64,000 nt of DNA from Azolla caroliniana (Eukaryota > Plantae > Polypodiophyta). Made by a program: the position numbers and the translations under genes. Of the stretch, positions 1 through 64,000 are shown one piece after another. The stretch spans positions 13,888,001 to 13,952,000 of the forward strand of contig JBHGNT010000006.1 in assembly GCA_043228905.1 (NCBI GenBank), given 5' to 3'. Every line of letters starts with the position of its first letter. The stretch's first letter is position 1. The notes under the pieces are model-generated. The model did not search any database. It had not been told where the DNA came from and worked only from the letters and a program-made list of their open reading frames with translations.

Positions 1-158
1 TCAATTTATATCACAAACTTCACAACCAATGTTATTTTATAAGAAACAATTTTTTAGAAATCATAAGAATTCAAAACACATGATTTTATATTACTCGATT
101 TGTTACAAGCGGAATGTAGTTACACTTAATAGCCAAATATACATTCATGATCACTCCT

Positions 159-2940
159 TTACGGAGAATCACTACTATAAATAATATACAATGACGATTC
201 CTCCTCATCATCCTCGGATGTACCAATCAGTGCATTATCTTCGTCATAAACCAAATGGTTTGACTCTAGATTATATGTAGCAGATCTCGTTTGCCTTTGA
301 CTCGAGCCACCTTGTAGACTTGGTAATTTTTCTTTTATTATATCTATTGTTGACTTCCTTAATTGTCCGGCTTTTGTAAGTGTGAAGTCGTACACGATGA
401 TATCCACATCAGAGATATCAAGGGTCGAGGTGTTACGAATGTTTCACTTCCTCTTCCTACCTCCCCTTCTTGTTTGGCATTCAATCATCTCCAATGTATA
501 CTTACCTGTAAAAGCATTTGCACTTCTAGTGTTGTACCAATGAACATTTATAGACTTGATCGTGTTTTCTATTTCATGCATTAGCACTTCTACAATTTTA
601 CCAACCCAAAATTGGTGGCCATGTGACTTCTCATCAGCCAGCGTTGCAATCAACATCCTCGCGGTGAGCTCTTGCAAATTTCCTTGCCATCTAGCTTCGG
701 CTGCTTTGGTCATCCTTGGTCCCACATAAATGTCTCTTTGTTGTGGATGGACCAAGCTGTCATTAATCGCATTTACTAGTTGCTCCGGACTTCTATTTAC
801 GCGATCATGTTGCAACGACCATGTGAATGGTGTTTCCAAATTCCAATTATCAACAGATACACAATTGTCTATAATTTCTTTCTGATCATTATAAAATACA
901 TCCCACCATGACGTGTCTTGTTGTGCGGCATATTTCTTGGCGGCCTCAATATGCTTTCTTTTTTCTTCTAAGGCTTGGAGCCATGACCGTTTTTGTTCTG
1001 ATACCAAGTCGCTCTGCAACTGTCCTTTCTTCTCAATTGGCATTTGCTTAGCTCCATGGACAATTGTACTCGGCATACAAAGTAATAACTGGCAACCACC
1101 TTCAGGTTCCCATGTTGTAGAAGATGAATATTGTTTGGCATACAAAAGTGTAGAACCACTTATTCCATTTTTCTTTATCAAAAAAATGTGATTGAAACTT
1201 ATATTGTTTAACTGAGCAAGCACTTTAACATTCCCACCACCCCCATCTAATATATATCTCTTAAAGTCATATACCTCCTTCAAGTGTAACACTTTTGGGC
1301 GTGGTGTATAAGCATCACAAATGACATCAAATAGTTTAGGTAAAGTGAAAGCATCATGTCGAGACAATTGTCTGGAGAATGTGCTAAACATTTGATCTAT
1401 ATGGTCATGTGTGTGGCCAACCAAAAGGAAATTGACTTTCACTTTCCTAAACAATTCTAGGTTGACCAACATACTTAGATAGCCAAATACAGTTGAATTT
1501 GTGTTCTCTCTAGCAGTATTGTCCAATTGAATGTATAGAACAGGGGGGAAAGGTTGTCCCCAAGACATCAAAACTCGGTGAATCACTGTAACTGTTAGGT
1601 TAGGGTCATTGTGAACATTGGGGTAAGTAATGAAGACGTGAGGTCGAACAGACCTATTATAAGCCAAGCATCCCACCAAGTGCATTTGAACAAGGCACTC
1701 ATCATTGACATCTTTGGGGAGCCTCCGCATATGCGGCAAGCATATGTATTGTTCGGGCCATGCCATCTATCATTAAGCACATGTATTGTTCGGGCCTCTT
1801 CAAACACTTCTCTCTATGATGCATCGCCTTCCTTCGTTCTAAGGATTGTGCCTCACGATGCTCTTGTAGTAACTTCTTACTCGTATCCTTTTCCATTGAT
1901 GTCTTTGCACCTTTAGCCAAACTTTTAAGATTTGCACAAATGGAGCAATACCCCATACGTACTTTACGAGGAATAATAACATTTGAAAACCGAGCTCTCC
2001 ATAATCTTGTGAATTGGCTATATGTGATCGACTTATTACGTGAGCCCAGCATATCAGATCGATAGACATCATAAACTTCCCGACGTGTATAATTATCAGA
2101 AAGATGCATCCTACCTGTAGTGGGCATTACTTCACAATTTAACTGAAAGTAAGTTTTCATCAAGCCAATAGCTAGTCTTCCAATTGCACCTTTCATACTT
2201 GGAACCGCTTTACAATTGAGCATCTGATCCCCGCTAAGTAGACGTTGTTGTACTCTATGTAGCCGCATGTTACTAACACATAACGCAATTTTGAATGCAA
2301 CTCTACATATATGTTGCGCATGGAAGATATAATACTCGAATGATACTTTGATCCCCGTACATTTGTCAGATACTAGTTGCATACGTGACCCGAGGTAAGT
2401 GTCTTGCTCATCACCGGTCATCGAAAAATAGTATCGCCTTAATTCTCGCAACTTTGATTTTCCAATCATAGACATACAACCACGGGCACAACATATTTTG
2501 TTGACATCAAATCCAATCTGTTTATCTGATGTCACCAAGCTAAATCTAGCTAGACGAATTCTTCGTGGGATTCTTCTAATATGCATAGGGCTCCCAGATT
2601 TCTCTTCCTGCATAGAGGTTGGTGTAACATTGTTACAGTCTAATTCTTTGTTGTGACCATCGCCAATGTTATTCAATGTTTCCTGGGCACTTCCTTCATT
2701 CTCGGTATCTTTATTAATATCGTATTCTTCAATAGAGAACTCTTCACATGTGTCATTATGTACATTCCCTGTAGATGAGCTCAGACAATATTCTTCGATA
2801 GAATATGGTGAGTTGGTCGACAGACAATATTCTTCAATCGAATATGGTGACTCTGATGACAAACAATACTCTTCAGTAGAAAACGATGGGTCTGATGACA
2901 AACAATATTCTTCAATCGAGAACGGTGAATCTTCACTCAT
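159..2940 (-). pseudogene. Sola-like / DUF7869-type DDD transposase, disrupted by a frameshift near 1760 and an in-frame TGA at 444-446
   Basis: ORFs 1702-2940, 444-1766 and 159-407 join into one protein of about 925 aa. Motifs: CCARGC, CRVAF, CSIC, then LMIDGM, IQLDNTARENTN and FLLVGHTHDHIDQMFS (three Asp, typical of this family). Read-through of the TGA stays in frame into NIRNTSTLDISDVDIIVYDF. Confidence 0.75.
2720..2935 (-). repeat. 36-bp coding tandem repeat (S/D-P-F/Y-SIEEYCLS, four copies plus one degenerate) at the transposase N-terminus
   Basis: Seen in translation (SPFSIEEYCLS, PSFSTEEYCLS, SPYSIEEYCLS twice, FSIEEYDI) and in DNA as repeated acaatattcttc. Confidence 0.9.
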
Positions 2941-3002
2941 GGCTTAAGGTCTAGATAGGGCTCTCTAAGTTATGGGCTTAGGGGAAAGAAAAAAACTAAT
3001 AA

Positions 3003-3650
3003 GCTCCTCTCTAAACATATACTCCTCTCTAAACATAAACTTCTCTCTAAACAAAAGCCAAATCAATAGAATGTCTATATTATGTAATATTCTATTAATA
3101 CAATACATCAAAAAATTATTTTTAATAAAGTAATTGTACTTAAAATATCAATTATTATATAAACTAGATCTATATAAAGTTAAATCAAGTAAAATATAAA
3201 ACTAATCATTAACAAGCCATGAATATATTGGATTAATGTTAAAATCATTGGCTAATTAATGGCACCCATTTTGATATTGAACGCCTCACTCATTGGTTCT
3301 TTAATGCTCACCATTTTAAATATTAGACTTATCAATCATTGGTTAATTTATGCCCACATCTTTAATACACAACATTTGAGAGTCATAAAAATTGTTGGTT
3401 TTAGTAATCAATCATTGGTACATTCATGAACCTCTATCATTGTCTCATTCATAACCTTTGAAGTCATTGTAGGTTGTTATGACTATAAAAGATTGATCAA
3501 TATGGTAGTTTGACTTTATAATCATTAATACAATCATAAGTTTCTCTAGTTAATGTGACTATGGTTACCAACTAACTATCCTCAAAGTTACCAACCTTGG
3601 TTAAGGTGACTATGGTTACTTTAACCAATGTGTTCAATCCCTATAAATAG
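3003..3650. promoter_or_regulatory. Putative bidirectional promoter region
   Basis: Three copies of ctcctctctaaaca (3003-3055). Degenerate units of about 45 bp, each starting a(a/c)tcattgg (CCAAT on the minus strand), at about 3243, 3288 and 3334, plus one near 3410. Two copies of gtgactatggttac. TATAAATA at 3642-3649 on the plus strand, followed by a cacagagca-rich leader and an ATG at 3793. Confidence 0.45.
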
Positions 3651-3877
3651 GAAGACCTCGTCATATTTCACTCACAAGAGCGTACAGAGCGTACAGAGCT
3701 CACAGAACGTAGAGAGCACACAGAGCACACAAAGCACACAGAGCACAAAGCACGAAAGCGCGATCTCCGCCTCAACTTCAACACGATCAAACATGTCTTC
3801 AAAGAGAATCGAGCGCGAGGACTCCAGGGAGGCCTCTGACACTGTGGACATTTTTGTAAATATGTTTCGTTTCTCAA

Positions 3878-4362
3878 GAACTCGATACGCCGTATCGAGT
3901 TCATGTATACAATACAAATATTTATACATGAACTCGATACGGCGTATCGAGTTCATAATTTAATTTTGCTTTTTATACAGGAACTCGATACGCCGTATCG
4001 AGTTCCTGTTTAAAGTGTAGGTTTTAAACACGAACTCGATACGGCGTATCGAGTTCGTGTTTAAAGTTTGGATTTTAAACAGGAACTCAATACGGCGTAT
4101 CGAGGTCGTGTTTAAAACCTACACTTTAAACACGAACTCGATACGGCGTATCGAGTTCCTGTTTAAAGTGTAGGTTTCAAATAGGAACTCGATACGCCGT
4201 ATCGAGTTCGTGTTTAAAACCTACACTTTAAACACGAACTCAATACGGCGTATCGAGTTCCTGTTTAAAGTTTAGGTTTTAAATACGAACTCGATACGCC
4301 GTATCGAGTTCCTGTTTAAAGTGTAGGTTTTAAACAGGAACTCGATACGGCGTATCGAGTTC
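3878..4362. repeat. Array of ten 25-bp palindromes GAACTCGATAC-G(C/G)C-GTATCGAGTTC, period 51-52 bp
   Basis: Copies start at 3878, 3930, 3981, 4032, 4083, 4134, 4185, 4236, 4287 and 4338. The 26-27 bp spacers are mostly variants of tgtttaaagtgtaggttttaaaca, in either orientation. Confidence 0.97.
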
Positions 4363-4803
4363 CTGTATATAAGAAGGCTTTGAGAGAGAAAAATTGTATT
4401 TTTGGGGTAACAAATAATTTTGGGATGGAAAAGTTATCAAATTGTCTGGCAAAATCAGTCTTTTTATGTTGGCTTTCCTTACTTTTAAAAAAAACATGCT
4501 CTAATTATAGGTGTTTTATGACCTACTTTAGCTTAAAATAGTAGAAAATGATCCACAAATTGCCTTTACGATAGCAAATTCTCGTCAATATAGGTTTGGA
4601 ATCTATATAAGTCATACCTACTATTTAAAAGAATATATAACCCTTTTTACTTATTACGATATATATTTTCTAGGTTGAATAGCCCTGCCTATAATAGATT
4701 TTTGAATATAGGACTGCTCCTGGGAACTGTTCTTCATGTTAATATACAACCTTAATCTACGTGACTACCTAACTTATGTTTTTGCATATACTTTCTTAAA
4801 TAG

Positions 4804-7800
4804 GTCGTTTAAAAACCTGTCGGACCGACCGGTGAAGAAAATAAAGCTTCGCATACAAGGTTCTCCAATCGAAGCCCAGACCAAGGTAGCTCCTAAGACC
4901 ATGAAGAGAGGAAAAAAGCTTCTCTTTAACGAAGAGACAAAATCTCAGCCCCATAGTGATGTTAGCCAAAAGAAACTTGTCGCCGCTACTGGAGGTGAAG
5001 ACCTTCCTGACCGAGATCTAACGGACAAGGAATGGTGTATGCAATATGTCGACTCAAAGAAAAAAGTCGTATTGTATACAGCAAAGAAGAAGGGTGAGGG
5101 GCAACTTGGAAAGGAAACCCCATTTATGTATGGCCGTATTCTACGATTTGACTACGAAGATGCAGATTCGGCCAACATACTGGTAATGATAGACTGCTCC
5201 AAGGGGGTACGTAAAGTGTTCCTTTTAGAAGACCTTTTAGTAAAAGAATCTTGTGGGCCAGAAGTGTTCAAAAAAGCACTTGATAGCTCACAAAACCTTA
5301 TTGTTACCTTGAGGCCATATATACAAGGCCATGTAACTCTAAGAGATGAAGTGCCCTCCCCATTGAAGCCAACAAAAAAGGTTTCCAAAGTCCAGTCAAG
5401 ACCAGCAAAGAAGAAGACAACGAAAATGTCGGATACGGATTCAACAAGTGAAAACGAAGAGGATAATAAGGGGACGCCAGGAGCTGAGCTGGCCTCGGGT
5501 GTTTTGTCATCCGAGCAGAATAAAATAAGGAGAGAGTTAATGCAACGGAAGCTGGTCAGGAAAGGGCAAGTATTTAATTTACCTATAACACACATCCATC
5601 GGCCCCCTATTGATGAAAAAACAGGTCGAAGACCACTTGAGATTAGAGAGCCTCACCGCATGCATGTTCAAAATCTCAAGAAAAAAATGAAAATTAATCC
5701 TCATGCCACTGTGGTGCCTTTTATTGTTATGGTAGATCCTGAAGAATGTGAAACCATTGAAGATTTTGATATTAGAAAACATGATCAATATAATTATTTT
5801 GTCATTGGTGGATCGCATTCAGCTGAGGCACGTCGGCAACTTGTGAGAGAACATCCAACGACTTTCTTCTTCAAGTATGCCAAGTGCAAAATTTATGTTG
5901 GGCTCACAACCGAAGAGGTTAAGCTGTTGGCATGGGACCATAATAATGATAATGACTATAGGCAGAAAATGTCGTCCATTGAGCGTATACGGTTCTTCCA
6001 CCACGAGTATTTAGACGTGAAACAAAAGTTTGGTGTGAAGTTACATCCAGGCCTTCGACGTCAATGTCTGCATGAAGTCGGCATTGTGGTAGATGATAAT
6101 GTTAGGTCCGATGGTCTTCGAAAGTATGAGTCTTGGTTTCAATTGGCGTTTAGAGATGGAGAAGTATGGGACCTACAAGATCAAATCTTCTCAATGTGGG
6201 AGAATAAGGAGGTAAAGGGTCAACGACAAAAGAAATGTAGGGTTGACCCTCAAGTAGAGTTAAAGTCACAAGCCGCCAAGAAAATTGACTTGACAATTGA
6301 AGAAGCGGCAGACGACATGAAGCTGTCTCTATGGAGAGCGATGCAAGGTATTAAGGACGAGCAGCTTCTTGTGTCGGTTTTGTCAAGGGTTGTGGCGAAA
6401 GATTTAAGCCTTGAAGAAATGGTCACTGAGTTCAATAAGTCAGTCCCTCAAATACTGAAATTGTAGTCTATCTAGTGTAATTCAAAGTTCTAATCTTGAT
6501 TTCTAATTTTACAGTCATAAGGTGTACATGAAGATCCAAGAAGTTATGATGAAACAACTTGGATGTATAACTTGGGAACAAGTGACCGAGGATTATCCTC
6601 TAACGTCTTCGTATAAGGCGTTATCAGAGTATTTTATTGCATTCAAGGATTGGGTTAGTATTCATGGTTTTTCATTACCCTTTCATCATATGTAGAGCTT
6701 GTATAATAATACCTGATGTCCTATTGCTTCCATTAGAAACCGTGTCGAGGCAAGAAACAAGGAGAAGTTAAGGATATACACGATTTCCCTACATCCTTCC
6801 TTGCACATCTCGAGCGAGCCAGAAAAGAAAAGGATCGTCGCTTAGTCAAGGCGTACGAAATGGAGGAAGATGGCTCCTTTAAAAAATTTAGCCACAAAAA
6901 AGATATTATGAGAGATCTTTACTACAATGTGGTTTGCGGTGATGTCATCGACTTGATCCAGAAGGTGCCAAAGAAGGAATATACGCTAATGATTGCGGAT
7001 ATTCCTTACGGATTTCGAATGGCTGGGTCATCATACGACGATGAACCGTTTAGGTTTAAACAATTGGAGAAGATGGTCAAGGATTTCGCTGAGCTAACGA
7101 CCGCATCCTTGTGGCGAATAGTTGTCTTTCATAGTATGGACCAAGGGTACTCGGTAGCTCAAGCTTTGAGATCTCGTTGCCATGGCATCGAGAACCTTGC
7201 ATGGTAAGGATTATTTATAGGTGTCTTTCACTATATTGCATTTCTTAAGGTTGTTGAATCTATTCTTAACTCGATGTATTATTTTTTATAGGATCAAGAC
7301 CAATGTAAATAGAGGGCCAACTTTTCGGTTCGTTAATGCCATTGAATACATAACGGTTGGCTACTTCGATGAAATTAAGAAACAGAGAATCAAAGAGCAT
7401 TCTAATGAAGTGGGAGGTTCAAATCTGTTGGTATATTCAGCAGTGACTCGGAAATTGCGACATGTCACCACGACAGAACGGGGACTTGTCAACCCATACC
7501 AAAAACCTCAACGACTTATGATGCGCTTGATCGAGATATTTTCTGTCGAAGGAGACTGGATATTAGATCTCTTTTCTGGCACAGGTATTCCTCGAACTAG
7601 GGTAACGATCTTGAGATAACCAATCACTTTTTTTTCGTTTGACAACTAAATCTTCTTGTTACTTACATCAGAGGAACTACGTCAGCATGTGCATTGAAGC
7701 TGTTTAGAAATACAGTTGCATTGGAGAAGGACGAGGACCAAGTTATATTTATTAATATGCGGATTAAGGCTTTGTGGGAGTGCCCAGACCAGGATGAGGA

Positions 7801-8026
7801 GGTCGGTGCAAAGAACCTCGCCAATACAGAAAGGTTTCAACCTGCTTCGCGAGAGCCTATTCCTCCGTTAGCCGGCGAACCGGGGGAGCTAATAGAGCTT
7901 GATGATGAGCTTATAGAAGATATTTCGTTGGCTCGGCTAACAGGGGAAACCAATGCATGTATAGCCGAAGACAGTTCTACACAAGATGATGAAGAAAATG
8001 ACGTTGATGAATTGATTGCTATGTAA
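4804..8026 (+). CDS. Spliced gene: ParB/Srx-like domain fused to a beta-class N4-cytosine/N6-adenine DNA methyltransferase (about 960 aa plus an unresolved 5' exon)
   Basis: Exons ~4804-6438, 6515-6653, 6737-7203, 7292-7584 and 7674-8026 are separated by GT-AG introns of 76, 83, 88 and 89 nt, and splicing keeps the frame open. ParB-like motif YFVIGGSHSAEARRQL...CKIYVGLT..LLAWDHN. MTase motifs in beta order: GDVIDLI, LMIADIPYG (IV), W-I-K, NPYQKPQRLMMRLIEIFSVEGDWILDLFSGTGTTSACALKLFRNTVALEKD (X-I-II). The last acceptor needs a GAG rather than the neighbouring CAG. A possible first exon lies at 3793-3855. Confidence 0.8.
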
Positions 8027-9077
8027 TAGACTCTATGAAGAATATGACACTGACGATTTGTTAAGATTTCACATTATTAATACAAATATTTGGTTTTACC
8101 TAGTGGATTCTATTCTTTATAATCTTCTATATGTTTCAATTTTATTTTTATATACTTGATTAGTAGATTTATGACATTGGTTTCACCGCGTGCATAGCTG
8201 ACTACCAAACTTATGGAGAAACATGAACTAGTTTAAATGGAGGCTGATTTTGGTCCAAGCTAACCTTAACAGAACATGGCCCTATAATTGTTGCCATGAC
8301 TGTCCATGTTGTTATTATGGATCTTTGTCTTCTATTGTTAAAACTATTATGTTTCTATTCCATTGCTGCTTAGATTGTGTAGTGTGTTGATAATGGTTCC
8401 AGTTGCGTTATTGTTCGGAGTTTGATCTTGTGTGAATCACCTAAGCAATAGAGTAGACCAATTTTAAATACATGTATGAAAGCCTAATAGGTTTGTTATT
8501 TCCACGACATTATCCTAAAGTTCACTGCCTTACATTGTGCACAATTATATACACATATGGTTTGATCTCATATGAACAAACTGAGGAATAGATTAGATCA
8601 ACTTTAAATACAAGTATTGAATACTTTAATAAGTTAGTTGGAAGCAATCACTTATACTAATGTGCACTATCCTACATTTTCCACAATTACATACATGCAC
8701 GTATGGGTCAAAGTATAAATTATATCTCATTTTATTAGTATGGATACAAGTACACCTCATATTTTTGTAAAACTTACCTAATTAATATAAGTCTTTAAGT
8801 TAGTGTTTCCCTTGTCGCACAGTAGTGACATATTGAGCCATAGTTGAACTTTATTATGCCTACATTAACTTATCAACATGTCTAAACTTGCATGATTTCT
8901 AATGATCTCCACTCGTAGATCTATCATGTATTTTTATATTTGCAAATTCTCATCAAGTTGAGGAACATGTGATACTAGTGCATCCAATTTTTGTAGAGAG
9001 GGTGTATTTGCTTCGTTTTAAGAAGATTCTACAAGTGGAATGCGCAATCCTTCCACTTGTGAACGCGAACGTGTTAT

Positions 9078-10103
9078 ATCCCCGACCTTAACACAGTCGT
9101 TCGGACACGCCCCGTGAAGCTCCTCCGTGGCACGTGTCCCCATGTGTATCTTCCACCCATGCTTGGTGTTGATCGTCCATTTTCCTTTCTTGTAGAAGTC
9201 CAAGGACATCAAGTTGATTTCGGACCCATGGTCCATCAAGGCCACCAACGGTTCTTGGACGTCCTTTATCCGAACAGGGGACTCCATAGTTGCTCTCGCC
9301 CAATGCGGTCTCATATAGTGGCTTTTCGCCAACTCGTCTTCCATGGCCACGTCGTCAAGGTGTGCTTCCCTCACCTCCAAGGGCTTCCCTGGCTCCGGCT
9401 CCATCGAGAGCCGCTTCCGCTTCACCAAGTCCACGATGGAATCATGGAACTCTTTCTTGGCAATCCCCAACACCTCTCTCAAAGAAAACTCCACCTTGTT
9501 GTCGAGTATGCGCTCTTCTAGGACTTTCCGCAAGTCCGTCGCCCTCTCTATTTCCGAACTCAGCCGGTAACCTATCATCTTCAACCTTTCCTATGAGCCG
9601 GACCCCCCGGCATCCTTCTTCTTCGGCACGCTCTGTGTCTCATACCGGTTGGTGGGCCGGCTCCACTCCGTAGTTTTGGTATGCGGCCTCCACAAAACTG
9701 GTATTTTCCTCGACCAGGTCATCCCATCCAGTGACCTCCCGGACTCGCCTTTCCGCGTGGACCACTTCCTCCTCCCTCAGCCTTACCCTAGAAAGGCCTT
9801 CTAGGACAAGTGGCTAGAACCCGGAATCCTTCCCCTTCTGGCCACCCTTCCAACCAGGATGCGAGCCGACGCCGAATAATGGATGGCCTCAGCGTGTTGC
9901 GTCACAGCTTCTTCCATTGACTGCTTCATGCCGCTGCGGCAGAAGTTCAACTTGACAGCTGCCTGTGTCTCACTGGCATACGCCCGGCCATTTCAGAGGT
10001 ACACCACGTTATTTCTGAGTGATTCATTAAATTTTGCGCAGTTCTTCAAGTCAATACCGATGGCGTCGCACCACATGCATGCACCTGTGCTCTATGGGCG
10101 GCC
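9078..10103 (-). mobile_element. Ty3/gypsy element B, distal fragment (Zn-knuckle-like end of gag and aspartic protease), degenerate
   Basis: ORF 9018-9584 has ALMDHGSEINLMS (retroviral protease-like). A CMWCD..G...C knuckle lies near 10040-10085. It continues from the gag fragment at 41638-42670. Confidence 0.75.
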
Positions 10104-13100
10104 TATTACAAAGGCGCTCCAGCTCTTCTTTGTGCACAATGGATCGTGATGTGCAAGATCATTTAATGCTCAAGACAGAAAGGGAAGGGGAAGGAGACTT
10201 ACCTCTATGTAGCAAACCAAAAAGCTTCTTCTATTTCATTACACGCAGAGCTCAACTCGCTCTCGTCAGTTTTCTGTTCTCTACTTCTCTCACTCTTACA
10301 ACTTACTACTCTTACTTTTTACCTAAGTTATAAGTGACTTATATATGTAGCTAATTAGTTGTCAGTAGCTAAATAGTTGTGCATAGCTAAATAATTGTTT
10401 CACCTTTATGTCCACTAGTAGCTAATTAGCTAATAGCTACTATAGCTTATTTCTCAATAAGCATCACATACCTTTGTTGAGCTTGCTTCTCAACACTCCC
10501 CCTGAAGCTCAACTTATCCTTTCTTGGGATCATCTTCAATCTTCTTTTCTTCATGCTTTTCAACTACCATGCCGTTGGTTATAACTCCCATCATGTGTCT
10601 AAATTGTGTATGTTTTTCCACACTCAATCCCTTCGTAAGCATATCAGCCACTTGCTGATTTGTACTTACATACATCAGATCCACTTCTCCATCAATCACT
10701 TTTTCCCTAACAAAGTGATAATGCGCTTCAATGTGCTTTGTTCTTGCATGGAACACTGGATTTTTTGCAAGCTGAATGTTGCTCATATTGTCATACCAAA
10801 TTGTGACTGCACCATCTATATATTCTTCCAAATTAGCAAGCAAGCTTCTGATCCATACCTCTTCACATGTAGCTATTGCTACTCCTCTATATTCAGCTTT
10901 AGTACTTGATAGTGCAACAATAGCTTGTTTCTTGCTACTCCATGAAATAGCTGCACTTCCCAATGTAAACATATATCCACTTGTGGATCTTCTGTCAGTT
11001 TGACTTCCAACCCAATCAACATCTGCATATCCTTCCAACTTTATGTCCAGATCAGCCCTGTAAAATAGTCCATAATTTTGAGTAGCTTTTACATACCTCA
11101 AAATTCTTCTTATGCAGTGCAAATGTGGCTTTGTTGGCTGTTGCATAAACTAACTGACTAATCCAACAACATAACTCAAATCAGGTCTTGTTATGGTCAA
11201 ATATATGAGGTTGCCCACCATAGACCTGTACATGTTTACATCTTCTATTTTGGCTCCCAAATCAGCCCTCAATTTGCAGTTCTTATCCGGTGGTACATCA
11301 ATAGGTTTGCATCCAAGCATACCATACTTCTTCAACATAGTTGTTACATACTGTTTTTGCAACATATATATACCACTTTCAGATCGGATCATCTCAATAC
11401 GAAGAAAGTATCTCAACTGTCCCAAGTCTTTCATATGAAATTGCATTTCCAGATTATTTTTTTAGCTTCCTTATTTCATCCATAGAATCAACACCGATGA
11501 TTAAATCATCAACATAAATCAGGATAACAACAATGCAATCATTTATCGTCTTTACATACCATGATGGATCAACTTTTGACATTTTGAAGGCAAATTTTTT
11601 CAAAGATTCTGAAAGTTCTTTATGCCATGCTCTCAGTGCTTGTTTTAGTCCATAGAGAGCCTTTTTTAGCCTACATACATATTATGGATGCTTCTTATCT
11701 TCAAAACCTAGTGGTTGACACATATACACTTCTTCTTCCAAGTTACCATGTAAAAAGGCATTTTTTACATCCATATGGTGCAACACCCATCTTTTGGCTG
11801 CACTTACAACAAGTAGTGTCCTCAATGTTGTCATCTTTGCAACCGGTGCATATGTTTTATCATAATCAATTCCTGGCATTTGGGCACATCCCTTTGCAAC
11901 AAGTCTTGCTTTATGTCTACTTACATTCCCATTGGAATCATGCTTTGTTTTGTAGACCCATTTGCAACCTACAACATTTTTTCAGTTTGGTAACTTTACC
12001 AAATCCCATCTTCTATTTTCATCCAATGCATCTATTTCTTCTTGCATTGCATTCACCCATTTCTTATCAGATTTTGTTGCATCAAAACTATTTGGATCAG
12101 GGATTTGTACCACTTTAGACATGTATGCATAATGCATAGCCATATATGTGTCATAACCAAATCTTTCAACAATCTTTTTCTCTCTATCTGATCTTCTCAA
12201 TTTGTGATTTCCATCTTTCATTCCCTTTTCCAAGCTCATATACCAATGATGTATTTGAAACTACATGTTCCATGTTTCTAGATCCATCATCAAGCATTTC
12301 ATATTCTAGCATCTTCTGTTTTCCCTTTTTATCGTCATATTTTTTGTGTATTGCATTTTTTCCATTCCATGCCTTAGATTCAGATTTACTACCTGAGCTT
12401 CCAAATGGTCCAGTACATTCTATTGATGTGGAACTTTGCTGTCCAACATTGCTTCCATCTCTTCCATTTTCAGATTCACATCTCTCTTCATTTTCATTGT
12501 CTTCATCAGTTTCTACATTTGTTTTTGGGCTGTACCAACTGCCCAACTCATCAAATATTACATCACGGCTTACCACAATCTTTTTTGGTAATGGGTTATA
12601 GCATCTATACTTTGCTCCTCTGAGTATCCAACAAAAACACATTTTTCAGCTTTTGGATCAAAGCTTACTTCTCACTTTTGGCAAGGCATCCAAACACTTT
12701 TAAGTATCCTGAACTAGGTTTCCTTCCATACAAACATTCTTCATGAGTTACTTCATGTACTCCAGATGTTATACATCTATTTAGAATATAATTAGCTGTG
12801 TTTACAACTTTTGCCCAATAGTACAATGGCATAATTTTTTCAGTTATCATAGCCCTTGTTATGTTCACCAAAGTTCTGGTTTTTCTCTCAGCAACTCCAT
12901 TTTATTGTGGAGTATATCTACATGTGAACTGTCTTCTTATTCCCTGATTGCATAGAAAATCAGAAAATTCATTGGAGAAATATTCTCCTCCTCCATCAGA
13001 TATTGAACATTTTATTCTAGTTCCAGCTTGCTTTTCTAACATGCATTTAAACTTACAATTTAGTAATCAAATACTTCACTTTTTTCTTTCATGAAGTAAA

Positions 13101-16100
13101 CCCATGTTTTCCTTGAGCAATCATCAATAAATGTTACATAAAACTTACATGCACTAATTGATGTATTTTTTGTTGGTCCCCATATATCTGTATGTACCAA
13201 ATCCAACAAATTTTTGCTTACATGTCTTTCATGAGGGAAAGGCAACCTGTTTTGCTTTCCATATTGGCATGTGTTGAGAATCAAGCTCAACTTGGTCCAG
13301 TGTGTGAACTCACCTTGAGAATGAATAGACACTCCAACGGTCAAGAGTCACCATTATGTCACCTCTTTGTATTCTAGAATTTAGTATGAGTCATAGAATC
13401 ATATTCTATGACACATAACTTATGAGCTTTCACATTCCCCATGCTCCATGAGTCTTGTAGTTAATGAAGAGAGAGGGTGACTATATAAAGCACCCTCCTC
13501 CCACCTTGTATTGCGTCAAGTCTTTCTCCTTTATTAATATACTTTTACCTTGCATATTCTCTACGCCGTACTCCTTGTCTCTCTCTCACTCTCCCTCTCT
13601 CTCATACACACACATAAATCACATCTCTTCCGCTTCACAAGAATCATATCCAATTCTTTACATGGTATCAGAGCGATTTGGTAGTTCGATCTAGCCCATT
13701 CGCCTCATCGTGATCGTGTGTTGTGTTCCACGCCGACGACCAAGAACCGGCTCATCGCTATTGTAGCTTCGCTACATAGCTCACATTCGAAGAGAGAAGA
13801 AGAAGAAGAAGAATCAACATAATGAATACTCAAATGGGGAGCGCTCTCCCTACCGAGAAGTTGGATCGAAACAAATTCGCATCTTGGGAGTACAAGATGC
13901 ACCAATACCTTGTCGGACAAGGCTATTGGAGCTACATCAAAGGAGCGCATGAAGACCGACCCGTTGACACGGTTCTCGGATACGCGACATGGGATCAAGT
14001 CGCAAGCCGCATGATGTATTGTTTGGCAACATGTGTTCACGACCACATGCTCGATTACATTCGAGAAGCCAAGACGCCAAAGGAAGCGTGGGAAAATCTA
14101 CGAAATATTTTCGCCGCCAACACGACCGCGAGGAAGCTTCAACTCCACCAAGAGTTGAATAACATTCAACAAAGGGACATGTCCATCACGAAATACACCT
14201 CGAAGATCAAGGAGCTTTGTGATTCGCTCGGCTCAATAAGCGTAAATATCGATGATGATGAGATGGTGCAAATATGCCTCGGCGGCCTCGCACCACGGTT
14301 CGGCGCGATGCGAACCGCTGTTCTAGCAAGGGAGAAATCTCCCTCCTTCTTCGAGCTCCAATAAATGCTATTGGTCGAAGAAAACCACGTGCGTACAAGG
14401 AGCAATGAGTCGGAAGGCCACATGCTCTACACGCACTCGAACGGAGGAAGAGGATGCAGACGGTCGAGAGGCCGATTCGACCACGGACAAGGCGGACGAG
14501 GTCCGACCTACAATAACAACTCCTAATTCCAGCCACAAAACGGAAGCCAAGGAGGAACCTTCGCAAGAAGGGGGAGCTTCCACTCTAGCCCGAGCTGTCA
14601 AAACGCAACCGAATGCGGATATTGCGGAAAGCTCGGCCACCACGAAGAAGAGTGCCGAAAGAAGATGCGTGAATCGGCTTCCACATGCCGACAACTCACG
14701 AATTACGCACACAACTCCGACTACGAAGGGTATAGCGGAATGTACGGGCACAACTCCGACTACGAAGATCGTGGGGGAATGTATGCACGCAACTCCGACC
14801 GTGGCAGAATGTTCATGATGAAACATAGAGCAAACTCTATGTCGGCCTCTACCTCAACTAGTGCCCTCAATCCGGAGGACGTATGGTTTGTTGACTCCGG
14901 AGCCTCAAACCATATGACATCCCACAAAGAATGGTTTCTCGAACTTTGAGAGCCAGAGCAACCCGGTTATGTCGAAACCGGAGATGACACTACGCACCCG
15001 ATTCGGCACATCGGCAATGTTCCGTTCGGAAAAGAAGGTAAGCAAAATTACATTAAAAATGTCTTGCATGTACCGACCATTACGAAGAATTTGGTCTCCG
15101 TTGGCCAAATTGTAGAGCAAGGGATGCAAGTTTGATTTAATCAAGGCGGTTGCTTCATCGAAAAAGAGGGCCGACTCATCGCACGCGGACGAAGAGAGGG
15201 CCGAATGTTCATTCTCGACTCACACAAGATGAAATCGGCCATGTTCGCAAAGGTCATGAAAGCCGACTCCGACATAGAGTTGTGGCACAAGCGAATCGGC
15301 CACATCAATCTCAACAAACTCAAAGTAATGAAATCGAAAGGAGTCGTCATCGGACTCCCGACATTCAAAGAGAAGGAGATTGAAGGTATATGTGAAGCAT
15401 GCCAATTCGGCAAGCAACACCGACACCCATTCCCAAAAGAGCGGAACGTGAGCAAAGGTCTACTTGATGTAGTCCATTCCGACGTATGGGGACCGGCACA
15501 GACGGCTACATTCGGCAGATGCCGATATTACGTGCACTTCATCAATGACTTCTCCAAGCACACTTGGATCTACCCGATGTAGCAAAAGAGCGAAGTGTTC
15601 GGACACTTCCAAACATTCAAAAATGAGGTCGAGAAAGCCACGGGCCGACATGTATGTTCTCTTCGATCGGATGGCAGCAAGGAGTACTTCTCGGACGATT
15701 TCACACCGTATCTCCGAAAGGAAGGAATTCGGCGAGAATTCACTTGCTGACACAGTCCGAGCGCAAAAATCGGCACATCCTCGAAGTAGCATGGGCCATG
15801 ATGAACAAGAAGCATATGCCCAACTCATATTGGGCCGAAGCTGCAAATACAGTTGTCTACCTAATGAACCAATGCACAACATCCAGTGTGCACGAGGTCA
15901 CTCTGCATGAAAAATACTTTGGAAAGAAGCCGGACTTATCGCACACCCGGATATTCGGCGCGATAGCGTACGTGCACATCCCCGACGAGAAGCGTCAAAA
16001 GCTTGACCCGAAATCGGAGAAATGTATCCTCATAGGATACTCACTGGAGCAAAAGGGGTACAAGTGCTACAACCATTCAACTCGAAAATCTCGAGTAAGT

Positions 16101-17912
16101 CAAGACGTCATTTTTTGACGAGTCCGCATCCTAGTACACACCAGAGACAACTCTGACTCTGCTCGACCCGGAATCCGCTGAACAAGAGATACAGGACGAA
16201 GATCACCTTACGCGCATGTTCGAAGGAAGTCCGATCACGACCACAAGAGCCTTTGAGCGATCAAAGCACATCACGGCCTAGCCTGAAGATGGACAAAGGC
16301 AAGGCGAAAATGGCGGAATACGCAGACGATCGCTTCGACGATGATGAGTCGACTCACTCACTCGAGAATGAGTTCGGCGGCTTCGATGAACCAATCAGAG
16401 CTAAGAAAACCCTCATCTCTGCAAACGAGAAGCTCCGTCAATCCACCCGTGACAAGAACACCATAAGCCAATTCAGCTACAATGATTATATGGCGTACCA
16501 TTACGCCTTTATGATGAAGTTAGCAACAGTACGAGAGCCGGAAACATTCTCCGAAGCAGCCAAGGATCTGTGATGGATCGAAGCCATGAACGAGGAGATG
16601 TTGGCACTACGCAAGAACGAGACATGGGATCTCATTCCCACCTCACCACACAAAAAGGTGATTGGATGCAGATGGATTTACAAAGTGAAGTACAACGCCA
16701 ACGGTTCCATCAACCGCTACAAAGCGCGACTCGTAGCGAAAGGCTACGCACAAACGCATGACGTTGACTACGAAGAGACCTTTGCCCCGGTTGCGAAGAT
16801 GACGACGGTACGGACCGTAATTCTGCTTGCCGTGGCGAAAGGGTGGCACCTCCATCAAATGGACGTCAAGAACGCCTTTCGACAAGGCGAATTAGAAGAC
16901 GAGGTGTACATGATACAACCACCCGGCTTCAACTCGAGCACCCATCCGAAAGTTGTATCCCGACTGAAGAAGCCACTCTACGGCCTGAAGAAAGCACCGC
17001 ATGCTTGGCATTCGAAGATAACGCAATATCTTCATCAAATTGGCTTCCGTATGTCAAAATCGGACAACTCCCTGTACATACGAAGCGATTCCGCAAGTCC
17101 GATCGTCATCCTTTTATATGTGGATGACCTAGTCATTGGAGGCAAGCATCTCGTCGAAATCAATAAAGTCAAATCCCTCCTTTCCGACAAGTTCGAGATG
17201 ACGGACATGAAGGAGCGCCACTACTTCCTCAGCATCGAGATAATTCGAACTCCGGCCGGAATCATGATCTCTCAACGGCACTACATCCTCAACTTGTTAT
17301 ACAAGTTCGGAATGGCTAAGTACAAATCCGCGGCAACCCCACTCGATTGCAATCTCAAACTAGATGCGAACTCCGGCACCAAAGTGTGTGATCCGACTCA
17401 GTATCGGCAACTCATGGGGAGTCTCATCTACCTCACGATCACTCGACCCAATCTCAGTTATCCGGTTGGTCTCCTTAGTCAATTCATGCAAACACCACGT
17501 GATACTCACTTGGATTGCGCTAAGCAAGTTCTACGATACGTGAGCGGCTCAATGGATTGCGGCATCCTCTACAACACCGTGATGCCAATACGACTCGAGG
17601 GGTACACAAAGACGATAGAAAATCAACCTCCGGATTTGTTTTCTCCCTCGGCAGTGGAGCAATATCCTGGACCAACAAAAAACAACCAAACGTCGCTCTT
17701 TTGAGCACAGAGGCGGAATATAGGGGCGCGGCAGTGACCGCATGCGAAGCCGTATGGCTCAAAAGAATACTCAAGGATCTAGGCGTACCCATCAAGGATC
17801 CAACTTCCCTTTATTGCGACAACATGAGCAATATCTATCTGCCTCGGAACCCGGTGTTCCACGCGCGAACAAAGCACATCGAAGTGCACTATCACTTCAT
17901 CCGAGAGCGCGT

Positions 17913-20900
17913 TGTGGCGTTGCTACGCGAGTGCGTGGAGAAGGGCGGGACCACAGGGGTCTTGGACTAAGGAGTAGAGGAGAAGGAATCGGACATGGAA
18001 TGGAAGCTTTGCTCAAGAAGAAGAAGAATGAACAAGAGATTAGATCGAACAAGAGGAAGATGGAGACAAGATTATCAACAAGATATATTAAAACGAAATG
18101 AACGATTACAAACGGTGGCCGCGTAGGCCGCACCAAACGACTACTCGAAACCCTAACCGACGAAGATGAAGAAAAGACAAAGAAACCCTTACCCTAACCC
18201 TAACGCTCGACCTATGTGGTATACCTCGCACACTCAAAATAGGCAACCCCCACAATGGTGCCTTCTCTCTCCTTTTATAGCACAAGGAGGGAAGATTGTT
18301 TACAAAAGTGAGACTAAAATATCCCCTTTCATTCAAAGGGGATATTTGCCTTGATTTGGGGGAGGGTGATATTGATGGCCCCTTAACTCCCACCTCCACA
18401 CAAACAACTAGGTACCTATGTACCACGTAGTACCTCTCTCTCTCTCTCTCTCGCGTGGATGTGCGTACGACCACATCACCTTTATACCTTTATTACTATT
18501 ACAAATACATTATGTACGTGTGCAACGTTGCACATCGCTCTTTGGCTCTCGTTGCTCAGGTTTCCGCTTGTGGACGAAAATCTTCACGACATCTGCCCCC
18601 ACCTAACCGCACATCCTCCGGTATGTGCCAAAACATAGGGGAGAGAACACGAGATTTTCGGCCACGACCGACTGACCAAGATTTTCGGCCACGACGACCT
18701 CGTGGGCCCGCCCGGCTTTGTCTTCCACTTCGAGCAAGACCACCCCGTCCACACGAACCGCCGCCGCCTTCTGGCCCACCATCCTCGTCGAATGGTCTCG
18801 AACCGTCGGCGCCATCCGATCCGCCACACTCGACGATGTTCTCCGAGTCGTTGCCTCCACCCGATCCGCCACGTCCACCGTGGGTCCTTGAACCACCGAC
18901 TACATCCGACCCGCTGTATCTGATGCCCGTGCTTTCCTCCCCGTTCGATCCTCCCGAACGCCGTCGCCGACCCGGTTGCTCTTCCTTTGTCCGCCTCGTA
19001 TATCCTCCGGATGCGCTCCCGGTCGCATGCCGGATTCCGCCCTTTGCGTGCCGCACACCTTGGCGTGCCGACTCTCTCCGCTCCGTGCTTGCCTTCCGTA
19101 GGCTTTCCCCGTATGTCGATGTTGCCCTCCGAATGCGTGCTCGTGCTTCGGTCCTTTGATGACCCCATCACGCGTTTTTCGCTTTCCCCTTGTTCACCGT
19201 GCTCTCTCGTGGTAGACCGTGCCATCATCCCGACCTCCGTGTCGGTGTCTCTCGAGGCTCTCATTACCGCTTCGCCTCGACTTGCGCCCTCTTGGCCTGC
19301 TTGGCCTTGCATGACCTACGGGAAGCAGCGCTTCCTCTTCCCGGCGAGTAGCTCGTTGCTCTCCGCGCACCTTCTTCGGTTCTCAAGACACGACTCTCTG
19401 CTCATGCCGATCGCGCTCGGCCCATGTCGTCGATCTTGGTGTTTCGCCGCGCCGTCCTTCGTCCCGCGCTTGCCTCTCGAAGGCTTGACCCAACCGTCAT
19501 CGTCGGTCAATCGTTGTCGCCCATCCGCCGTATGCATGCTTGTGTCTTGGCCCTCCACCGGCCGTATTGCATGCGTCTCGTGTGGCGCTTCCGCCATAGA
19601 CCCAACCTCTGCGTCGGTCTCCAACCCCTCGCCGCCACCCACCGTTTCCTCGTTCTCCTTTCGATCCGCGACCGTCGATGCCTCACGGGTAGGTGTGGAG
19701 GGTTCCTCCCACTCTCGGTCCACCACCGAGTCCTCGCCTCTCAAAGGCTCAATCGGTCCACTGTTTCCAGTCACTCGTTGACGCTCCCCCGAGTGCATGC
19801 TTGTTCCTTGACCCTCCGCTGGCCGTAGTGCATGCTTCACTTCACGCTCATCCGTCGTAGACCCGACCTCCGCGTTGGTCTCTTCATCCTTCCCACACCG
19901 GGCATCCGCTCCGGTACCCGATTCCGCATTGTCTTCCAACACCTCGTCGCCATCCGCCATCTCTTCGGTCTTCCGTTGATCCGCAACCGCCGAATTCTCA
20001 AGCATAGGTGTGGAGGGCTCCTCTTGCTCTCGGCCTCTCACCGACCCGTACTCGTCGTGCCCGGTTAGCCTCCTTCTCGCTCTCATCGGCTCCCACCGTA
20101 ACCGTACCCGGCCGGCTACGAATCGGTCAAACAATCCCGGTCTTGCCGGCTTCCTTCGGTTCGTGCCCGGTTGACCGGCCCCCGCTTCACTCTTCTTCCG
20201 CTCCGCCTCCCGGTCGGGTCGGATTACCGACTGGCTCATCTTTCGGTCGGGTCGGTTCCCGACTCGCTCCTCGATGCCGCTCCGGACCTCTCCTTCGGCC
20301 TTTTGCACGTGCCCACTCCGGGCCTCTCATCCTCACGGCCACCGTCCATCTCTCCGGTCTTATGTCCGCACTCGGGCGCAACCGCCAAAGTCTCCGGCCC
20401 CGGTGTCAAGGGATCTCGCCTCCGTCCGCTACAAACCTCCTCTTCGTCATTTTGGTTGCCCGCCTTGCCGCCGCCACCGTCCGTCTCTCTAGGTTTCACA
20501 CCGGCTCTTGGGCCGGTTGCCGGAGTCTCTAGCACCGGTGTGTGAAAGGTTGCGGCGCCACCGCTCGTCTCCTCTTCTTCCTCAATTTCGCAAGCCTCAA
20601 GTATGCTCGCGAAATCCTCGTAGAACGATTCGGGCAACCGCGTCCTGAAACTTTCGCCCACTCTCGAAGTGACGTCCATTGCTCTGTAGATATCAGCCTC
20701 ATCCATGGCCATCCTCTTTCCACAAGTCGAGAGGGTCGCTCGCTCCGCACCCTCTCCCACATCGTCGCCGTGGTCGTCTGCCTTGCCGCCGCCACCGTTC
20801 GTTACCCTAGGTCTCACGCGGGCACTCGGGCCAGCCGCCGGGGTCTCTTGAACCGGTGCGTGTAAGGTAGCAACGCCGCCGCTTGTCGATGTTGTGCCCG

Positions 20901-22594
20901 TAGCCACCTCCATTTGGACCTCGTCGTCCGTGGCTACCCCGCCTCCGTATATGCAAGCATCAATTATGCTTGCCGCCTCCTCTTCCACAGTCTCCTTACC
21001 GTTGTCTCGGTTGCCCGCCTTGCCGCCACCACCGTCCGTCACTCTACGTCTCACACCGGCTCTCGGGCCGGTTGCCGGAGTCTCTAGGCCCGGTGTGCAT
21101 AAGGTCGCGGCACCACCGCCCGTCTTCTCCCCGCTCGATGTTTCGGGCCTCCATGCCCGAACTCCCTCATGTCCGCTCGAACCGGCGATCGCCGCCTCAC
21201 CATCCCCGACCTCATCCTCGGTCGATCTTTCTCTGCATGTCGAGAGGGTGGCTTGTCCCGCACCCTCTCCCGTGGTACCGATGTACCATTCTCTTTCGGC
21301 CTCCTCATCCTCCGATCCGCTCGGCCCCGACTCCGCAATAAGCCCTTCTTCGGCTTCGATTTGTGCCTCTACGATCTCGTACGCTTCCCGCACCAAGGCT
21401 TCGATGTCGATCTCCTCCGAACAGATTTGCGTTGAGCTCTCTTCCGGCGGTAGTGCGTAGTCGGTCGCCGCTCTCTCTTCTCCGCCGTTCACGGGCCGCG
21501 TTGTGGCTGACCGCCTCTCATCGCATTGTATGCACGCCCATTCCACCTCGTTCCAATCTTCGGTGAGGCCGTACGCCCCTTCATCGTCTTCGAGGTAGGG
21601 AAAAATGGTCATTCTCCCCCTTTCGTTGACCGACTTCAAGAATAGTGGGACCTTGTCCGCCCCCACCGATTCTTGATCCCGGACCGAAAGTTGGGAAAAC
21701 CGGAGATCGAACTCCCGGAATGCCTTCATTGTGCTTCGAGGAGCCTTTGCCGACGACACCCATAGATCGAACTCACGTCGATCGTACTTGTACGCCTCTT
21801 CCCGTCTTTCTCTCCTTCTTGCGAAATCCCTTGCCATTCTCGTAATTACTTCCGCGATGTCTCCGGCTTCCATCTCCTTCCTCCCTTGCTGCCTCTTCAC
21901 GTCGGGTTCACCAAAGATGTGGCGTTGCTACGCGCGTACGTAGAGAAGGGCGGGACCACGGGGTTCTTGGACTAAGGAGTAGAGGAGAAGGAATCGGACA
22001 TGGAATGGAAGCTTTGCTCAAGAAGAAGAAGAATGAACAAGAGATTAGATCGAGCAAGAGGAAGATGGAGACAAGATTATCAACAAGATATATTAAAACG
22101 AAATGAACGATTACAAACGGTGGCCGCGTAGGCCGCACCAAACGACTACTCGAAACCCTAACCGACGAAGATGAAGAAAAGACAAAGAAACCCTAACCCT
22201 AACCCTAACGCTTGACCTATGTGGTATACCTCGCACACTCAAAATAGGCAACCCCCACAATGGTGCCTTCTCTCTCCTTTTATAGCACAAGGAGGGAAGA
22301 CCGCTTACAAAAGTGAGACTAAAATATCCCCTTTCATTCAAAGGGGATATTTGCCTTGATTTGGGGGAGGGTGATATTGATGGCCCCTTAACTCCCACCT
22401 CCTCACAAACAACTAGGTACCTATGTACCGCATAGTAACTCTCTCTCTCTCTCTCACGTGGATGTGCGTACGACCACATCACCTTTATACCTTTATTACT
22501 ATTACAAATACATTATGTATGTGTGCAACGTTGCACATCGCTCTTTGGCTCTCGTTGCTCGGGTTTCCGCTTGTGGACGAAAATCTTCACGACA
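17913..22594 (-). mobile_element. Non-autonomous gag-only LTR element (gypsy-B related) nested in the RNase H of copia B
   Basis: Near-identical LTRs 17913-18591 and 21918-22594, 4-bp TSD GCGT. PBS 21896-21913 matches the plant tRNA-Trp 3' end (ttcacgtcgggttcacca). PPT-like ggtgggggcaga. No RT or integrase motifs inside. Confidence 0.9.
20236..21900 (-). CDS. Gag-like protein with an acidic, repetitive C-terminal part
   Basis: The N-terminus FREFDLRFSQLS..DKVPLFLKSV..LEDDEG..LTEDW parallels gypsy-B gag (LQEFGTRFTRLS..SKVLLLIKSV..LETDDG.TADW). It has three copies of GGxATxxxPxxETPAxGPxAxVxxRxTxGGGGKA. Confidence 0.65.
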   Translation of the reverse strand: MKRQQGRKEMEAGDIAEVITRMARDFARRRERREEAYKYDRREFDLWVSSAKAPRSTMKAFREFDLRFSQLSVRDQESVGADKVPLFLKSVNERGRMTIFPYLEDDEGAYGLTEDWNEVEWACIQCDERRSATTRPVNGGEERAATDYALPPEESSTQICSEEIDIEALVREAYEIVEAQIEAEEGLIAESGPSGSEDEEAEREWYIGTTGEGAGQATLSTCRERSTEDEVGDGEAAIAGSSGHEGVRAWRPETSSGEKTGGGAATLCTPGLETPATGPRAGVRRRVTDGGGGKAGNRDNGKETVEEEAASIIDACIYGGGVATDDEVQMEVATGTTSTSGGVATLHAPVQETPAAGPSARVRPRVTNGGGGKADDHGDDVGEGAERATLSTCGKRMAMDEADIYRAMDVTSRVGESFRTRLPESFYEDFASILEACEIEEEEETSGGAATFHTPVLETPATGPRAGVKPRETDGGGGKAGNQNDEEEVCSGRRRDPLTPGPETLAVAPECGHKTGEMDGGREDERPGVGTCKRPKERSGAASRSESGTDPTER

Positions 22595-24217
22595 GCGTTC
22601 TAGCTGGCGATGTCGACCTACAACACATTAGCACGAATCTTCAAACGGCCGACATCTTCACTAAAGCCTTAGGAGCCGACAAGCTATGCCAATTCATGAC
22701 CGATCTCGGATTGACGATCCCTGACCTACCAAGCTTGAGGGGGAGTACTGAAGACATTACGCAATAATGCGTGGATTTTGCAAACTGTGCACACTACGCA
22801 AGAACACATGGATTACGCAACCACGCAACGAAGCCGTGAAGAGACGATCTACCGTGCAAAGCCGCAAAGAAAGACACAAGCTGAAGCACAGACTTCGCAA
22901 CTACGCACAACACAAGCTGGAGCACGGATTCCACAACTCTGCATAAATGCGAGTCGATGTGAGTCGACGCGGACTCCGGAACGCGAGTCAAAGCGGATTT
23001 CGGATACCGTCTGAAACCGGCCCTACTTCAGCTTGAGGGGGCGTGTTGAGAATCAAGCTCAACTTGGTCTAGTGTGTGAACTCACCTTGAGAGTGAATAG
23101 ACACTCCAATGGTCAAGAGTCACCATTATGTCACCTCTTTGTATTCTAGCATTTAGTTTGAGTCATAGAATCATATTCTATGACACATAACTTATGAGCT
23201 TTCACATTCCCCATGCTCCATGAGTCTTGTAGTTAATGAAGAGAGAGGGTGACTATATAAAGCACCCTCCTCCCACCTTGCATTGCGTCTCTCACTCTGT
23301 CTCTCTCTCTCATACACACACATAACTCACATCTCTTCCGCTTCACAAGAATCATATCCGATTCTTTACAGCATGTTTCACATATTTTGTTCATCTCACA
23401 ATCTTTTAACTTAGGCAATCCAGCCACTGCATTTTTCCTCAACATATTTTTCAAGGTTTGCATACTTATGTGACCGATTCTTTTATGCCACATTTCCACA
23501 TCTGAGATTACACTCATTCCTTTTGCAAACATGGTTGTAACCCTTTTAGGCATATCCACATCTGACACAAATATTCTTTCTTGACGTTTTCCTTTTGCAA
23601 TAAGCTTTCCCTATTTCTCTATAAAGCATCCATTTTGCTTAAACTTAACTTGCATTCCTTGCTCTATTATCTGTTGAACAGAAATCAGATTTTTTGCAAG
23701 GTTTGGAACATGCATCACATTTCAGCATATACTTTGTTTTTCCTTTTTCTTCCCACAATAGGATATCTCGAACATGCTCAACTGTATGAGTGGTGTTATC
23801 ATTTGTCTGTACATAACCAAGAATCTCTAGTTCTCGCATGTCCTGTCATATTATTAGATGCCCCAAAATCTACAGACCACATAAAATCTTCATTACATCT
23901 CTGTGAACATTTATCCATTGTTGTTGTTTCATATTGCATCACAAATGCATCATCTTTATCACATTCTTCACTAGTTGAAGCATAGTTATTTTGCTGTCTC
24001 TTACCCCTTTTTCCATCATTTTGCTTTTTATAGCATCCAGCCTATGCATGGCCTAGTTTTCCATAATACCAACATCCATCATCATTCAAATAACTTTGCT
24101 TACCTCTTCCTCAATTGCTCCCCCTACCTCTGATGTTGTTTCTTCCACTTGTAGCTTGTTGTCCTCTTCCTTGATAATTGTTGTTGGTTCTAGCTAAACC
24201 AAATCTTCCATGGCCTC

Positions 24218-24282
24218 TGTAAAAGATTGCTTGCGGAAGCGTTAGAAAGAACAATACACAAAGAGAGAGAGAGAGTACGCGG

Positions 24283-24324
<42 letters not shown>

Positions 24325-27300
24325 AAAACACACTGTTTTCTAAATTTATATGAATACTTTGTGCTCTGTATCTACAACGCGCTCATCAACGCTATTTATA
24401 CAAGTCCACACGGGACTGTTAGAAGTACGGTGTACTTCAATGCTCACACGAGCATCTGACACTAACTACGAGACTATAACTGCCTAGTAGTCTAACCTAT
24501 ACTAGGCTTCCGGTTACGGCTTGGATCTGGCATACCGGCTCCCCAGCTCACCGGTCCTTACTGCTTACCGGCTCGGTTGCTCACCGGCATACCAATTCAT
24601 CTCGCTTGCCGGCTCAAGCTTATTCAGCTGATCCAGCTCCAGTTGAGCTTGCCGCTCAACACTCCCCCTCAAGCTCAACCTGAGGTAGGGTCGTAGTGTC
24701 AACCTCTGTGGCAGCCGGTTCTTCCAACCGACTTCTCCTAGCTTCACTTCGCCTTGCTCGCGCTCCTTGTCCGGTCTGGTCCCGTTTGCCGCAACCCCTT
24801 TGGTTCTACGTGCCTCGACCTTCGGCATGTCTACTCAATAGGCCCATCTCAGCTCCTTCGCTGCTATGACTCCGGCACTTGCCAATCTGTCAGTTCCACC
24901 GTGATGGTATCGACTTCCGCTGCGTCCGTGTCTCCTTGGCCTCTCGTTGATCCAACTCATCCGGATCCGTCTGTTGATCCGAATCGGATGTCTCCGACTC
25001 GTTCCAGCTCGTGTCTGAATCGGTATCCTCTGATTCGATTTTCGGCTTCAGGCCTCTCACCACATTGGACCACGTCCGGGTCTTGGCCTTCTCCGTGCTT
25101 CCCTTGGCTTCTTCAGTCGGTTCACCGAAGTCGAATTCTTCATTCGACTCCGCATCATGGCCATTACGATCGTGATGACCTCTGCATAGCATGCACTTCT
25201 CTTCCTGAGTGTACACTTCTTCTTCAGAGGCGCTCACTCCGACTTGTTCGGATGTGCCGACTTCCTTCGTCAACTCGGCTTCATTTTTCTTCTTGTCTCC
25301 ACCTCTAACCATTCTTCTCTTACCTACGGGTTCAACAATTTTTTTGCCTTTGCCCGTATCGGTAGGGTCTTTGCCCTTGCGTCTCCCCCTCAAGTGCGGC
25401 ACGTCGAGATGCTGAACACCAAGCATTTCGGTAAAGTGTTGCAACTTATCCGACCCGAGCGGCTTGGTGAAGATGTCAACAACTTGCCGATCCGTGTGAA
25501 CATATCGTAGTTCAACTTCACTGCTCAGGACCCGCTCACGCACGAAGTGATAATGCACTTTTATGTGCTTTGTGTGAGCATGGAACACAGGGTTCTTGGC
25601 GAGCTGCATGCTGCTGAGGTTATCGCAGTAGATCAGGATCGGGGTCGGTACCTCAATCCGCAGGTCTTGCAGTAGTCGCCGAAGCCAAATGGTTTCGCAG
25701 GTGGCAATGGTCGCGCCTCGATATTTAGCCTCAGTGCTGGATAGAGCCACTGTTGGCTGCTTTTTGCTGCTCCACACAACAGCCACGCTCCCAAGAGAAA
25801 ACATAAAGCCGGAAGTTGAGCGATGATCCGTTGCATTGCCAGCCCAGTCAGCATCCATGTAGCCAACAAGCTCTTCGGTTATACCTTGCCGGTATAAGAG
25901 CGCTCGGTCCTTAGTGCCGCTTACATACCTCAGTATTCGTTGCGCGCATTGAAGGTGCTCCACGGTCGGCTTCTGCATGAATTGGCTTACCACTCCGACC
26001 GGATAGCTAATGTCGGGTCGGGTGATGGTCAAGTAGATCAGGCTTCCGACTATTTGTCGAAACCTTTTCTCATCGCAGGCTGGTCCGGAGTTGGGATGGA
26101 TCTTCTGATTCCGGTCCAGGGGTGTGGAGACAGGTCGACATTCCATCATGCCGAACTTGTACAGTATATTCAACACAAAATGGCGTTGAGAAAGAAATAT
26201 GCCGTCGGGGGTGCGGATCACCTCGATCCCCAAAAAATAATGAAGGTCCTCCAAGTCCTTCATATCGAATGCGTCCAACAACTGGGACTTGACGTGGTTG
26301 ATTTCCGGAAGACCTGGGCCGGTGATGACTAAATCATCAACATAGAGTAAGATACATACCGGACCGTTTGAGACTTGACGGATGAACAGGGAAGAGTCTG
26401 CCTTAGAGGCAACAAACCCCATCTTTCGCAACCGGTGCGTGATCTTAGCATTCCAAGCACGGGGGGCTCGCTTCAAGCCGTACAACGACTTCCTCAGCCG
26501 GCATACCACCGACTTGTTCACCTCCGACTGAAATCCGGGGGGTTGAGTCATAAAGACTTCTTCTTCAAGATCTCCTTGAAGGAAGGCATTCTTCACATCC
26601 ATCTGATGAAGATGCCACCCCCTTTCCGCAGCAACCGCCAATACCACATGAACCGTCGTCATCTTCGCTACAGGAGCGAAGGTCTCGTCGTAGTCGATTC
26701 CGTGGGTCTGCGCATATCCCTTCGCCACTAACTGGGCCTTGTGCCGGTTAACATTACCATCAGCATTGTACTTTACCTTGTACACCCACTTGCATCCGAT
26801 CGGTTTATAGTGACGGGGAGGGTCAACCAGGTCCCAAGTTCCGTTGGCATCCAGTGCCCGCATTTCTTTCTTCATAGCGGCACGCCAATTTGCATCCTTT
26901 GCCTCTTCTGCATAGCTCTCCGGCTCACGCACTTCCACGACCTTGGTCATGTACGCATAATGATGCGCCATGTACTCTTTATACCCGTACCGTTTAACGG
27001 GATCCTTCTGGCAGGTGGACCGGCGTAACTCACCGTTGCCTAGTATGAGACCCTTCTTGGCCAGTTCGGTCTTCGTTCCCGAAGATCTGCCTATGTCCTT
27101 GCCGAAGTCAGATATGCACCGATCCGACTCATCATTGCCAGTCTCGAATTCCGGCATCTTCTGCTTCCCTTTCTCTTTGCGTGTGAACCGTCTCCTCGGT
27201 TCCTTGCGCGGGGAGAGCACGACAGAGTCTCCACTACTCGTTGTCTCATCAGCCAACTGGTTGGACTGATCCAATCTCTCATTCGGTCCGCTTAACTGGA

Positions 27301-29811
27301 ATGATTCCAAACTCTCATCTTGAGTCCCAGCTTCATCTTTCTCTACCTGGGCCGGTTTAGGCTCACTAGTCCCATCCTCCGACATCGGGTCGGGATCGGA
27401 AGTCGGAGTTGGTAAGGAATACCATGATGCCGATTCATCAAACTCGACATCTCGGTTGACTCAGACCTACTTCGTCCGGGGGTTACAACACTTATACCCC
27501 TTTTGCTCTTGATCATAGCCGACTCAGATGCATTTTTCCGATTTTGCATCCAGCTTTCTCCGCTTCTCATCCGGCACATGTACATAGGCTATGCTGCCTA
27601 ATATCCGGAGGTGTCTCAAATTCGGCTTGCACCCGAAATATAGCTCGTGAGCTGACACCTTGTCCCCGATCCGGTTCTGGATGTAAACGGCCGTTTGGAC
27701 CGCCTCCGCACAGTAGACCTTGGGCATGCTCTTTTCCTCCAGCATTGCCCTAGCCGCGTCAATCAGCGACCGATTCTTCCTTTCGGCCACACCATTCTGT
27801 TGCGGTGTGTATTTGCAGCTGAATTCTCGCCGAATTCCTTTTTGTTGCAAATAGTTGTTGAATTGGCCGGAAAAGTACTCTTTTCCGCCATCCAACCATA
27901 GGCATTTGATCTTCCTCTCTGATTCCTGTTCCACCATCTTCTGGAGGCTCCGGAAACACTCGAAGACTTCGCTCTTCCACTCAATGAGGTAGATCCACAT
28001 ATGCCGCGTGTAGTCGTCGATGAAGGAGACGAAATATCGACTCCCGCCAATGCTAACATTTTGTGTCGGTCCCCACACATCCGAATGGATAAGATCAAGC
28101 TTGTTACGACTTCGATTTCTTTCGGTGGGGAATGGAAGCTGGTGTTGCTTCCCGAGTTGGCAGGCTTCACAAATTTGGGCTCTCCGACCGCTAAACTTCG
28201 CCAAACCGAAAACGACTTGTTCCGTTTGTAGGTCTTGAAGCCTCCGGTAGTTGACGTGGCCGATCCGCTTGTGCCACAGGTCGATATCGGACTCGACCTT
28301 CTGTCCTTTGGCGAACAGTGCGGTGCCGACATCATTGGTGTTGAGGATAAACATCCTCCCATCTCGGTGCCCTTGCGCAATAACTTCGCCCTCATCCTCA
28401 ATGAAGCACCCAAGGTGCGTAAACTACACCTACATCCCCTAGTCGACGATCTGTCCGACCGACACCAGGTTCTTCGTGATCGTCGAAACATGTAATACAT
28501 TCATCAGCTTCCCACTCTGTCCGACGTGGCTCAAAGGGACTTCTCCGACGTGCACGATCGGGTGAGGAGTGTTGTCTCCAAAACGGAGAACCACTCCCCG
28601 TGGCTCGTCATGTGGTTCGATGCGCTGGAGTCAACATACCACACTTCCTCCGATTTGGAAGTGGTCTTCTTCATTGAGTTTGCCTTGTGCTTCATCACCA
28701 AGGTTGGCCCCTTACCGTTCTTGGATCCTCCCGATCCGTTTGCATAGTGCGAGCTTTGCTGACCTTCCTTACCGGTCTTGCCGGATCCGGATTTGCCCGA
28801 ATCGGCACGCTTTCTCCAGCACTCGCTTTCCCTATGGCCCTTTTTGCCACAGTACCAGCATTCCGTAGCGGATTTGTCTTGCCGGCCTCCGGCACCACCT
28901 TGACTCCCTCTACTTGTGGAAGTCCTGGAACTGTTGTCGGCACGCTCATTGTGCCTTCGTTCTTGCTCTTGCCGGACTCCTCCATTGCGTGCCAACCTAC
29001 CTCGTCCACCACGCCCGCGGGACCGATCCTCTCCCGTGTACAGCATCCGGTTTTCTGGGGATGCACTGGTAGATGCACCAGCGTGGTTCTCCTCTACAAG
29101 GAGCATCGACTGTAAGTTGAAAAATGAGGGCGTATTCTCCCTTGTACAAACCGCAGTCCGGAAAGCTCCGAACTTGGACGCCAGGCCTCCAAGACCGACC
29201 TGCACCATCTCGTCTTCCTCTACGGTGACGTTAATAGAGGCAAGTGAGTCACAGATCCCTTTGATCCGGGCTGTGTAATCTGCCACCGACATGTTCTTCT
29301 GTCGAACATTGCTCAACTATTGTCTGAGTTGCAGCTTCCGGGCAGTGGTGCTTGCGGCGAAAACCTTTTTCAAGTTTCCCCAAGCATCCTTCGGTGTCTT
29401 GGGGTCACGGATATGGCTGAGCAGCTGGTCACCGACACTGGACCCGAAGCTATACATCACCCTGCTTCCCGCATGTTCCCACACTGGGAAGTCCTTGTGT
29501 GTCGTCTCCGGTGCTGAGCCGTTCACTCCGTCGACATAACTCCAGTAACCATGCCCAAGCAGGTACTGGTGCATATTGTATGACCAAGATGCATAGTTGG
29601 TTCTGTCGAGCTTCTCCACCGGGAGCGACGTAGCCATACCTCTGTCCATTTCTCCTTTTGTGTCTGCTTTCCGATCTGTTAGGGTTTCCTTCACAAGCGT
29701 AGATGTCTGCAACAGAGGTTCTCAACCCACGCACTCTGATACCATGTAAAAGATTGCTTGGAGAAGCGTTAGAAAGAACAATACACAAATTGAGAGAGAG
29801 AGAGTATGCGG

Positions 29812-29859
<48 letters not shown>

Positions 29860-30194
29860 AACACACTATTTTCTAAATTTATATGAATACTCTGTGCTCT
29901 GTATCTACAACACGCTCATCGGCGCTATTTATACAAGTCCACACGGGACTGTTAGAAGTACGGTGTACTTCAATGCTCACACGAGCATCTGACACTAACT
30001 ACGAGACTATAACTACCTAGTCGTCTAACCTATACTAGGCTTCCGGTTACGGATTGGATTCGGCATACTGGCTCCCCAGCTCACCGGTCCTTACTGCTTA
30101 CCAACTCGGTTGCTCACCGGCATACCGATTCATCTCGCTTGCCGGCTCAGGCTTATTCAGCCGATCCGGCTCCGGTTGAGCTTGCCGCTCAACA
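24218..30194 (-). mobile_element. Ty1/copia element D nested in the gag of copia A
   Basis: LTRs 24218-24661 and 29745-30194 (both with a GA microsatellite), TSD GCCTC, PBS tRNA-iMet at 29734-29744, PPT gagggggag. gag 28531-29712, integrase 27524-28354, and an open RT-RH ORF at 24890-27385. Confidence 0.95.
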
Positions 30195-30804
30195 GCCTCT
30201 TCCTCGGCCTCTTCTAGCACTATTGTAGAGGGCTTGCCCCTCAGTCTTAGAGTTTCCTTTGTTTACATCATCCAACTGATTTCTTTCTTCCATGGCAAGC
30301 ATTGAAACCAGATCTAGAAAACTTGGGATGTTATCCCTTGTGAGAATAGATGTTTTGAAGCTTTTATATTGAGGTCCTAAACCTCTTAAGCATATTTCCA
30401 CCTTATCATCATCTTCTACCTTCACATTAATGGAAGCAATTGATTCACATATGCTCTTTATTTTAAGAGCATACTCATTCACTGACATCTTACCTTTTTC
30501 CAAGGTATTTAGCTCAGTCTTCAACTGAAGCTTTCTAGCCTTTGTGTTTACTACAAACAGTTTTACCAAACTGTCCCAAGATTCTTTTGGAAGCAGAGCA
30601 TCTTGTATGTGTCCAAGCATCGAATCTCAGATGTTAAGTGACAGATAATGAAATACTTTCCTTTCCCCTTGATTCCATTCCTTAAATGCTTTAATCTGTG
30701 TAGCAGTTGCATTTTCCCAGTATAATCCCAGTATCCTTTTCCCATCAAGAAATTTGTCATTCTGAATTTCCACGCAGGGAAATTGTCTTTGTCCAACTTT
30801 TCTA

Positions 30805-31575
30805 TGACTATTTGGTTTCCATTCTTAGCAAACATTCTCTCTTTCAAATTAGGGCTTTTGCTATGATTAACTTCACAAACAACTCTTTCATTCAGATCTG
30901 CAACTAGAAACAAACTTCTTAGATCTGTACTATTCTAATCTTCTTTATGAGCAACTCTTCTCTTATACCATGTTACGAAGGCGCTCCGGCTCTTCTTTGT
31001 GCATAGCAGATCATGATGTGCTTGATCATTTAGTGCTCAAGACAGAAAGGGAAGGGGAAGGAGACTTACCTCTATGTAGCAAACCTAAAAGCTTCTTCTA
31101 TTTCATTACATGCAGAGCTCAACTCACTCTCGTTAGTTTTTTGTTCTCTACTTCTCTCACTCTTACAACTTACTACTCTTACTTTTTACTTTGTCACTAT
31201 TTGGCTTCCATTCTTAGTAGCCATTCTCTCTTTCAAATTAGGGATTTTGCTATGATTAACTTCAGAAACAACTCTCTGATTTAGATCTCCAACTAGAAAC
31301 AAACTTCTCAGATCTGTACTATTCTAATCTTCTTTATGAGCAACTCTTCTCTTATACCATGTTACGAAGGCGCTCCGGCTCCTCTTTGTGCATAGTTGAT
31401 CATGATGTGCTGGATCATTTAGTGCTCAAGACAGAAAGGGAAGGGGAAGGAGACTTACCTCTATGTAGCAAACCAAAAAGCTTCTTCTATTTCATTACAT
31501 GCAAAGCTCAACTCCCTCTCGCTAGTTTTTTATTCTCTACTTCTCTCACTCTTACAACTTACTACTCTTACTTTT
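30805..31575. repeat. Tandem duplication (about 390 bp) of the copia A U5-PBS-leader junction
   Basis: Near-identical blocks at about 30805-31190 and 31195-31575, each containing ttatacca|tgttacgaaggcgctcc. Confidence 0.9.
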
Positions 31576-32205
31576 TACCTAAGTTATAAGTGACTTATAT
31601 ATGCAGCTAATTAGCTATCAACAGCTAATTAGTTGTAAGTAGCTAAATTGTTCTACATAGCTAAATAGCTATTTCACCATTATGTCCACTAGTAGCTAAT
31701 TACCTAATAGCTACTATAGGTTATTTCTCAATAAGTGTTACCGGCCGGCAAGGAGTCCAAAATACGGAGTGAAGGAATTAATTAAGTATGGTTGTAATAA
31801 GCATAGTGTGGACGGACGGACTGGAAACGGTATGCCGTTCCAGATCCGGACGGATCCCGAATAGGTGCGAGAGGCACCGTTTTGTACTATGGGCCGGAAA
31901 CCTATTTAAAGGCCCGGACCCCATTGTAATCACAGCGGATAATTAATAGAGTTTATGATGTTTATACTTCTGTCTTGATTTCCGTTCTGTAATTACTGTT
32001 ATATCTTACGCGTGTAATTAACCAAAGCATTCTAATCGTGTAACTTACGTAAGTTGGTGTAATCGTTGAATCTGAATCCTATGCCGTAATCACCCTTTGG
32101 TGAAGTGTCTCCGTGACACCTTGTGTTAGGCCTTGTCCGGCTAAGCGAATAACACAGTTTTGGCGACCACGATTCCTGCTTTCTCGCAGCGAACGACGGT
32201 AATGG

Positions 32206-35200
32206 ATGACTAGACCAACGCACGACTTGGTTACAGACCGAGCTCGACGCCTCGCCGAACGGCAAAGACGGCGTGAGACTTTCCAGCAAGCAGCGCACGA
32301 AATTCGCTCGGATCGTTCGTTCTCCAACGAGATCCGGAGAGTCGCGGAGGAATCTCTTCGGTTACGGCAAACTCGTGACCAGGACGACGGAAGCAGTCTA
32401 AGTAGTCTCCGGGAAACCGAACGCCTCCTGGAGGCGCTGGCAAGCGGAGAAAACGAGGCAGAAGCCTTTTTAGCCTACGAATCGGATTCCGAAGGGGGAT
32501 ACAGCGTGCACACGAACTACCGGAGCAGCAACGATACCCCCGGCGGCCCGGAGGACGACGGGTCGGATACCGTGCCGACTCCAGAACCGGAACCACTCAA
32601 CCAGGGCTATCCGGAACCGCAAACGGAAGCCGTCAACCCACCAACACCGGAAGTGGAAGACGCAAAGCCACCGACACCAACGAAAGAGCCGGCAAAGGTA
32701 CCGGAAGAAGAGCCGGTAAAGGAACGGGAAAAAGCACCGGCAAAAGAACTGGAAGTGGAACCGGAGAGAAAACCGGAAAGATATCAACAAACGCCACTAA
32801 ACCGCGGCCTAATACTGGACGACGACATGCCGTTCCAATATTCAAAGTATCGCGATGATCCGGACGCGGAAGCGCATGTTCATGACTTCGAGCAGACGTG
32901 GGAAGCAAATCACACGTCCCAGCGAATGACACCGGAGGAAGAAGAACGCTCGAAGATAGCGGAATTCGGAGTCACGTTGGAGGGACCGGCGACACGATGG
33001 CGGCGGACGTAGGACCCGGCGACCATCACCACCTTTGCAGAATTAAAAGCAAAATTCTTGCATTTTTTCCACAAGGAGGTCGACCAGACGACAATGGTGG
33101 GCCTGTTTTATACGATCCGGCAGGAGGCAGGGGAAAGCATTCCCCAATTCGTCATCCGTTTCCAACGAATGCATAGCCAGCTTGCCCGTGCACCCCCGGA
33201 GGAGGAATTACGGACAATATTTTTAAATGCACTCCGGGAACCATTACGCACGGTGTGTACGGTGATCGACTTTCGAGGATGCACCATCGATCAGGTCATT
33301 GACCGGGTCAGAGAAATGGAAAAGACAAGCTCATGGCTTACGCTGGGAACACTGCAACGGGCGTTACCCACCGAGGAAGATCTCCGGTTCCGGCAGGCAA
33401 TTCAATGCACAATCTGCTTGAATGCCGGACACTCGGCAGTAGAGTGCACCATGCGCACTCAGTGTGTGATTTGTCAATCCAAGAGTCATACAACGGACCG
33501 GTGCGAGTATAACCTGTTAAACCGACAAGCACCACCCGTCCGACGGATCGAGCCAAGAAGCAGCCAAGACGAAGATGAAGATCGTTGGCAAAAAATGAAC
33601 CGGTACCGACCGGCACAGGATGTCCGGTACGGAGACAAGCAAGAGAGAGACAGGCAAGAGTATGATGGCCGGTACGGGAATCGGCGTGATAACTACGACC
33701 GGTATGAGCGATCGGACCGTTATCAGGAGCCCAACAGGCGACACGAGCAATACGACAGAGACCATTCCCCTGGTTACCGAAGGCACCAGGAGGACTACGG
33801 CCGATGTTACGATCCACCACGACCGGACTACCGAAATAAACATAAGAATAATAAGAAACGTAATTTCAAGAAAGGTGGTCACCCTAGGGACCCGGAACAT
33901 GGAACCCCAAGGAGCCAACCGGCACAGAACGCACCACTCGCTACGGGACCGACTCCGGCTACCAGCAATGCTGAATCCAGCAATACCCGTAAAGAGTACT
34001 GCTACTACTGCAGGCAGGAAGGCCACTACAGTAACCAGTGCCCGGTAAAGAGCTACGAGAAACGACCAGCAGTTAATATGGTGGTTCCGGAAGTGACGGA
34101 TGTACAGCAAGTAACCACACGGTCGAAAGGCATGGCCAAAGAGTGGGAAACACAAGAGGCCATACGGAAGCAGGCGACGGAATGGGTGAAGGAAGCCAAT
34201 GAAAGGAACGTCGCGGACGCGGATCGGCAAAAGGCCAATACCATAGGGAGTGCCGGCGGTAGCCACCCAGAAAACGAGACATGGCAAGCACTGCAAGAAT
34301 GTCAGATCACGTTGCCGTTAGGAAGACTCTTGCAGCTCGTGCCGCGATTTACGGAAGGACTAAAAACGGGCATGACAGACGGCATAGCCCCACCGGCACC
34401 AGTCCTCTTCTCGAACCCGGAGGAGGGACCGACGGTAGTGGACACTAGCAGTCCGGTGATTACAGCTATTGTCAAAGGGCACGAACTTCCCGGCACAGTA
34501 ATCGATGGAGGTTCCGGGGTGAACGTAATAAGCCTCCACACGTGTAATGCCTTGGGTATACATGAATGGGAGCCATGTCCGTTCTGGCTACGGATGGCGG
34601 ATACGAGCTCTGTACGGCCGACGGGCTTAATACGGAAATTGGAAGTCACCATAGGAGGTCACACATTCCACATCTCGGCTGTAGTGCTGCAGCTACAGAC
34701 GCAAGGCGCGTACCCACTGTTGCTGGGCAGACCATGGTTGAAAACAGCGCACATCAAGCAAAATTGGCGGAAAAATATGATTACCTTCCGGCGCGGAAAA
34801 GCCAAGGTCCGGATTCCGACACAACCACGGACGAGCAACGGTAAGGAATGCACACCGCTATATGCGGAATGCGTGAACATGCTGGAAGGGTTGGCAGACG
34901 ACGAAGAAGCCCAGTACTTGGAGGAACACCCGAAGATCGTACCACTCTTCGAGATAGACGTGGCTGAAGCCGTAGCGCCATACTTGCCGCAGCGGGACGA
35001 AACCGAGGCCGAACCAGACAAAGATGCGATTCAGGAATTACGGCAAGCACAGGAAGCGTTGGAACGAGAAATGGCCGTTTCCCAACGGGTAAAAGCATCC
35101 AAGCTCGACGAAGTAAACCTAGGAAGCAAGGACGAATCAAAGCCGGTACACATCGCCAAAGAAATGAAGCCGGAAGATAAAGCGGTGATGATCAAACTTC

Positions 35201-38073
35201 TCACGGAGTTTCGCGACGTATTCGCCTGGTCATACGAAGACATGCGAGGGCTGGACCCTCAATTATATCAGCATTAGATCCACTTAGGCAAGGACGCGAA
35301 ACCAGTGGCGCAACGACGTTACCGAATGAACCCCAACTACGCCGCCAAAGTGAAGGAGGAAATCGACAAACTCCTAAGAGTGGGCTTCATCCGGCCGGTA
35401 AAGAAAGCGACGTGGCTGAGCCCCATCGTCGTCGTTCCCAAGAAGAACGGTAAAATCCGCGTGTGTGTAGATTACAGGAAACTAAATGCCGCCACAATTA
35501 CGGATGCATTCCCTCTTCCGTTCACGGATGGAGTACTGGATGCCGTCGCCGGCCATGAAGTTTATAGCTTTTTAGACGGCTTCAGCGGATACAATCAAAT
35601 CCGGATGCACCCCGACGACCAGGAGAAGACAGCGTTCGTCACCGAATGGGGGGTGTTTGTGGCCGAAGTAATGATGTTCGGCCTAAAAACGGCACCAGCA
35701 ACATTCCAGCGAATCATCATGGAGATCTTCGGCGAATACATTCCTGCCTTCATGCAAGTTTTCCTGGATGATTTTGCAATCTATAGCCGGGGAAAAGACC
35801 ATTTGCAGCACCTACGGTTATGCCTTGAAAAGTGTAGGTTATACCGGCTAAGCTTAAACCCAGCAAAATGCATCTTTGGGGTTTCAAGTGGAATATTGTT
35901 GGGACACATTGTAAGTAAGGAGGGCATTGCGGTCGACCCGGACAAAGTAAACGCCATACTAGGGGCACCGGCGCCGAAAACGGCCAAAGCACTAAGCCGA
36001 TTCTTAGGACAGATCCGGTGGCACAGCCGGATGCTCCGTCACTTGGCTGACTTGGCTACACCATTACACACCGCGGTACATCGAACACCGTTCCAATGGA
36101 CGGATACGGAGGATAAGGCATACAATGCCCTGAAGGTACTTTTATCGCAAGCACCCGTCGTGCAGCCTCCGGATTGGAGCAAGGAATTTCATGTGTTCGT
36201 TGACGCTTCCGACATCGCTATCGGCAGCGCCTTAATGCAACTTACGGAGCCCAAATGGTACCGGCCGGTATATTACGCCAGCCGGAAGCTGTCCCAAGTG
36301 GAGAAGAACTATTCGACGACGGAACGGGAGGCCCTGGGCATGATTTACAGTGTCACAAAGTTTCGGCATTACCTATTGGAAAGGAAGTTCTCCTTTCATG
36401 TGGATCACTCGGCGCTCCTGTACTTAGTATCCAAGGCGTCCTTGACCGGTAAGTTGGCCCGTTGGACCTTGCTGTTGCAGGAGTTCGAATTCGAGATCTT
36501 CCACCGCCCCGGTATCCAGCATGCCGTAGCAGACTACCTGAGCCGGTTAGAGTCCGGAGAAGCAGGCGACGGAGTAGCGGATGAATTCCCGGACGCAGAG
36601 TTATTCCGTATCACCCCGGAAACGGCAGCAGACGACACGGTGGCATCAGAAGATAAATGGCTGACAAACATGCACCAGTTCCTAAGCACGGGCCTGCCAC
36701 CGGAGGAAATGAACCGGGACGAGAGGAAACGACTGGCGGTACAGAGCCGCAATTTCTGTCTGTTACGGGACACTCTCTACCACAAAGGAGCAGATGGAAT
36801 ATGGAGACGCGCAGTCCGTAGTGACGAGAAAGAAGTAATCTTACGGGAAGCACACTGTGGGGTTGCCGGAGGACACTATGCCGGGGAAGCGACGGCAAGA
36901 AAAGTATGGCAGAGCGGCTTATGGTGGCCCACGACGTTAAAAGACGCCGTCAAGTATGCTAAGGAATGTGACCTATGCCAACGAATGGGCCAGCCTACGG
37001 AGCAAGCACGGATGCCACACCAACCGGTACTTCCACTAGAGCCATTCCAGAAGTGGGGGTTGGATTTTGTCGGACCATTCAAGCCACCGGCAATGAGAAC
37101 GGGTAATCGTTACGTCATCGTGGCAACGGATTATTGCACTAAATGGGTGGAAGCTAAGGCCCTGAGAGACAACACCGCGTCATCCACAGCAAAATTCCTG
37201 TACGAAAACATTTGGTGCCGATATGGATGTCCGATTGAATTAATCAGCGACCAAGGAGGCCACTTCCTCGGCCAGGTAGTGGAAAGCTTAACAACGTTCT
37301 ATGCCGTGGTCCATAAACGAAGCACACCGTATTACCCACAGGCGAACGGGTTAGCAGAGTCCACCAACAAAACGCTGCAGAACATTCTCCGCAAAATTGT
37401 CAATGAAAACCGGACGGACTGGGACACAAAGCTCCATAGCGCGCTATGGGCGTACCGAACGGCATACAAAACAAGTATCCGGACAACGCCGTTCCGGCTA
37501 GCATTCGGCTTAGAAGCGGTCATGCCGGTCGAGTTTCAGGTACCAAGCTTACGAATCCAACTACGGGAACGGCTGAATGAAAAGAAGTCGGAGGAAATGC
37601 GGCTAGCAGCACTATGCGAACTGGAGGAGCAACGGCTGGCCAGCATCCTCCACATGGAACTGGAGCAACGACGACGGAAAGCGTTCGTTGACCGTCACCG
37701 GAAAGGTAACGAAAAGATGTTCGAAATCGGAAAGCCGGTTCTAGTATTCCAAACGAGGATGGGCAAAATGCCGGGTAAACTCCGGTTCAGATGGACAGGC
37801 CCGTATTGGCTGACAAGGGAATACAACGGGTCCTATCAGATAGGGACACTTGCCGGTGAAGTACTAGGCAAGTGGGTGAACAGATTTCGACTAAAGCCCT
37901 ATAAAGGACCGATGCCAAAGAACCCGTTTACGCAGCAAACCGGCACTATACCGGGATCGGTACGGATCGACCCGGAAGAAAAAGACGACGGGGAACCCGT
38001 AGCAGAGACGAAGGAAGACACAGCAACCCGTAAGGAAAACGGTAAGGGTCCGAAGGGACCTACGGATGTGTAA
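32206..38073 (+). CDS. Gypsy gag-pol polyprotein in a single frame with two in-frame TAG stops (33010 and 35275)
   Basis: Three CCHC knuckles, protease IDGGSG, RT (RVCVDYRKLN, FLDD), RNase H (DASD, DYLSR) and integrase (HHCC, DFVG, SDQG, NGLAE), in gypsy order. Confidence 0.92.
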
Positions 38074-38155
38074 GGTCACACACCGTCATTAAAAATAAAA
38101 ATAATAATAAAAATAAAAATAAAAAAAATCATTAAAAATCGAGGTATGAACGGGT

Positions 38156-41128
38156 GTGAAAGCAAGGAGCGAAAAGGTACGTAGTGGGCATTTAAGAGAC
38201 GCCACGCTACTTAATACTAAATTGGTACACGACGTGTGCATGCTCGAAAAAGGCGCCAAAACGCACAAAGAAGAAGCAGAACGCATGGAGACCTTTTCAT
38301 TTCGCGAGCCAAGAAGCACAGAAGCACCAAGACAGTGGAAGCTGAGCAAACGCGAACCTGCACGCAGAGAACCCCCACGTTCAGAACGCTCTCTCTCTCG
38401 TCCTCACTCTCATCACCACTCTACCTCGCCATCTTTCCTCAACCTCGAAGCAGACATGGAACCACAAACGTTGTCGGAAGCGGCCAGGAAATGGTTCAGG
38501 CAACACGGACTGGAGGGGTTCTTGGCCATCATGGAAGCACCACCGCACAGAGAAGCCGACCAGGTCATCAAGGAGCTCGACAAGGAAGTCATCACCGAGG
38601 AAGCGATCCGTGCGCTAACAGGCCTTCCGGAGGGAGGAATTTTTCAGATTGATAATCCAACCTCGGAGCAACTCACCCGATATTTCGGTGAGTACTCTGT
38701 TGCCGGCAAAGGCTATCGAACGCAGGGCGGCGAAGATCCGCTGTTCAGGGAGATAGCTCGAGTGCTCCATGAGTACGGCCACGTGTACCCCCGACCCCCT
38801 GTCATGCCAAAAAATCGGGCAGGGATGATCATAGCCACCTATGAAGGAACCAAGGTGGATTGGCCGGTGTTGATTGCAGACGGTTTGTGCGTGGCAATCG
38901 ACATGGTACGAGGAAAGGACGGCAAGGAGGGCCGGAAGCTGTGGCATGCCGTCGCTCAGTGGATAACATTGCTCGTGCCGCCGGTCGAGACCGTTCAGCC
39001 AAAGAAGCGGCCAAGAGTATCGGAAGGAAGCACCTCGAAGCCGGCGTCCAAACGACAGCAGCTGCTGGCATCGAAGGCGACGAAAGGGAAGAAACGGGTC
39101 CCAGATCCGGAGGAGGTGTCACCGGTCCGACCCGTCAAGATAACCATACGGAGACCGGGACAGAAGGAACCGGAACCCTTGACGGCACAGAAACATGCCG
39201 TGACACAGGAAGAGGAAACGGAGGAGCCAGAAGAGCACCTCCAACGACGGTCAAGAAGTAGGACCGCCGAGACAGGAGGGGAGCGGTCGTACCCGCGAGA
39301 GGCAGAAACGCCCCCAACTCAACCTGAGCAAACCACAAGGGAGGAACCGGAACCGGTGCGTAGGGAACCGGTCTTGTCGACTTCTGTAGAAGAAGTCAGT
39401 CCAACGCCTCCGGAGACGGCGAGAACCGGAACTCAACAGCCGGCGAGCCCAGCCAGCACACACGGCGGCCAAGGAGTAGAACCAGAACGGCATATGCAGG
39501 CACTTAGGCCAGACAACTCCACAGGGAATGAGCCGACCCGACTAGTACAGCAACAAGGCACCAGTAGCATGTGGCTACGGTGGGTAGGCGAGCAAATCGC
39601 CGGAGCGGTCGAGTATATAGAGGCGGAAGAGAGAGCGCACCAGGAACGGTTGCTCGTCACAACCGTAGATCTAGAGACGGCCCGGTCCAGAATCCGGAGC
39701 CTTGAACAAGACTTGGACAGGGTCACAAGGGAAATGGCTCAGTTCGCTTTGACAACACAAGTCCAAGCACCGGTGACTCCGGGCAATGTACAGAATAAAG
39801 TGTCAAATCAACCTGTACATAGCAATCAGACCCCGGCAACGGAAACCGTTCCGGAAAGAAATGCGGCACAAGCCCAAGAGCTTGCGGACTTAAAGGATGA
39901 GCTAGCTGCCCAAGAAGCGCTGAGGAGCCGTGAAAGAGAGTTGAAGACGGCAGCGGAGGCAGAACTCAAAAAGACTGCTGAGAATCTACGCCGAGTCGAG
40001 GAGACCTTACGGAAAGGCCACCAAGCGTACGACTGGCTCAAGGAGGAAAAGGAGAAAATGCTGCAAGAGAAGGACAGGCTCCGGAGGAACGCCGAAACAG
40101 AAGTAGAGCGCCTGAAAGAGGAACTCCGGTAGGTAAAGGACCGGGAAGACCGGAACCATCGCCAGATCAACGGCAAGCTCAAACAAAAAACAGAGGAATT
40201 TGAGAACTTGCACCGGGAATATAAACGGTTGCAAACGGAGCACAAGGAACGGACGGATGAGCTCCGGCAAGCAGTTGATCGGACCGCAACCGCATTCGCC
40301 AAGGAACAAGCGGAAAACAGAAGACGGTTGGAAGAGGCGGAGAAGGTTCGGACAGAGCTCCTCAGGCAACAGCAGGCGGAAAAAGAAAGAGCGGCGGAGG
40401 TACTGCAGAGGCTGCAAACGACATATCAAGGGCAGCTGACGCGCTACAGAGAGCAGGCGGAGGATACGGCAAATCTCATCAAGCAGTTGAAGGAGGAGCG
40501 ACAAGTGGTGGAAAGCAGAGCGCAAATGGGAGCAAGTCGCATCCAGGATATAATGCGGGCCTGGTTGAACCAGACCAAGAGCTTGATTGACAACGGTTCC
40601 GTCAAATGGTGGACCAAGTGGGCCACGAACGCGGCGGAACTCCAATTGCTCCGGGCCGACATAGAGAACCGGCGGAAGGAGGGGGATGATTGCTATATGC
40701 TGACTTCCGAAGACTTCACCGGCATAAGAGATGAGCTTGCCGAAGACTTTCAGGCCTTGGCAGATGACCAACTAGGGCAGGTCCGGCAACTTGTAGCTCA
40801 GCTGGACGACGACAGGCTGGAGGCGCAGATCCAGTTTGAAAGCTACGAGAGGTCCCGGATCCGGGGAGAGAAAGAACGAGAACCGGTTATGGTCAACCTC
40901 AGTGATGAGGAACCGTTACTGGAAGGAGACCGGACCGGAAGCAGTCAAACGGAGCAGCCGGAGTCAGCGAAACAAACGGAGCAGCAGCAGCAAGCAGAGC
41001 AGCCGGAGCAGCCTCAGTCCCAACCTCAACCACAGCAGCAGCAGCAAGCACAGCCGCAACAACCACAACCGGAAGAACAAGTGGAAATTCTTGAACAAAG
41101 TATTTTGGACAATTTGGGTGAACAATGA
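38156..41128 (+). CDS. Extra ORF downstream of pol: globular N-terminus, disordered middle, long coiled coil and Q-rich tail; one in-frame TAG at 40130
   Basis: ORFs 38156-40132 and 40208-41128 are in the same frame. The likely start is MEPQTL at 38457. No obvious transmembrane segment. Confidence 0.75.
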
Positions 41129-41637
41129 AGGGGCCGAGAAGGGTTCGACGTACAAGGTACTGTCCCACGGGCGTGCCATGTGTTACCGGCCGGCAAGGAG
41201 TCCAAAATACGGAGTGAAGGAATTAATTAAGTATGGTTGTAATAAGCATAGTGTGGACGGACGGACTAGAAACGGTATGCCGTTCCAGATCCGGACGGAT
41301 CCCGAATAGGTGCGAGAGGCACCGTTTTGTACTACGGGCCGGAAACCTATTTAAAGGCCCGGACCCCATTGTAATCACAGCGGATAATTAATAGAGTTTA
41401 TGATGTTTATACTTCTGTCTTGATTTCCGTTCTGTAATTACTGTTATATCTTACGCGTGTAATTAACCAAAGCATTCTAATCGTGTAACTTACGTAAGTT
41501 GGTGTAATCGTTGAATCTGAATCCTATGCCATAATCACCCTTTGGTGAAGTGTCTCCGTGACACCTTGTGTTAGGCCTTGTCCGGCTAAGCGAATAACAA
41601 TAAGCATCACATACCTTTGTTGAGCTTGCTCTCAACA

Positions 41638-42774
41638 CATCCTTCGGCCGCGTGACGGGCCTCCACTGCCCTTCGTGCTTGTGTGATTTGGAGATCCCGC
41701 ACCATCTTGGTCAACTCGTCCAACATTGCGCCCCTGGCCGGCCCGCCAACCACGGCACCCAGAACCGTTCCTGATTCCATCCACTGCCTTGTCTCGTCCG
41801 GTTGCGGCAAAGCAACCTCTCCCTGTTTCATGTGTACCATCGGCGCGGCCACAGTCTCCCCTTCATTCGTCCAGTTTCGCCGCTTGACGAAGCAGCCTCA
41901 AACCCTCTTTACCACGGCCCAATCAGCCGTACATCCATCATCGGTTTCGAGATGAAGGCCTACCTTCTCTTGGTCCTCCTCATCGACCGACTTGATCAAC
42001 AACAGAACCTTGCTTGTATCGAGCACTATCTGATCTAGCACCGAGAGACGAGTGAACCTCGTTCCGAACTCTTGGAGGAGGTCCTTCGTGTTTCTCCTCT
42101 TTCTTGGGCTTTCAACCCACTCCATGAATTCATGCTTCGACAATCGGAGGGAGTCATCAAACCCAAATCATTCCAGAAGTCATTCCTCAAACTCCGCCCA
42201 ACTTCTACACACTGTCTATACCTTGAGGACCTCCACGTGGATGGTAGGCATCACCACTCGTGGGAATCCGTAGAGCCCCCGCTCTTCCGGAATATCCCTC
42301 ATTATCATCTCCGCCCTATAGGCCTCCAGTTATTTCGTCATATATTTTCCATTGAACCGGCCTATCGTTCCGACTATCGCTTCAATAGCCCTAGCGAGGG
42401 TACCCGTACCCTCCCGCGCACTCACTATGCAATCGACGGATGCCGCCATCACCTTTGTCAACTCCCTTCCCCTCATCCTCAGACTCCATTACCTCCTTTC
42501 ACATCGGATTCACCAAATTATGTCACGGCATTCTGCATCTGCTTGTAGGATCTTCGGCAAGACCGCGGGGACCCTGGACCATGGAGTGCAGGAAGTGAGA
42601 AGAGAGCTTGTCACGGTTTGCCGGCCAGTCTCCGAATATCTAATAATGAGTACGGCAACCCGGATGTGACTATGCATTGTCTCTCTCGGAGGATCTCAGA
42701 GTTGGTGTGATGGTATCAGGACACCGAGGGAGACCCGAACCCAAGATATACACGGATAGCGATCGAATGAATGG

Positions 42775-42813
<39 letters not shown>

Positions 42814-43406
42814 CCCAAATCAAGGAGACACACGGGTAACAATTGAATGAATAGATCAAAATAGATAGATTACAACCAGCCTGGCCTGTAATAGAGTACA
42901 ACCAGCCTGTCGGCATGGCCGCCAAACAACAACCCACTCCCACACACACCCACACAAGCACACACATCGATTCCACAAGGAGCCTCTGTCAGGAGCTCAC
43001 GGGCTTCCTACGCAATCAGAGGCTTCCAACACGAACCCAACACGAAGACACCCAAAGAGTGAGATCAGGACCCAAACCGACAACAATCCCCTCTCCAAAA
43101 ACGCGGATCCCTCCTCAGTCCTCTCTCCCTCCTTTTATAGGCCAAGGGGACAGTGGGTCGTTACATCAAGTAGTTAAACCGGCCACTTCGGACAGATATT
43201 TTCCTCTATATTCCACAAACTCCCATATTCCACTCTATCCATGCGGAACTTTAAAGTACCTATTAAATCCTAGTCCCTAGCACTTACTAGTCCTACGTTA
43301 TTTACATGTGTTTATAGATAAAGGCATATTTGAGTGCATCAATGCACACCCTCGTTCACGCACATTTGGGCCCTCATTCCTCTAGCAACTAGAATTCTCC
43401 ACGACA
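41638..43406 (-). mobile_element. Ty3/gypsy element B, proximal part (degenerate gag and 5' LTR at about 42706-43406)
   Basis: gag fragments at 41607-42143. The LTR-like block has a GA tract and ends in ...ccacgaca, like the LTR end at 22594; copia RT sequence resumes immediately after. The inner LTR boundary is uncertain. Confidence 0.7.
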
Positions 43407-45179
43407 ACGTGCAGACCCACAGAATCGATTATGACAAGATCTTCACACCAATGGCGAAGATGACAACAGTCCATGTGGTGTTGGCAGTAGCAGCGGAAAG
43501 GGGGTGGCATCTCCATCAAATGGACGTAAAGAACACATTTCTTCAAGGGGATCTTGAAGAACAGGTATTTATGGTCCAACCCCAAGGTTTTCAGTCGAAG
43601 CTGAACAAGTCAGTAGTTTGTCGGTTGAGGAAGTTACTTTACGGCCTCAAGGATGGCTACATGCTTGGAACTCAAAAATCACGCAATGTCTGCATAAGTT
43701 GGGGTTTCAAGTTTCGAAGTCCGACTCTTCCTTGTTCATCCAGAAAGTTCCAAATGGTCTGGTTTGCATCTTGTTGTATGTGGACGATGACCCAGTTGTC
43801 ACTAGCCCCAACTTTGCTTAAAATAGTCGGGTAAAGTCCCCATTGTCAGAAGCATTTGAAATGGAGGATTTAGGGGACCTTCATTATTTCCTCTGAATTG
43901 AAGTGATCCATGCCCCCGATGACATACTACTAAATTAATGACACTACACCTTGAATATGTTGTATAGATTCAACATGAAGAATTGCCAATCCGTCCCCAC
44001 TCCTCTTGTCAATCGAAACCTCAAGCTTCGCCATGACTTGGAAGCGTCCTGGGATGCGAACCAGTTCCGACAAATTGTCAGTAGCCAAATATACTTAAGC
44101 ATCACCTAACATGATCTCAGGTATTTGGTCGGCATGGTAAGTCAGTTTATGTAGAGACTAACACTCGAGTACCTTCAGTGCGCACACTGGATATTGAGAT
44201 ATGTGAGCGGCACGAAGGATCGTGGACTGTTGTATCTCCATGGCATATCCGAATAGTTGGTCGACTACACAGATGTCTATTGAGCGGAGACACCAAGGAT
44301 CACTGGTTGACATCATGCTTTATGTTTTCCCTTGGGAGCACGGCGATAGCATCAAGCAGTAAGAAGCAACCGATTGTGGCCCTATCAGATTGGAATCAGA
44401 GTGGGGATCTACGAGTCGAAGTCCCCATTCTGATCCGATCTACTGTGACAACATTAGTAGCATGCAGCTAGCAAAGAACCCCGTATTCCATGCTCATACA
44501 AAGCACATAAAAGTGCATTACCATTTTGTGCGCAAGCAGGTCCTATATAGTGAAGTTGAACTCCAGTATGTTCAAATTGATCAAAGGGTTTCCGACATCT
44601 TCACCAGGGCACTCGGGCTACTAGACAAGTTGCAACACTTTTCAGAGATGCTTGGGCTACAACATCTTGACATGCCACACTTGAGGGGGAAAACTATTAG
44701 AAAAGATGGGATAGTTGGAGAGGAGAACAAAGGAAACGAGCCAGAGAAAAAGCCAGACAAAAACAAGAGGAGAGCCGAACATGAAGTCAAAACGTCCAAA
44801 AGAGCCGGAGGAAGCGGCAGAGGGAAGAAGGACAAAGCTGACCGGAAAAAGAAGGCTAGGACCAAGACATGGGTGGATGTGGTCAAAGGCCAGAAGGAAG
44901 GTGAATCAGAGATAGAAGATTTGGCCAAGAAGTTAGATTCGGGAGAGCCAAGTCGTATGAAGGCCAAGTTGACGTGAGGGCAGCAAGGCCGACACTGAAA
45001 TGAAGGAGTAAACGGGTCAAAGGGTGCCAATACAATGACAGTGAGGGAGCTGAGAAGGGCCTAACGATCAGAAAAACCAATTGTAAGGGTCGAGGTGCGT
45101 GGATCTAGACGAGTCAAGTTGCGTTAGACGTGAGGGGTCAGGGGATGTGGAACCGGGCTGGACATGGAGCGCGAGCCAG

Positions 45180-45717
45180 GCAGGAGAACGTCGGGAGGAG
45201 TCAGTCACAAGGATCGGCTACATTTGACATGACGGATTTGTTGAGCGGCAAGCTCAATCGGATCCGGATCGGCTGAATAAGCCTGAGCCGGATCAACATC
45301 CGAAAGGATGAGCCAGATCGGTGAGCCGGTGAGCAAGTGGGCCGGTGAGCTGGGGAACCGGTTAGCTGGATCAAACAGTAACCGGAAGCCTAGTAGTAGC
45401 CTAGACTACTAGTTAGTTAATAGTCTTGTAGTTAGTGTCAGACGCTTAGGCAGGAGAACGTCGGGAGGAGTCAGTCACAAGGATCGGCTACATTTGACAT
45501 GACGGATTTGTTGAGCGGCAAGCTCAATCGGATCCGGATCGGCTGAATAAACTTGAGCCGGATCAACATCCGAAAGGATGAGCTAGATTGGTGAGCCTGT
45601 GAGCAAGTGGGCCGGTGAGCTGGGGAACCGGTTAGCTGGATCAAACAGTAACCGGAAGCCTAGTAGTAGCCTAGACTACTAGTTAGTTAATAGTCTCTTA
45701 GTTAGTGTCAGACGCTC
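45180..45717. repeat. 270-bp tandem duplication spanning the copia C / copia E 5' junction
   Basis: gcaggagaacgtcgggagg...gtgtcagacgct occurs at 45180 and again at 45450. Confidence 0.92.
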
Positions 45718-48700
45718 CAGTGAGCATTGAAGTACGTGGTACTTCTATCAGTCCTCTTAAGGACTTGTAGAAATAGTGTTGTTGAGCACGTTTTAGGTAC
45801 AGACAACAATTATTGTTTTGTAATAGATTTAAATTGTTCTGCTCTTTTTCTGTCTCTCTCGTGTACTACAAAGCTTTCCATTAAACCCGTGTTTCTGTGT
45901 TCAGTTTTATACTTGCTTCCGCACATAATCTTTTGCATGGTATCAAAGCGCGAGGGTTGAGAACCTCTGCAGTCGACATAGCTTGAAAGGAAAACAAACC
46001 AAGAAGAAGAACAGGTAAAACCGATGGATAGAGGCATGGCTAGCTAGCTTCCGACGGAGAAGCTCGACAGATCCAACTACGCATCTTGGTCATACCATAT
46101 GCACCAGTACCTGCTTGGGCATGGGTACTAGAGCTATGTCGACGGAGCTAACGACACAACAGCTGATGCGGCACACAAGGACTTCCCAGTGTGGGAACAA
46201 GCGGCAAGCAGAGTGATGTACTGCTTCGCGTCCAGTGTCGGAGACCAGCTGCTAAGCCATATCCGAGATGCCAAAACGTCAAAAGAAGCTTGGGGGAACC
46301 TGAAGAAGGTTTTCGCCGCAAGCACAACGGCCAGGAAGCTACAACTTAGGCAGGAGTGAGCAGCAATGTCTGACAGAAAAATCTGTCTGTGGCCGATTAC
46401 ACATCCCGAATCAAGGAAATTTGTGACTCACTTGCCTCCGTCAATGTGAACATCGAGGAGGATGAGATGGTGCAAGTGTGCCTTGGTGGGCTAGCGTCCA
46501 GGTTCGGAACTTTCCAAATGGCGGTCTGTACGAGGGAGAATACGCCGTCATTTTTCGACTTACAGTCGATGCTCCTTGTAGAGGAGAACCACGCCGGTGC
46601 ATCAACAAGTGCACCCACCAATAGCCGGATGCTATACACGGAGGCGGATCGACTCGCAATGGTCGCGGCCGGCAAGAGCAGGACCAAAGGCACAGAGAAT
46701 GTGCGGACAGCAATTCCGGACCCTCCACAAGCAGGGGGAGTCAAGGCGGCGCCGGAGGCCGGCAAGCAAAGGCTGACACGAAATTCTAGTATTGTGGTAA
46801 AAAGGGCCACAGAGAAAGTGAGTGCTGGAAGAAGCGTGCCGATTCGGACAGATCCGGATCCGGCAAGGCTGGTAGAGAGAACTGGCACTACGCAGGAGGA
46901 TCGGGAGGATCCAAAACCGGAAAAGCCGGTAAAGGGCCAGCCTTGGTGATGAAACACGAGCCTAACTCGATGAAGAAGACCACTTCCAAGTCGGAGGAAG
47001 TGTGGTGTGTTGATTCTGGTGCATCAAATCACATGACAAGCCACAAAGAGTGGTTCTCTTTTGTGGAGAAACCGGAACAACCAAGAGTTGTCGAAACCGG
47101 AGACGACACTCCTCACCAAATCGTGCGTGTCGGAGAAGTCCCTTTGAGCCACGTCGGACAGAGGGGGAAGGAGAGAGGGGGAAGGAGATGAACGTATTAC
47201 ACGTTCCGACCATCACAAAAACCGGGTGTCGATTGGACAGATTGTCAACCAGGGGATGCAGGTGCGGTTTATACCTCGGGTGCTTCATCGAGGAAGAGGA
47301 CCAAGTCATTGTGCAGGGGCGCAAAGACGGGAGGACGTTCATCCTCGAAACCAATGACGTCGGCACCGCTTTGTTCGCCAAAGGACAGAAGGTCGAATCG
47401 GACATCGACCCGTGGCACAAGCGGATCGGCCACATCAATTACCAAAGGCTTCAAGACTTGCAAACGAAAAAAGTTGTTTTCGGTTTGCCGAAGTTTAGTG
47501 GCCAAAAGGCCCAAGTATGTGAAGCCTGCCAACTCATGAAGCAACACCGGCTTTCATTCCCCACTGAACGAAACCGTAGCCGTAACAAGCTTGACCTTAT
47601 TCATTCGGATGTATGGGGACTGGCACAAACGTGAGTCTTGGCGGGAGTCGATATTTCGTCTCCTTCATCGACGACTACAGCCGCCACACATGGATCTACC
47701 TCATTGAGCGGAAGAGCGAAGTCTTCGAGTGTTTCCAGAACCTGCAAAGCTTGGTTGAACAGGAAACGGAGAGGAAGATCAAGTTGATGCGGTCAGATGG
47801 CGGAAAAGAATATTTTTCCGGCCAATTCAACAGTTATCTGCAACAAAAAGGAATTCAGAGAGAGTTCCGCTGCAAATACACACCGGAGCAAAACGGTGTG
47901 GCCGAAAGGAAGAACTGGTCGATTTTCGACGCGGCAAGGGTAATGCTGGAGGAGAAGAGCATGCCCCATTTCCATTGGGCGGAGGTGGTCCGGACGGTTG
48001 TCTATATCCAAAACCAGATCGGCGACAAGGTGTCAGCACATGAGCTATATTTCGGGTGCAAGCGGAATTGGCGACACCTTCGGATATTCGGTAGCATTGC
48101 ATATGTGCATGTGCCGGATGAGAAGCGGAGGAAGTTGGATGCAAAGTCGGAGAAATGCATCCTGTTGGTTACTCGCATGAACAAAAGGGGTATAAGTGTT
48201 ATAACTCCCGGACGAAGCAGGTCCGAGTTAGCCGAGATGTTGAGTTTGATGAAACGATATCATGGTATGCCTTACCGGCTCCGACTTCCGACACTAGAGG
48301 ATGAGGCTAGTGAGCCTGAACTAGTCCAGATAGAAGATGAAGACCTCGGCACTCTAGAAGAGAGTCTGATCTCATTTCGGTTAAGTGGACCGAATGAACG
48401 GCTGAGTTAGGATGACCAGTCAAATGAGGAACCGGCGAGTAGTGGAGACTCTATCGTGCTCTCCCTACACAAGGAACCGAGGAGACGGTTCACTCACAAA
48501 GAGAAGGGGAAGAAGAAGATGCCGTAATACGAAACCGGCAACGTTGAGTCGGATCGCAACGAATCCAACTCTGGGAAGGATGAAGGCAGATCTTCGGCAA
48601 CAAAGTCCGCACTGGCCAAGAAGGGCCTCAAATCGGGTAACGATAAGTTATGCCGGTCTTCTTGTCAGAAGAACCCCGTAAAGCGGTACGGGTACAATGA

Positions 48701-51312
48701 ATACATGGCGCATCACTATGCGTACATGACCAAGGTGGCAAAAGTGCGTGAGCCGGAGAGCTACGCAGAAGCGGCAAAGGACGCAAATTGGCGGGCCGCT
48801 ATGGAGGAAGAAATGCGGGCACTTGATGCCAACGACATGGGGGACCTAGTTGACCCTCCCCGACATTGTAAACCGATCGGATGTAAGTAGGTGTACAAAG
48901 TAAAGTACAATGACAACGGATCGGTTAACCGGTACAAGTCCTGGTTAGTGGCAAAGGGATACACGCAGACCCACGGAATTGACTACGACGAGACCTTCGC
49001 TCCAGTAGCGAAGATCACGACAGTTCGTGTGGTTCTGGCGGTTGCTGCGGCAAGGGAGTGGCATCTTCACCAGATGGACGTGAAGAATGCATTTCTTCAA
49101 GGTGATCTTGAAGAAGAGGTCTTTATGACCAAACCTCCTGGTTTCCAGGCGGAGATGAACAAGTCAGTTGTATGCCGGCTGAAGAAGTCACTTTATGACC
49201 TGAAGCAAGCCCCCCGAGCTTGGAATGCCAAGATCACGCAAAGGTTGCGTAAGATGAGGTTTGTGGCCTCCAAGTCTGACTCTTCGTTGTTCATCCGGCA
49301 AGGTCCGGATGGTCCGGTATGCATCTTGTTGTATGTTGATGATCTAGTCATCACCGAACCCGGCCTCGATGAAATCAGTCGAGTCAAGTCCCAGCTGTCA
49401 GACGCATTTGCGATGAAGGACCTGGTGGACCTTCACTACTTCCTTGGGATCGAGGTGATCCGAACCCCCGACGGCATATTGCTCTCACAGAGACACTATG
49501 TGTTGAATATGTTGTACAAGTTCGGCATGATAGAATGCCGACCTATCTCTACACCCCTGAACCGGAACCAGAAGCTCCGTCCCGACTCCGGACTGGCATG
49601 CGATGAGAAACAATTCCGACAAATCGTCGGAAGCCTTATGTATTTGAAAATCACCCGACCCGACATCAGTTATCCGGTTGGCGTAATCAGCCAGTATATG
49701 AAGAAGCCGACCGTGGAGCACCTTCTGTGTGCGCATTGAATTTTGCGATATGTGAGCGGCACAAAGGAATGGGGATTGTTATACCGGCATGGTATAACCG
49801 AATAGCTAGTCGGCTACACTGATGTCGACTAGGCCGCCGATGCATCGGATCATCGATCCACCTCCGGCTACATGTTTTCCCTTCGTAGCGTAGCTGTTGC
49901 GTGGAGCAGCAAAAAGCAGCCAACAATGGCCCTTTCGAGCACTGAGGCTGAATACCGAGGCGCTACCGTTGCCACCTGTGAAGCCATTTGGCTTCAGCGA
50001 CTGCTGCGAAACCTGCGGATCGAGGTGCCGACCCCGATCCTGATCTACTGCGACAACATAAGCAGCATGCAGTTCGCCAAGAACCCCGTATTCCATGCTC
50101 GCAGAAAGCACAGGGAAGTGCACTACCACTTCATGCGTGAGCGTGTCTTGAGTGGTGAAGTCGAACTTCGGTATGTTCATATGGATCGGCAGGTTGCCGA
50201 CATCTTCACCAAACCGCTCGGATTGGACAAGTTGCAGCACTTCACCGAAATGCTTGGTGTTTAGCATCTCGATGTGCCACACTTGAAAGGGAGAACAGCC
50301 AAAGACACGGGAACCAGCAAAGGCAAAGAGACTGCCGATTGCGTCGGTGAGGGTAGAAAGGATAGAGGGAGAGACAAGAAGAAGAAAGGAGCCGAGACAA
50401 CAAAGGAAGTTAACACATCCAAACAAGTCAGAACAGGCAGCAAAGTCAAAAAGGACAGAGCCAACTAGAAGAAGAAGGCCAAGACCCGGACATGATCTGA
50501 TGTGGTGAAGGGCCTGGAACCGGAAGACGAATCGGGATTGACCGATTCGGACAAGAGTTGGAACGAATTGGAGACAGCCGATTTGGTTCTACAAACGGAT
50601 TCAGAAGAACCGGATCAATTCAAGGCCAAGAGGACGAGAAGGCTGCAAAAGTTGACACCAACACGAAGGAATCGGCGAGTCGACAAGCACCAAAGTCACA
50701 GCAGCGAGGGAGCATATTTGGGCCTACTACGCAGACAAGCCGACCGAGGAGGTCGAGATGCGCAGAAACGAAAGGGTTGCGGCAAACGGGACCAGACCAA
50801 ACGAGGAGTGTGAGCGAGGAGGAGTGACACCAAAAGGAGCCGGGTGGAAGGACCGACTGCCATGGAGACTGACACTACAATCCGACCTCAAGTTGAGCTT
50901 GAGGGGGAGTGTTGAGAGGCAAGCTCAATCGGATCCGGATCGGCTGAGCCGGATCGGCATCCGGAAGGATGAGCCGGATCGGTGAGCCGGTGAGCTGGGG
51001 AGCCGGTTATCTGGATCAAACAATAACTGGAAGCCTAGTAGTAGCCTAGACTACTAGGTAGTTAATAGTCTCGTAGTTAGTGTTAGACGCTTGAGTGAGC
51101 ATTGAAGTACGCGATACTTCTGTCAGTCCTCTTAAGGACTTGTATAAATAGTGTTGTTGAGCACGTTTAATGTATAGAGAACTATTATTGTTTTGTAACA
51201 GATTTAAGTTGTTCTTCTCTTTCTCTATCTCTCCCGCATACTACAAAGCTTTCCATTAAACCTGTGTTTCTGTGTTCGGTTTTATACTTGCTTCCACACA
51301 TAATCTTTTGCA
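45509..51312 (+). mobile_element. Ty1/copia element E (same family as D), degenerate
   Basis: LTRs 45509-45937 and 50910-51312, PBS tggtatca at 45938, PPT gagggggag, TSD ggatt/agatt (4 of 5 match). gag-PR-IN-RT-RH fragments carry many stops. Confidence 0.9.
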
Positions 51313-51849
51313 AGATTGACCTCAAGTTGGGCTTGATGGGGACTGTTGAGCGAGCAAGCTCAACATGGGCCAAACAAGGTGGATAAGCAGGCAGGCCACA
51401 CCGGAATCGATGTGGTTTGCTAGGCTCACTGAATTCCATGCCGGATGCCGGATTGGCTGAAGAAGCCAGATGCCAGATCCGGATGACGGATCCAAATTGG
51501 TTGACGAAGCGTTTGCGAAAGCCGTCGAGAACATTACATATGTCGAGTAGACCTGTTTTGTTAAATAGGTTCAACGTAGGCAGTTACTGTAAGATGTTCT
51601 TTTAAGAGTATTGAAATACATGTCAGTACTTCATAACTACCCTGACAGATGGTCGTGTATATATAAAGTGCACTTAAGCACTGTGTAATTACTGAGCATT
51701 TTGTAATAGAAGGTTTATTGTTGTCTACTCCACTCTCTCTCTCTCTCTCTCCCCTTGTACTTTGTACTTGTTGTTAATGAACTGTTTCATTCAATTTCGG
51801 GATAACCGAGTGACTGTCGGTTCATAAGTTTTCGTATTTTACTTTTTAC

Positions 51850-52981
51850 CCAATTGACCTCCATCAGAGTATGAATATCAGTGAGGGATGGTAAGGTTGG
51901 TCTGGTTGGTGAAACTAAGGAGTATGGCTTGGCTATTGATGCATTTTGGGAGGAAGACTAAAACCCTCGAGTCCCATGTTCTTCCTCAAGAAGTTCAAAA
52001 AGACGATTATCATACTTAACAGCTTGGGAGATTACTTGAGATAATGATGTGGGCTCTAGAAAGTTTAAGAGAAGAGTCTTGACATCGTTTCGGAGGCCTT
52101 GACAAAAGTGGTTGCATAAGGCTTGGTCATCCCCACTGACATCGTAGGCAATCTGACGAAACTCTAATGCATAGACAGAGGTTGGATGTGAGCTTTGTTG
52201 GAAGGAATAGAGCTTCGTGAGTGCTGTTTGTTGCCAGTCTGTATTGCCGAACGTAGCTTCAAACTCTACAAGGAAAGTGGGGAAGTTTTCTAAGAGAGGG
52301 GATGAGGTTTCGACCAAGGGTGCAAACCATGCTTGCACCGGCCCGGAGAGAAGGGTGCCGAAGAGGCCAACTCAAGAAAAATCGCTACCATAACGTTGGG
52401 GCTGTAAACAGATGATAATCCAACATTGATTGATGAAGCCGCGAAGATACGCCCTCGTTCCGTTGAATTTGTCAGGTAGGCTGGCATTTGGTTCGAGGAC
52501 ATATGGATGGAAAAGGGAAGTGGGTGGGCTAGGTGTCAACGGCGGGTGTGTCTCAACGGGTGGTGGGTTTTTTTATGTGCCAGATTGAAGCTCTCGTAAT
52601 GATTCCCGAAGGATTTCATTTTCTTGTTGAAGTTGTTGCAAGGATTCCATTACTTGGTTTAGGTTGTCGACAGAGTTGGACATGGTAGCAAGAAGAGGAA
52701 GGTGAACAAACTTTCACAGACGAGTATAATAGAGCAGAATCAAGACGAGACTAAGAACTAAGAGAGAGAATAGAGAAGAGAACAAGGTGTTGTTCACCTT
52801 TATTAGAATCAAGGTGCACCTGCGTATTTATATAAGAAAGCAGAGGTATGCATGCAAGCTAAGAATAGAGAATGCGTGAGGATGCATGCAAGCCAAGAAT
52901 AGAGAATGCATGAGGATATATGCAAGCTAGGAATAGAAAATGCATGAGGATGCATACTTCATATATATGTCTATCATGACA
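51850..52981 (-). mobile_element. Truncated Ty3/gypsy element (chromovirus-type gag remnant and a short LTR at about 52712-52981)
   Basis: ORF 51958-52338 is gag-like (AWFAPL..F..EFEATFG..Q....VYALEFRQIA..F.QGL..DVK). The LTR-like block begins TGTCATGATAG on the minus strand and has three repeats of about 29 bp. Confidence 0.65.
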
Positions 52982-54034
52982 GTTATGAGCTTTTTTCTCT
53001 ACCTAAACCTTCATATCCAGCCCTTGCATTTTTTCTACTTTTGAGAAATGGCCCTAACTTTATATCCCTTCAAGTTCCTTCCTTCTTGGATACTTAAATC
53101 TTTCATATCTTGACTTATTCTTAGAATTCGTTGCATCGAACGTATTTGCAATGTATAAATCTCCTAAACAAAAACGAAATTCACAGTATCGATGTACCTT
53201 GCATGAGTTCCTCTTTGTGACATGTTCCGTTTATTTGTACCACTATTTCATTTCCTATCCAAGGTGGTTTCACACTTTGTGTCAAAAATATCACTACAAC
53301 AAAAAACCTCTATTACACTTTAACTCTTCTTTATTTGGTTCAACCTCACTTTGATTATCTCATGGAGCAAATTATGGTGAACATTCTAGAACAAGTGGAT
53401 AACAAGGCAATAAAGACATGGGCTTAAATTTTTTTGTATGAGCATTCTTCCCACCAAACACAATAACTTTCGCTTTAGCTTTTGAATTAAACAATAACAT
53501 CATGTAGATGGGCAAGGATTTGGTCTTTATCCAAACAAAGCATAGAAATTAGAATCTTGAAGAGGAAAGTAGCATCTAAACTACGAAAGTGGGTTTTTAC
53601 GCCATATTAATATTTATGTTCGTCATTTTGCATGCTTGACACTTATTTATCTAATTCTCCTTTCTTAATGAAATATGATACCCCTCTGACATCTTTCTTG
53701 TCTTGGATTTTTAAACTTGAGGAAGTGAAAAGAAAGGAAGGGGGATGATATTTCAAAATTATTTCTTCTCTTACAACCACCGTACAACCACTTGATACTT
53801 CCACATTTTCTTTTGTTTTTTATTTACGTCTACTTCAGGGCGATACTGTTGATTTGTTTTGGTTCACTCTAATTTGGTAGATATTTTATTTTGAGGAAGG
53901 AATGATGCAGTAGGTGCACGCGAAAGCAAAAGCTTGTTATTTATTTATAGAGTCAATGTTTAGGTCATGGATATTAGTAGGAGGTGGAAGGTACTGGTAG
54001 TAGAGAGTAGTAGGTCACTGACTACTAGGCATGC

Positions 54035-54067
<33 letters not shown>

Positions 54068-54081
54068 TGTGAATTGGCTCA

Positions 54082-55197
54082 CTAAGAGGCAAGCAAGGTT
54101 TGGGCTTGTTGCTCGTATTGGAATTTAGGTGAAGAGACGAAGGAGTCGTCAGCACTAAACACAAAGATGCCCGGGAGGAGAGCGGAGGATTTGAGTTGTT
54201 GGCATGCATCCAAGACTGTGGATGGGGAGGGCCCGACATTCCCTTCCGTACTAAAGCTCGCCAACACGTTGCCCCCGCCATACTTGGCTGCCGCAGTTTT
54301 GTAGTAGGTCACATACTGAGATGCGCTGGTGCTAGTGTCATACGTGTAGAATTGGAAATTCACATAGTCGATGATGCCACGGTGCTCATTCCAAAGGGCC
54401 TTGTAGAAGCTCTCCACTCCATCAAAGGGAGCAATGGACGCCGACGATATCACTCCATCTTGCTTCAGTTGTGTAATGAGCTGCCCTATGCATGTCGAGA
54501 ACGTTGCCTCCGATGACATATCGAAGTGCTCGTAGTCGATGTCAATGCCATCTAGATGGTATAGCTGCACGAGATTCGTCAATGATGACACCGCGTTCGA
54601 TACCCACGACGACACTGTGGTGGGCTGGAATTGGGCGAAATTGCCATTCACCGTGTCTCCTCCCAGGCTAACCATCACCTTCACATTCTTGTGTTGGGAC
54701 TTGATCGCCAGCACTGCGTCGGGCGTGAGCTTCTGGTCATCCCAAAACACATTGAAATTCCCATTCGTAGACTTGCTTCCGTCGGCATTGTAGTCGATGG
54801 CGAACGAGAGAATGTAATGGAACTCGACACCATCGTTGATAGGCACATCGGAGAATGCAACATTGTTGAACTCGGCACCGATATACTCCCTGAAAAGCTT
54901 CCCATTTGTGGAGCCTGAGGTTGGAGATGGTGATGTGGGGCTCTCATCAGATGTTGGCTCAGATATGCACAGAGATTGCCCTATTTGTAGATCATCACAA
55001 TCGACTCCTGGATTATAACTCTGTAGATCTGACAGAGAGATCCCATTGTCCTGTGCTATATCATAGCAAATATCTCCCGATTTCACTGTGTATGTTTTAC
55101 AGGTCGTGGATGCACCCTCTGCCATGAGCCAGGAGGAATGCTTGGAGCAGCCTGACGAGGCCAACAGCAGCAGCAGCGTCACCAACAACAATTTCAT
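54082..55197 (-). CDS. Secreted LysM-domain GH18 (class IIIb-type) chitinase, intronless, 371 aa
   Basis: Signal peptide MKLLLVTLLLLLA; LysM CKTYTVKSGDICYDIA..NPGVDCDDLQIGQSLC; S/T/P linker; GH18 domain FREYIGA, SLGG and an intact catalytic DGIDIDYE. Confidence 0.95.
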   Translation of the reverse strand: MKLLLVTLLLLLASSGCSKHSSWLMAEGASTTCKTYTVKSGDICYDIAQDNGISLSDLQSYNPGVDCDDLQIGQSLCISEPTSDESPTSPSPTSGSTNGKLFREYIGAEFNNVAFSDVPINDGVEFHYILSFAIDYNADGSKSTNGNFNVFWDDQKLTPDAVLAIKSQHKNVKVMVSLGGDTVNGNFAQFQPTTVSSWVSNAVSSLTNLVQLYHLDGIDIDYEHFDMSSEATFSTCIGQLITQLKQDGVISSASIAPFDGVESFYKALWNEHRGIIDYVNFQFYTYDTSTSASQYVTYYKTAAAKYGGGNVLASFSTEGNVGPSPSTVLDACQQLKSSALLPGIFVFSADDSFVSSPKFQYEQQAQTLLAS

Positions 55198-55738
55198 GTG
55201 GGTAGTGGTGGTTTAGGGTTACTCTGAATCTACCTATAATGTTAGCAAGTAAGAAGCTCCTTCCACCCACCTACTACACAGGAATCAAGATCTGGAAACA
55301 CTAGGCCCTTCTCCTTGTATATACATATACATACATACATACATACATATATATGTATATATGTATGTGTCGATTGCATTTGTGAAGAAGGTTGAATAAA
55401 TCAACGAAGAAGAAGCCCCACATCATCGTTATCATCATCATCATCATAAAACACTTGAACAAACATAAAAAAGAAAAAGAAAAGAAGAAGACGGAATTCC
55501 ATGCCATGGTAGGGTATGGTCCTAATATCCATGTATGGTATTTTCAACACGAACCCAAGAAAAACGAGTAAATCATTAAATGGCATTGTTTGACTTCCAA
55601 TCCAAATGCTTGCAGGGGTCACTCAATCATTCAACTCTACTCGTGTGTGGTTAGGTGAGGTGCAATGCGTGTTTCAATGAATTACATCAGCCATAACTAA
55701 CTAGGTGGAGTAGAACCATCTGAGTTTAATTGCATCCC

Positions 55739-56050
55739 CACACACAAGCAAAACAAACAAACAAAGATTTTGGAACGAGACATACATATACATGTAGCTA
55801 GATTTTATTATCGTTGTCGAAGGTCAAATATTATCTATGAGACCTATAGTATGATCTATCAGTGAGTAGTGACTCTCGATGTTCAAGAACGTCACTAATA
55901 AATATATTAATTATTTGCGTTCCACACACAAGCAAACAAAGATTTTGGAACGAGACATACATATACATGTAGCTAGATTTTATTATCGTGGTCAAAGGTC
56001 AAATATTATTTATGAGACAAAAAATATGATCTATCTGCAAGTAGCGACTC
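55739..56050. repeat. Tandem duplication with a period of about 183 bp, upstream of the chitinase
   Basis: ccacacacaagc...gattttggaacgagacatacatatacatgtagctagattttattatcg at 55739 and 55922. Confidence 0.85.
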
Positions 56051-57689
56051 TACCATGGGATGAGATGCACTACTCTCTATCATGCAAAGTTCTCAACCCT
56101 TCGAAGCCAACCACAAAACTCAAAGGGATCCCACAATGCACATGGATACGCAAGCTCTTTCCCTTGGAATTGTGACATCAACATGTACTTGTCATTGTTG
56201 TTTCTTTATGAGACCACTTTTACCTCTAATTTGGTTATGCTCACAAGTACCTCACTTTGTGTGTGCGAAAAAACCTTGGGGTATGGCCACACATTTGCAC
56301 AATCCTTATTCGTAACAGGTGTCATTGCCAGACAACATGTAGCAAGAGTAATTATATGATGGACATGTGATCCTTGGTCCCTTGTCATTGTGGTCATTTC
56401 TCCCAACACATCCTTTCGAGTTACCAAGCTTCTCTAACTTGTTATTGACTAATCATATATCTTTTGATACTTCCATTGACCAAAATAAAAAGTAGACCTT
56501 ACGACCTATCAAAGCTTTGGTACCCCATATAATTCTCATATATGTCCTTGAATAAATCCATTGAATGAAAAAATAGAAAGAGTTACAGATATTTATTGTG
56601 CTTTACATGTACAGTTCTTGTTCACCCACTTGATTTTTTCTTTTCACCTCTAAGCTAATGCGAAGTGTGATATCATAGGTTGTGCAAGTGAAACATTTAG
56701 TAACTAAGCACGATGTTGCTAATCGGAAGTGTGAAATCATAGGTTGCGCAAGTGAAATGTTTAGGAAGTAAGCACAATGTTGACCCTTGTATAATAAGAT
56801 GTAAAACCTCATAAAAGAGGTGGATCATTGCCTTCAACTATACATAGAGGTGAGTAACGCCTTTTCATATGCATTGTAAACCTTGTGACCTATGGAAGCA
56901 TTTATTCCTTGTATAACTAATTGTTTCCATACAATTATCATACATCTTTGAACATTGGCAATCATGAGAGTGTAACTAATAGATTGCATACAATTATCAC
57001 ACATGTTTGAACAATTGCAATCATGAGAAAAAATCATAAAGACATAGATATAATTCATATGCAATATTCTTGTTTTCCCACTGATATTTTCTCCTTTTGA
57101 CATCTTACATAGAAAAAAACATGATATTAGTAGGATGTGCACGTAAAATATTGCAAAGTGTCACTTTGACTCTAAAGCATTTCTAGAACTTTGTAGAATA
57201 TTCCAAATGATGCCTCTAATCAATTTTGAGAAAACAAATGTTTTCCTTAATGGAGCTCACCTTCTAAACTTGACAACCATTGGTATATGTCAAAGTTCTC
57301 AATATGCCATTACATTAATGAGTTGTAAATTAAACCAAGAAAAATAAAATTACACCATGGAAAACGAAATGTTAGTTATGTTATAGGGGTTAAAAAGTTT
57401 AAACATTAGGTATTACCTTGCCACTTTATTTTTTTATGTACACTAGCAACCACTCTTGTACTTCATCAACAAAAGAGATTCCATGTATTGGATTATCTTC
57501 CATGCATAGTGATGTTGTTGGCGTTTGATTTTAAAATCTTTGTACTCAAAGGGAAAGATGATCAGTTGATTTTTTTTATTGCCAACTTGTACAAAATTAG
57601 AGTGCGGAAGCTATTAGACAAAATGGCTTAGTTGGCAACAATAGACAATTAGGAATACATAGAGAATGGAGGTGGAGAGCAAGTACACA

Positions 57690-58542
57690 GTGAGTGAGTG
57701 AGAGACTCAATTAGCAGACAAAAAAATTTTCTATTACAAAAAGACTTAGCGTTTTGTTCATACAATGTGCTCATAGAGCACTTTTTTATGCAAGCCCCTA
57801 ATAGTGGGGCCACAAGTACTAAATGCTCACCTATGAGCTCTAACACCTAACTTGCCTATAATATTCCTATTACTAAAATAGGAATATAGATCCTAATGGC
57901 TTCTCCGGATCCGGCCCTATAGCCCTTTTTTATGCATCTAGTATTGACAAGTACTAAATACTCGCCTATGAGCTCTAGCACCTAACTTGCCTATATATTC
58001 CTATTACTAAAATAGGAATAAAGGTCCTACCGGCTTCTCCAGCAGATCCGGCCCTATGGCCCTTTTTCGGGTCTTAGCCGATTCGGCCTTTCGGCGTGTA
58101 GTTGATCCGGCTAAATGTTCAGCTATGTGTGAACACACCTTTTGAAAATGTATGAGCATTCAAAGGTCAAAAGGTCACAACTCCTCTCTAACATTAACTA
58201 TGTGTCATAGATTTATAGTTACCACATTGAGAGAGAGACAGAGTTAGCTCAGACAACACAAATTTTTTCAATTACAAAAAGACTTTGCGTTCTGTACATA
58301 CAATGTGCTCACAGAGCACTTATTTATGCAAGCCCCTAATAGTGGGGCAACAAGTACTAAATGCTCACCTATGAGCTTTGACATCTAACTTGCCTAGATA
58401 ATATTCCTATTACTAAAATAGGAATATAGGTCCTAACGGCTTCTTCAGTGAATCCGGCCCTATGGCACTTTTTTATGCATTTAGTATTGACAAGTACTAA
58501 ATGCTCACCTATGAGCTTTGACACTTAACTTGCCTATAATAT
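57690..58542. repeat. Duplicated LTR-like block (period about 535 bp) built of sub-repeats of about 135 bp
   Basis: acaagtactaaatgctcacctatgagct...acttgccta occurs four times, and ttacaaaaagact...tttatgcaagcccctaatagtgggg twice. It is cut on the right by the copia F LTR. Confidence 0.7.
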
Positions 58543-61500
58543 TGTTGGATAACGGGTCCCTCCGGATGGGAAGTGGAGCTTGAATTGAGGAAAGGGGGAG
58601 AACTGATTCCCATGGAGTCGATGTGTATTTCGGTCGAGGCTAAAATCGGAAACTGAAATCGAAAATCAATTTAATAGCTGATTCAGGAGTCTATTTGTAA
58701 ATAGTCTAAATGTGCCCCATGTGGGCTAGACCTGTAAATAGCCAGAAAGTTGTATAAGTTTTAATACTACTAGGGCAAACTTTAGGAAGAAGGCGAATCA
58801 ATATAGTTGAACAAGTTACAATGAGTAGATGCCTCTGTAACTATGAGTGAGTGAGAGAGAGAGTGAGTAGTAACTCTACCTCCGTCTGTTAGACGAAGAC
58901 GAGCTCAAGGTTGTTGCCTCCGAGTCTCCTTGTATTCCTCTCTCAATTATAGTGATTCTGTTTCTCGGGATTTGTGGACCCCCGTGGTTTTTCCCTTTCG
59001 GGTTTTCCACGTTAAATATCTTGTGTCTCGGTAAAATCTCGTTTTCGGTTTTTTTGTCTATGTCATTGTCGATTCTATGCACCCGAAAATTCGAGAGTGC
59101 AACAGGTTGTGGCTGGTCTCGATCCTAACAAGTGGTATCAGAGCTATTGAAGAGTCATTCAGCGCCATGTTCAAACTTATTGGCTCCAACTATTCAGTGT
59201 GGAAATCGAAGATGCGGGACATGTTGGTGTGCAAAGACGTATGGTTGCCGGTGCAATTCGGCAAAAGCAAGCCACACAAGATCGACACATCAACTTGGGA
59301 AGTCATGCATCTGAAGGTGGTTGCATATATAAGGTGTTTTATAGACATGAGTCTAAACAACAACTTTGATGAAGAGATGAGCACCGAAGTCCTCCGAAAA
59401 AAAATTGGTGTGATGTTCGAAAACAAGAACGTCGTGAACAGAGTCTCAATTTTTAGAAAAATCGTGAGACTCTGGTATCAAGACGACAACATGGCGGAGC
59501 ACATTAATGCCTTCCAAGGACGGATGAATCAAACAACCTCTCTAGAAGCACCTCTTGCTGACGAGGTACTAGCATTATTGTTGCTAGGATTCCTTCCGGA
59601 TAGCTGGGAAACGCTGGTTGTGACATTGGGCAATGCGGGACTAGAAGGGAAACACTTATCCCTAGAGCAGGTGAAGTCGAGCATATTGAATGAAGAAGCT
59701 CACCGGAAGGACCGAGAGTCCAATACCGACCCAAAGGCCCTTGTCACGGAAAGTGACATGAATCGAGGAAGGCTTAAATCATAGTCCCTATAATCGAGAT
59801 AAGTTGGGGGCGAGGCCGAAGTCAAGGGGAAGGCCCATGCATGGTTGTTTACGTAACCGTATTTAACGTTTAAATACGTATAATACCTCATCATTTGTAT
59901 AGTACGTATTATACCTCAATGTCGTTCAGTCAAACATCATGTACGTTTGTCCAATACGGTATTTAACGTATTTATAAAAAAACAGGTATAATACGTATTT
60001 ATAAAGAAAATGTAAGTAAAACCCTAACAAAAAGCAAAAGAAAAAAAAAGATTTTAGTGAAAATGAAGCCAAAGGAAGGAAGGAAGAAGAATAGAAGAGA
60101 CGACGATGAAGAAGAAGAAGATGAAGAAGAAGAAGAAGAAGAGAGAAAAGAAGACATAAACTTGTCTTGAGTGTGATAATGGCAAAAGATAGAAGAAGAA
60201 GACGAAGAAAATGAAGAAAAGAGAAACCTATCATAAGCGTGATAATCGTAGACGATTCCTCAATCTATGAAGGCATAATTGTAAATAATTACAATTTGAA
60301 GTAGAACATCATGATACACACTTACACTGATTTATAGAATAAGGGAATGTCAACATCCATATTACTACAAGTATTTTAGGATGTGAAATGTTCAAATGTC
60401 TTATATGCATTTTAGGATGTAGAACTATATTGTACATCACAAAATTGTGTAAACATAGATGTTTTTTACAATATTATAGATATTTTTTTGAAACGTAAGT
60501 AATTTTCAAATTCTAGAAGTATTTAACGTACTATACGTAAAATATGTATTTAACGTATTTTATAAGTATTTAACATATTAAGAAAACATATTTAACGTAT
60601 TTTTAAATTGGGAGGTACTATACGGGTATTAATACGTTAAATACATATGGTATCTGTATTGTACCTAACGTACCTAACAACCTTGGCCCATGTGCTTCTA
60701 TTGTGGGAAGCTAGGGCACTTCCAAAAGAATTGCCGACATTTCCGAAAGGAAAAAGGGGGAGCCGATAGTGTGCAACCGAAGAAGATTTCAGACAGCAAG
60801 AACACTTTGGCGATCGTGACAAGTGAGGAGGAGTTGTTGCTCATCAATGAGCAAAACGAATTGAACCTTGTTGGCGATGAATCGACATGGGTGGTCGAAT
60901 CTAGTGCATCATTTCACCTAACCCCGATCGGAAGTGCTTCTCATCTTACAAAGCCGGAGATCTCGGGTCTGTAAGGATGGAAAATGAAGGAGCACGCCAA
61001 ATCGTCGGCATTGGAGATGTGTGTTTGGTAACCTCAACTGGGTGCAGACTAGTGTTGAAGGATGTTCGACATGTTCCGGAAGTCAAATTAAAATTGATAT
61101 CAGCCGGTGGGCTAGATGATTACGGCTACATGGGTAGAATCTAGAACAGTGTCATGAAGTTTTGCAAGGGGAGCCTGATCGTGGCTCGAGCCCGAAAAAC
61201 CAACACACTGTATATAATGAATGCTCGATTATGCCGAGGGGAAGTGAACGTGGTAGCCGACATAGCCGGTGAGCTATGGCACAAGAGGCTATGCCATATG
61301 AGCTAGAAGGGAATGTAGATGCTAACCGAAAAAGAACTCTTACCGGAGGTGAGGAAAGTGCACCTGGATAAGTGTGCTGATTGCTTGGCTGACAAGCAAA
61401 ATAGAACCTCCTTCCGATCGAGGCCCCCAAGGAGGAAGAAAATGTTGATGGAACTCGTGCATACCAATGTATGCTACGTGGATACAAAGTCACATGTTGG

Positions 61501-61731
61501 TTCACAATATTTCGTGACCTTCATAGACGACTGTAGCTGGAAGTTGTGGGCTTCTGTGCTGAAGATGAAGAATCAGGTGCTATCCATCTTCGAAGGGTTC
61601 CACGTGAGGGCCGAGAGGGAAACCGGCCGAAAACTGAAGGTATTCCGAGTGGACAATGGCAGAGAGTACCACAGACCGTTCGCAGAATATTGTCGAGCAT
61701 AGGGAATCCGACTAGATTATAGTGTGCCAAA
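58543..61731 (+). mobile_element. Ty1/copia element F (Tnt1/Tork-like): 5' LTR, gag, PR and partial integrase, 3'-truncated
   Basis: LTR 58543-59130 (TG...CA), PBS tggtatcagagc at 59133. gag NYSVWKSKM, knuckle CFYCGKLGHFQKNC, integrase FVTFIDD and DNGREY. Confidence 0.85.
59840..60685. mobile_element. hAT-like MITE inserted in the gag of copia F
   Basis: TIRs CATGGTTGTT / AACAACCTTG, 7-8 bp TSD (g)gcccatg, and many subterminal (t)acgtatttaa motifs. Removing it restores GRPMCFYCGK. Confidence 0.85.
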
Positions 61732-64000
61732 GAGGAAGATGAGATGGTGCAGATCTGTCTTTGGGGCCTAGTGTCTAAGTTAAGAGCGTTTCGAATGGCG
61801 GTATGTACAAGGGAGAATACGCCATCATTTTTCGACTTACAGTCGATGCTCCTTGTAGAGGAGAACCACGCCGGTGCATCAACAAGTGCACCCACCGACA
61901 ACCGGATGCTGTACATGGAGGCGGATCGGCCCCATGGGCGTGGTTGATGAGGTGGGTCGGCTTGCAATGGTAGCGGCCATCAAGAGCAGGACTGAAGGCA
62001 CAGAGAACGTGCCGACAACAGTTCCGGACCCTCCACAAGCAGGGGGAGTCAAGGCGGCGCCGGAGGCCAGCAAGAAAAGGCCGACATGGAATGTTGGTAC
62101 TGTGGTGAAAAGGGCCACAAAGAAAGCGAGTGCTGGAAGAAGCGCGCCGATTCGGACAGATCCAAATCCGGCAGAGAGAACCAACAATCCTCGCACTATG
62201 TAGAAGGATCGGGAGGATCCAAAACCGGAAAAGCTGGTAAAGGGCCAACCAACCTTGGTGATGAAACACGAGGCTAACTCGATGAAGAAGACCACTTCCA
62301 AATCGGAGGAAGTGTGGTACATTGATTTTGGTGCGTCAAATCACATGATGAGCCACAAAGAGTGGTTCTCTTTCTCGGAGAAACCGGAACAACCGGAAGT
62401 CGTGGAAACTGGAAATGACACTCCTCACCCAATCGTGCATGTCGGAGAAGTCCCTTTGAGCCACGTCGGACAGAGGGGGAAGTTGATGAACGTATTACAC
62501 GTTCTGACTATCACGAAGAACTTGGTGTCAGTCGGTCAAATCGTTGACTAGGGGATGCATGTGCGGTTTACGCACCTTGGTTGCTTCATCGAGGAAGAGG
62601 GCCAGATTATTGCGCAAGGGCGCAGAGATGGGAGGATGTTCATCCTCGACACCAATGACGTCGGCACCGCTTTGTTCGCCAAAGGAAAGAAGATTGAATC
62701 GGATATTGATCTCTGGCACAAGCGGATCGGCCACGTCAATTACCAGAGGCTACGAGACTTGCAAATGAAACAAGTTGTTTTCGGTTTGCCGAAGTTCAAT
62801 GGCCGGAAGGTCCAAATATGTGAAGCCTGCCAACTCGGGAAGAAAAACCGACTTCCATTCCCCACCAAATGAAATCGTAGCCGTAACAAGCTCGACCTTA
62901 TTCATTCAGATATATGGGGACCAACATAGAACGTAGTCTTGGCGGTAGTCAATATTTCATCTCCTTCATCGACAACTACAATCGGCACACGTTGATCTAC
63001 CTCATTGAGCAGAAGAGCAAAGTCTTCGAGTGTTTCCGGAACCTGCAAAGCCTGGTTGAACGGGAAACGTCAAGGAAGATCAAGTGCCCGTGGTCAAATG
63101 GTGGAAAAGAATATTTTTCCGGTCAATTCAACAGTTATCTGCAACAGAATGGAATTTGGAGAGAATTCAGCTGCAGGTACACACCGGAGCAAAACGGTGT
63201 GGCTGAAAGGAAGAACCGGTCGATTGTCGACGTGGCAAGGGTAATGATGGAGGAGAAGAGCATGCCCCATTTCTATTGGGTTGAGGCGGTCCGGACGGCC
63301 GTTTATATCAAAAACCGGATCGGTGACAAGGTGTTTGCGCATGAGCTGTATTTTGGGCGCAAGCCGAATTTGAGATACCTTTGGATATTTAGTAGCATTG
63401 CATATGTGCATGTGCCGGATGAGAAGTGGAGGAAGTTGGATGCAAAGTCAGAGAAATGCATCTTGGTCAGTTACTCGCATGAGCAAAAGGGGTATAAGTG
63501 TTATAACCCCTGGACAAAGTAGGTCCGAGTTAGCTGGGATGTTGAGTTTGATGAGACGACATCATGTAATGCCTTACCGGCTCCGACTTCCGATCCCGAT
63601 TTGATACTGTGGGATGAGGCTAGTGAGCTTGAACCGGTCCTGTTAACAGACGAAGGGTTTGAGACTCTAGATGTGAGTCCGGAATTGTTTCGGTTGAGTG
63701 GGCCAAACGAGCGACTGGGTCAGACAGACCAGTCGGAAGATGAACCGGTGAGTAGTCACGGAAACTCTATCGTGTTCCCCCCGCGCAAGGAAAAGGGCAA
63801 GAGGAAGATGCTAGAGCACGAGACCGGCAATGGTGAGTTGGATCGGAGCGGATTCGACTCCGAAAAAGAAGAAGGCGGATCTTCAGCAACGAAGACCGAA
63901 CCGGCCAAGAAGGGCCTCAAACGGGTAACGATAAGTTACGCCGGTCTTCCCACCAGAAGAACCCTGTGAAGCAATACGGGTACAATGAGTACATGGCGCA
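61732..64000 (+). mobile_element. Ty1/copia element G (D/E family): internal gag-PR-IN region lacking its 5' LTR, running off the window
   Basis: EEDEMVQICL.GL, ECWYCGEKGHKESEC, LWHKRIGH and EQNGVAERKN, highly similar to 46389-48700. Confidence 0.9.

Follow-up and report, generated by a model that had tools for sequence, protein, structure and literature searches.

A damaged copy of a plant Sola1 transposon carries a ParB-like methyltransferase gene with a palindrome array in its first intron

Gene Content and Limits of the Element

The window, a stretch of 64,000 nucleotides from Azolla caroliniana (contig JBHGNT010000006.1, positions 13,888,001 to 13,952,000), contains near its start a transposase gene, an array of palindromes and a divergently transcribed six-exon gene (3793-8026) that joins a ParB-like domain to an amino-methyltransferase (MTase) domain. 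A sequence-only reading had proposed these same three parts, all of which are present; it had placed the array between the two genes, where it does lie, more exactly within the first intron of the ParB-MTase gene. The features are as follows, with L numbers denoting other loci.

159..2940, minus strand: Sola1-type DDD transposase gene (DUF7869), defective; Pfam PF25273, E=1.2e-50
444..446, minus strand: in-frame TGA that ends the transposase early, close to its C-terminus; open in L008
1395..1770, minus strand: predicted catalytic-triad region, with IDGM (1770-1759), LDN (1526-1518) and THDHID (1412-1395)
1744..1796, minus strand: private frameshifting duplication directly after the first predicted catalytic Asp; 22-nt direct repeat 1738-1759/1775-1796
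3642..3648, plus strand: TATA-like box upstream of the ParB-MTase gene, from sequence; putative promoter
3793..3827, plus strand: exon 1, MSSKRIEREDS; phase matches exon 2
3878..4362, no strand: ten palindromes with core CGATAC-N3-GTATCG and a 51-bp period (~5 helical turns), in intron 1
4804..6438, plus strand: exon 2, with N-terminal region, ParB/Srx-fold domain and helical HTH-like domain (5504-6436)
6515..6653, plus strand: exon 3, linker; frame kept by GT..AG splice, and Ceratopteris protein P0022 continues likewise
6737..7203, plus strand: exon 4, bearing ADIPYG (6995-7012), motif IV of the MTase
7292..7584, plus strand: exon 5, which holds NPYQKP (7491-7508) and, as motif I, DLFSGT (7566-7583); PF01555 E=5.5e-8, phrog_67 E=4.8e-8
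7674..8026, plus strand: exon 6, end of the MTase domain and acidic tail
9032..9059: inverted repeat internal to the right terminal inverted repeat (TIR)
9040..9075, plus strand: right TIR, ending GTGTT; matches the reversed left ends of L006, L008 and L080
9076..9079: predicted 4-bp target duplication ATAT; length inferred from L032, L082 and L083
9076..9590, minus strand: insertion target, an interrupted gypsy-type ORF; DUF4100 E=3.2e-5, below the curated cutoff

Transposase, array and ParB-MTase gene lie within one TIR-bounded Sola1 unit of ~9.3 kb with the termini 5'-AACAC...GTGTT-3', between which there are two genes only. The right limit proposed earlier stands, although at 9075 and not 9077, whereas the left one does not, as this end lies ~230 bp before base 1, outside the window. 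Both ends are present in L028, L032, L035, L052, L082 and L083, and 36 termini led into 36 different flanks, with the terminal sequence GTGTT in 33 of the 36 and ATGTT in three. A 4-bp target duplication was found in both elements on long contigs (TTAG, ATAA) and in only one of four plant elements on collapsed short-read contigs (TGTT), its absence from the other three probably being due to the collapse of multi-copy assemblies. The copy in the window is defective, with a frameshift and a stop in the transposase and a broken exon-1 donor in the ParB-MTase gene. We conclude that the window holds one damaged member of a Sola1 cut-and-paste DNA transposon family that is present in plants at high copy number, an assignment to Sola1 made from the DDD core, the AAC...GTT termini and the 4-bp duplication.

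In other copies the transposase frame runs uninterrupted across the position of the private duplication, and intact relatives measure 865-932 aa. Alignment of 40 homologs showed that D464 and D506 are invariant and that D383 is conserved in at least 90%. The model of an intact relative's transposase has an RNase H-like integrase/Mos1 core (best Z 9.4, rmsd 2.6, 129 aligned), with a best Foldseek match of only E=2e-3, and suggests a catalytic role for the three Asp residues. A pattern scan of viral contigs with near-exact peptide words, which distant relatives may escape, gave nine candidate transposase relatives, none of which was confirmed.

The ParB-MTase Protein

Exons 2-6 join at GT..AG into a single 961-aa open frame and the full model comprises 973 aa, with intron boundaries drawn from GT..AG, frame and conservation. 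Two runs presumed to be RNA yielded three and zero contigs and not a single splice joint, a blank that argues neither way on expression. The exon-1 donor is GG in the window copy, and T at 3829 (GT) was found in all depth in four of four runs. In the relatives shown, the first exon is likewise short and ends AG/GT, and a TATA-like word also stands upstream of it.

The ParB domain was not recognised by sequence in Pfam, PHROGs or NCBIfam, and fold alone revealed it. The domain model (pLDDT 81) gave 15 Foldseek matches at E<=0.001 (best 8.9e-6), those listed being all ParB or Noc, and VIA structure matches to PadC (Z 9.5), pNOB8 ParB (8.9) and KorB (8.7). The likeness to ParB, Noc and KorB spans both the N-terminal and the DNA-binding parts of the model, a ParB/Srx fold with an HTH-like helical domain after it, as in the bacterial proteins. 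Thus, by its modelled fold the second gene is ParB-like, as the sequence-only reading had supposed. ParB CTPases use the arginine of a GxxR box. This arginine is absent in the element-borne homologs inspected (GGSHS, GGNHS/T, GGGHS/T/C/Y, GGLHT and GGNNS), with the box located by its position after strand 98-102 of the model and not by a printed structural alignment. Its replacement (GGSHS) makes spreading as a CTP clamp doubtful and weakens the parS/sliding-clamp analogy. The window protein further differs from bacterial ParB, Noc and KorB in its fused MTase and in the absence of a ParA ATPase partner between the termini. A homodimer prediction for the ParB domain, run without an alignment, gave no usable answer (score 0.00). 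The same type of pattern scan, with the same limit for distant relatives, confirmed none of 43 candidate ParB-domain relatives in GTDB genomes and none of six candidate P0139 relatives in viral contigs.

In the 973-aa model the MTase motifs follow the order IV - X - I (DIPY at 691, PYQKP at 827, FSGTG after 851), and phrog_67 is a match for the MTase part (E=1.5e-27). Motif IV reads D-x-P-Y, where x is I, F, L, V or A, compared with the canonical [D/N/S]PP[Y/F/W]; motifs IV, X and I were invariant in 31 of 31 copies, and one Ginkgo copy has DIPH as motif IV. The MTase may be active. The best-matching solved structures belong mainly to beta-class enzymes specific for adenine (M.RsrI, MboIIA, CcrM), and the predicted target is probably N6-adenine, although the base remains uncertain because the N6_N4 domain has, as described in PMC8885841, repeatedly changed between 6mA and 4mC specificity. 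No target word emerged from a k-mer analysis of the element genes against codon shuffles. CpG is mildly depleted in these genes (27 of 28 below the codon-shuffled expectation), and as LTR controls behave alike (seven of eight), composition shows no protection from 5mC.

A Phased Palindrome Array

The 15-bp core occurs ten times in the window against 0.40 expected, a count reached by 0 of 100 shuffles. Across families, the core spacer is 3 nt at 158 of 160 sites, CGAT is invariant within the half-sites, and the core stays constant while the TIR interiors diverge. The spacing of the palindromes is phased at ~10.3 bp (R=0.61, 58 distinct values, 19 families, 0/5000 under two nulls), and the phasing is still seen after removal of the 51-bp class (R=0.54, 1/5000) or of the 51- and 41-bp classes together (R=0.45, 16/5000), as expected for protein sites on one face of the DNA. 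Half-sites are nearly absent from the terminal 300 bp (two in nine ends). Bacterial parS-type sites are likewise repeated palindromes, of similar size. The array resembles a row of candidate protein-binding sites.

Linkage, Selection and Host Range

The family reaches hundreds of copies. The 80 loci analysed, kept from 152, stand on collapsed contigs of short reads, all of a single assembly series; they are not independent, as kin share traits. A divergent transposase was present in all 12 loci with at least 2.4 kb upstream of the ParB domain, and a palindrome in 26 of the 32 with at least 1.3 kb; the opposite-strand two-gene layout is common to the window, these 12 loci, L082 and L083. Protein distances of transposase and ParB-MTase correlate (r=0.91, 0/5000 permutations, 13 elements). 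The proposal that the three parts move as one TIR transposon is thus upheld by many dispersed copies, diverged families and linkage in 12 of 12 loci, and a single-copy host MTase gene beside a chance transposase is rejected on the same dispersed, linked and co-diverging copies.

The dN/dS estimates show purifying selection on both the MTase (0.013-0.084; 10 unsaturated of 16 pairs) and the ParB domain (0.021-0.06; 6 of 16 pairs). Identity to the window is 72-89% for the ParB domain versus 36-61% for the transposase N-terminus. Homologs were found in ferns, Ginkgo, a liverwort and Chara. In Riccia, listed DUF7869 neighbours stand beside one of four ParB genes looked up (R1sor_010795/6/7), a linkage that is only suggestive given dozens of DUF7869 genes in this genome, and no adjacent ParB/DUF7869 locus tags were among those listed for Chara or ferns. 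Two animal-like contigs (L082 and L083) have the same layout and keep the ParB domain, with eroded MTase motifs and other palindromes, which implies that methylation is not required in every lineage; the sites of L083 are unphased (R=0.22).

A Proposed Self-Marking Mechanism and Its Alternatives

We give slightly better than even credence to a mechanism in which the ParB-MTase protein binds its own intron-1 palindromes as dimers on one helix face and then methylates its own element. The ParB/HTH domain of the fusion would make the contact, the bound dimers would line up along that face, and the MTase domain would methylate, probably at N6-adenine, the element that bears the palindromes, with the array confining methylation to the element's own family. 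The benefit would be that the element can still be transcribed or transpose in the face of 5mC silencing by the host, and feedback on the promoter of the ParB-MTase gene itself would be a likely side effect. We infer that the array is bound by the ParB-MTase protein itself, not by the transposase or by a factor of the host. Linkage of the two genes, selection on both domains, the conserved and phased core and the modelled ParB fold speak for this mechanism, which the published analogues discussed below also propose; against it count DIPY in place of DPPY in motif IV, the lost GxxR arginine, the eroded MTase motifs of L082 and L083, the unphased sites of L083 and the mild CpG depletion of the element genes.

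The accessory protein may instead be mainly an architectural cofactor of transposition that bends or bridges the element for end pairing, with methylation secondary, which we regard as unlikely but worth serious attention. In this reading ParB-type dimers on the phased arrays would assist the transposase in bringing the ends together, a part also ascribed to CACTA TnpA and the Harbinger Myb protein. Such a role would suit the animal-like elements, in which the ParB domain outlasted the MTase motifs and the arrays lie near both element ends; it would also suit the near-central position of the array in four of four full plant elements that have one, and the red-algal ParB accessory genes, which carry a different enzyme domain and are still described beside inverted-repeat arrays (bioRxiv 10.1101/2025.02.11.637652). 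It sits poorly, however, with the invariant catalytic motifs of the plant copies and an MTase as constrained as the ParB domain, and with the absence of a ParB match at the DUF7869 loci L081, L084 and L086, where some flank is available. In addition, the same preprint reports ParB accessory modules alongside transposases of several superfamilies that are not related to one another, as would suit a role independent of the transposase.

We consider it improbable that the protein acts as a self-limiting switch, which would bind the intron-1 operators, repress or tune the two divergent promoters like KorB and use operator methylation to set the state, limiting copy-number damage rather than opposing host silencing. 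The array lies 50-570 bp downstream of its own gene's start codon, in intron 1 in all relatives shown, KorB is among the top structural matches, and the invariant CGAT of the half-sites is a possible methylated word, all in keeping with a switch; yet the number of sites ranges from one or two in some families to 14-15 in others, the animal-like arrays are downstream of both genes and away from promoters, and the family nonetheless reached its high copy number. Finally, a neutral inverted minisatellite, or a transposase or host-factor site, with the ParB-MTase gene as passive cargo, would account for palindrome arms that in many cases reach into family-specific flanks, as expected of repeated inverted duplication, for variable copy number and spacing and for the lack of an array in L052, but it is very improbable, as core, spacer length and helical phase are shared by families with saturated synonymous sites, strong purifying selection acts on the gene, its divergence tracks that of the transposase, and L052 is an internal-deletion derivative.

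Relation to Known Systems

The sequence-only reading had presented the locus as a candidate new system and had stated that Sola elements encode a transposase only. Neither claim can be kept, since Sola1-1_Ec32 of the brown alga Ectocarpus is described (2025) with a Sola1 transposase and an opposite-strand gene for a ParB-like/N4/N6-MTase protein, for which self-marking was proposed (PMC12477816). As described there, it shares with the plant elements the opposite-strand layout, ParB and MTase in one protein, a 4-bp target duplication and termini that start AAC (AACCG versus AACAC in the window). The proteins have 1104 aa and, in the window, 973 aa, and their likeness is one of description. Sola1-1_Ec32 is 21.5 kb long with a 282-bp TIR, whereas the elements of land plants measure 7.6-9.3 kb with ~36-bp TIRs and have a palindrome array, of which the available text of PMC12477816 makes no mention. 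Among the red-algal Plavaka accessory genes PAG2/PAG3, a transposon-borne ParB-like gene adjoins tandem inverted-repeat arrays, its protein is proposed to bind and modify its own element, and a PF01555 methylase is present; in contrast to the window element, ParB is fused to a 2OG oxygenase, methylase and SET domain form a separate gene, and the host element is EnSpm/Plavaka, not Sola1 (bioRxiv 10.1101/2025.02.11.637652). With these published analogues, a categorically new system is rejected, and what is new here is the land-plant range, the defined phased candidate site and the evidence for selection.

The plant elements, compact, with two genes, hundreds of copies and intact motifs under selection, make the proposed ParB self-modification testable, and the spacing of the candidate 15-bp site predicts a specific half-turn experiment. 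It is tempting to speculate, as a possibility that we hold at somewhat less than even, that an ancient, eukaryote-wide Sola1 clade (streptophytes, brown algae and animal-like hosts) has turned a ParB-MTase of phage origin into a self-contained read-write system, in which helically phased operators identify the element's own family and 6mA or 4mC is written on itself. Enzyme-written 6mA or 4mC in land-plant DNA beyond Marchantia sperm is contested; if the read-write reading were true, the genomes of bryophytes, ferns and gymnosperms would owe amino-methylated DNA to these elements, a hidden source confined to particular loci, and the elements would possess a means of countering silencing that is aimed by sequence and has no relation to VANC. 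The mechanism proposed above, if true, would give plants another transposon system that modifies itself sequence-specifically, the second after VANDAL/VANC, and would provide a small targeted DNA methyltransferase.

VANC of Arabidopsis VANDAL is, like the window protein, a transposon-encoded accessory protein with family-specific tandem-repeat targets, but it is a different kind of protein that has no methyltransferase in the available description and causes 5mC loss, as shown experimentally (PMC5735166). DNMT-carrying retrotransposons of charophytes and dinoflagellates likewise encode a DNA methyltransferase for which self-methylation was proposed, but these are C5 enzymes on retroelements, and a ParB domain or operator array goes unmentioned in the accessible text (PMC5890265). 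Marchantia DN4MT1, with a TSPPY motif and, as described, no extra domains (bioRxiv 10.1101/2021.02.12.428880), and bdelloid N4CMT, with a chromodomain (PMC8885841), both make 4mC and are eukaryotic beta-class amino-MTases like the window protein, but they are host genes, not transposon-borne. The suggestion that such elements brought amino-MTases into plants found no direct support in a comparison of motifs only, TSPPY of DN4MT1 against D[I/F/L/V/A]PY of the family. Phage fusions of ParB_N and N6_N4_Mtase in ParB-terminase loci have the domain order of the window protein and, as described, ~400-490 aa, with neither its long helical insert nor introns (PMC4738411). By language-model features phage ParB-MTase fusions are the nearest named clusters (0.87-0.88, below the 0.9 mark and thus a lead only), and the phage matches listed share only 23-29% identity with the window protein.

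A Transposon Carrying Two Linked Genes

The left part of the window holds a copy of a Sola1-type transposon, in which a DUF7869 transposase gene is transcribed divergently from a gene that fuses a ParB/HTH part to a beta-class amino-methyltransferase (PF01555), here called ParB-MTase.

Features of the element in the window
2940 to 159, minus strand: transposase gene (Pfam DUF7869, E=1.2e-50)
about 1744-1796, minus strand: frameshifting duplication in the transposase gene, directly after IDGM (from reading frames)
444-446, minus strand: in-frame TGA in the transposase gene (from reading frames)
3793-3827, plus strand: ParB-MTase exon 1 (short first exon seen in relatives)
3878-4362, no strand: ten palindromes, 51-bp period, inside intron 1 of the ParB-MTase gene
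4804-6438, plus strand: ParB-MTase exon 2 (GT..AG, open frame)
6515-6653, plus strand: ParB-MTase exon 3 (GT..AG, open frame)
6737-7203, plus strand: ParB-MTase exon 4 (GT..AG, open frame)
7292-7584, plus strand: ParB-MTase exon 5 (GT..AG, open frame)
7674-8026, plus strand: ParB-MTase exon 6 (GT..AG, open frame)

Comparison of four DNA runs with window 1-10600 gave a depth that is even and very high across both genes, between base 1 and about 9075 (34,000-155,000 for X1, a summed depth and not a copy number), and a depth of about 450 in the flank 9559-9912. Single contigs within the element reached ~10,700x versus ~50x for flank contigs of the same run, which implies that the family numbers a few hundred copies or more. 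When metagenome contigs were scanned with the ParB domain, 152 relatives were confirmed, and the 80 that were kept, mostly collapsed repeats, all came from one assembly series. A divergent transposase was present in all 12 of these loci with at least 2.4 kb upstream, and a palindrome in 26 of the 32 with at least 1.3 kb.

Window 9040-9075 matches the right ends of relatives and, reversed, their left ends. Across families, 36 termini adjoin 36 different flanks, with GTGTT in 33 and ATGTT in 3, and complete plant elements span 7.6-8.6 kb. Close relatives have about 380-390 bp between the stop codon and the element end, which would place the left end of the window copy near -230. The element had inserted into a gypsy-type ORF, and a 4-bp target duplication was seen in one of four plant contigs with both flanks and in both elements on long contigs. 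Transposase and ParB-domain protein distances are correlated (r=0.91 over 13 linked elements, reached in 0 of 5000 permutations), in a comparison where kin share traits. The two trees have their main groups in common, with 7 of the ParB tree's 12 inner branches unresolved; their Ceratopteris and Riccia rows are added references, the Ceratopteris pair being of no known linkage. The sequence-only reading had proposed that both genes and the array form one element, and this is borne out by the co-occurrence and correlated distances of the genes in other copies and by the termini and duplications that the aligned flanks define. At the related loci L014:3280, L027:4040 and L038:3960, clade elements are inserted into each other's genes, either as nested insertions or as assembly joins.

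The first transposase lesion of the window copy is absent from other copies in the DNA runs, where the frame reads through, and the related locus L008 has a transposase open at both broken positions. The model of an intact transposase has an RNase H-like core and, in a structure search, matched Mos1 and integrases, with a best Z of 9.4. In the window copy, the disordered N-terminus of the transposase contains a coding repeat of 39 bp (2785-2916, SIEEYCLSS units).

The ParB-MTase Protein Has a ParB Fold and Conserved Methyltransferase Motifs

The exons at 4804-8026 join into a single open frame of 961 aa, or 973 aa with exon 1, whose donor reads GG in the window copy and GT in the whole depth of all four DNA runs. 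The part encoded by 5504-6436 was modelled with a pLDDT of 81, and a Foldseek search with this model returned 15 matches at E<=0.001, those listed being all ParB or Noc. In a wide structure search, PadC, pNOB8 ParB and KorB came out on top (Z 8.7-9.5), in matches that extend over the N-terminal as well as the helical DNA-binding part; the Z values are middling, yet each of the nine best rows is a ParB/Srx-fold protein. ParB CTPases carry a GxxR box. At this position the element's family has GGSHS or arginine-less variants, and because the arginine is missing, a CTP-driven sliding clamp seems doubtful.

The methyltransferase follows the beta order and has D-x-P-Y as motif IV; among solved structures, most of those closest to it are adenine enzymes. 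We consider 6mA the likelier product with some confidence, while PMC8885841 describes repeated specificity switches in this domain. ADIPYG, NPYQKP and DLFSGT are invariant in all 31 near-complete gene copies, three of which contain stops. Of 16 pairs, 10 were unsaturated for the MTase and gave dN/dS values of 0.013-0.084; for ParB, 6 of 16 were unsaturated and gave 0.021-0.06. Sequence comparison thus indicates that the ParB-MTase and transposase genes evolve together and under selection. Two proteins from Logan contigs (P0195 and P0377) have no MTase and instead join the ParB protein's helical part to a SAM (sterile alpha motif) domain, possibly as a domesticated host gene.

Named ParB-MTase homologs occur in Ceratopteris, Adiantum, Ginkgo, Riccia sorocarpa and Chara braunii. 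Of four Riccia genes looked up, one, R1sor_010796, is flanked by two DUF7869 genes. Chara-like proteins of both types, the ParB-MTase P0139 and the transposase P0389, are each encoded on a JGI contig of 8915 bp, which suggests that they may share one contig. The Chara protein P0121 (CBR_g41648), annotated at 1825 aa, comprises two tandem ParB-MTase units, which reflect either a genuine duplication or two neighbouring copies that the annotation has merged.

A Helically Phased Palindrome Array Lies in Intron 1

The palindromes had been described as lying between the two genes; ten of them at a 51-bp period are indeed there, although their position is more exactly intron 1, because exon 1 precedes them. 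The window contains 10 matches to the palindrome core versus 0.40 expected, a number reached in 0 of 100 shuffles. Over loci the core is CGAT[A/G]C-N3-G[C/T]ATCG, its spacer free in sequence and fixed in length in 158 of 160 sites, and the cores are embedded in unrelated, family-specific flanks. Neighbouring sites lie at preferred distances of 31-33, 39-43, 50-53, 60-63, 71-74 bp and onward. Reduced to 58 distinct values from 19 families, these distances show a phase concentration of R=0.61 at 10.3 bp, with the offset close to zero (matched in 0 of 5000 under each of two nulls), and R remains 0.54 after dropping the 51-bp class and 0.45 after dropping the two commonest classes. Such helical phasing is the pattern expected if the sites are bound on one face of the DNA. 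The core is nearly absent from the terminal regions of elements, TIR interiors differ among families, and conservation is higher in ParB than in the N-terminus of the transposase, all of which points to the ParB protein as the putative binder of the array.

A 10-bp word, TGTACGGACA, lies a short distance 3' of the exon-1 donor and is conserved in 10 loci of diverged families (L006:3731, L008:3605, L026:6138, L028:6667, L029:3595, L032:4035, L046:3552, L072:3660, L074:792 and L080:3683), with a shortened form at about 3843-3851 in the window copy; it may be a second cis-element, either a protein site or a splicing signal. Direct repeats of the ATCATTGG type, spaced 45-46 bp, lie between both promoters, and 9-bp AGAGCAC repeats lie in the ParB-MTase 5' leader (window 3240-3428, 3671-3747).

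Animal-like Elements Retain ParB with an Eroded Methyltransferase

Scanning GTDB genomes with the transposase profile gave seven loci, two of which, L082 (G001:C41) and L083 (G002:C12), also have a divergent, intron-split ParB gene. Their contigs are filed in bacterial bins and are eukaryotic in look, with introns, transposons and an adjoining Pif1/OTU ORF (L083:14960-16648). The L082 transposase finds its best match in the sponge Ephydatia (57%), and both contigs would represent animal host DNA, probably present in the bins as contamination. The two elements are complete, at 13.75 and 10.9 kb, and have AAC termini as well as 4-bp duplications. Homology is seen in their MTase region (E=3e-7 and 0.005), and a search of it for a recognisable motif IV and PYQKP found neither. 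The arrays consist of other palindromes, located near both element ends, and are phased in L082 (R=0.54) and not in L083 (R=0.22).

Two further loci differ in content. L093:9228-9773 (G002:C17), on a eukaryote-like contig, is an intron-split ParB-like gene that retains the box arginine (GGVHRY), with no DUF7869 match within about 9 kb to either side; it may be a host gene or part of a transposon of another type. L084:7070-12694 is an intronless ORF of 1874 aa with a DUF7869 transposase core amid other apparent domains, and no ParB gene was found across 13 kb.

Possible Roles of the Accessory Protein

Cut-and-paste transposition by DDD/E transposases is established. Here the transposase would cut and paste the TIR-bounded unit, as the dispersed flanks show, while cooperative binding of the intron-1 palindromes by the accessory ParB-MTase protein is likely, as is methylation of the element in cis by this protein. 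Together, binding and methylation would give family-specific self-recognition. We narrowly favour a purpose in which this module keeps the element expressed or mobile against host silencing. CpG is depleted in the element genes to much the same degree as in LTR controls, which disfavours a simple shield against 5mC. An architectural role of the protein in end pairing, favoured by the animal-like elements L082 and L083, is rather unlikely, and autorepression, favoured by the position of the array, is less probable still.

Relation to Known Elements

The proposal of a candidate new system does not stand, since PMC12477816 already describes Sola1-1_Ec32 with an opposite-strand gene for a 1104-aa ParB and N4/N6-MTase protein, termini AACCG-CGGTT, a 4-bp duplication and Sola1-1_PPa as best match. 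Self-binding and self-modification are proposed there, and this Ectocarpus paper cites Iyer 2011 for green-algal cases. The kind of element is thus already known and its proposed mechanism published as a hypothesis; the sequence-only reading saw a real element and reached the self-marking idea independently. Red-algal Plavaka elements are reported to have tandem inverted repeats beside ParB accessory genes (bioRxiv 10.1101/2025.02.11.637652), Sola1 is listed for Physcomitrella (PMC9033089), ParB-linked adenine MTases of algae and phage are described (PMC4738411), and PMC4455052, PMC5751038 and PMC10294476 contributed classification only. Full-text literature searches yielded no account of the land-plant elements, the intron-1 site or the phasing; the moss Sola1 entry of Repbase may already hold the gene. 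Our analysis extends the range to streptophytes, supplies evidence of selection and linkage, defines a phased site, and sets these elements against animal-like versions with an eroded MTase.

Other Features of the Window

An intronless LysM and GH18 chitinase gene (54082-55212, minus strand) is the only evident host gene amid the LTR-retrotransposon remnants of the window and matches chitinase A 4RL3 (E=1.2e-117), a fern enzyme, as would fit a non-seed land plant. An old copia remnant at 10500-13400 has a CpG o/e of 0.14 and the window's remaining LTR ORFs have 0.9-1.2, so that very different ages or methylation histories adjoin here.
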